From Ylistrum balloti (Eukaryota): a stretch of DNA of 64,000 nucleotides. The DNA is taken from the NCBI RefSeq assembly GCF_031769215.1, contig NW_026781915.1:3472001-3536000 (forward strand), written 5' to 3'. Position numbers and translations under genes: made by a program. The notes beneath the pieces are model-generated. The model did not search any database, was not told where the DNA came from, and saw nothing but the letters and a program-made list of their open reading frames with translations. Shown here one piece after another: positions 1 through 64,000 of this stretch (position 1 is its first letter; each line of letters opens with the position of its first letter).

Positions 1-12
1 GTCACGTGTATA
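1..12 (+). promoter_or_regulatory. GTCACGTG (E-box/bZIP-type core) just upstream of the calreticulin 5' UTR
   Basis: The motif is seen about 60 nt before the ATG. The rest of the promoter, including any ERSE CCAAT-N9-CCACG, lies outside the window. Confidence 0.3.
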
Positions 13-64
13 GCCGGCATTTTCATTATAACAAGCTGGACAGTTGTGAGAAGATCTTGAAAGG

Positions 65-3000
65 ATGAAAACGTGTTTGTGTCTGCTGGCGTTGGCCGGA
101 GTTGTTTTCTCCGAGCCAACTACAGTGTTCAGAGAAGAATTCACAGATGGTAAGAAGTTATTTCTTGATGATAACCTTTTTAATTTATATTTTTTTTCGT
201 AACAAATCGACCATGTGCGCAAGATCTTGTCAAATGTCAATACCATTAATGTTTATCACTTAACAGAAATGTCAAAGCATATACTATTTAGGCTTTATAT
301 CCGTTACATTCCTGAGAGTTTCTAAGATTTGCTATGTATTGCAATTTTGTATCGGCGTTGTTACCGTAAAAGTTACCTCGAGGACTATGAGAACTTCAAA
401 GTGCCCCTCCCACTTCATGTCTGGTGGAGCTGGCATCGTCGCTGTTATAGTTGTTCATTAGTATTGGAAATGCTAGCCGTTTAAAGACAGAGGACTTGAA
501 CAGAAAGTATATGTATCTGCATATCAAAGTTATAAGATCTGACTTGAATTATACAGGAACGTGTTTCTATCAAAATCTAATCGTGGAATTTTTTGTTTTG
601 CGAGTAAAGTTTTCTTTGGTCATGACTTGGGAGTGTAATTTACTACTGGTTCATTAATGCAACAAATAAATAAATTGCAGAAAAGTCGCAACAAAAGTTG
701 TAAAGAGCATATTTGGTACATGTATAGAGTTCCTGTCGCCATTCAACACCACACCAATATATAGTTTTTTCATATGAATGTGCTTGAGAGGAGGCAGAAG
801 GTGGGGGCAGACTACTTGTTCCAAGAACCATGTCTATTTTGCCATTAACATACATATAACTAGATATGTGAAGATCTTTAATTGTCTTTCCATTTTGGCA
901 ACTGACATTTTCAAATAAGCAGACATAAACCACAAGTTACAATAACCAGTTCCAAAAGCATTATATTATGGCAAATCAGCCCAAGGAACTAAATGACATG
1001 TCGTAACTTTCAACAGAATAAAACATTTTCTGAAATCCTTTTGACATCTGATTGATGTCAGATGCCCAGAGGCAGATTTGTGGTTGTTGTGTCAATAGCT
1101 ACCAGGGATATAATTAATAATGGCATCAGCATGTTACCTGTTTGAAATCATTAGTTGGTATGCATCATATTACTTCAAGGATTATTGTAACCATGACTTT
1201 ATTATTACAGCTGACTGGGCAGATCGATGGGTAGATTCCAAACACAAGAGTGACCTTGGCAAGTTTGTCCTAAGTGCAGGATCATTTTATGGAGATGCTG
1301 AAAAGGACAAAGGTGTGTAATTATGTTCGACATTGTATCATTTGATTTATGTGAATGTAAAACAGTCTTGTATGAAAACTGTTACTAAATGCAAATAACA
1401 TGTACAATGTGATGATAGGAGCAGAAAAAAATGTGAAAATAAAAAATATGTATATTTCATACTTTAGTTTGCACAAATTGCCTGAAATTGGACATTGCAT
1501 TTTCAGCCTTTGTTATTTGTTATACACAACAGGTATCAAAACTTCTCAAGATGCACGTTTCTATGCAACGTCTGCAAAATTTGACAAGCCTTTTGACAAT
1601 GAAGGAAAGACTCTGGTTGTGCAGTTTACAGTCAAACATGAACAGAACATTGATTGTGGAGGAGGCTATGCTAAACTTTTCCCTTCTGAACTTGACCAGA
1701 CAAATATGCATGGAGATTCCCCATACGCAATCATGTTTGGTATGTATATTTTATTCTGATACAGATTCTTCATAAAATGACTGCAATTTATAGATCTAAT
1801 TAAAATCAATATTCGATCTGTTTTTTCCTTTCCGTTGATTTTGAACAAGTCTCAGTTTAAAAGGCAAACAAGAGAAAAAAAAATAGGATTCAGCATTTGT
1901 ATTTCAATGAACTGAGATTGTCATTATTACTATGTCTTTAAATGCATTTTACAACACAGCACAGAATATTGTTACTACATGCATTGAAATAAAGCTTTCT
2001 GCAAACTCGCATAATCTTTAACAATTTTCAAAAAAAGACCTATAGTAGATATTCTCTATTTGTATATTGTAAAATAAAAACTATTTAGAAATGGTTTGTA
2101 AAAAATGGTTCTGGCAAATTATTTATTTTGATGGCATGTTAGCATTTACTACATTTTTATCAGAAGATCTTAGGTTGCACTCATTGCTGATTTTTTTGGT
2201 CCATTTAAACAGTTGAAATATTCTTTATTCTTAGGACCCGATATATGTGGCCCTGGAACCAAGAAAGTTCATGTCATCTTCAATTACAAAGGAAAGAATC
2301 TGCTAACAAAGAAGGACATCCGATGCAAGGTAATGCAACAGTCTACCCTTTGGTTTTGTACCAAGGGAGATAAGTCAGATAATCAATAATGATGCTTACA
2401 GATAATGAATTTGATACATGTACATGCAAATGTTCTATTTTTGAGCACATAAATCTCCCCCAGTGAAAATTTCAAAAAGTTTGCAAGTAAACTTTGTTAA
2501 AGTGAATATTCTACCTGTATGCGTAAGGGCAACTACAGTGTCTTGTATTGCTTCAGAAACACTCAATATATATGGTAATCAAATGAACTCCTTGATCACC
2601 GATTGCTTGAAAAGTTGTGCTATATTAACTTAGATTTCAATGGACATATGGACTGTTAAGTTTGTCTGGTTTTCAAAAATAATGTGATTTGACTTTTGAA
2701 AATGTGAACAGGAACAATTAAGAGAAAACAATCTCCATTGTATTCTAGGATGATGTTTTCACCCATCTCTATACCCTGGTTGTCAAACCAGACAACACCT
2801 ATGAGGTGAAGATTGACAATGAGAAGGTCGAGAGTGGTACTCTTGAAGAGGACTGGGACTTCCTTCCAGCTAAGAAAATCAAGGTAATTTTTATGAGCAT
2901 GGTTGAAAGGTTGGTAATATGCTAGCCTCCGAGTAATTGAAGATTTTCTTCTTTCTTGCCTTGCAACTTTTTGACTACATAAAAATCTGTGAACTCCAGA

Positions 3001-4711
3001 ATTTAAATGGGTATAAATGAGTTGAGTTTTGTACACTGAAAGTATGTATATTAGAAATCCTAAGCAGTGCTATTAGTCAACATTAGATTGTTATACAGGC
3101 AAGTTAATGTTATGGATGACTTTGACTCGGGGACACCATTTTGATATTTCATTAGGATCCTGAAGCAAAGAAACCAGATGATTGGGATGAGCGTGAGAAG
3201 ATTGATGATCCAGAAGACTCCAAGCCTGATGACTGGGATAAGGCTGAGCATATTCCAGACCCTGATGCCAAGAAACCTGATGACTGGGATGATGATATGG
3301 ACGGAGAATGGGAGCCACCAATGATTGACAACCCAGAATACAAGGTAGGTTTCCGATATAAGCTGCTTAACAACATGGGGGTAGTTTAAAATCACAAGAC
3401 ATGCCATGTGATCAAGCCTTCTGCTGATGACTTTAGATTCATGAATTTAATGACAATCCCCAATTGATGATCATGGTTTCACCAAGCTTAGCTTGTTCTT
3501 TTTGAAATGTGATTTTCTTTTGCCAAATACCTGGTTTAAACCCTGTACCAATGTTGTATATTAATCTTTTCAGGGAGAATGGAAACCAAAGCAGATTGAT
3601 AACCCAGACTACAAAGGAAAGTGGATTCATCCAGAAATTGACAACCCTGAATACAGCCCTGATGATAAACTTTACCATTATAGTGATATTGGTGTTATTG
3701 GATTTGATTTATGGCAGGTAAGAATTAACAGAGAATAACGTTAATTGAAATCAACCTATTGAGTTTAGTTAACTACAAGAACCGACCAATTTATTCTCAC
3801 AACAGTAATTTTACAAAAACTTGTTAAAAAATGTATGTTTTCAATATGATTGAAGTTTCTGATAGTTTGTATACATTTAGTAATAAACAAGTTTATTCAC
3901 AAAAAGAAATGTATTAAGATTCAGTAATTGAATTTTTTCATCTACTTTATATTTTAATTATTTAGAGAAAAAAACTTGTAAACAGACTGGTCAGATAGAG
4001 CACAGTTGCTTCACGTTTTGACTTAAACTGTTTCAGTTAGTGTGTTGGTTGGATAATCTCTCTTTTGTCATTTAGCATTTTATTTGATATAAAATGTTTT
4101 TCAGGTAAAATCTGGAACAATTTTCGATAACATTCTGATCACGGATGATGTGGATTTTGCTGAAAAAGTAGGAAAAGATACATGGGGACAAACTAAAGAT
4201 CCTGAAAAGAAAATGAAAGATGCTGCTGATGAGGAAGACAGAAAGAAGAAAGAGGAAGAAGACAGAATTCGCAAGGAGGAGGAAGGTTAGTTCATCTTAA
4301 TGATTTTTTAGGAAATGTCTTTGGAGAATGCATTTCCATTTTTTGAGATGTTTACTGATTTAAGGACCCTTTCTATATAATACATCAATGTAAAGCTTTT
4401 TTCTGTCACATTTCGAGCAAAAAAGATCAAATCCAAAGAAACGGTTATTGCTTGGGGGAAAAAATTATATAGCACAAAATATGACTTTAAGTTTTTGACA
4501 CAAATCTTCAATGTCAAAAAGACATGCTCTTATCAAAGTGAACAGGTACTTATCAGAGAAATATTGTTACATGTATCGAAGGAAATGTCTTGACAGCATA
4601 TTTTACTTTACAGAAGCAAATAAATCTAAAGATGATGAGGATGAGGATGAAGAAGATGAAGATGCCGATGAAGAAGAGGAGGAGGACCAGGAGGTTCATG
4701 ATGAACTCTAG
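65..4711 (+). CDS. CALR: Calreticulin, 9 coding exons, 411 aa
   Basis: Exons 65-149, 1211-1312, 1533-1739, 2235-2329, 2749-2883, 3156-3344, 3574-3717, 4105-4285, 4614-4711. All are GT-AG with matching phases (1236 nt). Features: signal peptide [30 protein letters not shown] and IMFGPDICG signatures, P-domain repeats ([26 protein letters not shown]), acidic C-tail and C-terminal HDEL ER-retention signal. Confidence 0.98.
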
Positions 4712-5203
4712 ATGACGCACCAATTTCCATATGTGATTCATACTTGTTAGTGCAGTATTGGGACGATGCGCTCATTTTTAAAGGGACACATTCATAAATC
4801 ATGTGGGGAACATACTTTTGTTAATTTCTTCTTTCATAGTGAATACTTTTTAATATAAGATGGGGACTAGACTTTAACTTATACCATTGTGCAACTGTGT
4901 TTGAATGTTGTGTAACTGTTGAGAGTTTAGATACAAGTGAGGAGAGTATTTGTTGGTGTCTGATAATTGAGTAAGTGTATGATACCTGGGCTTGCTTTAA
5001 CAGTCTTTCTGAGTAGCTAGTAATGTCCCTGACACAACTATTTCTAGGGTTTGGAAATTCAACCCTAATCAGAAGTTACAAATGATAGGTTCTATTTTTC
5101 ATGTTTTCTTTTGAGATTTATTCAGTTTCTTCACCTATGATTTAAGACTGTATTTTAAGTCCAGGTTCTCTGCAGTGTTTTGATCCATGATGGATGAAGT
5201 GGT

Positions 5204-5209
5204 AATAAA
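5204..5209 (+). terminator. Probable calreticulin polyadenylation signal
   Basis: AATAAA about 490 nt after the stop, followed by a GT/T-rich downstream element (tttgtgtatttgttgtttt). Confidence 0.6.
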
Positions 5210-5399
5210 CACTTTGTTTTATAAAATTTGTGTATTTGTTGTTTTTAACATATTCTCTAAATGGCCATTTTAATGGTACTTTTCTTGAACTGTTTCATTA
5301 AGTACTTCAGTCCCATCATTAAATAATCACCATTTGTTCTTTTCAAGTTGGATGTTTAAGTTTATGTCATCTTCTTAATTATCAGTAATTTGAGGGTTC

Positions 5400-6470
5400 T
5401 TACAAAATCAAATTCAAGATGGTCATGTTGGCCATTTTGTTTTCAGATAATAATTTGAGAAGTGATCCATCTTGTACTTTTAAAAACAAGAATGAAGTTC
5501 AATTTTCTGATTTGGTCCAAAAATCAAAAGCACACATAAGGACCAGAGGTAACCTACATATGAAAGATCCATGGAGAAATAACAAACTATCATCACTGTT
5601 GGTCTTGTTGTTTTTCCTGAAGCGCTCCAGTACTTCAACATAGATAAACATTCGATTGTCCAAATTGGTCCCGAAATCAAAGGCACCACTGAACACAAAA
5701 CACTACATCCATAAAAACTAAGGGAGGACCATCTAGTCCTCAAGAAATAGAAGAATTCTTGGGACAGACACTGGGCGATATGAACAGCCATCTATCTGGT
5801 GTGGTGGTCTTAACATGCCCATAGGGCCTGTATCGTCACCAAACTTTGCTGAAATTGCTTATTAAAAATAAAGGAAATGGAATTTTAAACGTCCAAGTAC
5901 ACAATACATCATAAATATTTCTGCCATTGGGTCTAAATCTGTACCCATGATAAGTGGGTCAAACCATTGATGCCTCGGACCAAAATGGGACCTGATCCTG
6001 CCATTCCCACAGAAGAAAGGATTTTAATGAATGTTTATTTCCACTAATGAGCCCCACCTCTGTCATAAAAGGGGCTAAGACTCACTCTGCAAACCCTCTA
6101 AAATTGATTTCCCTCCACCCTAACATGCTTCAGACCAAATTGGAACAGAATCCATGCATTCCAATGAAAGAAAGATTTTGTAGTCTGTTTTATTTCATGT
6201 ATTGTGTCTTGCCCCATCAGCCCCACACCAGGACCCACATTTTATACAAAATTTTGTTCCTTAACACAATGTAGCTTCAGACCAATCTTGGGCAGTATCT
6301 AGACGTTCCTAATGAAGAAGGAATTTGAAGAATGATCCCTATTGATCCCTGCCCCAAAGACCCTTTGTTTATAAAAAAAAAAATTAGTTCTCTTCATTTT
6401 ATGGATGAATTTCAAAGAATGAAGTTTTTTTCCATATTTGGTCCTACCTCTGAGGCCCCATGTTGATCTA
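5400..6470. mobile_element. Degraded non-autonomous dispersed repeats (HINE/pearl-like pieces)
   Basis: Shares motifs with other copies in the window: aaattcaagatgg at 5410 and 11490, and gcttcagaccaa at 6127 and 6274 (147 bp apart), also at 32464-32910. Confidence 0.55.
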
Positions 6471-7699
6471 TATTAAACAAGAGTACTGTCAAATGTAGAC
6501 TTAGCTTGCTTCGCAGTGTTATCGCTAATCCTAAAACTAACATTCCAGTGCGTTTTTTCCCATTGGAATCTACATCCAATTATATTGATACTTGAACTGG
6601 AAGTCCAGACTTTCAACACTGTTATGAAAAAATTAAGAGTTGACACAAAAAGTAACAAAATATACAAAAAACAACAAAACACAAAAAATAAAAAGCCCAG
6701 ACCTTTTTTCTCAAAAAGGGGTGACAACATAAACTTCCCCTCTCTTCAAGATGCGACCCAAAAATTGTTCCTCTTTCTCCAAGAATGCTTCTGACTATAT
6801 TTTTGTCAAATTTCCCTCAGTCTTTCATGATGAGATTTTTGGGAAAAAATTCAAATGACGGACTATGGCAAAAGACAATTCTTCCTTCAGAGCAGGTGTG
6901 CTAGAAATTCTGACCGGTGTATAAAACTGTATACAAGGCTGCTTTCGTTTATCCCAACTGAAACTATTCAGATGGCACAGAATTATTCCTGATAAATGAT
7001 CTCTGTAATACCAAATGTTGTAAATGTCAAATATAAGACATCAAAGCAATTATGATATATCTTTCATCTTAATTTGTACTGAATATACAATATCCAGGAA
7101 TATGCGTGTGCAACAACCCTGCTTTTTTGCAGAAATTGTGAACACTAGTTTTGGGCTGGTTCTTCTGGGCCCATCAAACCATTTATGCCGAATGATCTGT
7201 GTATGGCATTTTATTTGCAGGCTCAGTCTCTTCAACTACTCATTGGAAAGCAACCTACATCTTTGGTTAACTCCTCCAATCATCTATGGCCGATTTTTTT
7301 GAAACCTCATACATAACTACCCCTTGAGGTTGTCCAACTGGGGATCATTTTTCATTCTGATCCTTATGGATTTATGTTTGGTTGATTAGCATGAATCTAT
7401 ATCCAGGAAATTCCTCTGAAGACAACGTGGCCTTTCTAAATGAAATTTACATGTAGCACAAATCCCTTAAAGTTATTGATATGTATATAGTTGCCTTCCT
7501 CTTTCTCCTTTACCTGAAAAACAGTAAAAGTGTTTGTTCGGACAATTTCCCAGAGACTTGTAGGTTTTATGTTAATTTATGCTAATGGAGATTTCTTTCA
7601 AGACCATAATGGTTAATAAAAGTTGATTGAATGGTTCTGTTCATGAAGACAAATGTTAAAAATCAATCGGTCAAAATAAAATGTTGCTTACCACAATGA

Positions 7700-7770
7700 A
7701 ACCCAAACCAGGGCTTGAACCTGGATTTTCCATTTCAATCAATGGACACTTTTCATTAAGTTACCTGGGT
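7700..7770 (-). mobile_element. Degraded tRNA-derived SINE head
   Basis: The minus strand reads taacttaatg (A-box-like) ... ccaggttcaagccctgg (B-box GGTTCRA in a T-arm stem). It does not fold into a full cloverleaf. Confidence 0.45.
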
Positions 7771-9383
7771 TTATGTATGGTTTTCACAACAAGGATAGAA
7801 AAACAAAATGAAAATTTTTATTTCATCATAGATGATAAATAAACTGTCAATTGCTTTATTGGAGGAGTCACCATTTAAAACATTAAGGAGTAAAATATAT
7901 CTAACATATCCAGTTTATCCCGATTTAAATATGCAAATCTTTTATTTCTATCACTGATATAAAGTTCTGACAAGGTATTACAACTCTGGTAAGTTCTGTT
8001 GCAAACACACACTCTGACTTGAGAAGAAGGTTTCTATAGATCTGATTTGACCTCACTGGGATTATTGCCAAGCAAAATTATTGCCAAACTTATGTTGGAT
8101 AAGTGTTGTGCTTTTAAATGTTGGCTCATTGGTGCATGTACTAAAATATACAACTTACTCTTAGAAGATGAAAATTTTATTTAACTTAAAACATCACCAT
8201 AAAACAATTGATTTTTTTTTAAATGTATCTCCTTATGGAAAATAATATAAAAAATATGCACATAATGAGTTTAATCAATAACCATCAAAAGGAAATCATT
8301 ATCTGTTAATCAACAGTCTGGATATGTTCATTTTTGTTTCATATGTAATAATAATCTGCACAAAACGCCATTGCCTGTAAACAAAAAAACATCTTCCCAC
8401 TTGATTCGGTGCTACATTGTTGGCGATTAACGTCACTTATTTCATAATTCTAAGAGTTATCAAATGATATTTGCCACACCTTTAACAAAAACCAGTGCTG
8501 AAAAAAGAGATTTTACTTGCAGTGTCACTGCTGTCGCAGTGATTCTGCCCATCATCATGTCTTAGTGTGTTTTTACAAATTGACCTGCCTCATTTCCAAA
8601 ATTTTTATGCAACATTAGCATTGCTAATTTTGAGAGGGGTTTCCCAAGTGGTGAAGTTGAACATTGGAAATCGACTGTTAATATCGGGATAGCATAGAAA
8701 TGTAAATGCATAAAACATGTACAACCAATAACAAAATGAATGTTTTTGCTATTATGACCCTTTAAAGTCTTTTAACTACATTCCGTAATGAATGTAAAAT
8801 TAAAAGCCAAAGAAATGAATTCATGACACCAAATGCTGGCCAGACTCAACATACTCAATAAGGAATAGTGTTGGTGTACTGTTGCAAATAAACACAAAGT
8901 GATATATTTCTACCATAAATCATTCTTTTTCTTCTGATCACGGTACATTTAGGGATCAATCTATAAATAACTGCTTAGTATTAGGGGGTTCATGAAGTAT
9001 CTTGTACAAAAACTTTTCAATTAGAAAATTGTCAAATGTGTTGACCTTTGACCTCATACCTAAACCAATAACGACTAAAACAAATCAAATCTGGTATAGA
9101 ATTTGAGATATCTTCTGTTCAAAATTTTTCCTTCAAGGGTGGTAAAAAGGGACCTGCAATGACCATCAGATTTGGATCTGGTCTAGAATTTGATAGTGTG
9201 CAGCTAGGGTGTGAATAGTAAATTAAACTATTATTATTTTCGTTAGATATCCTGTATGCACAATTTTTGTTTCCAAGGTGGTGAAACTTCATCCTTGTCC
9301 GATGACCACCAAAATCTAAACAGGTGTAGATCTAGACTGGATTGCATGCTGTAGTTTCTCTACCCACAGCTAGACTTCACTTC

Positions 9384-10704
9384 AACAAGAGGCCCAAGGG
9401 GCCTTAACGGTCACCTGAGGAATATATGCCAATAATCTGGGGATTTTGAAATGTTGCAAAAATGTGACAACACTTGTGCAGGACCAAGTGTAAAACATCT
9501 GTACCAAGTTTGAACATGACCCACCCAATGGTTCTTGAGAGGAAGTCCATAATGTCTTAGCCAAACAGAAGCCAGGGTGGCCATCTTGGATTCTGAATTG
9601 CCCCAAAAAGTTAAAACACTTGCCAGGACCTTGTGAAGAACATCCGTAATAAGTTTCCCCCCTCCTGGGGCCACGCCCTTTTTCTTCGCAAACTTGAAGT
9701 GGCTTCCCATGGGGATGCTTTGTGCCAAGTTTGGTCAAAATCCATCCACTGGTTCTTGAGAAGTAATCATTTAATGAAGGTTTTTACATATGGTCACTTT
9801 TACACCCCTTATGGGCCCCAAAGGGAACATAATCACTTTTTTCAACACAATTTCACATGTTCTTCACTTAGGGATGCTTTCTACCAAATTTGGTTGAAAT
9901 TGGTCAAAGTTGAATTTTCGACCCTTTTGAGCGCCCCCTAGTGGGGCCGTTTTTGACCTGATTTTTTTTTCATTCACAAACTTTGTAGACCTTGCCATAA
10001 GGACCCTAAATATCAAATATGAATTTAATCTGACTGTTGGTTCATGAGAAGATGATTTTAAAAGATTTACCTAATTTTACCCCCCTTTTCCCCCTCCTGG
10101 GGCCACACCCTTTTTCTTCGCAAACTTGAAGCGGCTTCCCATGGAGATGCTTTGTGCCAAGTTTGGTCAAAACCCATCCAATAGTTCTTGAGAAGAAGTC
10201 ATTTAATGAAGGTTTTTTACTTATGGCCCCTTTTACACCCCTTATGGGCCCCAAAGAGGACATTATCACTTTTTTCAACATAATTTCATATGTCCTTCAA
10301 TAAGGGATGTTTTCTACCATATTTGGTTGAAATAGGTCAGTTGAATTTTAGACCCTTTTGAGCGCCCCCTAGTGGGGCAGTTTTTGACCCGATTTTTTTT
10401 CATACACAAACTTTGTAGACCTTGCCATAAGGACCCTAAATATCAAATATGAATTTAATCTGACTGTTGGTTCATGAGAAGAAGATTTTTAAAGATTTAC
10501 CTAATTTTACCCCCTTTTCCCCCCTCATGCGGCCCCTATTGGGGCCACACCCTTTTCTTCGCAAACTTGAAGCAGCTTCCCATGGGGATGCTTTGTGCCA
10601 AGTTTGGTCAAAATCCATTCAGTGGTTCTTGAGAAGAAGTCAAATATGTGAAAAGTTAACAACGCACGACGCCTGACAAATCTTCGGCTCAGGCGACCTA
10701 AAAA
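9384..10704 (-). mobile_element. Helentron/HINE-like non-autonomous element with internal 431-443 bp tandem units
   Basis: Subterminal inverted repeats ggtcacctgag (9409-9419) and ctcaggcgacc (10688-10698), 1 mismatch. An adjacent stem-loop ggccc-aag-gggcc (9391-9403) and T-rich ends on the minus strand. About 2.3 internal tandem units (tggggccac at 9666, 10097, 10540). Confidence 0.75.
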
Positions 10705-13700
10705 GGTGGGACTGAAATTTGAGAAGGCCTATACGTAAAATGCAAGATAGCCATTTAACTTCCAACCATAATATTATTCATTCCAGTTTAAAATTAATCA
10801 GGCACAAAGGACTATGGTTAGTCTTAAAAGCAAAACTGAAAAGACTCGTGCTGCACTTCTCAAGAAATAGCTGTAGAAATTTTCTAGGTTCAAAATCAAA
10901 GATGGTTGACGACAGGATACAGATCTGTTCACTATACATTGGAAATTTGAGAAAAATCTATTCAGTACTTTTTATGTGGTTCTCATAACCAACTCCAACT
11001 TTCAAAACCCGATAAGGCCTTTGTAATAAACCTATGCCATGTACGGAATTAAAGAATGACCCATCAAGTAATTTTAAAGAAAGAGTACAAACCAGAATCT
11101 TTCAAGGATATGCATACAAGTAATGTACAAAGAGCAATTTAAACAACTTGTCATCAGTTCACTAAAAATACATAAAATTCAGCGATGTTTCTGTTGTTAA
11201 AGACAAAATTACCTAAACATAGCTTGTTGACTAACATGAGGGGTGTATAAGCATTTCAACAACTGACCTCATATACTGCAAAACCTTAAATACAAGAGAT
11301 ACCTGGGTAATCTTAATTGGGGCCTCACCATCATATCACACTTAAAGGCTTTTATTGGTTTTATTGTTTCCCATTCACTTCTATCCACAGATTTGTTCTA
11401 AACAATGAACAAAAAGGGAAAAGCTATATGTGTAGACAATGATCCCTCTATTGCTTTGAAACAGTGATAACAATCTACTGCCATAAAAATTCAAGATGGT
11501 CATCTGTCAGACATTTGCTTTTTCTGATCAGCCAAATATAGTCAACTGAATGCACAACCTTTGACTATGGCCTATTACACCACTTTAAGAGAATAATCCA
11601 TCAAGTAGTTACTAATAACATACCAGGCTATAATTGTCAAAATCAAAAATGTGTGCCATATTATAACAATGATCTGTCTCAAGATAATAATACACAACTG
11701 GGGACCAAGGGGATCTCACATAGGTCAACCCCTATCCTGAAATAAGAAGTGTCAGAGCAACATTTGAGTATAAATCAATCTAGTTATCTTCAATAAATTG
11801 ACATATATGAATATATCAGACTTAACTATGTATTGTTGATGAACAGACTCATCTTGATCAAATGGTAATTTGAACCGCCCACAATCTTATGACAGTGGAC
11901 TTGAAATAACCAGATGGACATGTTTCCATAGAAACCATATTTATCAGCAGACATGCTTTCATGGTACAAGGCAATACACTGTAATTACCACCATGATGTA
12001 GCTTAATCCCTTCCTATAAAAAACGATGCTTTGGTGTGCACTCCTTAAATACTGGTCAAGTGTTTTGTTGCAAATTATTAATATTTTTCTGTCATGATGT
12101 ATTACTAAATGTTTAAGATTTCATCGTATCTCTGTTCTTATTCTTCTGGATGTGGTAGATAGGTGGAAACTGTTGGTATAAACTTACATTTCTTATGAAA
12201 CTCATCTGAAAGGATTTAGACACTTCATAATGTATGTATAGTGCAGCATTTGGCAAGAATTAAGTCATTTTTGTTCATGACATTTTGTCATACTGTCATT
12301 TCAATATTCTCGCACCTTGCATGTAAAATTTGGCAATGAAATGTACTATATAAAGCACATGTCAAGTGTTAAAACTCTACAGACAGTGAGAACTAATAGC
12401 TTTCCTTTGATACTCATAACACTGCCATCTGAAGAGGAGCTCACTGGAAATATTTATATTAAAGTGAATATGTTGTGGGAAAGATAGCAAGGAAGGCATG
12501 AACAAAGGGAAAAAACTCTAAACAGTTGGTTAAATGCGGTAATCTAGTTTTGCATGTATTTTGAGGCATGATACTCAATTTTTTGCTTGCAACACTTAAT
12601 CATCTCACAAGGTGTACATTATCTTGTTTATGACTTAGACATCCAACATGTCAGATTGACTTTAATAATCGAGTGCAATATCTTTAATTTTCTTTTTGTA
12701 CAGGTGGGTGGGAGGTCTAGTCTCACCAAACATTAGAAATGCCTATCTACATTTAACAAGCATTCTAGAATTAATATTACAGTAGATCCCATTTAATATG
12801 ATATCTCGTTTAAACATTTACCACATAGCAAATATTCTCTTCATTAACTTTCTTTACAATAACTGCTTATAAGGAATAATATTTGGGTCCTTTTTTTTCT
12901 TAATTGATTTTGATATCCTTTCGATCAAATCAGGTGTCTGTAACTGGGCTATCCCTGGCAACACTTTTTAGTCACAAATTTTCACCCAAGGGCACTTGCC
13001 TATCTCTGCAGGCAAGTTTTCATACCTGGCACTATGTAAACAACAGTGATGAAGTCATCTGCCTGTTTTGGCCATTTCAGTCAAATAAAACATTTACCAA
13101 ACTTTTAAAAACAATTAAAATGAGAATCAATACAAGAGCTTGCAATATTGTTTTGGTTTTATCAGAATATATTTGAGTATTACTTCGTTTGTAAAACAAG
13201 CTGCTAACCTCTTACTCAACATATGATTGCTGTTGCTTTTGCAGACAAAATATTGTTTTCAGGAACAAGATAATTTCATTGCCGACTCGTATTCGACATT
13301 ACATGTAAACCTAACCAATCAGGACTACTACTTTGTCTTGATTTGCTCTTTCAAAAAGGTTGGAAAAACAGAATTAAAAGTGAAAGTTATACATTTTGTT
13401 CGATTTGACTATATTTTCCGAGTACAGCAGCATGATTGATCTGCCAATACTGCAATACTGATAAATTATAATTGATATTAATTTTGGTAGTTATAATAGT
13501 CCGTCGATTATACCTTGCCAATATCTCTATTTTAACTTTTAGTTCAAGTAATTTTATTGCTTACATGTTTTTTTTATATATATTTTTCTTTGGAAAAGAA
13601 TATATAATATGCAAGTGGGTTCCAGTTTTCCTCCCAATTCTGTTACTTTATCTACTATGAGATAAGACAGATTCTTTTGAGAAAAGTGATATCTTGTCAA

Positions 13701-13800
13701 ATTATACCTCACTGCATACATAGTTATTTAATTACTATTGTACAAAATGAAGTGTAACATATCAAGATACCACTCGTTTCTAACTGTTCCATTTACCAAG

Positions 13801-14202
13801 TCAGTTGACTTCACCATGTGTCTTGGAGTTCCTTTTTCTAGAAGAGGTTCCAGGACTGGATGGTGTTAGGTCCTCAGCAACACTTTATTCAACTTATATC
13901 TGTTTCTGCCTCCAGAGGTGTTCTAAGACCTCACCAGATAGGTCAGGAATCACATCAGCACCATCACCATGTAGGCCTAGGCTCACATCCATATTTTTGC
14001 CACTTAGGTCAGGGCTTGCATCCAAAGCCTTGCCATTCCCTTTGTTGATCTTAGTACCTGAAAGGACATCGACATCAAAGTTACCGAAACCAATTAAAGA
14101 ATTGGCTGTAACCTGATCCAGCAAGTGTGCGGTCACTGAACTGCAACGTACCAATTTTTTTGTGCTCCTTACTTTTCCTATACCACGGCAGAAACTACCG
14201 CA
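13801..14202 (-). pseudogene. Possible decayed coding fragment of unknown origin
   Basis: A GC-richer island. One minus-strand frame of 134 codons is interrupted only by two close TAA codons (13896-13894, 13887-13885). No family recognised. Confidence 0.3.
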
Positions 14203-16233
14203 TCATTATCTAAGCATTTTACTGTATACTAATTAGTTATAAAATTTCATAAAGATGTGTTGTACTGCATTTAATATATATCTTATGAAAAAATATTATT
14301 GATCTTTTGCTTTTTTTTCAAGCACCTGTTTGTCAGATGTCTCTGTGAAAACCAGTCTTAATAAACAAAGAAGCTGTATTACATGTTACACCCATAGGGA
14401 AAGTCTTAACAAAATAATAAAGGTTAGTCTTGATCAATTACTTAATCTTGGATTTCTCATGTCACCATTTTATAAGTTTACCAAATTGATCATTTTGAAT
14501 TTAAAGTACATATAAAGTGTCCTGTTAGGAAGTCTTGTGATAATGTCTACCTTCCGTCTGTCATGATGTCCTGATGAAAATAAATTTGATCCTCGTCATA
14601 TGGATGTCTGTAATCAAACTATATGTTAATTACTAACTGCTCACACTATCAACACAGGAAGGTTCTTGGAAATCTGTGGGATATACATATGCATGAACAA
14701 TATGGGTAGACAGAATGTCTATTAAGACTCCTGAAATAAGTTGTTCTGATGCGGTATAATTAGCATTATCATTTACTGCATGTTAGGATGATGAAACTCT
14801 TATATCTTGTCTGTTTCAAAAGAAGCTAAATAAAATGTTTCAATTCTAATCTAGTTCTTCTTTAAAGGCCACTTATGAACCATTATTTTGTGTCCAAACA
14901 TTCTGGTTTTTAAAAAATCTAGTCTATCACATGCATATGGCCAAAACAAGTTCGGTCGATTATTGCATGGTTCTTGTGTCAAAATGGGTTAAGCATGTTT
15001 TTTTTCATATTCACATGGACAAAACCAAACTGAAATGACTAAAATCAGATGATATAGGTAAAACTACTTCAGCAAGACCACGTTTGGGAAACCAAAATCT
15101 TGTGCTACATCCATCCACTGACATCCAGCTCTAGCACTTTAAAAAGTGAATATATATATCTGCAGTATTCTCAAAATTTCCAGCTTTCTACCTAAAATTT
15201 CAATCCCTTTCAAAATGAAACATGGCAATTTCCTAGATATCCAGTTGCCAATGCACTATTACTTGATATCATAAAAGAATGTTCTGATCTGTACCAAAAG
15301 GAACTGTCAATGGAAATATTTATCAATTTTCTCAAGGAATAGCAACAGAATTATAATGATCTAAAAATGGAGAGTGACTACGGACAAAAGGCAAATTCTG
15401 ATGATGCTAGGATAAAAAGTTGACGACAGAAGCTGCCCCACGCCATACAAAATAGCTCACCAGCACTTTGCATCATGAAAGCTAAAAACCAAAATTAATT
15501 TTGATTTCATAAAAACAATTGTCAGCATTTTCAGAAAAATTATTTAGAAAAGATGTTCTAAATATACATATTTTGGAGGAAAGGTGTATACAAAATATGC
15601 AACTGTATCTCCGATCAATTTTTTTTTATAACACTATATATGCAGTTTATCACAAACATCTACCATAAAGAGGAGACAGTAATATTTGAAGAGTAATCAG
15701 CTCTTTGGTTCCCCGACGATATATAAGAAGTATGGTTATGCAATACAATAATGGCATTTTGTAGTAATTACATCATCATGTACACTTAGGAAAATAAGAA
15801 ATGGATGGTACACAAGATTGCAACCAAATAACTGAAAAGGGACAGAGAAAGAACTGGCAGTTATATTACTTTGTCTTAAATTACCTGTCATTCATTTTCA
15901 TGTGAAGTGCCTGAAACACAGATTGTCACTATACACTTATCTACAACATGAGGTGATTATACTTTCATCATCTTGGTGTAAATTGACTACATGTTTTAAC
16001 TATAATAAAAAAAGAAATTGGGCAATGTTAGCAAGTGATTGCTATCAATGCATGGCTGACATCCAAACATTAAAAAGCTTGCAATCATCATGGATGGGGA
16101 AATAAAAATAATTTTCAAAATAAAACACATTTATAGTCTGTGACTACATTTAATTATTACATTTTGCCTTCCAAACTCAGGCTAAGTGGTCTGATGAGCT
16201 ACAACAATTGCAAAGTAATATCTGTACAACCTT

Positions 16234-16239
16234 TTTATT
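16234..16239 (-). terminator. Probable poly(A) signal of the glycine-rich RRM gene
   Basis: AATAAA on the minus strand about 250 nt after the stop, followed by a GT-rich tract (ttactttgcaattgttgt). Confidence 0.5.
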
Positions 16240-16485
16240 AATGATTAAGGGAAATTCGTGGCAACAACATTAATCATGGTCTGATGTGTTAATAGTCAAA
16301 GTTCCTCTTTGTAGCTCCAATACAAGAAATGAAGTGTAACTGTTCTGAAAGCCTGTTACTATTACAATGTCTGTCTGTAACTCCAACATCTGAATGTATA
16401 TATACATATATACGATATTAGGAGCGATGCTGGTGATCGAGTCAGATGAGAGCGAGTACAACAATAACACACGTGTTGTATTCAC

Positions 16486-17052
16486 CTACCAGCCACCACC
16501 TCTTGAGCCGTTGCCTCCGCCTCCTCCTCCATAGCCAGATCTCCCACTCGATCCATAACTATCCCCATCGTAGTTGTTTCTTCCTCCTCCTCCTCCGTAG
16601 TTTCCTCCTCCGTATGGTCTTCCACCACCACCACTTCCGTAGTTTCTGCCACCACTACCTCCGTAACCACCCGATGAACCATAGCTGTCACCACTTCCGT
16701 ACCCACGCCTTTGGAATCCATCACCACCTCCGTAGTTGGACCGTTGTTGGTAGTTGGACGACCGTTGTTGGTAGCCGCCACCATAATTCACTCTCCCGCC
16801 ACCAGGTTTTGACTCCGCTATCGAAACCTTTAGTCTGCGCCCGTCCAATTCATGGTCCATGGTAATCGTATTTCCTGCTTCTGAGGGATCCTTAAATGTG
16901 ATAAACGCGAACCCTCTTGACCGACCTGACTCACGATCCAAAACAATGTTGCATTCAAGAACATTGCCGTATTGTTCGAAATGGTCTCGTAGATCGCCTT
17001 CTGATGAATTAAAACTTATATTTCCGACATATAATTTACAATTGTCTGCCAT
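16486..17052 (-). CDS. RRM plus glycine-rich RNA-binding protein (CIRBP/RBM3/GRP-like), 188 aa, intronless CDS
   Basis: RNP2 LYVGNI and RNP1 RGFAFITF, then ELDGRRLKV, followed by a low-complexity Gly/Tyr/Arg tail (YGGGG, RG/RGG). Confidence 0.93.
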   Translation of the reverse strand: MADNCKLYVGNISFNSSEGDLRDHFEQYGNVLECNIVLDRESGRSRGFAFITFKDPSEAGNTITMDHELDGRRLKVSIAESKPGGGRVNYGGGYQQRSSNYQQRSNYGGGDGFQRRGYGSGDSYGSSGGYGGSGGRNYGSGGGGRPYGGGNYGGGGGRNNYDGDSYGSSGRSGYGGGGGGNGSRGGGW

Positions 17053-17149
17053 ATTGTCTTAATGTTCGTGATTGAGTTCTCAATGAAGCGTTTCTGATAC
17101 AGTTCTTCAGGATGTAAAAGTCTTTCTGCGATGCTTAGATAACGCGTTG

Positions 17150-17200
17150 CAGGCGCACTGGCGGCAAAGGCTGTTCCGGTACGAAATGAGCATGCGCGTA
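17150..17200 (-). promoter_or_regulatory. CpG-rich promoter of the RRM gene with NRF1-like (GCGCATGC) and ETS-like (CCGGAA) motifs
   Basis: Local CpG enrichment. GCGCATGC at 17197-17190 and CCGGAA at 17179-17174, 120-150 nt upstream of the ATG. Confidence 0.45.
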
Positions 17201-18491
17201 AAGATTTCTTGTTACCTCCCCTGATTTAGGTTACACTCAGCAGTTCGCACGCTTACAAAAATAAGTTCCATAACTGAACTATTTACAAAATTATAAATTG
17301 TGAAAAGTTTGCAGAGGTTGCTTACATCAAACTTGCTTAATCATTTGTTATTGATGTACAGTGTGCTTTCAGTGCAATATATCACGCTGACCGATCATAT
17401 TTAATTGCGTTCATAGTGCGCACATTTTCACGTAGACAGTGATCACGTGTTTTAAAAGGTGTTGGTGTTACTCGTGCGTTCATAATCCATCGAAAATACA
17501 AAATACGAAATGAATAGTAAATGCAAGCGATTTGCAAGCTGCAGATAGCGAAGTTTTGAAATAGAGGATGCTGGAATCCAGGAATAAGTGGGCGGGAACC
17601 GGGAGTCTGGGAGATAGGAGTGGGGCAGGGACGGGAAAACGAAGTTAGGAGGTCGGAAATCGGGAATACGTTCCGAGTTTGACACTATCAATTATGAGAC
17701 TTGTTGCCACCATATTTTGACAATGTGTATTTTTTTTTTTTTTTTTTGCAGTTTTTTAGAAGTACTCGAAATAAAATGTAATTATAATTTTCTAATCAGG
17801 ACAGACAATGCTAATTAGGCCGCAATAATTATAGCCTAGAAGCACGGTTAGATAAGAGTAATTGGTAACTGTGAGGAGATGAGGCACTTCGATGGCACGA
17901 GTTATTGTCCACAACTATTGTATTAATTATTGTCAAAGTAAGTATCAAACTACTTTGTTATGTACAATATTTGTAATGGTGTACCGTCATACTGTTCTAA
18001 TTTTCATGATTCAAAGTGCTATTGGGACAGATACAAGGCCTGCTATGTATACACAGTTATAAGGTGTCTAATATACGGAATCCAACTTGTATACACCTTC
18101 ACACAGAAAGACATTGAAGGTAACTGGTCAAGTTGGTGCAAGTTTTTTTTTTCAAAAACTGTTAATGTGACAATTGCCTGCTTCCATGAACAAAAACATG
18201 TATTGCCTTAGTGTTGCAATAAACAATGAAACAACTTGATGAATTGATGAATGTTGCTTACTGCTAATTCACGACATTGGCTACCACTTTTATCTGTTTA
18301 ATTTGCATCACATGTTCTTGGTATGCTCAAATCTGAAACATCTCCTGGATTCAAAATAAAAATCCATAGGTTCTGATGAGAATCACTCTATGATGAGGAA
18401 TTATTTGTAATAAGGAGTTCACAATAGAAATGCTGATTGGAGACCAATTCCACACAAAAAACAAAACTCTTTTGAAATTTTAATTTTTGAT

Positions 18492-18497
18492 TTTATT
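18492..18497 (-). terminator. Candidate Dab poly(A) signal (3' UTR about 2.8 kb)
   Basis: AATAAA on minus followed by a GT-rich downstream element (gagttttgttttttgtgtgg). Confidence 0.4.
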
Positions 18498-19469
18498 GCA
18501 CTTTCCAAATTTAAGTTTTTTGGTAAAAACAAGTAAATTCTTCTTTTGTAATAATACCGATAATCTATACATATATAACAGTATCATTGACACCAAGCAC
18601 AGGTTTAGGACAGAGTAATCTCCCTTGGTTTGGCATGTAAGCATGTGTGTAGGCATTAAAGATGGGGAATATAAAACAAATATATAGACGCTTTTGCATA
18701 ATAAATACCATATTTACAATATTAAAATGATTTTTCTCCTACGATGCCCAAACAAAATCTATCAACAAGAGATATTCTCGATAACAAATTGCAAGTAATA
18801 TGGCATCATGAGGATTGATTATTACTGTAAAGTAATAATATAGGAATATAGAGATAAATAATATAATTTAACAAGTTGTGGAATCGTAAGTAATTATTTA
18901 AACTTGTATAGTATGTGTACATACAAATTAATATTAAAATTCCTTCACTCATAAAAAATGATACAAAAAATCATTCAAATTAAGTAATTTATAAAATAAT
19001 CTATATAACAATGATAAAAGTATATTAACAATAGTGTAAGCACACAGTTGACAAGTACTGCAAGCATATAGAATACTGACATAACAGATATAATGCATAG
19101 GTTATACAAATTACTCGATATTTATCTAGAATTGATATCTAATGGTACACCATAACTTCTTTATTTCAGAGATATATTCATGTAAGAAGATATTGGCAGC
19201 ATTACTTGTTGGATTTGCCAATGAACACAGCACTTTTATTTTAAAGAGAATCACTAAATTATTGATAACAAAACCAACTGCTATTGTAAAGTTGCAGCAG
19301 ATATCTATATTATTCCAAATCTATCCTGAAACATGCAGTGGAGAGGACTATATACCTTAATACTTTGATAAAGGAATGACTGTTCAAAACACTTCCCTAC
19401 AAAAACATTTACCTTGTGTCTTATCAATGTTTCTTTCTCCAGACAATGTACCAAAAGTATAATATTCAT

Positions 19470-20050
19470 AATTCTCATTCTCCCAACAACAACATGTTTT
19501 ATCCAACATGATGTGTCTTTACAATCACATTTTTCTTTCTCTCTATAACAATGCATCTAATTCACCACAATGTGTCTTAACAATCATGTTTTTCTCTCTC
19601 TATAACAATGTGTCTAATCCATCATGATGTGTCTTAACAATCACATTTTTCTTTCTTTCTATAACAATATGTCTTATCCATCATGATGTGTCTTAACAAT
19701 CATAATTTTATTTCTCTCTATAAAAATGTGTCTAATCCATCATGATGTGTGGAAACAACCATATTTTTTTCTTCCTATAGAACATCACTTATCAATAGAA
19801 TGTGTCTTTCTCCTTAACAAGTTTCTCTCTATAACAATGTGTCTAATCTATCACGAAGTGTCTTAACAATCACATATTTTAACATGTTTCTTTCCCCTGC
19901 AGCAATGTGTCTCTCCATCTCCATGTTTCTTAACAATCACAAGTTTCTCTCTCCCTAAAGTAATGTGTAATCAATCACAAATTCTTGTACCACTCCTGTT
20001 TCTTTCTCTCTACAACAATATGTCTAATCAATCGCAATGTGTGAGCATAT
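19470..20050. repeat. About 59-bp degenerate tandem repeat (about 9 units), probably inside the Dab 3' UTR
   Basis: cca(t/a)catgatgtgtc recurs at 19503, 19619, 19678 and 19737. The unit reads ccatcatgatgtgtcttaacaatcacatttttctttctctctataacaatgtgtctaat. Confidence 0.85.
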
Positions 20051-21292
20051 CAGGCAATATGTGTAACAATGTGAAAATTAAATATCCATTAGCACCTCTC
20101 AATTAAACAGCACCGCAGACTTCAAAATGGAAATTTCAAATTTTCCATCCTTTATCTTAAATACATCACTTTGCTTTGTATATAATCATTAACCTTTCTG
20201 TTTTATATTATGGTTCCCATTTCAGGCTGCCCCTGAAAAGTTAATACTTCATTTAACAGTATCTCCCTGTTTTTAAAACTTTTAATTCAACTGCTGTACA
20301 TTACCTGCTCAGAAAGACCATGTGATCCTGTAATTTCACCACAATTTATGATAGGCACATAAGGATTCTAACCAACGTCTCTTAACTAAACACTTAGAAC
20401 TACATATCTTTTCAAAAATATATAAATTTCAGCAAAAAATATGCAATTATAAACCTTCACATCAAGAAAACTTAGGACCACTTTAATAACCATGACAGCT
20501 GGGTTTGTTGTACACAGCAGGTTCCTCCACTTGATGAGTATCACATTTTAACAATAAGGAACAAAATCATTCTTTATCATCTCAAATCTTGACAATCTAA
20601 TACAAAACCAACACCTTCACAATCCAAATACAAAATCAATTAGTAGTTTCTCACATTTCAACACCATCCATTTCAACCATATGATAAAAAATAGTCCTAT
20701 ATCATTTCTCACCTAATGTAGTGAGAGCAGTTTTGTATCGTCTCTATACAAAATGGTTGTGTATCTTCTCATACTTTACCTTATATCTAGTTACAAGAAA
20801 CTCTGTATTGTAATCAGATACAAAATAGTTCTGTGCCAGCAAAATCATTAACAATTTTAATTAAAATTCTATATATCACTTGTGTTCTACTCCTGGTCTA
20901 CAGGTTTACACACTCAATTAAGATATTTGAAAATATCATAACAACACAAAAATTAATGATGTGATGTAGGCAATTACAATGCAAAACAAGATGCTGATTG
21001 TAATAGTTCTTGGTCCAGTCTGAAATTAACCATTCCTTTCCATTTTGTGTGTCATTTAACACTATTAAAACAAAAGGTAAATAAAAAATCAATTGAATCT
21101 GGTCATGAAATTTTCTAAAAATAAAATGAGTACATTCAGTCAGTATTGAAGGCAGATGAAAGTTTAAAGGTATGGTGTGTAATAAAACACAGAATTAGTG
21201 TCCTGCATGCATTGCAATACATGTCTGTGGTAAAGGGAGATAAATCTGTCCAACTGGTTTGCTTTTTGCTCAACAGGTCACTTTGTGTCTCC

Positions 21293-24200
21293 TCAGGACT
21301 TTGGCTTGTTCACTACTGCATAGATCGGCTCCTAGGGAAAGAAATGGACCAATAAGACAACTGGTTGTGTGTTGTTCATACATATTATAAAACATGTAAT
21401 ATCAACATTAAATTATCATTTCATCAGGGAGGATTTTAGATCTGACCAACATTCATCTTATGTAACTTGAACAGTGACAAATAAAGCAGAAATGTGATAA
21501 CCAGCAAGCAATGTGTTGTTTTTTTTTTAAGTAAAAGCCAAGCATTGTTAGCTGCACCTGACAACATGTAACTAACATCATATTAATTAACAGTACAAAA
21601 CGACAGCCAACAGTAGTCTCACCTCAGTGCACAATAAAGGTCGTGTCACCTCATATCACTGCATTAATTCTGAAATAGGAGATCAGTGTTATAATAATTG
21701 GCTCCCATTTAATCACAATCACTTAAAGACTTACAGCATAATATGTTTTTAAGGACGAAAGGTCCGACAGCTGTCTGTAGAATTAACACCATGTAACCTT
21801 GCTATCAGGACTACCTATAGGACTGGACCAAAAATTGGTCTCAATATTGAAGGATTCTTTTAAAAATAACAAAACATACAGTGTAAAGGAACAAGAGGAA
21901 ATTTTGGAGAACTGGAATGAAGTCACCTTAAATTGCAAGGTGGTTACGATTTTGAGTTGGTCTTTAAGAGTGGCTTAAAAGTTCTTGAATATATCAGAAA
22001 GTTCATTCTTTCTGACAGGAGAGGGAAATGGGAAATTGACATAAGGGATAAATAGATCTGATTTTTAACATGGTTTCCAACATAATAAATATCAATCAGA
22101 CACAATGAGAGACATAAGTGCATATGAATTGTTAAGCTCCGATTAAACATGGTGCATATACAAAAAAAAAGGTTAAAACAGTCCTGCCCTTTGTAAAACT
22201 CTTTAAGCCAATGGATAATTTGAATGTTGATTATCAAGCTCTTGTAGACTGTAGATGATTTCAAAGTTTATATATAATACAATTTCAGGACGATGATAAT
22301 TCAAGATTGTCCTATACGATAGAAACTCTGTATTAGATCATGGATTATCCCAATATTGATCTGTGAGAATAAATTCTTAGAGCTTAATTTCAATGCAGTT
22401 AATCTGAGAGTAACTTTCAGTGGATAACTTTAAAATGTGTTTTTGTAGTTTAGTGTATCATTATGTGGTAATCTCAATATTATTCAGATTGTTTTCATAT
22501 CAAATAACATGATCATCAATATTCAAGACTGTCTCAATAATTAATAATTAAAGCAGAAAGCAGTTAACAGCAGCAAATAAACTACTCCATAGAAAATTAA
22601 GGTGAGTACATGCAGTTCTTAGTCCTCCTCTTGTCTTATCACTCTGGTCACACATATGATTATAGACTATACAAAGTAATATTAAGTAATACCTTTGTTA
22701 GCATAACTATTGCCCACAAAAATGATAACCCTATTCAGAGTGACTATTTCCAACACAAGATAATACCCCTAGTCAGAGTGACTTTGGTTTTGTCAGGGTA
22801 ATTATTCACTACACAAATACCCCTTGTCAGAGCGATTATTCACCAAACAAATAACAATTTCACATCCTTGAAAATTTACCAATCCTTGTCAATTCACACT
22901 AGGTAGAATATTATCACTATTAAGAGCAAGTGTAAATGATGCTCAGGATGTATTACATGGAAGCTTGGGGGTTTACTAAAGGCAGATTCCAATAAAATTA
23001 ACTGGTACCTACAACTATAGAGACTATAAACAGTTTAAAAGTACAAGCTACATTATACAATGTGACAAATTTCTCCCAGTTATAACTCCAACTTCAAAAT
23101 ACACTTGTCCACACTTAAAACACTGACTGATGACATACAGCCTATATTATCATTACTACCGATGAAGGGAAGGTGTGAACGACACACTTACTATAGTATT
23201 GAACAAAGTATTGATACTATTGTATTGAAGTATTCAAATAATCGAGTCAAGTATACAACGACCTCTGTGATTGGTCGGGGGCGGAGTTTAGACAACCTGA
23301 ATAGTTGATCTGACACCCAATTTGTTCCGGTAGGCGGAGTTAATGTACACTATCAGTTACATAACAATTACTAAGTAATCGCTGGAAAAATGTCCGACGA
23401 CGGCAACAGTACGCAAAATTTTCTTCGACGAAATTATGTCCGATACGAACGATATGGGGAATCCTGTTTTTGTACAAGGCGATGTGGTTGTGATGGATAA
23501 TTGTGGATTCCATCACCAAAGACAGGGAGAGCGCATTTTAAGAAATATGCTGAAAGAATATGGCGTGTCCCTGGTTTTTCAGCCGCCTTATTCCCCGGGA
23601 TACAACGTAACTGAATATGTATTCAATGTCATGAGACAGAGGCTTCGGGCAAATACCCGACTTGTGTCAGAATTTCTGGAACTTGCAGTAGTAAATGCTC
23701 TAGATATTCCGCCCCACCAACTTCAAAGTTTTTTCACATGTTGCGGATATGTATAATCTTATATAGTATATAAGTCCGTGGTATAATTTTCGATGGAAAG
23801 ATAAAAAATAAAATAAAAAATATATGGGACCACAGAATTCCTTTACTTTTTAATGCAGTATGAATTATCGGCATATATCAGGAGGTCCCAGGTAAATCGT
23901 AATTCTTTGTTACATATAATAGAGCTTGGGCTTAAACCGAAATATTTTGAGCCAACCCTTCCCCCCCCCTTTCAAAAAAACAAATAAATAAATAAAACTA
24001 GTACAGAATGACTATATGACTATATTCACTGTTAAGATGTTATGAATTCTCCGGTCCCAGTGATCTAACCTGTTGATATATATTTTGTACGTAAATTAGT
24101 TTAGTACTGAGTAACTTTCGTTTTCTCGTTGTACCATCGATGGAAAAGCAAGGTATCATTGGGTGTAGAACGAAACAAATGGGACTACCCAATTAGGTCT

Positions 24201-27200
24201 GATCTGAAGCCACCTGTGACTTGGACTCTTCCAATTAACCTCTCGCGACAGTCGAGTGTTTGTAAAATGCCGATGTCTGCACAGTATTTTTTCACCTGGC
24301 TCCACCCACAATCGATCTAGACTTGGCTCTGCCAATCAGAGAGCTTGTTGCATAAATTTAAGGAATTCGATTGGTGAAGTACTTCAGTACAATACTATCA
24401 ATACTTTGTTCAGTAATACAGTACTTGAAACGTTCACACCTTCCCTTCATCGGTAGTAATACAACCATCAATATACAGTCCAGAGTTAAAAGAAAGGTTG
24501 ATAAATGTAGGTCATGCAGTATACTTTTCCTTCTACAACAGGTATCTAGTATCAGATTGAAGGAAAAACATTATAAAATATTGCTTTATCAGATCATAAT
24601 TTTAATATTACTTAATCAACTATTAGAAACAAAGCATAACCAAAGACATTGCTGAGGAATACTTGCTCTGGAAAAGTTTGAGAAAGAAGGTAAAAGAAAG
24701 ACAGACATTACACTTGCGTAGAAGGTTGACTACACCTAGCCCATAAAAAGCTACGTAAAACCTACTTCACTAAACTGTTGTTTATCAAAGAAGTCATCAA
24801 AAAGACTTGTATCATCAAACTGAAATATAAAATACAAAAGGTGATACAACTTGAAACAATGCATTTATTAAGTTTAAAGATAAAGGATTAAAAGCAAAAT
24901 ATCTTTGTACCAGACAGACAAAGGTGACGTTAAGCAACAAAGGGACGCCAAAGTCACACCATACAGGCAAAGCTAAAGCCCTGTAGAGCAATAAGTAAAG
25001 ACAGACCAAGCAGCTGGCAGAATACAGATGGTCAGACCAGACATGTGAAACACACCAAAACATTCAATTCAACCCAACAGGCAAAGCTGCAATTCAAAAT
25101 TATACATGATCGTTATATTATCATTGATTATAGCCCACAAGAGTAAGTTTCTTATGACTTATAAATAATTTTGTGATAGCAAATCTTTGTATTTAAAGGC
25201 ACCTAAACCCTAAAGCATTAAATTTTCTAAGATGTATCTCTTTCACTCAGAGATTTTCTACAACTATCTTCCACAAAACTTCTGTCTATAGCTAAAGCAC
25301 TCTTATGAATATAGGAATTTCTACTTTTTTTGTTTTGTTTTTTAAAGACTTAATGTTCTCTGGAAACTTACCAACAGCTGACTTGTCATCATGTGGGATT
25401 GTAATCTACAAAACTCAAATTTATGTAAGCAAGCAAAAATTATGGAAAGCAAAATTAGTTCAAGTGAAAGGGATATGTACCAGCTTCTGACATTCAAAAA
25501 GCATAACTTGTATGTTCCTTTGTGAAGCCCTATCTAACAAAGGCATCAGATGTCTATCACTTACACCAATAGAATAATAATCCAAATTTGAGCATCAGAA
25601 AGATCACCAATCTGTGTAAATTACAGTGACCTATTTCACAACAAAATTAAATACTCTTTTGAAAATTCCAAATGTACATAAAGATTAATGAAAAAATCTA
25701 ACAAAGCTACCATCCAAGTCCATTATAAATGTCAGAATCTGATGTGAAAAGTTTGGAAATAATGTTAAGTGATTAAACACAGTGCTTTACAGGCATACAG
25801 GTAAATACATAGATGAAGGAGTGAAGCATTAGTAAGCTATAAATCTACAAGTCCACATATGTCGACGAGTGACGTCAATACACACCCACACTATACTGCT
25901 GAGAATTAAGACCATCATGCTCTGCCGTGATTTCTTGTTAGGATGCAGTTAGTAACAGCCAAAACAACCAACAACAGCTATTCTCATTTATTTTCATACT
26001 CACTCCAGTACTATTCCGCTTTTTCTTGGAATTTTTCCTAGAATTTCCACTTTTGAAATTGAAAGTGTCATTCAAACAATTATCAAACACTGCAAAAGGA
26101 TCATCTTTTGAGTCCAGATATTTGTCCCTGTTGTTATTTGTATTTTGTTGACTAGACATGAAAGGATCATTGGAATTAAAATCATCTATACTGAGAGAAC
26201 TTGGAAATCCATCAAATGATGAAGATGAAAATACATCCGTTTCTGCAAAAGGGTCCGAGTTGAGGAAGGGATCCTCAATCACAAATCTGTCCACCACAGG
26301 CACATTTTTTATCACATTGTCAGAGCTTGTTGATCCATTTCCATGAGATTCTTTATCCACATTATTTTTGGCAATATGAGATTCTTGTCCATTTGAATCT
26401 TTTGTGGAAATAGTTTTGTTTCGAGGTGGCAGTGGTGGGGAGTTGTTCACACTGTTGACCTTTGGCCTTGGCCGAGGTCGCGGCACTGGAGTATGTTGTA
26501 GGTTTGACACTGAATTACGAGGAGGCAGTCTGGGGGGAGAGTCAGGCTGTGGAAGAGTGGAGTGAGTGGAATTTGCAGCTGGGCTGCCACTGGGTCGGGG
26601 TGGTGGAGCAGGGGGAATAATCTGAGGCATGTCACGAGGTGTTGCCATTGAAGGTAAAGGGGGTGGTGGCCCTTCCGGTGATGGAAGGTTAAAGTCATCA
26701 TTTTCTGAAAAAGCCAAATCTTTAAATTTAGACTTGGAAGAACATGGCACATTGTGGAAGGATTCTGGCTTGGATTGACTGGAAATAGCAGGCTTGATAT
26801 GTGATGTATCGAAAGGATCGGAAGTTTTTGTTTGAAATGGGGAGGAAAAGTTTACCACTGCAGGAAGGGATGCATTGTCTACAGACCCAAATGGGTCACT
26901 GTCACTTGCCTGTGGCCCCTTTGGCACTTGTTCAGTTCTTAACTGGTTGATACTTTTCTTTGGCTGAGCACTCAACTCTGCAAACAAGCCTTTTGGGCTG
27001 AGGGCTGTTTTATCCTTGGTCCCTAATTCACAGAGGTCACTGAAGGCATCACCTGTACCAGCTTTGTTCTCCACTTGGGGTGCCTCCTCCACTGTCAACT
27101 TGACAGGGGCCAGCAGTGGTTCATCAAACAAAGCCCCACCTGCAGTGTTTCCATTAGAGAAGTTGGCAAACCCTCCTGTAGGTGCTGCATTGGCAAATGG

Positions 27201-30200
27201 ATCCTCACCAAATGGGTTAATGGCAGGGGCAGGAGCAGCAGAAGGCCTCTGAGGAACTGGTGGTGGAGGTGAGAACTGCAATGACAGAGTACATGACTGC
27301 AAGTGTGTTACAGAGAATTAAACCTAAAATAAGTCAATAATAATACATCTGGGTTTCTTTTTTTTCAACAGTATTCTGAAGAGAGTTTACAATTATATGG
27401 TTATATCAATGGTAAACTACAATGTGCAAGATCTTGGACTGAGTATCCTTGCAAAGCAAAAAAAACAAACAGGGAGAGTTTACAGGTAGTTTTAACACAT
27501 TAAAATGTTGACAGAGTTAGATCTATAAGAGATATCACACAGTAAACATCAAACTGACAGGAAAACATTTACAAGAAGTGAAATCAATGCAGATGTCACA
27601 CTGTGTACATCACACTGACAGAAAAATATTTACAAGGAGTGAAATCAATGCAGATGTCACACTGTGTACATCACACTGACAGAAAAATATTTAAAGTGTA
27701 CAGGGAGCTCTATCAATGTAGATGTCACACAGTAAACATCAGACAGACAGGAAAATACTTACAGGGAGTTAAATCAATCTAGATATCACACAGTAAACAT
27801 TAGACAGACAGGAAAATATTTACAGGGAGTTAAATCAATCTAGATATCACACAGTAAACATCAGACAGACAGGAAAATATTTACAGGGAGTTAGATCAAT
27901 GTAGATGACAGTAAACATCAGACAGACAGGAAAATACTTACAGGGATCTCTATCAATTTTGATATCACACAGTAAACATCAGACAGACAGGAAAATATTT
28001 ACAGGGAGTTAGATCAATGTAGATGACACACAGTAAACATCAGACAGACAGGAAAATATTTACAGGGAGCTCTATCAATGTAGATGTCACACAGTAAACA
28101 TCAGACAGACAGGAAAATATTTACAGGGATCTCTATCAATGTAGATGACACACAGTAAACATCAGACAGACAGGAAAATATTTACAGGGATCTCTATCAA
28201 TGTAGATGACACACAGTCAACATCAGACAGACAGGCAAATATTTACAGCGAGTTAGATCAATGTAGATGACACACAGTAAACATCAGACAGACAGGAAAA
28301 TACTTACAGGGATCTCTATCAATTTTGATATCACACAGTAAACATCAGACAGACAGGAAAATATTTACAGGGATCTCTATCAATGTAGATGACACACAGT
28401 AAACATCAGACAGACAGGCAAATACTTACAGCGAGTTAGATCAATGTAGATGACACACAGTAAACATCAGAAAGACAGGAAAATACTTACAGGGATCTCT
28501 ATCAATTTTGATATCACACAGTAAACATCAGACAGACAGGCAAATACTTACAGCAAGTTAGATCAATGTAGATGACACACAGTAAACATCAGACAGACAG
28601 GAAAATATTTACAGGGAGCTCTATCAATTTAGATATAACACAGGACACAACAGGCTAGACAAAATGTCATGCTAAAACAGCAAAATGTTACCTCTTCTGC
28701 ATTTCTATCAACAATTGTGACAGTTGAGTTTTCCTAATAAATACAGTGTAAAACAAAGCTGATTGTAGACATGAGTTTCCACATGATGTCATGACTAATA
28801 ACTTGTTGCATCGAAGAACTTGAATTATTTCATGCTATTTTACCAAATATCTTCAAGAGAAAATAACTTGGGCAGTCACAGGTTTATAAATTACCATTAT
28901 CCAATTACCTGAGGTGTTCCAAATGCAGGAGGCCCTCCAAATGGGTTTGGCATGCCTGGTTGAGGTGGAACTCCAGCCACAGGAGCTCCAGGAAAAGCTG
29001 CAGGCTGCAAACCTGTGGACACTCCAAATGCTTGGGGTACTGGTGACACTGAGGGTCCAAATCCTCCAGGCATTTGCGGATTTTGAGGAGGAAACCCTCC
29101 AGGTATTTGTGGGTTTTGAGGAGGAAACCCTCCAGGTATTTGCGGGTTTTGAGGAGGAAACCCTCCTGGCATCTGTGAGTTCTGGGGTCCAAAAAGATTC
29201 ATGATGTCATCTTTGCCTTTAATGACTGGCTGTGTCCCAAACAGGTCAATATCTTGGAGATCTGACTGACCACTCTGGGCAGAACCATTGGTGGTTGATC
29301 CAAAATCATTATCAAACAAGGAATTATCAGCAGACTTTTGATCAGCTTGAGAGGTTGAACCAGTTCCCCAGGGATCACTACCTGTACTTGCTGCTGGTGA
29401 AACAGCAGATGGAGTTCCTGCTGCTAGGGCGTCAAAGTCAGTCTCAAACTTGTTCATCTGCTCTATACCCTATAAACGTATAAACACAGTTTCATTTCAG
29501 TAATAATTACCATAACTTTAGTATGCAAATATGGTACCTACACCAATCTTTGTATCCCAAAAACAAAAGATTCAAAAATCCTGCCCTCCCTACCATCCAT
29601 GAGCCTTCACTGCAGGAACATAGAGTGATCTCCCTTCCTCTTTCCTTTACGGCTCCCGGAGCGGGCGGACGTGCTACTCTGAGCTGAGTGCTTTCCTTTT
29701 TATTTGTAGTATTATCTTCCTTGTAGCTGAGTAATTTATTACTCGGTTTTGCTTAAACCCATCTCCCTACTTAACAGTCTATTGCAGACGTTATTTTTGG
29801 CTTATTTCCGGCTTTAATTCGGCTCTATAAATGTATAATTTCCTGCTTTAATTCGGCTCTATAAATGTATAATTTCCTGCTTTAATTCGGCTCTATAAAT
29901 GTATAAACACAATATTGACATTGATGTCTCCAACAGTGGTATAAGGACACTTAGAATCACTACACAACCAATTCTACAGACCTGTCCAATTGTCTCCAGT
30001 TCTGTCTCCAACTCCACTAGGCTATTTCCTGACTTGTCAATCTTGACCTCACCATTGTTCGATGGCACCTGTAACAGAACATACCAAGTAATCAATTAAC
30101 TATGCTGCATCTATATATCTATATATATAATTAGTGTTCTAGATGATCTGTTCCAGATCTAAAAGCAAAAACCTGTTCTAGAATCAATAATATTATAGTA

Positions 30201-33200
30201 CATATAGAAGTATATATCACACCCAAGCACTACTAAATGCACCTGTAAAACATTAATGTGCCTGACCTTGTACAATATGGCCCTAAAATGTACTACATTG
30301 TTCACTTGTACAGGCAGTATCCATCTATCCTACTTCTGAGAGTATATACCAGTTCTAATTCTAAAATATATTGTAAAACACATTTATAACAAACACGCTT
30401 ATGACGACTTTATAGCTATAACGTAGTGTTGTTTATTCCACCCTATCATTTGTATGCAAATTTCCAAACATATAACAGATTTTAAATAGCGAATTAATGT
30501 CTATAACGCAGCAGCTTCTAGATCCGTTCAGGTAAATATCAATGCTAACTTGTGACCATATAACGTAGTGGCTCTTGGACCGTTGTCACGCCACAGTCAT
30601 ATCAGCACTCCAACACATAAAAGCATGTCTCATACATAAGCATATGTATACAACAATTGATACTCGTGTCTAGGTAAGTGCCAAACACAGGTAATTATAA
30701 AGAGTTAATTGTTGTTATACACACAGGTGTTCTGCAGTATTTAGAGTTTGCTGAACTCTTTTTATCAAATGATAAACCAACACATATTAGTTGAGTTGTT
30801 GTTTGGAAATGACTTCATTGTCTCCATCTCGTTATCAGAGAAAGGATTTACTCTTGAAACTAAGTATCAATTATCAACGAAGTTTACAATAGGACCATAC
30901 CAAAAAAGGAAACTGCAGCTAAGTTTGAAATCCTCACATCAACACTTGGTACAATTTTGAAAAATAGCACTGAAATTCTGAAGCAGTATTTGGCCCTATT
31001 GCTGAGCAGGAAACGACAACGGGGAGCTACGTATGAAACTGCTGTCAGGGCTCTATATCATGGGTTTATAGAAAGAAGGAATCTGTTATCTGGGCCCATT
31101 TTATTTCCAAATCTGACAAATTCAGAAAACACACTTGGAGACAATGACTTTAAATTTAACACTGGCTGTTTGGAACATTCTCAAACAAGACATAACATTG
31201 TGTGTCATTCCATATGTGGGGGAAATGCTGCTATTGATGAACACAAACTTTTGTCTTCTTTGTTTTCTAATAATGAAAATAAACTGTTTATCTTGGTCCT
31301 CAGAGATTCATTATTAACGTAAGAGCTTCGTTATAAATGTGTTTTTCTGTATACCTATATCAGTATTATCGATCTGTCTTACTTCTGGTAGTACATACGT
31401 GCCTTAGTAGCAGTGCCTGGTAGTATACATTGGTCCTCATTTCAGTCTAATTTACTAACTTCAGTAGTTAGCACTGTAGTAGTGTACGTATCTAAACCCT
31501 TTGACAACATGTGTATGATCTAGTACTCTACCAACCATCTCAATATGCTGCTAACAACTTTTACCACATATTTCTTTACTTAATTACTCAATGCTGATGT
31601 TTAAATGTAAGTATGTACATGTGAAGATTTTAGTAAATAAAGAACAAATATTCAGCTAGAATTGAAGCGAAGTACATGCAGACCACTGCAAATAATATAC
31701 AATGTCACTGAAGCAGTGGAGCAGATGTAAACTTTCTTATTTAGATGGGAAAAAGAAATGGATATATATATATATATATTTACTTATACAATGTACTTCA
31801 TTGTATGATTATCATAAGTGAATGGGGCAACCACATAAAATAAAAGTAGGTTTATTATAATGAACTATAGATTGCACATGGTCGCCTATTGTGCACAATA
31901 CACCAGTGTTTTTTTGGGGGAAAAAGTCTAAAGAAAATTCCCTCAAAAAGAATATTACTGGAGAATAAATTTTACACTGGCATAGGAACTTGGCTGGGTC
32001 AAATCATTTGTCTGCGGATCAGAAAACAATGTTGTTTTCACACGGTGTGCTCAGAAAAGGTAAGGTGTGAAATCTTCTGAAATTGTTATAGATGTGGGTG
32101 CATGCATGGGCTTATCACCAAGCATCGCTTATTGTTTTCATATTGTAGGTATTGACCTGCAAACAGGACAGGATAGTATATCACTTAGCTGAGGATAACC
32201 GATATGTTAGTAAGTATTAGCAAGGTCAGCTGGATTATTTCTTACATGACTGCAGTTAAGTTTTATTAATAAGGACCATGGAATGTTATGAATATAAATT
32301 TATCATCATTTTACAATACATCAAACAGTAAATTTCCTTTGTATCAAAGGTGCAAAAGAAGGATTTTAAAAACTTAAATATCCCCAATTGGGCCCATCCC
32401 TCCTGTCCCTGAGGGCCAGAATCCACTGTTTATACAAAAATGATTGCCCTTCATCCAAGAATACTTCAGACTGAACTTGGGCAGTATCCATTCATTCCTA
32501 CAAGAGGAGTGATATTTTAAAGAATATATTCTATTTCCCCTATCGGGTCCTGCCCATCCCATCTTACGGGCAGAGGCCTTATGTATTTACAAGATTGGTT
32601 CCCTCTTTCCCCTAGGATGCTTCAGACCAAATTGTACAAAATTCATTCATTCTTACAGGAGGATAGGATTTTAAAGAATTTATTCTATTTCCGTATTGGG
32701 TCCAGCCCCTAGGGGCCGAGACCTTATGACTATACAGGATTGATTCCCCCTCACCAAAGATTGCTTCAGACCAAATCTGAGCAAAATCCGTTCATTCCTA
32801 AAGCAGGAGTAGGATTTTAAAAAACCTTCAAAATTTCAAATTTTGGGACCAGCCTCTGGGGCCAATAGCCAATATTTTATAAACTTGGTTCCTGTTTCCC
32901 AAAAGATGCTTCTGACCAAATTTTGTCAAAATCTGTTCAGTTGTCCATGACTAGTATCAATTTTTAGTAAAAAGTTGACAGATGCTGAACACAGGACACT
33001 GGACAGACAATTGACACTGCACCATATCTTAAGCTCACCTAGTCCAAAAAAGAACATTTTCAAAAAAGAAATATTTGTGAGCTTGTTGGTACAAATATAG
33101 GAAAGATCTGTCACAGTTGTCCATAAGATATATCAAGGCGTTTTAACCCAGTAAATTAGGTGTTTGATGATATATTTACTATGACAAGGAGGAAGGATTT

Positions 33201-35676
33201 AGTTATAACACTATCCAACAGACTTGCAAATAAACAACAATAAGAAAGCATTAGCTGGCTAATAGTAGTCAGAAGCACAAGAACTACACACACCAAGAGC
33301 ACAGTGTTGAGAACTTACGGCATAAATGTGTTCTGGACTATCCTCTATGGGTGCTCCATTGGTTGGCACCTGGTTGCATGCACATCATTAGTTGAATACT
33401 TATTTATAAAATTGAATATCTATACTACAATCATCAATTAGATTTGAGTTCATAATTAAGTCATTCCTTTACTAGCATCATATATTTTTAGCAACATTCT
33501 GGATACATGCAGGTTGGTACCAGAAATTTCTCTTTGCCCCAAATAATTTGATGACATTGGACAGAAATGCAGTAACAATTGGTGTGTTGTTATTACATTT
33601 TAATCATAGAAACATTTAAGAGAGGTGGTAAATGTTATAAAGGATGTATAAATTAATAAATAGCCTGCATCTTAATGGTATTTAACTTGGCTACCTATAG
33701 TCCCATCAGGTGTAGAACTTTTAAAGCATTCATCAACAAGTCTGAACATAAATTTCATTCATTTTTGATGCCAATCTGGAGACTTCATCATAATCAAACA
33801 TGACATCTACTTGCCAGAACTGTATAGATTTGTACTTTAATACACCGCTGGAAGAGTAATTGGATTGTCTTTAGGGACCATCTTAAACATTACTTTTTCC
33901 TTAAAGTTTTATAGACAGGAATGCATATAATTAAGTATCCATTCAAGTTTTTGAAGATCTTCTCAATCTAAAGCTCCAACAAAATTAGGTCTTCACCATT
34001 AAAAGGGACAAAAGTATTCCATTTTTTATTCTTTTTCTGATTTGTTCACCCATTATGAAAATATTTGGAGCTGTAGATTTGACCTTAATCTGTAAAACAG
34101 TCATTGAAACTTTCTGAGGACTGAATCAATTTTCTCTCCCCCATTTCCATAGGCCCTTACCTGGTATACTGGCTCGTCATCCGTAGAAGATTCTGCACCA
34201 AGTTCTCCTCCAAGCTTGATAACTGTGAAAAAATACTGTCATTATTCTTTTTTCTTAAGCCATCATAAAACAATTCCAAATCATTAATACATTTCTCCTA
34301 CATCAGATCTAGAATTACAATAACATTTTCTCACAAAATTCATAGGGCGATTCATTTTTCCTAAGGAAAGGATATTTACAACCTATGCAGGGTACTTAAA
34401 AGATAGTTTTCACATGATATATGCCAAAAACAACAGGGTCATATCATCATTTGATGCAACCTAACCATGTCACAATCGGATAAATCAATAATATCAACAC
34501 ATATTTATCTGACCATTGATGATGGCACAATGTACCAATATGGAGTTCACAAAAGCAACTTCAATCTTTAACTTAGATTTGAATTGGTATTTGGTCACAA
34601 GCTAGACTCCTTATGTTTTTTCTGGATGTAATTTTTTCATAGTAATCTATTTGCAGAATATATACGAGGTTTATTTTTATCTTCTTCTAATTTACTTAAA
34701 CCCTTTATAGGAATATTTTAGATGAATAAAAGACACCTAACTAGTATAAAAAAAATCCTCTGTAAACAGGAAAACAAAATCCTTAGTAGGAGCATTTTGT
34801 TCCTGCTTCATTCTCTAAGATTTTAAACAAAATATTTGTAATGTGAACAAGATTTACATATAAAAGGTGAATTCCTCTAAAAATCCTTTAATGTTTCCTA
34901 TATCAAATTATCTGGACTAGGGATACCAAGGCCAGACATCAAATAGAAAACAAGCAGGTCAGTCAGTCAACATAAACCAAGAGAAAGAGATGATGATTGT
35001 ACTAGTATTGACCAAGTTTCCTTATCCTTCAGGCATGAAAGCATGGACAGAAAGACAGACAAACTGACAAACAGACAGACAGAGTGGCAAATATACATGC
35101 TCCCCCTAAAATGTTTGGGGAGCATAAAAATCTGGAAACACAAAATATTTTTTAAAATGCTCATTATGATCTATGAATTCTTAGTAATAACTTTAAGTTG
35201 GCCTTATAACTTCAGAATATACCATTGGGATCATCTGCTGGTTTGGTGTCAATCTTAGTCTGTTCTTCTTCTTCCTCTGCCTTCTGTTTGGCCTCCTCCA
35301 TTTCTTTTTTCTTTTTTTCATAGACAACTTGGAAAAGGTCCCTGAGAGTTAGAACCAAGGCTTCAGCCTAAAAATGAAATGCCAGTTACAGCAAAAAGAT
35401 AACAGGAAAAGAGACTGTGCCTAACATACATGTTATTCATAGCAACACAGCCTCTGCCTAACAACAATGCATAGCACTTCTACAGTAACAGGCCCTACAT
35501 TTGGACATGCGCCAGATTAAAACGGTCTTCAAAGGGATACTCTAGAGAGCTGCTTATTATAACAATCAATTAAAGCCTCAAATGATGTGAACATAGGAAA
35601 AGGGTGATATCAATTTACAACAACCCTCTAAACTTCACTGCACAGGAATAACGAATTTTGATGCCAGGACATAAAG

Positions 35677-35708
<32 letters not shown>

Positions 35709-37528
35709 TTAAAACGATTACTAATATAATACGGCACATGCCAAAGTCACATTTGTAGTAATTCTATAGTATCTCTTTACAATATTTTCAATGACAGACG
35801 GGTGTAATTAAGACAAGATTTATCTTGTTCAATTAACATACAGCTTTCTCGGTCTTGATTCCGAAGAATTTGTGTGTTCCATCTCCTACTCCAAAGATAT
35901 AACCAAAGGCACGGCTATCTGTGACATCCCTGGATATAAAGGATATTTTGTGGACAGCATGTGTGTAGTTCACTACCTGTAAAGGATCGTAGGATAAAGG
36001 GAATGATTAATGATTAAGTTACTCATTCACTCAATTTTACTGTTAACAAACTGTTAAAATCAATATCCTTTAAGCAGTACAATCCATATAAATTTTACAC
36101 CAGTGATCTGGTGTTGTCTTCAAGCCTGAAGAATGTTTTTATCAATGATGAGGATAAATGATGAGTGACATATTAAATTTACTGTCTCCACAATCTTCCT
36201 ACAAATTTTTTTTCTACTAAACAATACTTTTTATACATGTATACATGTGAGGGATATGCATATATAATTCATAATCAGTTACCCAGTACACATACAGGTC
36301 ACTAGACAAACTTTGATAAGATAAATGGACAAAGGTCTGTAACTTTCTATAGTGGTGCAACAGATTGGACTTCAGTAAGCACCAACCCAGAAAGTAATCC
36401 TTACACATAATCTGATAATTGTAGCTAACAAAATACAGGAGATATAGCATCCATGAAATGATGCACAGACTGACTAACCAACTGATCAACTGACAAGTAG
36501 ATTGGTCTCCTAACATGGCTAGGAGATTATCAAGAGCAGACAGAAATACATACAGCAGTCTTAAGGTCAATGAGTTTGATGCCCTCCTCAGACACATTAA
36601 CAATGATCCTCTGCTTATGTTGTCCAGATGCCTTTACCGAGAGCTTGAGTCTGTAGATTGTCTCCTGGCACATTCTGTCACCTCGGGCATCAGGGACATC
36701 ATCCACGCCTATCAACTTGGCATTGAAGTTCACACCCTCACCTTGAAATCTTGTGGGATCATTCTTGTCTACACAATATATACAAAATAAAATCTTATTT
36801 GTAGAATCTTTAAACGGAGAGAATATTTTAACTTTCTGCATACATTTAAGCAAGCTAAATATATTTTATATATATCGGGATATATTCTTGCAGCAAGACG
36901 TTATGTATGAGATAATTGTCATTTCAACCTCGTTACAAGTTTTTAGACTTCTCCTTTGGGGGTTTTGGAAATGATATACATTTTTATTTCCTCTGTCATG
37001 GCTATTCAGACTATTAGTGTTATGGATAAGAAACTAAACTTTCATTTTACCTGTCCTGACAGGTTGCTGTGGTATTAGCCTTTTTTACCCTTATCCTTAC
37101 TGGTTGTTATATGTTTTGGGTTATGTTGGGAAATGTTTCCATTATCAGTTAACCTCCTTTCTGACAGGACATTTCTGCAACTATCAACCGGACCCATACC
37201 TTGCCTGTTTCTCTAATTACAGGCAGTTGCTGATTTGAGGCTGTGGAAGGGAAACAAACCTTTCCTTTTTACCTGATAAGTTTGAGTTGTTCTGGGGATA
37301 TAGATCAGAGAAGACATTTTTGCCTCTTTCCTGGCAGGTTCTTTTAGTGTTGTAGAGGGGAGACGTACCTTTCTTTTTCACTTGCTTCCTTACAGGTTGT
37401 GGTTGCTTTGGGGCTGTCGATGGTGTAGAAGATGTGGTACTAGTGGCAGTGCTGGAAGGAGATGATGGTTCACTACCCACCTCAGAAACTGGCTGGGCCT
37501 CAGGTACAGGCTCTGTTGTACCCGACAT
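21293..37528 (-). CDS. Dab: Disabled (Dab) family PTB-domain endocytic/signalling adaptor, about 908 aa
   Basis: Exons 37528-37369, 36768-36554, 35976-35842, 35367-35223, 34222-34161, 33369-33319, 30068-29982, 29469-28909, 27275-26004, 21331-21293. All are GT-AG with compatible phases (2727 nt). Dab-type PTB domain ([54 protein letters not shown]), YQVP and YAVP motifs, NPF/DPF/DPW motifs and PxxPxR motifs. The last exon is less certain than the rest. Confidence 0.92.
23156..24456 (+). mobile_element. Internally deleted IS630/Tc1/mariner DNA transposon (1301 bp) in the last Dab intron
   Basis: TIRs about 90 bp, outer 26 bp perfect (ctaccgatgaagggaaggtgtgaacg), TA on both flanks (23154-55, 24457-58). 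Retains a transposase C-terminal fragment. Confidence 0.92.
23436..23756 (+). pseudogene. C-terminal fragment of a DDE transposase (IS630/Tc1/mariner)
   Basis: [10 protein letters not shown] ... [13 protein letters not shown] ... FFTCCGY. The second catalytic D (23496) and the E (23613) are separated by 38 residues. The DNA-binding domain and first D are missing. Confidence 0.88.
27510..28650. repeat. 61-bp minisatellite, about 18 copies, in a Dab intron
   Basis: The unit acagtaaacatcagacagacaggaaaatatttacagggagttagatcaatgtagatgacac was read directly. Confidence 0.97.
29060..29175 (-). repeat. 33-bp coding tandem repeat in Dab, ([12 protein letters not shown]) x3 plus a partial copy
   Basis: Seen in both DNA and translation. 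Confidence 0.95.
29811..29906. repeat. 34-bp perfect tandem repeat x2.8
   Basis: gctttaattcggctctataaatgtataatttcct starts at 29811, 29845 and 29879. Confidence 0.95.
32340..33045. mobile_element. Pearl/HINE-like element with about 4 internal 144-156 bp core units
   Basis: cttcagac/cttctgac at 32464, 32620, 32764 and 32909. It ends with ggacagac...aagctcacc, and the same core occurs at 6050-6400. Confidence 0.65.
34960..35130 (+). mobile_element. End of a pearl/HINE-like element: (GACA)n microsatellite plus terminal hairpin
   Basis: A gacagacaaactgacaaacagacagacag run, then the hairpin atgctcccc (35097-35105)/ggggagcat (35117-35125), then an A-run. Confidence 0.6.
35677..35704. repeat. (TA)14 microsatellite
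   Basis: Read directly. Confidence 0.95.
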
Positions 37529-38189
37529 CTCTAATCTGTCTTGTAGACAATTATAGCTGTATTGCCTTTCAGATTCAATTTATATCACTGGAAAGACAAG
37601 AAAAGAAATCAATACTTTTTTCAGGTTCTGATAAAATTCTATTTCTGTATTGTAGGATTATTTTATTACTGTGTGTTTCATATTTAAAGCTCTCTCTATA
37701 AGGAAGTAAATATTAACATCCCACTTCCCACCCTGCTGCCTGTCCCTGCGGTATTGACAATAGGAGGAGGAACCATACACATATGATGTACAAATCATAA
37801 ATGTCTAAATTTTTGAAAATATTATTATAACTTAGAAGTTTTACAAAAAGAAGTTTCATGACAAACAATACAAAGATCTCAAAGGTGACATGCTCTGATG
37901 ATAAAAATATGTCACAGCCTGAGTAATAAATTTCAGAAAGATTTGTGGAGACTTTTTCATCTGAGGTATCCTGAGGTAACTTTCTCTGAAAATGTTTTTC
38001 TGTACAAACCTCCTGCTACCATATTTATATGGTTGGGGACATACCAAATGAACATTATTTTAGAACAGAGATTTTCCCCAGTTATTTGAAATAGAGTCTG
38101 CTTGTAACATTGGGGGTAGAAAATATATCAATTGGGAAGGAATCTTAAGGATTTATTCATTTTCGGAAACAAGGGTTGTCAGAGATGGG

Positions 38190-38660
38190 TCATATTCCCC
38201 AAATGGGACAAAATTTAAGTATGAAAAATAACAAATGGCAATAAGAAAAGTGTGACTGTTGTGCAATACCCTCCTACTTGCTGAGAGCTAACTTCCTATG
38301 AACTTTCATGTTGATACCTCTCATAGTTCCAGTGTAATGCTCCAGACAAAATTTAGGTATGAAAAATAACAAAAAAGAGTGATGGTTCTTGTGTCCTGCA
38401 CTTCTTGCTGAGATCTATCTACCTGTGACGTTTCATGTTTGTATATCTTTTAGTGTTAGTATAATGCTTCAGACAAAATCTAAGTATTTAAAATAATAAA
38501 AGGCAATAACTCATAGATTATGCAAAAGAGAGTGATGGTTCTGGTGCACTGCACTTTTCCTTGTTGAGATTTATCTAGCTACAAAGTTTGATGTTGATAC
38601 CTCTTATAGTTTTTGTGTTATGCTCCAGACAATATGCTTTTCCTTTGGGGAGCATATCAA
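38190..38660 (+). mobile_element. Pearl/HINE-like element with about 3 core units of about 130-160 bp
   Basis: cagacaaaat(t/c)ta(a/g)gtat...aaaataa recurs. It ends in the hairpin atatgct...ggggagcatat, related to the one at 35097. Confidence 0.6.
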
Positions 38661-39339
38661 ATCCAATAGGGAATGAAGCCCACTTGGCCTCCCTCCCCAC
38701 CTCTCCAGAGCTCCCAGAAAAAAAGCATGTATGATGTTATCATATGCTCACCTTTATTTCATAGACGTCACCATATCAATTTTTTTTTGTCTCGTGCTCA
38801 TCAACTTCAAAAGTCAATGAGTCTGTCCATCCTACACCTGTTGGTATACTTGTCTTATAAGCCTGATAATGACACACTTATGGGATCAATAGATATATAT
38901 AGCCGGGTTGAGATAACTTAATTTTAATTTTACAATAAGGTCTGAGCCACTGGCTGATTTCTACATCCAGTGCTTTATCTATAACTTCTACAGGTAGTAT
39001 ATGTGTACATTGTCAGTCATATAGCAATACATTTCAGCTTAATCGTGACGTCATTATATCTATATCATCATGACAACTATAATCCTTTAACTTGTGAACT
39101 TTTCCTAAAACCCTAACAGCTCATGTGATCACTCCCAATGTTGTGACAGCTGCATGACATTACAGCTACTTACCTTTGACCTTAGTCACAATGACATTAT
39201 GACAGCTTAAATTATCACTTCATTATAAATTCCTTGATATTACACTACCAATATCTCTTCCACAGCCTTTATTTCCCAAAAAGTCAATCCCTAAATATAT
39301 AGAGTAGAACTGAACAAGGGCACTTATATTTCATTGTGA

Positions 39340-39436
39340 CAAGAATAGCTGGTTAGAATATCTGTCAGAGATCAGTAGTTCTAGGTACAAATCCCAGTTT
39401 CATAACAGCATTTTCCCTTTTCTGTCACATTTGGTA
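39340..39436 (+). mobile_element. Degraded tRNA-derived SINE head
   Basis: tagctggttaga (A-box-like) ... ggtacaaatccc (B-box-like), followed by ...ctgtcacatttggt. Confidence 0.45.
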
Positions 39437-40244
39437 GTTTACAAAATATACACATGAAGTGGTAAAAGATTCTAATGTGTCTACAGGGTCAAAGAGGATT
39501 GGGCAGTTGCTGGTGACCTGCAGGCTATATGTCATATCTCCTGTTCAATCAGTCCTACCTTCCTGTGTAGCCTTAGCTCATATAGTATATACCTGTAGTC
39601 AACCAAACATACAGTAGAGGTAACATATTGTGTAGTGACAACATCAACTTAATGTACATTACATGCTCCAGAGTTTCTATAAGTTTTCTTAATGTCCTGA
39701 TGATGGCGGCATAGCAGCTGAATCATGTAGACATATTCAACAAAACATCCCTGTAGTGTAGCATTCCTTTTTGCTTTATTATATCAGTTTTCTTGTATAC
39801 AAGTGAATGAATATATATTGACCTACTGTTAACTCAACCATGAAATCAAGTCACCATACACTACATGTATAATATACATTGACCCATTTTACAAACAGAC
39901 ATCCCCTAAACCAAGCACCTAGCCCTTGTGTGGTAATATTGTGCAGTGGTACTGGAGACAGTATGAAGGCATATAGCAAGTCATTAAAGCATTGTCACAT
40001 AGTTTGTTTTTTTCTAGTTCCTTTTTGCCCTGACATTATATGTATTTCTGATTATCATGTTCAAGCATCCACAATGAATTTTCAAAACGTCACAGGGAAA
40101 AAAATGCTCACTGCTCAACTATTAATGATAAGCTAGAAATTCTGGGTTCAATCAGCAGCACATTGTTTTTGTTTTTTTTTCACAAACTTAAATCCACAAT
40201 GTATTCTCAGATGTTGTATCTAAATGTTAGATAATTAAACTTAC

Positions 40245-40306
40245 CTGATGATAAAGGAATCCCTCGGGACTTTTATCACACAATCTCCTTATGGTTACTA
40301 CGTAAT
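40245..40306 (-). other. Probable 62-nt non-coding (5' UTR) exon of Dab
   Basis: Acceptor ttatttcag and consensus donor CAG|gtaagt. It has a stop in the frame that would join the Dab ORF. Confidence 0.6.
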
Positions 40307-43300
40307 CTGAAATAAACGAGTTTACACCTTATAATTAAGTACACTTATATCATCATAAACTGTCATAAATACTCCAGAGTGAATCCACTCTATGACCTAT
40401 GCTAATATACACATTAACACAAACAGTACACATGGTGAAATTAGCTTCCTACATAGGTAATGGAAGTCAACAGTAACACTTCTCCTATAAAATCACACCC
40501 TAGCAAAGATTGTGAAAACTAGGAGACAAAACATCTATAGGTCATTTTGCCTAAATATCAAGTCATTGCTGGGACATCGTCAACAATTTGAGTTTAGTTA
40601 AAATGTAAAAAAATAAATCATTACACCTTATAGTGAAAAAAAATCTTTTCATAAGAAGTGATAGGTGTGGTTCCTCTTGCCAAGTGTTATAATTAGTCAT
40701 CACTATCCTACTAGTCTGTATTTACACAAAGGTAAAAACCTACAGTGTACCTGGAACATATCAAGGCTTCTAAAGTCTTCTCACTCATACAAAGACTAAA
40801 TGCAATATGAACCTTGACTCTCTTTTCCAAATTCACTGTGTATAACATTCAATCCTTGTCCACTTAAGACACTAATACTTTGCTAGTATCTGAGTACCAT
40901 GCACCGTCTCTCCCCTTGGGAAGGGAAGTTGACATAATGACAGGGTGACCTTGGCCTGCACCAGCATACATTTCACAAACACACATAATATCAAGACAAG
41001 TGTTCTAAAGAGAACTGTTATTGTAGTGGTTTCTCAATAGTATAGTTATTATCAATAAATACTTCATTATTTTATCTCATCCTCCATATCATTCAAATAG
41101 CACAAACTATCATTTTTAAACATTCCCGTCAGTCTATTTTTCTTTTTCTATTCAATGAAATTCTCATACAATTTCACACTGTATCTTGCTATTTCCCTGT
41201 TAACATTCATTATCTATTTAATCATTCTGGATATGTTTTATGACAGATTCCTGAAGATTACAGAGCAACAAAGAACCTGTCCCAAAAGCATTTTCCATGT
41301 TTCACAAACATGACATGAAAACAATGTCAAAAAATTTGAAGTATGTAAGGTAACCCTAGCTTAATCACTGTCTGGACTGTCACAAATAAAGTTTGTTCTA
41401 TACTTTAGGTGAATGCAAGTTTTTCGATAAAAATCTTTTAATGAATTAATAAGTCCTATATATTTCACTCCCAAACAATTATATTACTGGTAATATTGTC
41501 TGGATACAAAGCAGGCCAAAAAAGGCAGCGTTGCATGGGTTTTAATTGCTGTCATTGCAATTATTTTTTCTGGTATGTTTATGTATATATAATCAAAACA
41601 CAAAGGAAACAGTATTTTACCTTTAATTTATGGTTCCCAAATCAGAGAATCAATTATCATGAAAACAATACATTAGTACATTACAAAACACATACCGGTA
41701 AATATACAAGTTTTACTTGAATACTTGATTTTTATAGTCAACATTCATCTCCATTTGAACAGCTCCCATAAAGCAATGGTTTCATACTGACATTGTGTCC
41801 AAAATGGAGGAGAAGGTATACCATAAAGATATAAGTATTACACAAACTGATTACGTTTATCGTAAACATCCTAATAATTCGGTGTTATTGCCCGATTTAA
41901 GTATGTTACTACTATTTACTTGAGTTGCTGTAATGATGTCCTCCACATGTACATGTTTCTGTTCGAGATAACGATGACATTGTGATAAGTTGCTTGTAAC
42001 AACATGCCTGTCTGTACCAGCAACATCACACAGCATTTAACTTATTTTAGACAAATTTTAATTTCATTTCTAGGGGGAGGGGAAGATGAGGATGGTATAT
42101 CACATATTTTGCATTGCTATCACTAATGTTTTCAAAATCTATTGTAACAAAATATTCAAATAGTATATACGATGATACAAAATTGTTATATTAACAGCTA
42201 TACACAAGACAAATACTTGTACCATGCCCTGTACAAACTTGTATATGATACAGATAAAATACAGGAACTTTGCACTTCTACTATGATGATCAAGGATTAC
42301 ATACCTATTGACCTGTAACAGCTCGCTATATAGGTGAAATACCCTTCAGATTAAGCTTATGCCTTGTTGTCAACTTTCAACTTTAGGTTGATAAAAAGAT
42401 CCTATTTACGTACTGGACTGGAAGCCTTGCAATTGGTATTGAATACCAATTATACTGTAGTAGTATATGTAGAGGATCTTACGTAAGTGTCAATGTGATA
42501 TGGAATTAATCAAATGTGTTCAATAATTTGATATCTTCTATCCTTTATGCGAGAGACATACCAAATTATTTAATAATTTTAATAAATTCCATATTACATC
42601 GGCATAGACGTAGATTCTATTTATCATAAAAACGATATTCCCCAAAAATAAGCATAAACTCCCAAATGATTATCTTCTAAGACAGGCTTATTTTAATGCA
42701 GATGGTACCTATTTAAGTACTGATACAATCATGTGATATCACCAAGCTGGGACTAGAGGTAGTCCATCTCTTCAGATTTTATGTGATAAAATTTGATTTA
42801 ATTACTTTTATTTTAATAGTAGATATACTTACACCACAATTAACACACAAAACATATTTGTCATCATATTATTATTACTACCAGGGTCACATATACATCC
42901 ATTTCTGCGAAGTTTATAATACTGATATCTATGTTTATACATCTGCTGAGTGACAATCATGTTTTTCTACACTTATTTGATATACCAATCATATAAAATT
43001 TACTTCATTTTCAAAATTCTCCACCGTCATCATTAGCCTTTGTCTCGTAATCAGCAAGTATTCACAAAATGCCAAGTTGAAATATCATGTTATAGAAAAC
43101 CAAATGGTTTACTGAGGTCTGGAAAGAGTGACGTCACAGAAGGGTCTATCTTTATTAATTACAATGTCACAATAGTGTTATCGGTACTAAACGTGTTTTA
43201 CAATATTTAATGACATAGCTGCATGACATGACACAACAGGCCAGTTATGTGATAAAACTAGATATGACATAGTAGTTTGAAGCTACAAAAATAAATCGTC

Positions 43301-44861
43301 AGAATATTACATTTATGGCTGGTATATATAAGCTATATATATCGACTAATGTTGTGGCTATTTCTATGTAACTTTGATGAATTCATATGATGAAGACTGT
43401 GACAATTGTCATTACATTTGTTATCATAGTGCAAATCATGCCACTTTGTTCATGATTTACAGGCCAGAAAGAATTTAATTCTTTCATGAATGGTAAATTT
43501 ATTTGCCTTAATTGTAACAAATACTTTGATATTATTAAAGACATTATCAAATATATTTTATCACTAAATCTTATTATAAGATGGCTAACAGTGTCTATAA
43601 CATATTTTTTAATTATTTCAAAAGTATGTCTAACTTCTGACTTGAACACTGAAAATATAAAACTATGTGAAACTCTCTTTTAGTAATCTAATGAGAAATT
43701 AAAAATTTACACTAATACACAACGACACGATTTAATTCTTTACCATACACCACATCACCGTATGTATGTTAAATGTACATGTCATGGTTCGTTTAATACC
43801 AATTAAAACCTCTCCTCTGATGAGAAGTAAAGAATACACCCCCTTAGAATATACAATACACAGGCAAACTTCCAAGTTATTCTGATAGTTTCCACAAGTA
43901 CACTACTGGTACACGTATATATATGTACCACAACGGCTGAGATTCTATAAAATAATTATAAATTGTTTTTTTCCTCCAGCAAAGCCTAATCTGAATTTTA
44001 AATTTCTGACCTCTCATACTGAATTAGTTACTTACATACACAGTATTGCCAACCTCTCAGAGAGGATGATCAGGTCATGACCAGCTAAATCAAGGGTAAA
44101 AGTGTCAAAACAAGGGTCATGTGTTTAACAACTTTTATTTGCATCATTTTTTTTTTGCTAAAACATAAAGTTTTAACTGTGTACATAAATATTTACTACT
44201 TTGTGTTAGTAATTATATACAGAACTTCTTTCATTACATCCTTATTATACCTATTCTTCATACTTCTTGAAGCTTCAAGTGGCGACTTTGGCTACTACTA
44301 GTACTATGAATGATCCATTATACCAGAATGTACAAAATTAAACCAACATATGTCAGTGTCTAATTCAAATCTCTAAGCTTTCCTTCCTAAATTTCCATTA
44401 CATGTATCATTCTGTTATTGAAACAAACAGAAGTGTTGTATATCTTTTTTTTTTAATCAGAAAGAAACCTGAGACTGTTATTGCATGCAAAAGTAGTGCT
44501 TTGTCTTAGTCGTGCTTCACCTGGTTCTAATCACATTTTGAAAATAATCATGAAAAATCTTGTCAGAAACCTCCATAACTTAATAAATGATTACAGATCT
44601 CTCTTTGTAAATATTTATTTATATTGTTGGAATGTCCCAATTTGGCAATAACAAAGACCTTCCGCAGACTAGATAAATTTTGATTACCAAAATACTTTTT
44701 ACATAAACTGGAATGTATCTTACTTCTTCACATTGCTGACTTCAATAGGCTCTGGCAGCAATTACTTATGATGAGAATGTCTATGTATTCAAAATGGATT
44801 GAACAATTAAATGAAAGATATAAGATAAGATTTTCTCTGTACTCTGTCCTCTCATCAGATG

Positions 44862-44890
44862 GTTGGTTTGGTTGGTTGGTTGGTTGGTTA
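44862..44890. repeat. (GGTT)n microsatellite
   Basis: Read directly. Confidence 0.85.
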
Positions 44891-46319
44891 CAGGTTTTCC
44901 ATCTCTGTGACTCCTTCTATATCATGACTTGACGAGTGTCAGTGTGTCAGGGCGACGTGAATTTCATTAGATGAAACAGCTTGACCATAGCAAATGGGCG
45001 ATAATCAATTTGCCCTATGTGATCACAGACATGTACAGTTAACTTACCTTCAAGGGAGCTTACTCTTGTATAACAAAGCCATAAGGTACCATGTTATCTT
45101 TATGTGATATAGTGTGGACGTGTTGATAGACATAAACTTGTATCATTTCAATGAATTGCCATGAGTAGGCTTATCATGCAGAAATGGGCTGATGTCAGAT
45201 TAATACAGTATATTCATTTTTAGTAAGTAAAACTAAAAAAACTAACAAGTAATTGATTATCATAGTGTTGTTCTGATATTTGATTAGACAGTTTTAAAAT
45301 TACAATTAATCCATGATAATATATCAGAATCAATTATTTGACTGAAATTTCTCTATGTAATTATTTAACATTTAAAAGAGCCCATAATGATAAATATATG
45401 TATGTATCAGGTGGGCATGCTAAGCATTTTCCATGCTAAGTCCATGCAATTTGTCTTCAATTAATACTACTACTAATCTAACAAACTACAAATGATTGTT
45501 GATTACTAAGTGTATTATGTCAATAAGAGATACTTTTGAAGATTCCTGACAATAAATATTAACTTAACATCACATACCTTCTGTTGACTAATTTCATGTT
45601 GGAATTTAACACCAAATTTAAAAAATAAAAAAATAGCTTTCTGTAAAAGCTGCTACATATAAAGCGTATTAAAATATATTTAATTGTTATCTGATGATAA
45701 TGAATCCAAATAAAATTCATGTGCATGAGATCAGGTATATTTATATATCTGATTATTACACATTTACAATTGCTGATATGACTTTCAAAAATAATGGACA
45801 AAACCTGATAGAGTAAATTACATTTGAAAAAGCAAAAGGCCACATAAACAAATTATCATGTTAGAATTAAATGTTGAATGACCGCTATATCAATTAAGAT
45901 GTCTTTTCAAAATAAAATTAGGTAGGTCTAGTATCTTTGTGGAACTACATTGGAATACATTTTATTTATTTATTGTTTTATTTCGGGTCAAAATATCTTC
46001 GTACCACCCTCGCCTTTCAGTTTCATTTTAGAATCACGTTACCGGCGTAGAACATGTTCAGAAAAAAGCTTCAAACAAAAACCCCGATATCACATACGAA
46101 ATCCGATGTTAACGAAGTTATTCAATTATAACACTTTGGGCGTATCAGGAGAAATTTTTGAGAGTGGCTCAAGGTGGTGAATGGGGGGCGTGACATCTAC
46201 TTTAACAAGGCAAGTTCACTTTCTATGTAGGGAAAGTGTCGGGACATACAGTGTGGCGAAACCAGCGAAAAAGTGACACCATCCACATACAAGTACAAAG
46301 AATGTAATAGGATATAAGA

Positions 46320-46700
46320 CACACTTACCTCTCTATCATTACTAGCATAATCGTTAAAATCCCACTAATATTTGGCGATTGTGGTCAGACACTATCATCG
46401 CCTTTGGGGTGTAAACAGGACAACGCGCTACTTACACCACCAGCTCTCGAACTTCATCTTAGGTAAACGTCAGATACACTGCCTGCTAAAATAGTCGAAC
46501 AACTATCATAACTTACCCTCATGATACTGTTAGGACATCGGATGACACTTTTTACCGCTTCGGACTGAGCAAATAGAGTTAGCAATTCTCCAACTTCACT
46601 GAAAAATTCACGAGGTTAACAACAGACAGTACTCGCCACTAATACTCTACAGTCAGGTGCCCGGATAATTGAACTATGAACCTGACGTCACGCCATACAG
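46320..46700 (-). promoter_or_regulatory. Probable Dab promoter/first exon with two alternative donors and a CRE
   Basis: CpG-enriched region. Consensus donors AG|gtaagt (exon ends 46329) and GG|gtaagt (exon ends 46517), and a perfect TGACGTCA at 46683-46690. Confidence 0.55.
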
Positions 46701-48994
46701 CAGACGACATATTTTGATAAAAGTTTAATGCCAATATAATTAATTTCAGTAATTGAAATAAAAAATGTGAATTATGATTTGCCATATTTTCACACTTTTA
46801 TTTCTAAATAAGGTAACTTCGAATGCAGAGTGGACTTGGGACTTATATGCCTATGTAGCCATCCAATGGAACACATTTCGCTTTCCTTGGACAACTTCAT
46901 GGCGTGACAGCCAGCATCCGTATCAGCTGATTTTCCATAAATTACATTGATTGGTCAGGCAGTCTTGATGACGAAATTTTAATGAAAATTAGCAAATAGG
47001 CTTGATTTTCAAGAAATGCAGCCTATTCCTATAACCTATGTAAGTCCTCGTTTAGCATATAGATCTGGTCGGGAAATTCATCTGCAGATTTGGCCATTGA
47101 TCGGATTTGAAATAGTTCTAGTAGGTTTGTGCCCTACTTTATTAATATATATGTCGCATTTTGAGCACGATTTGATATTGAAAATGACAATCTGCAGGCA
47201 ATTTGCAGAACTGTCAGTTTTAAAGGCATTCGAGTTTTTTTTTCAACACCAAGATAATCATGACTATCGCTTCCATCAGTCATTTTGACGGTCCAAAGTT
47301 TGCAAGTTGATCATCTTTCCCCCAAAGAATCACCTTATTGGTAGGATGGAGGTTGGGACGTATCTTAACTCCCAGCATCGCTTCTGCATACCATATTTTG
47401 TGTATCCAATATTCAAAATAGCTACCATGCCACTGAGCAACCATGTCATTTCGGAATTTGACTACGACGTGCCTGATTTCAAGTTATGCATGCCACATTC
47501 TGACTTCGTTGAATATTCAAGATGGTTCCAAATGACCATCTTATAGTGGATAATTTGAGTCATAACCGTTATTTTAAAAACTGGTGTTTCATTTAGTACT
47601 GTTCGTCATAATGTGACATGCAACACGGAATCCAACATAACAAGAATCTCAGCCCCAGGGACGTATTGAGTGGTTGATTTGTACCAAATATGTCGCTATT
47701 TTGCACCTCTTAAATACCATTCTTTTCACAATGACAGAACGAAGTAAGGGTGGACCATGTAAACTGATGCCGTGGAGCGGCGTTTGTCTGTCTTGCGTCA
47801 AATTTTATTCCTTTTAATCAAGAAGACCATATTTTGCTCTGGTAACTTCTTGGAATGAAGCTAAACAAAGTACCCGAAGCAAAATTACCTTGACCTATAT
47901 TTAGGGTCACAAGAATCAAATTTGTTTAAACCCTCAAACAATATCTTCTGAATAATAGAAAAAAAAAAGATATAAAATAATTATATTTGACGGGTAGGAT
48001 CCCCAGTTGACGACGGACAAAGTTCGAAAAAAATGACCTTGACCAATACGTAAGGTCACAAGTGTAACATATGTTAGAACTCTCAAACGACGTCTTCTGA
48101 TTTACCAAAAGACATGAAATAATGATGTTTGACTAGTAGTTTAGCGAGATGAAGCACAATGAAATATGAATGACATTACGACAATCTAAAACAATGGTTC
48201 AGATTTTTCAAAGCACTCAAACTACTTTTCCTATTATCCTGGAAATGCAGTACTTGGCTGGTAGTTTCCTGTTCCAATCTCAGAAAGGATTTAGAACAAG
48301 AATGATATTTAATCTTCTGTGTTATAAACCTTTTTTCAAAGTTTGAATAATGATATTTTACCCACAAGATGTGAACGTCAATGATGTTAGACGCGAAAGA
48401 ATTAGTGAAAACATCCACGACCAGATGAACAATGCAGGCCCATTAGGCCTCGTTTTTATCTTGTTCGTTCTGTCAACGAAAAAAATGTTCAGCGGGCTGA
48501 ATAGGCGAGTAATAATCATTTCGCCATTAAACATACCCAACATGATTAATTTATCTGGGGTCAGCATCGTGTCCAACATTAGATGAAGCACTAAAAAATG
48601 TCTACCCTACTAGTTGTAGTGTCGTTTAAATTTTATCTATTTTCTGAAATCATTATTTTCGCGCTTCGTGATTCTCGTAGACTTGAGGGGTAACTAGGCC
48701 TAGAAATAATGCACACTTCTTTTCTAAGAAAATTTCTTTTTAATTTTCTTTTAAATTTCTTTTTATCAATATCATTGATGCATATCTAAGACTCAAAGAA
48801 AACCTACATCAAAAACACGAAAAAAGGTGTTTTTAGTGCTGCTGAAGTGAGAACAATAACAAGAATTGTTTAAGAATTTGATGATGGCTGTCCAAATATT
48901 CTTGTGAAAATGATGTACAATCCTATGCTTCCTTCATTACACAGGTTGATATAGGGTATATCAAAACGTGCCCAGTCTCACACAGAAACAAGAT

Positions 48995-49995
48995 ATACTA
49001 TTCGGCTTTCCAACATTGCCCCCTTCCAACTCTATACACTTGTTCTATCTAGTTTGTCAATCATTGATACCCGAAGAGTATTACTCCACTCATTGGTCAC
49101 CTAACCACTCCCCCATAGCAAGGCCCAGCTCATCATCACCATTCTCTAATCTTCGGCTGGTGGTGTTTTTTCAGTCGAAGAAGGAAATGATAGTCATTGA
49201 GAGTCAGGTCTGGAGAATAGGACGGGTTTAAGAAGAGTTCGTGACTATACTCGCGCGCAGCTTCCATTGCAACCCCGACTGGTATGGACTGGCGAGTTGT
49301 CCTGTCCCGACATATTGTTCCCGATGCGTTTGATTGTTACACCTGCTTTAGTAGGTTAACTAATGCTTATAATCCATTGCAGCTCCATTGGGCAAGAAGT
49401 CAATGTGTATCGCTCCTATACTGTCCCAAAAATGATCGCCATAACTCTGGTGAATCTGATGACTTTAGCTTCTTTTTCTTAGGAGATTTTTTCAAGTGTT
49501 TCTATTCCATCGATTCTTCATCATTGCAAATTAAGGTTTCATTACACCCGAAAGTGAAACCATCTTGGTTGGTGTTGTACCGAACTTGATTGCTCCATGC
49601 CATCTGAAAGCAGTCTCGAGACCTATCTTTCAGATTCCATGGACAAGTGTAGTTTCTCATGAAGTATACCGTGTGATATACACGGATCCATATTAAATAT
49701 CTGTTACATCTACTAGTGTTCTAATTTGTGCACTGCATCAGTGTTTGTGGGGGTTAGTACTGGTTGATGGTCTTCCTGATCTGCGGTCTCCTTCTTAGCA
49801 TGCTTTTCCACTTTGGAACTCCTTCCACCAGCGTTTAATAGCAGAGGGAGACGGCAGTCACTCTGTTTTGGCAGATTGACCTTCCTGGACTACAAGCTAC
49901 ATCCAACTTTTTACCTATCTGACCAAATTCACTGGGGTTATGTTTCTCAACATGTGGTGAGTGAAAATTTGGAACCAGCAATATTATCTTACATG
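48995..49995 (-). pseudogene. Fossil mariner (DD34D) transposase
   Basis: Minus-strand remnants: AIKRWWKEFQSG..RRSGRPSTS (HTH/GRPS-type linker), ISHGILHEKLHLS, and DNSPVHTS..(+1 frameshift)..NPSYSPDLTLNDY, then KCIELEG. The codons for D (49301) and D (49195) give 34 intervening residues after removing one base. Many stops and frameshifts. Confidence 0.88.
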
Positions 49996-52900
49996 AAATC
50001 AGTAGGTAAGACAAGGATGCATACTAGATGTGTAGACATAGAATTGAATGGGTACAACTAATGACCATGGGGAACATTCAAGTCAAGTTTGAAAATGTTG
50101 TTTTAATACTTCTCAAGCAAGGGAAATGACGGTAAACTTCAATTGTCAAAATCCACGAGGTCCCCCGTCAATCCTTCTGGTCACGTATCAGTCTCAAAAT
50201 CAAATAGGCACAACTAGGGACCATGGCGAGCATACACATTAAATTTGAGAAATATCCCTCCAGTTCTCAAGAAATAGCATACCAAAATTTTCTTCACTGA
50301 TCAGCTTTAAAATTAAGTAGGCAAGGAACAGATGGGTAACGATGATTGTTTAAGAGAAAGGGATGAAGTTTGATCAAAATAGCCAACCATCTGATGACTG
50401 TGGGCCAAAAAAGTGTGAAGCTCAAATCTTTTTGTTATCCCCTGGTACACACTATTGCAAATGGCTAGCAACCAACATAGATGCTAGTAGCTAGTTACGA
50501 CTTATTCTTTGCTCAAAGTGTGACAACTAACAGCAGTAAGTCCATACATGGTAATAACCCTATCTATTTTTTTTTTTCAAAAAGATCAGCAAAGATACCA
50601 ATATTATCTATTTGCCCTCTGGTAAGCTAATCCTCTACTTTTATTTTGTGTTGGCCCCTTTCTATTGCAGGATAAATTTGGTGGCTTGGGACATTTTGAT
50701 GGACAGGTGTTGGTTGTACAGGTTTCAAACTACTGGTATTTGAACTCAGAATAACTGTCCATGTAATCTTCATTTGATTAGTTGTTGGATTGATGAGAAA
50801 TAATACAGATTAATTATCATCTGAATCGTAAATAGTGTTAATTTACATGTTTCATTGTTAGTGGTTTAAAGAACTACAATTCAATATGCAATCTGTAAAC
50901 ATTTTATTTTTCAAATTAAGTGCTTCCCATTCCATCAATATAAGCTGTACAACAAACATGTAAAAAAAATATAACAATAGTATTATTCAACAAATCCCCA
51001 CGGAAAAATAGCATGTCCAAGAGGATTTTATTCAACAAGTTTCCCTATACATGTAATAGCCGGACTAGAAAATCACACAGAATTTAACAGACTGTATTCA
51101 GTGTCCCTGACAACGAAGCACATTATGTGATCTATCAGATTTAATGGTTGTGATATAGATGAGACCTAGTATTAATTGAAAGGCAGGTTAAGGTTTAATG
51201 ATACAGAAAAAAAGCTGCCACAACAACATAATATAAATGATAAATTTTCTCCCAATTTTGACAACCTTGCAAACAATTTAGGATTATAGCTTTTTCAGAC
51301 AGGTGTCATAAAATGATGTCATGAGTTTTCATTGCATATGATTTATAAAAGAAAAACTATGAATTTTCATTTTAACAATAACATGTGAAGCTCAACGAGA
51401 TTTTCCATTACCCCGAACTAATTCAATTGCCCTTGCAGGTTGATTTTTAGTATTACATATCAACATTATGACATTCAAGGCTTTTTATTTTGTGATATCA
51501 TAATACAAATGTATCGTTGACAATTTTGAAAATTTTGAGCTGAACAATAGTCAGTTAATTACTTTCTTTAATGCCCCATTGGAAATGAAAAGACAAATAA
51601 AAAAAAACAGAAACAATACAAATAATAAAAAAAAACCCAACAAAAAAACTTTTTACATATAACTCCACTATAACTGTTGTATTTGGCAGAATATCCTCCT
51701 TTGGTGGGATCTTGGTTTTAAATAACATGAAAAGATATGATTTGGTAACTCTCAATCATTATACATGTATTACTACTTGCATCTATTCCAAGATTTCAAT
51801 TCATAAATATATATATAATCATGATGAAAGTTATATTTGCTGTAGGGTAAATAGTTGTGTAGTGGGATGTTTACGGTAGGGTGAAATAGTTACTGTAGGA
51901 GGATAATGACTAGAGTGAAATAAATATTGTTGGGGCTCTAAGGGGGAACTTACTTGAAGAGAGATAGATACTGAAGGAGGAGAGGGTCAGACAATTAGGC
52001 TTAACTACAACTAAATAGAGAATGAGATCTAAACGAGAGTAAGTGATACAGGGGATGTACAGTGTACAGCAAGTTACAAAAAGTGCCAACTCGTCTATTT
52101 GTAGATACGGTTAGTGCAAAGTAGGTCCAGAGAAACCAATTAAGTGTTAATTCAGTATTATAAATCCAAAAAGAATACTTTATCAAATGTAAAATTAAAG
52201 GTTTCAACAGGAGTGATGTGTAACATAGTACATAACATATTTCAATGACTACGTAAGTTATGATCTATATATCCATTGCACACATACTGTTGACACCTGG
52301 CACCAAATATTGTGGTTCTGTGTAAAGAATGGTTAAATAGTGGTAACTGGCTAAAAAAGGAAAATGTATACCTGATTTGAAGAAAATAGAACTTATATAT
52401 AAATAGTTTGAAAGATTTAAAAAAAAATTTCCAACATGTTTCGTAATCTGTTACTGGAAACAGATAATGAGACACAGCGGGGAATATGGAAATATAGAGT
52501 ACACTGAAATGTAATGCTTGGAAACACTACATTTAAAGTTTCATTAGCATTCTGAAAAAAGTCATGGCAGGTGTTTGGCAGAAGAAATGATGTTAAATAA
52601 TAATACAATGTCATGTAATAATAATAAACATGTCATACAATATATATAACACTCCTCCCTAAGTTATTATCATATGACTAAGAAATCATCACCAGTTTAA
52701 TGCAACAACCAAAGAGAAGTATTGGACCCACAAGTTCATTGGTGATTCCCACATGGCAATAAATATTCCTCAAGATTATATGACATCAATTATCTCTAGG
52801 CATGCGAATGGTACAGTATTAATATTTGTGTATTGTGAAAGGAATATATTCTTTGTGCATGAAATATAACAACATCATTAGCACTTTGCTGTACCTACAG

Positions 52901-55383
52901 CACCACAAACTCTCAGCACTAACCTGATCTATACAGGTAGACCACCTATACAGACACAGTTTGATCTTGTAGATAATACGTTTATTCATCAGGAAAAATA
53001 ATTTCACTGTACTTCTGCAGAATTTGACCTTGTACAGTGTCATCACTTTTGACATAAACAGAAAAAAAAACAAGGCTGAATATCATTGCTTGCAATCTGA
53101 ACTCCTCAATGTCTGCCCAAATTTCTAGTAAAAATGAAAAGGCGGTCAATTAATCTGAATACACATGACATATGACTCCATTGGTAATTGGTCTGTATCC
53201 ATATGATGAGAGTTACACCTTGGAAAAAGTGATACACAGTCAATCAAGTAGGGCATAACATAGGAATTAAGTCTTCATTGTACAGACATGTTTTTTCTTT
53301 CATTAATTGTTCAAAACTTTGACTGAAATGACTAGAAATTCTTAAACTTATCAACATCATGGATACCAATATGAAACCTCATTCCATACAATAATCAAAA
53401 GGATATTTCTCAAATTTCATAAAGCTAATTCACATTTTCAACATTACAAAACTACCAAACAATATTTATCCTTATTTACAATTTGGGTAAGAAGCACATG
53501 TATGAACACAAAGACACCAAATTTCAACATTACTTCTACACATGCAAACCCTTTCTATTTTTGAAGGAGACCTCTGACATTTCATCCTAATCTTAGCAAT
53601 GGTTTTGAACAGCTTTAAATATGTAATTTACTAGTAGTCATTTGTACTTTTTTCTGGCATTTGAGTTTTAAAACATGCACAATCTTCCTATTGGATGTTT
53701 TAAACATTTGGCAGATATGTACTTCATATTATTATGGTCACCTGCATCAATGTTTAGTACAACAAATTTACAACCAACAGCTAGCAAGAAATTCAGCAAT
53801 TCAGGTCAAAGTTGTTTATAAGACAACTTCCTCTCAATAGACTCTTGTGTAACCTTGTATTGAAAAAGATTTTGTGTTAAGACTATCCCAGTTCTAAACA
53901 TGGTTTTATATTTACACTGTAGTAAGTTATATTCTACACTGCACCAGCAATCAATATTATTTTTTTTATGTTAATGTGCTCCTACTTTTTTCTTCACACA
54001 TGATTGTCTTTACACATGACTGAACACTTTGTGTGATCTGGCTTTCACACGAATTTGTAATAAAGCATGTTGTAGATATAGATAATCACAAAAAAGATTA
54101 ACAGGGTATATTCATTGCTTGACCTGTTCCTGCAATAGACATTATTCAATATATATTCTTTTCAAGTATAAAAATGATTTTTGTTATCAAGCCTGTTCAT
54201 GCTATTAACCTTAACTTGTATTAAGCATATTTTACTATAATCATGATTCTACAAACATAATTTCATATTTAACATTACCCTGATAATGTTCCACTCTCCT
54301 ATAAATTGTGTTATTACATCATACTATCAGGAGTAACCTATTCACAACATGAACATATGTACCTTTAAATAAAACATCAAACAAATTTTTAAACATTATA
54401 AGTTATCAACACAGAAACAACCTATTTCAGTAGCTCCTACGAAACTACAACCAATAGTCTAAAAATATTATTATAACAAACATAGAGACAAATTTCACTT
54501 GACACAAAAAGAAATTATGTAAGAAAGGTTAACTGTGTAGATATCAGGCCAACTGAAATGTCGGCCCACCTACATACACTGATCTTTAACAGAATAATAA
54601 ATGCTGTTTTATGGTCCTGTATTAAGCCCACTCCATGCAGAGATTAGGGGATTGGTCTCCTAGACTTACTGAAGGATAAGACAAAGACTTACTGAAGGAT
54701 ACTTATAATATTTTTACAAAGATTGTACCTTTATAAACATTTGAATAAAAATAAAAAAGAAAAATAAATAAAATTTGATGGACAAAGAAATCTCTCATCA
54801 CAAACAGACAAATGTGAAACAACGCACCAACAATGTGTTTTCACAAAGCTGAACATGTGTAGGCTCACAGATATTATAATGAACACAATAAGATACCAAG
54901 TCAAGATTTTTTCAGAACTTATCACAAACATACAACCATAAACCAGAGTTTAACTGAGTATTCTCATACCTGTCATAGACAGGTGACACATACTATGTAC
55001 CAGGTAGTCACAAATGTTTTTGGAAGGTTTTTGGTGGGAAAGGATGTGTGTATCTTTGTTAGGACGGTCTCAGTAATTGAATGGACAAACAAATAAGGTC
55101 ATTCTTTATAAATATCTATTAAATGCAACAGGGTTACAACAAAATGCAACTAAGACGGGCTTGTCCAGGGTATGGTCTACCTACAACAGGTAGGTGCACA
55201 TTGGCTATCTCCACCATTCAGTAATACATGTCACTTTGAGTATCAAGAAAAGTAATTATATAATCCCCAAAATTAAGATATTTACTACAACATGATTCAC
55301 TTACAACTTCTCCCTTTAAACACTGCAAAAACAAATATCTCTGTATATTTAAACAAAAATATTCTCTCTTAGCCATACAAAAT

Positions 55384-58300
55384 TTAGATTTTTGTTTCCC
55401 TTGTATTGTTGGTGTCAAGATCAGGGTTAGTCTCCATGCCCTCTCTCAAAGGTTCCAGTTCAGACTCACGGAACTCGCTACGCCCAAGTTCCTGTTTGAC
55501 CGTTGAGGTGTGGCACTCATTTTGACAAGGAGCCTCAATGTCTAGGCCACCCATTTGGTGGATCTTCCAGCCACAGATGAAGAACCCTCCTCCCAGGGCC
55601 ACCAACATGGTGACCACTACCCAAACATTGTATGTCATTACCACCAGCATTAGTATATAACTACACACCATCTGGACGACGTACAGCAGCGTTTGTAGCA
55701 GGTGCTCACGACTCCGTATGGAGTACCTATAACAGTCAAACAATATGGTCTTCATCAGACATGATACAATTACATATCAAACCTGTTTTACAGGACCTTA
55801 ATACCTAAATAACCTGAAATGAAGTAATGGACATGAATGTGATCCTGTGCAGAAAAAAAATGTAGGTCAAGATTTTTTCAAAGCAAAATTACAATATCTT
55901 GTTATCAGGGAATATACCCATGTAATAGTTTTGTGTATTACATGTGCAATAAGTAAAATATTAGGATATCAAGCTTACAAAATGAAATTATGTCACACAC
56001 ACAGACTGTACTGTGATATAACTATGGAGACAACTGATTTTTTTATCAAATCTAACTGACTTAAAGGTTGATGAGGAAATGTCTGTTTTCTCCAATATTC
56101 GCTATGTGATTAAAAGGATCTTAACTTTGTTCCATTTGATATGTGATTTTATGAAACTTGTCACAAATGTTTATATATCTGTCAAAAATTTTGACAATTA
56201 ATCATATGGAAGAACACTGTCCATCTGTCATAAACTTATATTTGTCCATAAATGTCCTAACATAGTTTTCAGCCAATCTTTTTCAAACTACTGTTGTGTT
56301 TTCCTGTACAACAGTTTGATTAAACTGTCTTTGGAAGAGTCAATGACTGATTTTTCATACTGTTAAACTTATAAGATCTTTTCTGTCAGTTTTCTTGTCA
56401 AACTTTGCAGACTTTATAACTATGATATGATTATGAAATTGTGTTTGCTTACATAACAGTTCGATTGAACAATTTTTGAAAGAGTTATTTCCCTTCATTT
56501 TCTTCACATTTCAAGTTTGTATGATAATTTCCTTCCTCAGTCTTTAACCAATTAATTAAAAAATAGGTAAGCTTTATAATCATTACATGGAATTGTGGTA
56601 TGCTTTAGTTTATCATTAAAATGTATAGCACTGTTTTCCACATTAACATTTTAGCTTGTTACTCTTTTATCATTTCCATATTGTAATCTTTCTGATATGA
56701 TAAATCATAAATACTTCTTAGGCATTGGGCTGGTGTACATTGTTCCATTTTGCAGTATTTTTATTCATTTAATCTTGCTATAGACACACTATAATCTGAA
56801 GAATATGAAATTACAGTTTACAGAGACAGGGGATAAAGTAAACACATTAAGAATGACATGGTCTAGGATGGAACAATATGTTTTCTTCAATATTAGCAAA
56901 TCATAACAGCTTTTGATCATAGATATATGAACATATGACAGTGTAATAAAATACACTAAGAACACTTGTGAGGATAAACTTCCTGTATATCATGTTAAGT
57001 AAAAATGGTCCATGCTCATATTTATACACAGTGTTAATAATATTGGATAGATGTTTGTGCATGTCTTTGTGTATCAATGCAATGTTTTTTATAACAACAT
57101 AAGTGAGGTTAGTGTGATTACCCTTACAAAATATATTGATGTAAAATAGACTGATTGCTGATCATTGCAGGAAAAGAGATAGAAATCTTAAGTTGTAAGA
57201 GAGAAAGAGTGAGCGAATTTGTAGGTGTAGGAGAGACAGAGATTTGTAGTAATTGTTGTAAGAGAGTAATTGTGTATGTGCAAGCAAGAAAGAGAGTTTG
57301 TGAGAGAGACTTTGTAGATGTGAATTTGCAGGTGTAGGAGATAGCATTATGAAGCAGCTGTATGATGTAAGTGACCTGATTTGTTGGTAGGTGTCTGCTA
57401 GAAGGTGAGTGGTGTCGCTAGTCTCAGGCTCAGCCGATCTGTAATGGCAAAGTGCTGCTGATAAGTATATGTGACCTAATTTCACTAAGAGAAACTCCGG
57501 TTGACTTGAGACAAGAACTTCCTAGAGACTGAATAGAGATGTAATGGAATTTCCCAACACTAGAGACTGTGTGAAATACACTATTATACAGGTAATGTTC
57601 ATATTAAAGGGAATGCCCTTTAACAAGGCAAATGTGTTTAATAGGTTATAGAGTACAACTTAAACAGAGAAAAATACTATCTTCTCACTGTAAAATTTAC
57701 ATGTTAATCAAGGTAAAGTGTACAGATTTATCCAGAAAAAAACCACAAGTTTAACAGTGTGAAGTATTGCCCATGAAAAGTGTACAGACTTAACAAGGCA
57801 TAGTATACTGTTTCAACGGAGTGAAGTGTACTGTTTTAACAGAGTAAAGAGTACAGTTTTATCAAGGTAAAGTGAACAGTTTTTTTTAAAAGTAATCTAT
57901 TCTATGATATATTTATCAATCATGGTAAAGTGAACATGATAAATCATACTCTCTAACAGGGTAAAGTCAAGTCTTCTAATGGGATGGACTTTAACATGTA
58001 ATCATGGCAAAGTGCATCATACATGTCACACTTTAAAAAATTTATAATGGTGAAGAAACCTTTTTAAATGAAAATGTGTATTGTAGGTTAGTGCACTTTG
58101 AAAAAAAAATCAAGTATATAGAAGTGTAATAGTATGATAATGGTATCTGTATTATTTTGCAAGGAACATGTATTTGTCATAATGTGAAAGGAATGCATGA
58201 ATTAAGTGCAATCAAGAAATATGTCATGAAATTAAAGATGTATATAGCGCTGGGTATATATATATGTACGAGTCAGTTCTTGTCAGGATTCCACTACAAT

Positions 58301-61300
58301 ATAGACATCACATCAATCACCATGGCAACTGCTTACCCGATAGGAACAAGGATAACACACTAAATCAAGGTTTTACTAACTACCCAGTAGAAACTAAGAT
58401 AACATACTCAGCGATGGTTATATCCCTGTGGATGTACTGACGTAGGTACTTGACAGCTTCGTACACAAATCCAATCACAAAGGTCATCAGGATCAGGCAA
58501 AAAATCCCTGCAACAAAGACAATCTTGAGAGACACAAAATATTTCTTACATCATAGATAAAGAGCCACTTCAAAAGGAAATTTCTAATTCCCTGACTGAA
58601 GATGATCTACTTGGTGTAAATTTCTAGTTCCCTGACTGAAGACGATCTATTTGGTGTAAATTTCTAGTTCCCTGGGTGAAGATGATCTATTTGGTGTAAA
58701 TTTCTAGTTCCCTGGGTGAAGATGATCTATTTGGTGTAAATTTCTAGTTCCCTGACTGAAGATGATCTATTTGGTGTAAATTTCTAGTTCCCTGACTGAA
58801 GATGATCTATTTGGTGTAAATTTCTAGTTCCCTGGGTGAAGATGATCTACTTGGTGTAAATTTCTAGTTCCCTGACTGAAGATGATCTACTTGGTGTAAA
58901 TTTCTAGTTCCCTAGGTGAAGATGATCCTGACTGAAGATGATCTACTTGTTGTAAATTTCTAGTTCCCTGGGTGAAGATGATCTATTTGGTGTAAATTTA
59001 TAGTTCCCTTGGTGAAGACGATTTATTTGGTGTAAATTTCTAGTTCCCTAGGTGAAGATGATCTATTTGGTGTAAATTTCTAGTTCCCTGGGTGAAGATG
59101 ATCTATTTGGTGTAAATTTCTAGTTCCCTGACTGAAGATGATCTACTTGTTGTAAATTTCTAGTCCCCTGACTGAAGATGATCTACTTGTTGTAAATTTC
59201 TAGTTCCCTGACTGAAGATGATCTATTTGGTGTAAATTTCTAGTTCCCTGACTGAAGATGATCTATTTGGTGTAAATTTCTAGTTCCCTGGGTGAAGACG
59301 ATTTATTTGGTGTAAATTTCTAGTTCCCTAGGTGAAGATGATCTATTTGGTGTAAATTTCTAGTTCCCTGGGTGAAGATGATCTATTTGGTGTAAATTTC
59401 TAGTTCCCTAGGTGAAGATGATCTATTTGGTGTAAATTTCTAGTTCCCTTGGTGAAGACGATTTATTTGGTGTAAATTTCTAGTTCCCTAGGTGAAGATG
59501 ATCTATTTGGTGTAAATTTCTAGTTCCCTGGGTGAAGATGATCTATTTGGTGTAAATTTCTAGTTCCCTGGGTGAAGATGATCTATTTGGTGTAAATTTC
59601 TAGTTCCCTGGGTGAAGATGATCTATTTGGTGTAAATTTCTAGTTCCCTAGGTGAAGATGATCTATTTGGTGTAAATTTCTAGTTCCCTTGGTGAAGACG
59701 ATTTATTTGGTGTAAATTTCTAGTTCCCTAGGTGAAGATGATCTATTTGGTGTAAATTTCTAGTTCCCTGACTGAAGATGATCTACTTGTTGTAAATTTC
59801 TAGTTCCCTGACTGAAGATGATCTACTTGTTGTAAATTTCTAGTTCCCTGACTGAAGATGATCTACTTGGTGTAAATTTCTAGTTCCCTGACTGAAGATG
59901 ATCTACTTGTTGTAAATTTCTAGTTCCCTGACTGAAGATGATCTATTTGGTGTAAATTTCTAGTTCCCTGACTGAAGATGATCTATTTGGTGTAAATTTC
60001 TAGTTCCCTGGGTGAAGATGATCTATTTGGTGTAAATTTCTAGTTCCCTGGGTGAAGATGATCTACTTGGTGTAAATTTCTAGTTCCCTGGGTGAAGATG
60101 ATCTATTTGGTGTAAATTTCTAGTTCCCTGGGTGAAGACGATCTATTTGGTGTAAATTTCTAGTTCCCTGGGTGAAGATGATCTATTTGGTGTAAATTTC
60201 TAGTTCCCTGGGTGAAGATGATCTATTTGGTGTAAATTTCTAGTTCCCTGGGTGAAGATGATCTATTTGGTGTAAATTTCTAGTTCCCTAGGTGAAGACG
60301 ATTTATTTGGTGTAAATTTCTAGTTCCCTAGGTGAAGATGATCTATTTGGTGTAAATTTCTAGTTCCCTGGGTGAAGATGATCTATTTGGTGTAAATTTC
60401 TAGTTCCCTAGGTGAAGACGATTTATTTGGTGTAAATTTCTAGTTCCCTAGGTGAAGATGATCTATTTGGTGTAAATTTCTAGTTCCCTGACTGAAGATG
60501 ATCTACTTGTTGTAAATTTCTAGTTCCCTGACTGAAGATGATCTACTTGGTGTAAATTTCTAGTTCCCTGGGTGAAGATGATCTATTTGGTGTAAATTTC
60601 TAGTTCCCTGGGTGAAGATGATCTATTTTGTGTAAATTTCTAGTCCCCTTGGTGGAAAAAATATCTTAACACAAGTGTGCATAGTGGAATAAAAAATATC
60701 CAAACATTAAGTCAACTTTGGATTGAAAAATTAACATGTATTGTAGATGGGAGCCTGATGGTATGTTGATTATGATATGCCCCAATGATGGTGATTCTTT
60801 ATTACACAAACAAGAGTCCACCTAAAATTTCTGTGTAAAACTAGTAAGAAGATCCAGATAAATAGCAGCAATAACTATTGTTAATGGTTATACCTCATTC
60901 ATTACAGACAAAATGTAACAAATTGGTAACATAAAGTCAGCACGTCTAAATGGATTCATTGATGCCACCAAAATTTATATATTTGTTTTAGTTCTTGTGA
61001 AAAAATTAAGACCATCTGTAACAATAGTCCTTGTATTTTCCTATCAATGAATTTGTGTCAACAGCTTTACTGTCTAAACACTCAAGCTATATCACATTTG
61101 CTCATAACTTTCCAGAATTACACTGTATAACTGCAAAATAACAAATATATTACTTACATTACCATTCGAGAGCAAAGTTTGAAACCAATTACCTGTTTTT
61201 GCATCCAACGTAAAAGATTCAAAAAGCACAGTTCCTCTCCATTGGAAATTGAAATACATTGGGTGCTGTAAAACAAGACACCATCACAATATTACAGATA

Positions 61301-62235
61301 TACCCAGTAAATATAGAACATCATAGGAAGTACATTGGGGAGGGGTTCTCACTGTCACCTCTGTGCTTAAATGTTCAACATCCTGTCAATTAAAGGCAAA
61401 ATTTTTAACAGAAATATTTTTTCATAACAAAGATTGACTAGTTTGTGAATGGAAATGTAGACTCAACTTTTGACTTCTACCTGGTAATTCTGACCTTCAA
61501 TTAAGTGATTTCAGAGCAGATTTTGATCATGTGGCTGAATCATACATGAAGCTTCATTAAAAATATTCATAAGTAATCCAAATAATATAACTACTGATAT
61601 TTTTTAAACATCTGACAAGGCGACCTTGATTTTTTGGTTGTATATTTCATTTGATTATAGTTAGCCTTTCCTTTAAACATTGTGTTCGTTAAAAGAGAAA
61701 TAATCTTACCACACATTTGACTTGGGTAACTTGACCTTCATATTAATACAGCTGACATTTGTTACAAATAATCATTTGTTTTTTGTTACCGACCATTAGC
61801 CAATACATTATTTTGTGTGACTTACAGACCAATGGATTGTCAATATTTCAGATGGATTTCAACATAACTTCAAAGAAAGAAAAATTATCTTTATAGGTAC
61901 TGGTGTTAAATTCTGACCCTGAAATCTAAAATGACATCCTAAGGTGGGGAATTGGTACTTAAATATCAATGTTAAACTGCAGTTGGCTATGTCAATATAC
62001 TTACATGCTCTATTGCATGGTGTTCAGCATTCTCATGGCCCGAGTGGGCAAAGTGGTCATGATAATGTGTTTGATGTAAAATACTATGTTCCTGTTGGTC
62101 AGCAGGTGTGGTGGTCATCATGTTATGATCATGGTGATGGTGTTGATGGTGACTGTGATCCATGATTATAATTACAGTGATGGTCAGTACACACAGTATC
62201 AACAGTACACGTGGTCCATAGTAACGTAATCTCAT
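55384..62235 (-). CDS. SLC31A: CTR/SLC31 family copper uptake transporter (248 aa from ATG 62235, or 224 aa from ATG 62163)
   Basis: Exons 62235(62163)-62005, 61265-61193, 58507-58408, 55726-55384, GT-AG with phases 0/1/2 consistent. His-rich N-terminus starting MDH, MYFNF..VLFES, TM1 ending YEAVKYLR, TM2 MxxxM (MLVVMTYN), and Gly-rich TM3 (LGGGFF). Confidence 0.93.
57150..57560. other. Compositionally distinct purine-rich insert with internal direct repeats (possible retroelement/LTR remnant)
   Basis: Repeated ttgtaagagag and gtgtaggaga motifs with strong strand skew. No diagnostic termini were found. Confidence 0.3.
57700..57970. repeat. Highly degenerate minisatellite of about 24 bp
   Basis: Recurring aa(g/c)(g/a)gtaaagtgtacagtttt-like units. 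Confidence 0.5.
58578..60657. repeat. 40-bp minisatellite, about 52 copies, in a CTR intron
   Basis: Unit ttccctgggtgaagatgatctatttggtgtaaatttctag with a few recurring variants and one 16-bp partial unit near 58915. Confidence 0.99.
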
Positions 62236-63179
62236 TTACTGCCTCTCATTCTAAAACATAAATAAAATAGTAACTCGTATCACTAGAACACTTAAGTGAT
62301 AATACACAAGTGGGTTCATACACATTTAATGGCTATGACCATGTTTTGAACGAAGTATAGCTGAATCAGCTTTTTTTTTGGGTTAGTACTTTCTTAACAC
62401 CTAAAAACATACTTAAGGAAAAACACTTATTCAACCTGCATTTGCTGTAATCTTATCAATATTTTGACACACTATTTTTCATCTTAGTGTATATAAGATT
62501 TAAGAAAAGCTGAAAATAAATTCATCATTATCTCACACAGTGTATATTAAAGTGCTAATATGGTTCCCAATAATCATTCATCTAAAGAAGGTCAAAGTGT
62601 AGTCATCAAATTGTCACACATAAATTTCTTACTGGTTGTGATATACTTTGTTTTTATGGCATAAAAACTGCCATTATATTAATACATAAAAGAATGTTTC
62701 ACACCAGTTATCAATAATACAATTACAATACACCATAACACAATTAAGAGTATACAATACTATCTCTCATCCTCAATTACAAACCTGTAGTGATGCATTA
62801 CTTATTAATTCCATTATGGAGTAATGATTTTTAAATCCAAATGATGAAACCAGAATCACCAACAAATTTAGACAACCTATCTATATTGAAGCTGTATCGT
62901 GTATATACACAGATACTGTACACAGTAGATTTACATGTGATTCAATATGGTGTCCTCCAATTATCTTTCTCTATGAAGGCTGCTTTACTTAAGTATGGTC
63001 ACAGCCGTCAGAATATGTGCCACATATCATGAGCTTGACCTGAATAATCATGTAATGTCAATGATCTCTGGGACATGTACACACCAGGCTTGGAAATTTG
63101 TACATCATAACCTTGTGACTTGATAAATCATAGGAAAGTCTTCAAGCTTTCAATTACAGCTTACAAACTCATTGTGTAT

Positions 63180-64000
63180 CTAATAGTTCCCACTAACACA
63201 CCTTGCTTACTAGTTCACACTTACACACACCAAGCCTGCTAGTTCGCACTAACACACCAAGTTTACTAGTTCACACTAACACAAACTTTGCCTATTAGTT
63301 CACACTAACATAAATCAACAGATAATAGGTAGTACACATTAACACACCCTAGTCTACTAGTCCACACCCAACACACCCCCAAGCCTACTGTTCATACCAA
63401 GACATCTCAAGCCTGCTAGTTCATACCAACACAACCCTAGCCTACTAGTTTATATCAACACACCCTGAGTCCACTGGTTCATACCAAACACCCCTCACCT
63501 ACTAGTTCATACTGAACACCCTTTGCCTACTAGTTCATATCAACACACTCCAAGCCTGCTAGTTCATACCAACACATCCTTAGCCTACTAGTTCACATCC
63601 TCAGTATTCCAGGGGACAAGCTTAACATTGTTCTCTGCATACGTGGAATGTTTCATGGCTAAATTGAAGGTTCCCTGTGCCACATCTACTGGATAAGACA
63701 AGAAGACTAGTTTAATACTTTGATGTACAAATCTTGAGGTTGTATAACAGTAAAATGTCCTGAGTATCTACTAGTTCTCTGTACCACACCCAGAACATGT
63801 TATCTAACAAACCCCTAGCTTACTAGTTCATACCAACACACCTGAACCCAATGAGTTCATACCAACACACCTGAAGCCTACTAGTTCATACCAACACACC
63901 TGAAGCCTACTAGTTCATACCAACACACCTGAAACCTACTAGCTCATACCAACACACCTGAAGCCTACTAGTTTATACCAACACACCTGAAACCTACTAG
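63180..64000. repeat. 29-31-bp minisatellite, interrupted at about 63600-63800, running off the window end
   Basis: Unit cctactagttcataccaacacacctgaag. The distal copies are homogeneous and the proximal copies degenerate. Confidence 0.92.

Follow-up and report, generated by a model that had tools for sequence, protein, structure and literature searches.

An EPIYA-type tyrosine motif on the last coding exon of a scallop Disabled gene as a putative phosphotyrosine dock

The Disabled gene and its terminal coding exon

The window analysed here, a stretch of 64,000 nucleotides from Ylistrum balloti, carries a Disabled (Dab) gene on the minus strand. Most of its exons are 98-100% identical in tblastn searches to Y. 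balloti disabled homolog 1-like X1 (P0134, 922 aa), and Dab proteins from molluscs and from other animals head its search matches. The first coding exon (37370..37528, with the ATG at 37528; tblastn and sequence) is followed by three PTB/PID exons with a sulfatide-binding motif (36769..36551, 35976..35842 and 35367..35218, spanning 35218..36769). Pfam PF00640 scores 33.3 bits on P0134 (cut-off 20.9), while PF21792 reaches 28.7 bits on the window exon at 36530-36853 (cut-off 27) and, at 24.7 bits, stays below that cut-off on the whole protein. Two intron-separated micro-exons within 33304..34223 encode DEPVYQVP (Tyr238) and EHIYAVP (Tyr255); they were located by tblastn at 34223..34146 and 33372..33304 with 87-88% identity to X1, and their motifs occur in 11 of 11 aligned orthologues. 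Residues 286-472, with Gln/Pro-rich repeats of the form PPQNPQxPGGF, lie on an exon at 28909..29469 (100% tblastn match), and an alternative 14-codon micro-exon occupies 28692..28733 (tblastn and sequence); one isoform is exactly 14 residues shorter than X1, a length that fits skipping of this micro-exon.

The large exon at 26004..27275 comprises 424 codons and encodes a presumably disordered region with DPF, NPF and proline-rich motifs. Tblastn puts residues 486-910 at 27278..26004, with the true acceptor setting the start of the exon at 27275. Within it lie two internal donors, TEQ/gtgcca (intron from 26927; the slash marks the splice boundary) and the GC donor GPQ/gcaagt (intron from 26909), which are used by short isoforms of Pecten and Argopecten. 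An optional 18-codon phase-0 exon at 24766..24819, flanked by tatttcag/ and /gtaggt, was located by tblastn with Pecten maximus X1 (79% identity to residues 589-607 of P0140) and is a candidate exon in Y. balloti. The scallop Dab protein contains seven DPF, two NPF and many PxxP motifs in addition to EPVYQVP and EHIYAVP, and only four tyrosines follow the PTB domain; of these, three fit the pattern E-x-[IV]-Y-[AQ]-V. Its C-terminal region is of low complexity, poorly conserved and free of Pfam domains. The protein thereby shows the features of the Dab family: an N-terminal PTB/PID domain with a lipid-binding motif, full-length orthology, and endocytic, proline-rich and tyrosine motifs in the C-terminal half.

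The large exon ends in AAT AGT ACT GGA/gtgagt, with 26004 as its last exonic base, in phase 0, and with the donor gtgagt at 25998..26003. The intron it opens (26003..21332) measures 4,672 nt, in agreement with an earlier note on this DNA, which had placed a phase-0 donor of the large Dab exon some 4.7 kb from a tiny 13-codon terminal exon with an acceptor at 21331. The coding part of this last coding exon (21293..21331, minus strand) reads GAG CCG ATC TAT GCA GTA GTG AAC AAG CCA AAG TCC TGA, that is, 12 residues, including Tyr914 of isoform X1, and a stop codon at 21295-21293. Its first base, 21331, is directly preceded by ggtccatttctttccctag, and the acceptor has the pyrimidine tract tttctttccctag (21332..21344). 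Downstream follows an AT-rich region inferred from the sequence to be the 3' UTR (19160..21292), with a 59/116-nt tandem array at 19501-19880 and AATAAA signals at 19240-19235 and 19165-19160.

Residues 911-922 of P0134 align to 21331..21296 with 12/12 identity. The tail and its junction are identical in the Y. balloti RefSeq isoforms X1, X3 and X4, and RefSeq isoforms of Argopecten, Mizuhopecten and Pecten have the same 12-residue end. As the last 12 residues of X1 are those of the tail exon, the splice from 26004 to 21331 is already part of the RefSeq annotation, bearing out the earlier assignment of this exon to Dab. The match of exon, junction and frame is far beyond chance expectation. 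A search for RNA runs of the species yielded one run only, X1, which carries 79% of the words searched and comes from a second Y. balloti individual. In this run, 21293-21331 is unchanged, the closest difference being a G>A at 21285; since one of its contigs crosses the intron, this run represents genomic DNA and is silent on splicing. The Y. balloti junction 26004/21331 thus rests on gene models and orthologues, which together identify 21331..21293, almost certainly, as a genuine coding exon of Dab with its splice.

Splice variants and conservation of the tail

Between the large exon and the tail exon lies a candidate 47-nt cassette exon inferred from the sequence (21623..21669, minus strand; ctcctatttcag/AAT TAA … CTGAG/gtgaga), for which a shorter form with a donor at 21650/21649 is also possible. 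A scan 3' of 26004 found a single AG/AAY-stop site that has a pyrimidine tract, at 21669. X2 isoforms ending in STGN-stop or GPQN-stop are found in all four scallop genera (4/4), and inclusion of the candidate cassette 21669..21623 would yield the annotated STGN-stop isoforms, which lack the tail. The idea that the tail exon is itself an internal cassette with a further exon 3' of it was abandoned, because the sole plausible AG/AAY-stop site lies 5' of the tail exon. Other gene calls read through the donor at 26003 (STG/VSM), namely Mizuhopecten P0011 and the Logan ORFs P0003 and P0004. For the short oyster isoform P0155, a contig search returned no encoding contig on record.

The earlier note had suggested looking for the motif in Dab orthologues, and there it recurs at the C-terminus well beyond the scallops. 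A tail of the form [ED]P[ILV]YA[TV]VNK ends the Dab proteins of the oysters Crassostrea, Saccostrea and Ostrea, the chiton Liolophura, the cuttlefish Acanthosepion, the brachiopod Lingula, the nemertean Lineus, the hemichordate Glandiceps, and the amphioxus species Branchiostoma floridae and B. lanceolatum, in models that come from several annotation pipelines. A comparison of 15 distinct tails showed EP[ILV]YA[TV]V in all but one, the exception being Liolophura with DPVYATV (Asp for Glu). In an alignment of 11 sequences, the P, Y, A, V, N and K of the core do not vary, in contrast to the few hundred residues before the tail, which show little conservation; the final residues after the core vary (KS, FK, IK, TN, LL, PT, KK, NQ). 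Among the proteins retrieved, the motif occurs 53 times, in each case 2-11 residues short of the C-terminus. Read-through forms (STG/VS.., FET/VS.., QQ/VG) show that in scallop, cuttlefish and amphioxus the intron immediately precedes the Glu.

The cuttlefish tail is also seen in assembled mRNA contigs. Intron-free Logan contigs from the runs SRR9970001, SRR9970004 and SRR9970007 contain a 1130-aa ORF ending in the tail, as does the ORF of Logan contig L004 (SRR32924703), indicating that the tail is present in mRNA. It is absent from the listed Dab models of Mytilus, venerid and unionid clams, gastropods, echinoderms, Ptychodera, Ciona, arthropods and fish Dab2, and no C-terminal YAxVNK tail occurs in the vertebrate sequences fetched. 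A word search with the last 45 residues of Lingula Dab gave five candidates, of which only the query itself carried the tail. The gaps among the models of many lineages suggest that the tail is either dispensable or often overlooked by annotation.

Judged by its conservation, the tail very probably constitutes a functional motif, and its core is best explained as a short linear motif that would have been inherited from early bilaterians on a mini-exon of its own. Exon and splice were already known from RefSeq; literature searches that combined EPIYA with Disabled, or used the tail strings, turned up no paper linking the motif to Dab.

Candidate readers of the tail

The tail sequence points to a phosphotyrosine-dependent SH2 dock as its probable function. 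In the proposed mechanism, a kinase of the Abl or Src class would phosphorylate the tail tyrosine. Glu at -3 and an aliphatic side chain at -1 agree with the Abl consensus (PMC3561454), and the tail offers both, with A at +1. The phosphorylated Y-A-x-V-N-K would then be bound by the SH2 domain of a partner protein, Csk being the likeliest, as Y-A-[TV]-V-N-K matches the Csk SH2 ligand pattern pY-[A/S/T]-x-[V/I/M] followed by VNK in printed sequences (PMC5071372, PMC6277618, PMC2999339). Csk, an inhibitor of Src-family kinases, could in this way be brought to the receptor complexes that the PTB domain of Dab organises, closing a negative feedback loop, and the stop-carrying cassette 21669..21623 may serve as a splice switch between Dab with and without the dock. 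Taken as a whole, a last coding exon of Dab bearing an ancient motif that serves as a splice-switched, Csk-type phosphotyrosine dock is the best explanation we can offer, and one we hold with measured confidence.

The choice of Csk as the main reader is itself tentative. Bacterial EPIYA peptides bind unusually many SH2 proteins, and do so promiscuously (Selbach et al., as summarised in PMC3593179), so that sequence likeness fails to single out Csk. The dock may instead have another main reader, such as SHP2 (Corkscrew), a Src-family SH2 domain or another SH2 protein, in which case the tail would resemble an ITIM or the EPIYA-C site of CagA in its action, or form a promiscuous hub. The hydrophobic +3 position of pY-A-x-V is accepted by many SH2 domains, SHP1 is bound by AnkA EPIYA motifs, and a 2026 perspective sets the EPIYA grammar beside ITIM/ITSM motifs (PMC13457649). 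However, it is with CagA-A, BepD, BepE Tyr37 and the pYSSVNK of PAG that the tail specifically shares its invariant N+4 and K+5, and this common VNK favours Csk over SHP2. SHP2 sites differ, CagA-C being EPIYATIDD, and BepE uses Tyr64 for SHP2. An ITIM proper (I/V/L/S-x-Y-x-x-L/V; PMC13457649) was rejected, as its consensus needs I/V/L/S at -2, where the Dab tail has an invariant Pro. A dock read mainly by a protein other than Csk thus appears unlikely to us, though it is the strongest of the alternatives. A Grb2 pYxN site was also considered and rejected, the Asn being at +4 and not at +2, as was a PDZ ligand, the last residues varying among species.

Alternatively, the tail could work unphosphorylated, as a YxxPhi sorting signal (YAVV/YATV) for AP-2 mu2 that provides an extra endocytic handle on a Dab2-like clathrin adaptor. 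AP-2 mu2 recognises signals composed of Y-x-x and a bulky hydrophobic residue, and both YAVV and YATV fit this pattern, although so loose a motif is not diagnostic; the seven DPF and two NPF motifs are likewise typical of endocytic adaptors. Yet Y and Phi would suffice for such a signal, leaving the invariant P-2, A+1, N+4 and K+5, and the E/D at -3, unexplained. Moreover, Val is a weak Phi residue, and signals of this type normally act on the tails of membrane cargo rather than on soluble adaptors, making this reading quite improbable.

Less plausible by far is that the tail, as an xPxY sequence, forms an intramolecular pseudo-ligand that auto-inhibits the protein's own PTB domain until displaced or phosphorylated. 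The Dab PTB domain prefers unphosphorylated NPxY, to which EPIY bears a superficial likeness, but every species has Glu or Asp where NPxY has Asn, and the residues N-terminal of the motif, which a PTB domain reads, vary while those C-terminal of the Tyr are invariant. A view of the exon as a fortuitous open frame or annotation artefact devoid of function could be argued from the computational nature of the RefSeq isoforms, but is effectively refuted by a tail that is identical across four scallop genera, keeps its core in Mollusca, Brachiopoda, Nemertea, Hemichordata and Cephalochordata across gene models that different pipelines produced, and is found in assembled mRNA contigs.

Returning to the Csk-type dock, a more far-reaching version can be sketched, which we consider rather unlikely as a joint proposition: that the tail is an ancestral bilaterian Csk-SH2 dock, older than PAG, copied by bacterial effectors and controlled by splicing. 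On this view, the dock would predate the PAG/Cbp of vertebrates and persist in amphioxus, and vertebrate Dab would have none, at any rate in the fish Dab2 models inspected. EPIYA motifs of the KK type in CagA, BepD and BepE would copy an old EPxYAxVNK grammar, and the depletion of EPxYAxV reported for mammalian proteomes (PMC3593179) may reflect readers that still recognise it. The N-stop cassette, finally, would provide Dab isoforms with or without Csk recruitment to the complexes of lipoprotein receptors and other NPxY receptors.

Which host protein the bacterial EPIYA effectors imitate is a question raised in reviews, which name Pragmin (PMC3593179). The Dab tail presents the full nine-residue pattern in a known signalling and endocytic adaptor, from scallops to amphioxus and possibly under a splice switch, and hence a natural, experimentally tractable endogenous example. 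It suggests a way in which Csk or another SH2 regulator could be recruited in animals that may lack PAG/Cbp, and predicts a feedback arm in Dab-Src signalling that is possibly absent from vertebrate Dab. A 13-codon exon may also escape annotation, a case in point being the Mizuhopecten model with its read-through of the intron, and tail-less Dab models of other phyla merit re-inspection.

Comparison with known tyrosine docks

In vertebrate Dab1, a tyrosine cluster of YQxI and YxVP sites is read by the SH2 domains of Src-family kinases, Crk and Nck. Scallop Dab, a member of the same family, retains EPVYQVP and EHIYAVP, so that tyrosine signalling through Dab is to be expected there as well. The vertebrate Dab1 sites are internal and of the YxxP type, whereas the tail is C-terminal and reads YAxVNK.

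Among Csk ligands, Cbp/PAG1, the canonical anchor of the Csk SH2 domain at the membrane, provides ISAMpYSSVNK(PG) (PMC5071372, PMC6277618). Its pTyr314/317 and the Dab tail have in common Y-[S/A]-x-V-N-K-P, with Val at +3, Asn at +4, Lys at +5 and often Pro at +6, but differ upstream of the Tyr, where Cbp/PAG1 has SAM and the tail EP[ILV]. PAG is a transmembrane raft adaptor, Dab a cytosolic PTB adaptor. Pragmin (EPIYAES) and p140Cap (EPLYAAF, EGLYA) are phosphorylated by Src-family kinases, Csk or Abl and bind the Csk SH2 domain (PMC4946704, PMC3593179, PMC3561454); for p140Cap, it is EPLYA that binds this domain, and this motif is also an Abl substrate (PMC3561454). They share with Dab an endogenous EP[IL]YA motif, but lack V+3, N+4 and K+5 and do not match EPxYAxV, which the Dab tail does.

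There is also a likeness to the bacterial effectors. The earlier note had described the tail as a CagA-like EPIYA, and the likeness in fact extends past these five letters: CagA EPIYA-A (EPIYAKVNK), BepD (EPLYAQVNK) and BepE Tyr37 (EPLYATVNK; PMC2999339, Tables 1 and 6) have the nonamer E-P-[IL]-Y-A-x-V-N-K in common with the Dab tail, and Dab of Lineus, Glandiceps and Branchiostoma has the BepE Tyr37 nonamer, letter for letter, as its tail core. The EPIYAVV in the window agrees with the E-P-x-Y-A-x-V pattern defined for bacterial effectors. KK-type effector sites are substrates of Src-family and Abl kinases, and Csk is bound by phospho-BepE Tyr37 and by CagA EPIYA-A/B (PMC3593179); phosphorylation and Csk binding of the Dab tail are the corresponding predictions. 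A position in a disordered segment, which characterises the effector motifs, is suggested for the Dab tail by the low complexity, poor conservation and lack of Pfam domains of its C-terminal region. No homology extends beyond the motif. While the effectors carry tandem repeats, the Dab motif is endogenous, present as a single copy at the extreme C-terminus and encoded by its own exon. As part of a spliced animal gene and not a delivered bacterial protein, the Dab tail stands outside the effector class, as its endogenous counterpart.

The Dab locus and its terminal exon

By tblastn, P0134, the RefSeq Y. balloti "disabled homolog 1-like" isoform X1 (XP_060081336.1, 922 aa), matches the window in a series that starts at the ATG (37528) and finishes with residues 911-922 (21331..21296), which identifies the Y. 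balloti Dab locus. Most exons show 98-100% identity; the micro-exons 34223..34146 and 33372..33304 show 87-88%. Pfam recognises a PTB/PID domain in P0134 and, in the exon 36530-36853 of the window, a Dab sulfatide-binding motif; starting from the large exon, a word search led to Pecten maximus "disabled homolog 1-like", and a search with that protein led to Dab proteins of scallops, oysters and other invertebrates. The gene itself is a typical Dab family member. Its minus-strand model opens with the first coding exon (37528..37370) and three exons for the PTB domain. It continues with two micro-exons, which carry EPVYQVP and EHIYAVP, with exons 30068..29982 and 29469..28909 and with a 14-codon micro-exon that is optional (28733..28692), and closes with a 424-codon large exon (27275..26004) and, as final coding exon, the tail exon (21331..21293).

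The earlier note had proposed that Dab ends in this tiny exon; its exon, acceptor and donor are all present in the window at the positions it gave, and the structural interpretation is correct, the exon being already annotated in RefSeq. Read directly on the minus strand, the large exon ends in ...AAT AGT ACT GGA/gtgagt, with 26004 as its last exonic base in phase 0. After an intron of 4,672 nt, a pyrimidine tract and AG acceptor precede the tail exon, ggtccatttctttccctag/GAG CCG ATC TAT GCA GTA GTG AAC AAG CCA AAG TCC TGA, which encodes 12 residues (core EPIYAVVNK) and a stop codon. The junction 26004/21331 matches the RefSeq Y. balloti model exactly, its support in this species being RefSeq isoforms that are themselves models. 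Run X1, genomic DNA of a second Y. balloti individual, shows no difference within the 39 coding bases of the tail exon; G>A at 21285 and T>A at 21212 lie just past its stop codon. AATAAA signals follow at 19240-19235 and 19165-19160 in the putative 3' UTR, where a tandem array (19501-19880) contains 6.6 copies of 59-nt (or 116-nt) units with 73-77% matches.

Several other features of the window were recorded. A 1,303-bp insertion in the Dab intron (23154-24456) is absent from the run X1 individual, in whose contig 24457 directly follows 23153; the stretch passed over starts with TA and ends with AG, with two letters common at the joint. The insertion contains the remnant of a DDE_3 transposase (ORF 23436-23756, PF13358, E 1.4e-11) and has a word depth of 140-2,000x, compared to about 10x in the flanks. 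It has the look of a Tc1/mariner-like element that is polymorphic and present in high copy number. A neighbouring gene (55384-55755 and 61987-62235, both minus) lies upstream of Dab and shares its strand. One of its ORFs has a match to the Ctr copper transporter family, in the C-terminal part (PF04145, E 7.7e-12); the one at 61987-62235 is rich in His and Met (MDHSHHQHHHHDHNMM…) and resembles the Ctr1 N-terminal metal-binding region, with no Pfam match. At 16493-16732 (plus strand, opposite to Dab), the Dab query gives weak, proline-rich tblastn matches within a 2-kb bin whose GC is higher (0.40); a further gene downstream of Dab may have an exon there.

Splicing around the tail exon

Among protein cluster members, all four scallop genera (Ylistrum, Argopecten, Mizuhopecten and Pecten) have isoforms with the tail, ending in [KR]S, and also isoforms ending in ..STGN or ..GPQN. 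Oysters have a like pair, ..QNGS versus ..QNGS-EPIYATVNKFK. A window scan downstream of 26004 found a single AG/AAY-stop site with a pyrimidine tract, ctcctatttcag/AAT TAA at 21669, followed 47 nt further on by CTGAG/gtgaga. This candidate cassette, whose coordinates are inferred, falls after the large exon and before the tail exon; its inclusion would end Dab with Asn and leave the tail exon untranslated.

Short isoforms reach the common tail in two ways, either from internal donors of the large exon or through an optional 18-codon exon (24819..24766, minus). In the window, these donors are TEQ/gtgcca (CAA/gtgcca, intron from 26927) and the GC-AG type GPQ/gcaagt (CAG/gcaagt) after ..VPKGPQ at 26904-26909 (minus), and both coincide with junctions of Pecten and Argopecten short isoforms. 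The tail thus looks like a module which splicing joins to several protein bodies or omits.

Conservation of the tail

The motif is found at the C-terminus of Dab in other molluscs, a brachiopod, a nemertean, a hemichordate and amphioxus, and so passes the check on orthologues set in the earlier note. Beyond the scallop [KR]S ends, the fetched orthologues terminate in EPIYATVNKFK (Crassostrea), EPVYATVNKIK (Saccostrea), EPVYATVNKTN (Ostrea), DPVYATVNKNKPPDGTLDLL (the chiton Liolophura), an 11-residue tail (the cuttlefish Acanthosepion), EPIYATVNKPKKPT (the brachiopod Lingula), EPLYATVNKQKREVDLL (the nemertean Lineus), EPLYATVNKPKK (the hemichordate Glandiceps) and EPLYATVNKPPKN[QH] (Branchiostoma floridae and B. 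lanceolatum). A full-length alignment of 11 sequences (isoform X1 numbering) shows no variation at P912, Y914, A915, V917, N918 and K919 and hardly any at E911 and K921; the few hundred preceding residues hold only scattered invariant positions. All 53 matches to [ED]P[ILV]YA[TV]VNK among the fetched proteins lie 2-11 residues from the C-terminus. Judged from gene calls running through the donor, an intron directly precedes the Glu in three distant lineages (scallop ..STG/VSM.., cuttlefish ..FET/VSLF.., amphioxus ..QQ/VG). The tail also occurs in mRNA: in three Logan contigs (assembled sequencing-run contigs), which come from three runs and are about 4.8 kb long, an ORF of 1130 codons without interruption ends in it, and a fourth contig, from a separate run, also ends in it.

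No such tail appeared in the models listed for Mytilus, venerid and unionid clams, gastropods, echinoderms, Ptychodera, Ciona, arthropods and fish Dab2. Since a 13-codon exon is easily missed, this is weak evidence of loss, and the gaps may be gaps in annotation. The simplest reading is that the motif would predate the protostome-deuterostome split, with subsequent loss, or failure to detect it, in several lineages.

Other C-terminal ends were observed among these proteins. In the chiton (P0023) and nemertean (P0040) proteins the tail exon continues to ..DLL; gastropod Dab models (P0041, P0043, P0052, P0053, P0069, P0114 and P0115) end in ..SLLD or ..SLFD, and Ptychodera Dab (P0045) in ..DLLGNL. 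Ends of this type may represent a second, perhaps clathrin-box-like, C-terminal motif, which would come after the EPxYA tail or in part take its place. The spider Uloborus diversus has a Dab paralogue (P0216, protein disabled-like, 469 aa) ending in ..GEESPYATIVKKSSVSE, which may be a degenerate arthropod relative of the tail (YAT[IV].KK); nothing like it was seen in other arthropod Dab models.

Candidate readers and known EPIYA-type motifs

Scallop Dab has just four tyrosines beyond the PTB domain, three of which lie within E-x-[IV]-Y-[AQ]-V. The Glu at position -3, the aliphatic residue at -1 and the Ala at +1 agree with a substrate pattern of Abl/Src that has been discussed in connection with p140Cap (PMC3561454). 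The informative part is the residues after the tyrosine. Experimentally phosphorylated effector sites include CagA Tyr899 (EPIYAKVNK), BepD (EPLYAQVNK) and BepE Tyr37 (EPLYATVNK) (PMC2999339); the BepE site has the very letters of the tail core found in Dab of the nemertean, the hemichordate and amphioxus. Csk is bound by phosphorylated CagA EPIYA-A/B and by BepE Tyr37, while SHP2, by contrast, uses CagA EPIYA-C/D and BepE Tyr64 (PMC3593179). In vertebrates the canonical anchor of Csk is Cbp/PAG, which offers the SH2 domain of Csk the ligand ISAMpYSSVNK (PMC5071372), and the human sequence runs on ..VNKPGQ (PMC6277618).

Because the Dab tail thus has Y-[A/S]-x-V-N-K in common with three independent Csk ligands, we place Csk first among its candidate readers. 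The docking site of Csk/SHP2 type suggested in the earlier note gains in strength by this sequence comparison and would be sharpened towards Csk. Reading by other SH2 proteins ranks second. Well behind both stand two phosphorylation-independent roles, a YxxPhi signal or a PTB pseudo-ligand, either of which would leave the invariant P-2, A+1, N+4 and K+5 unexplained.

A literature search for EPIYA together with disabled returned no paper on Dab, and the tail strings were found only in the bacterial-effector paper PMC2999339; the annotated exon thus appears to have gone without mention in the literature searched. The Dab tail itself stands outside the bacterial effector class. EPxYAxV is reported by Selbach and colleagues to be depleted in mammalian proteomes (PMC3593179), and it is matched by neither Pragmin (EPIYAES) nor p140Cap (EPLYAAF), the endogenous proteins of EPIYA type that are known. 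The Dab tail, unlike these two, does match EPxYAxV, and would therefore constitute a new endogenous short linear motif of the EPIYA / Csk-ligand type.
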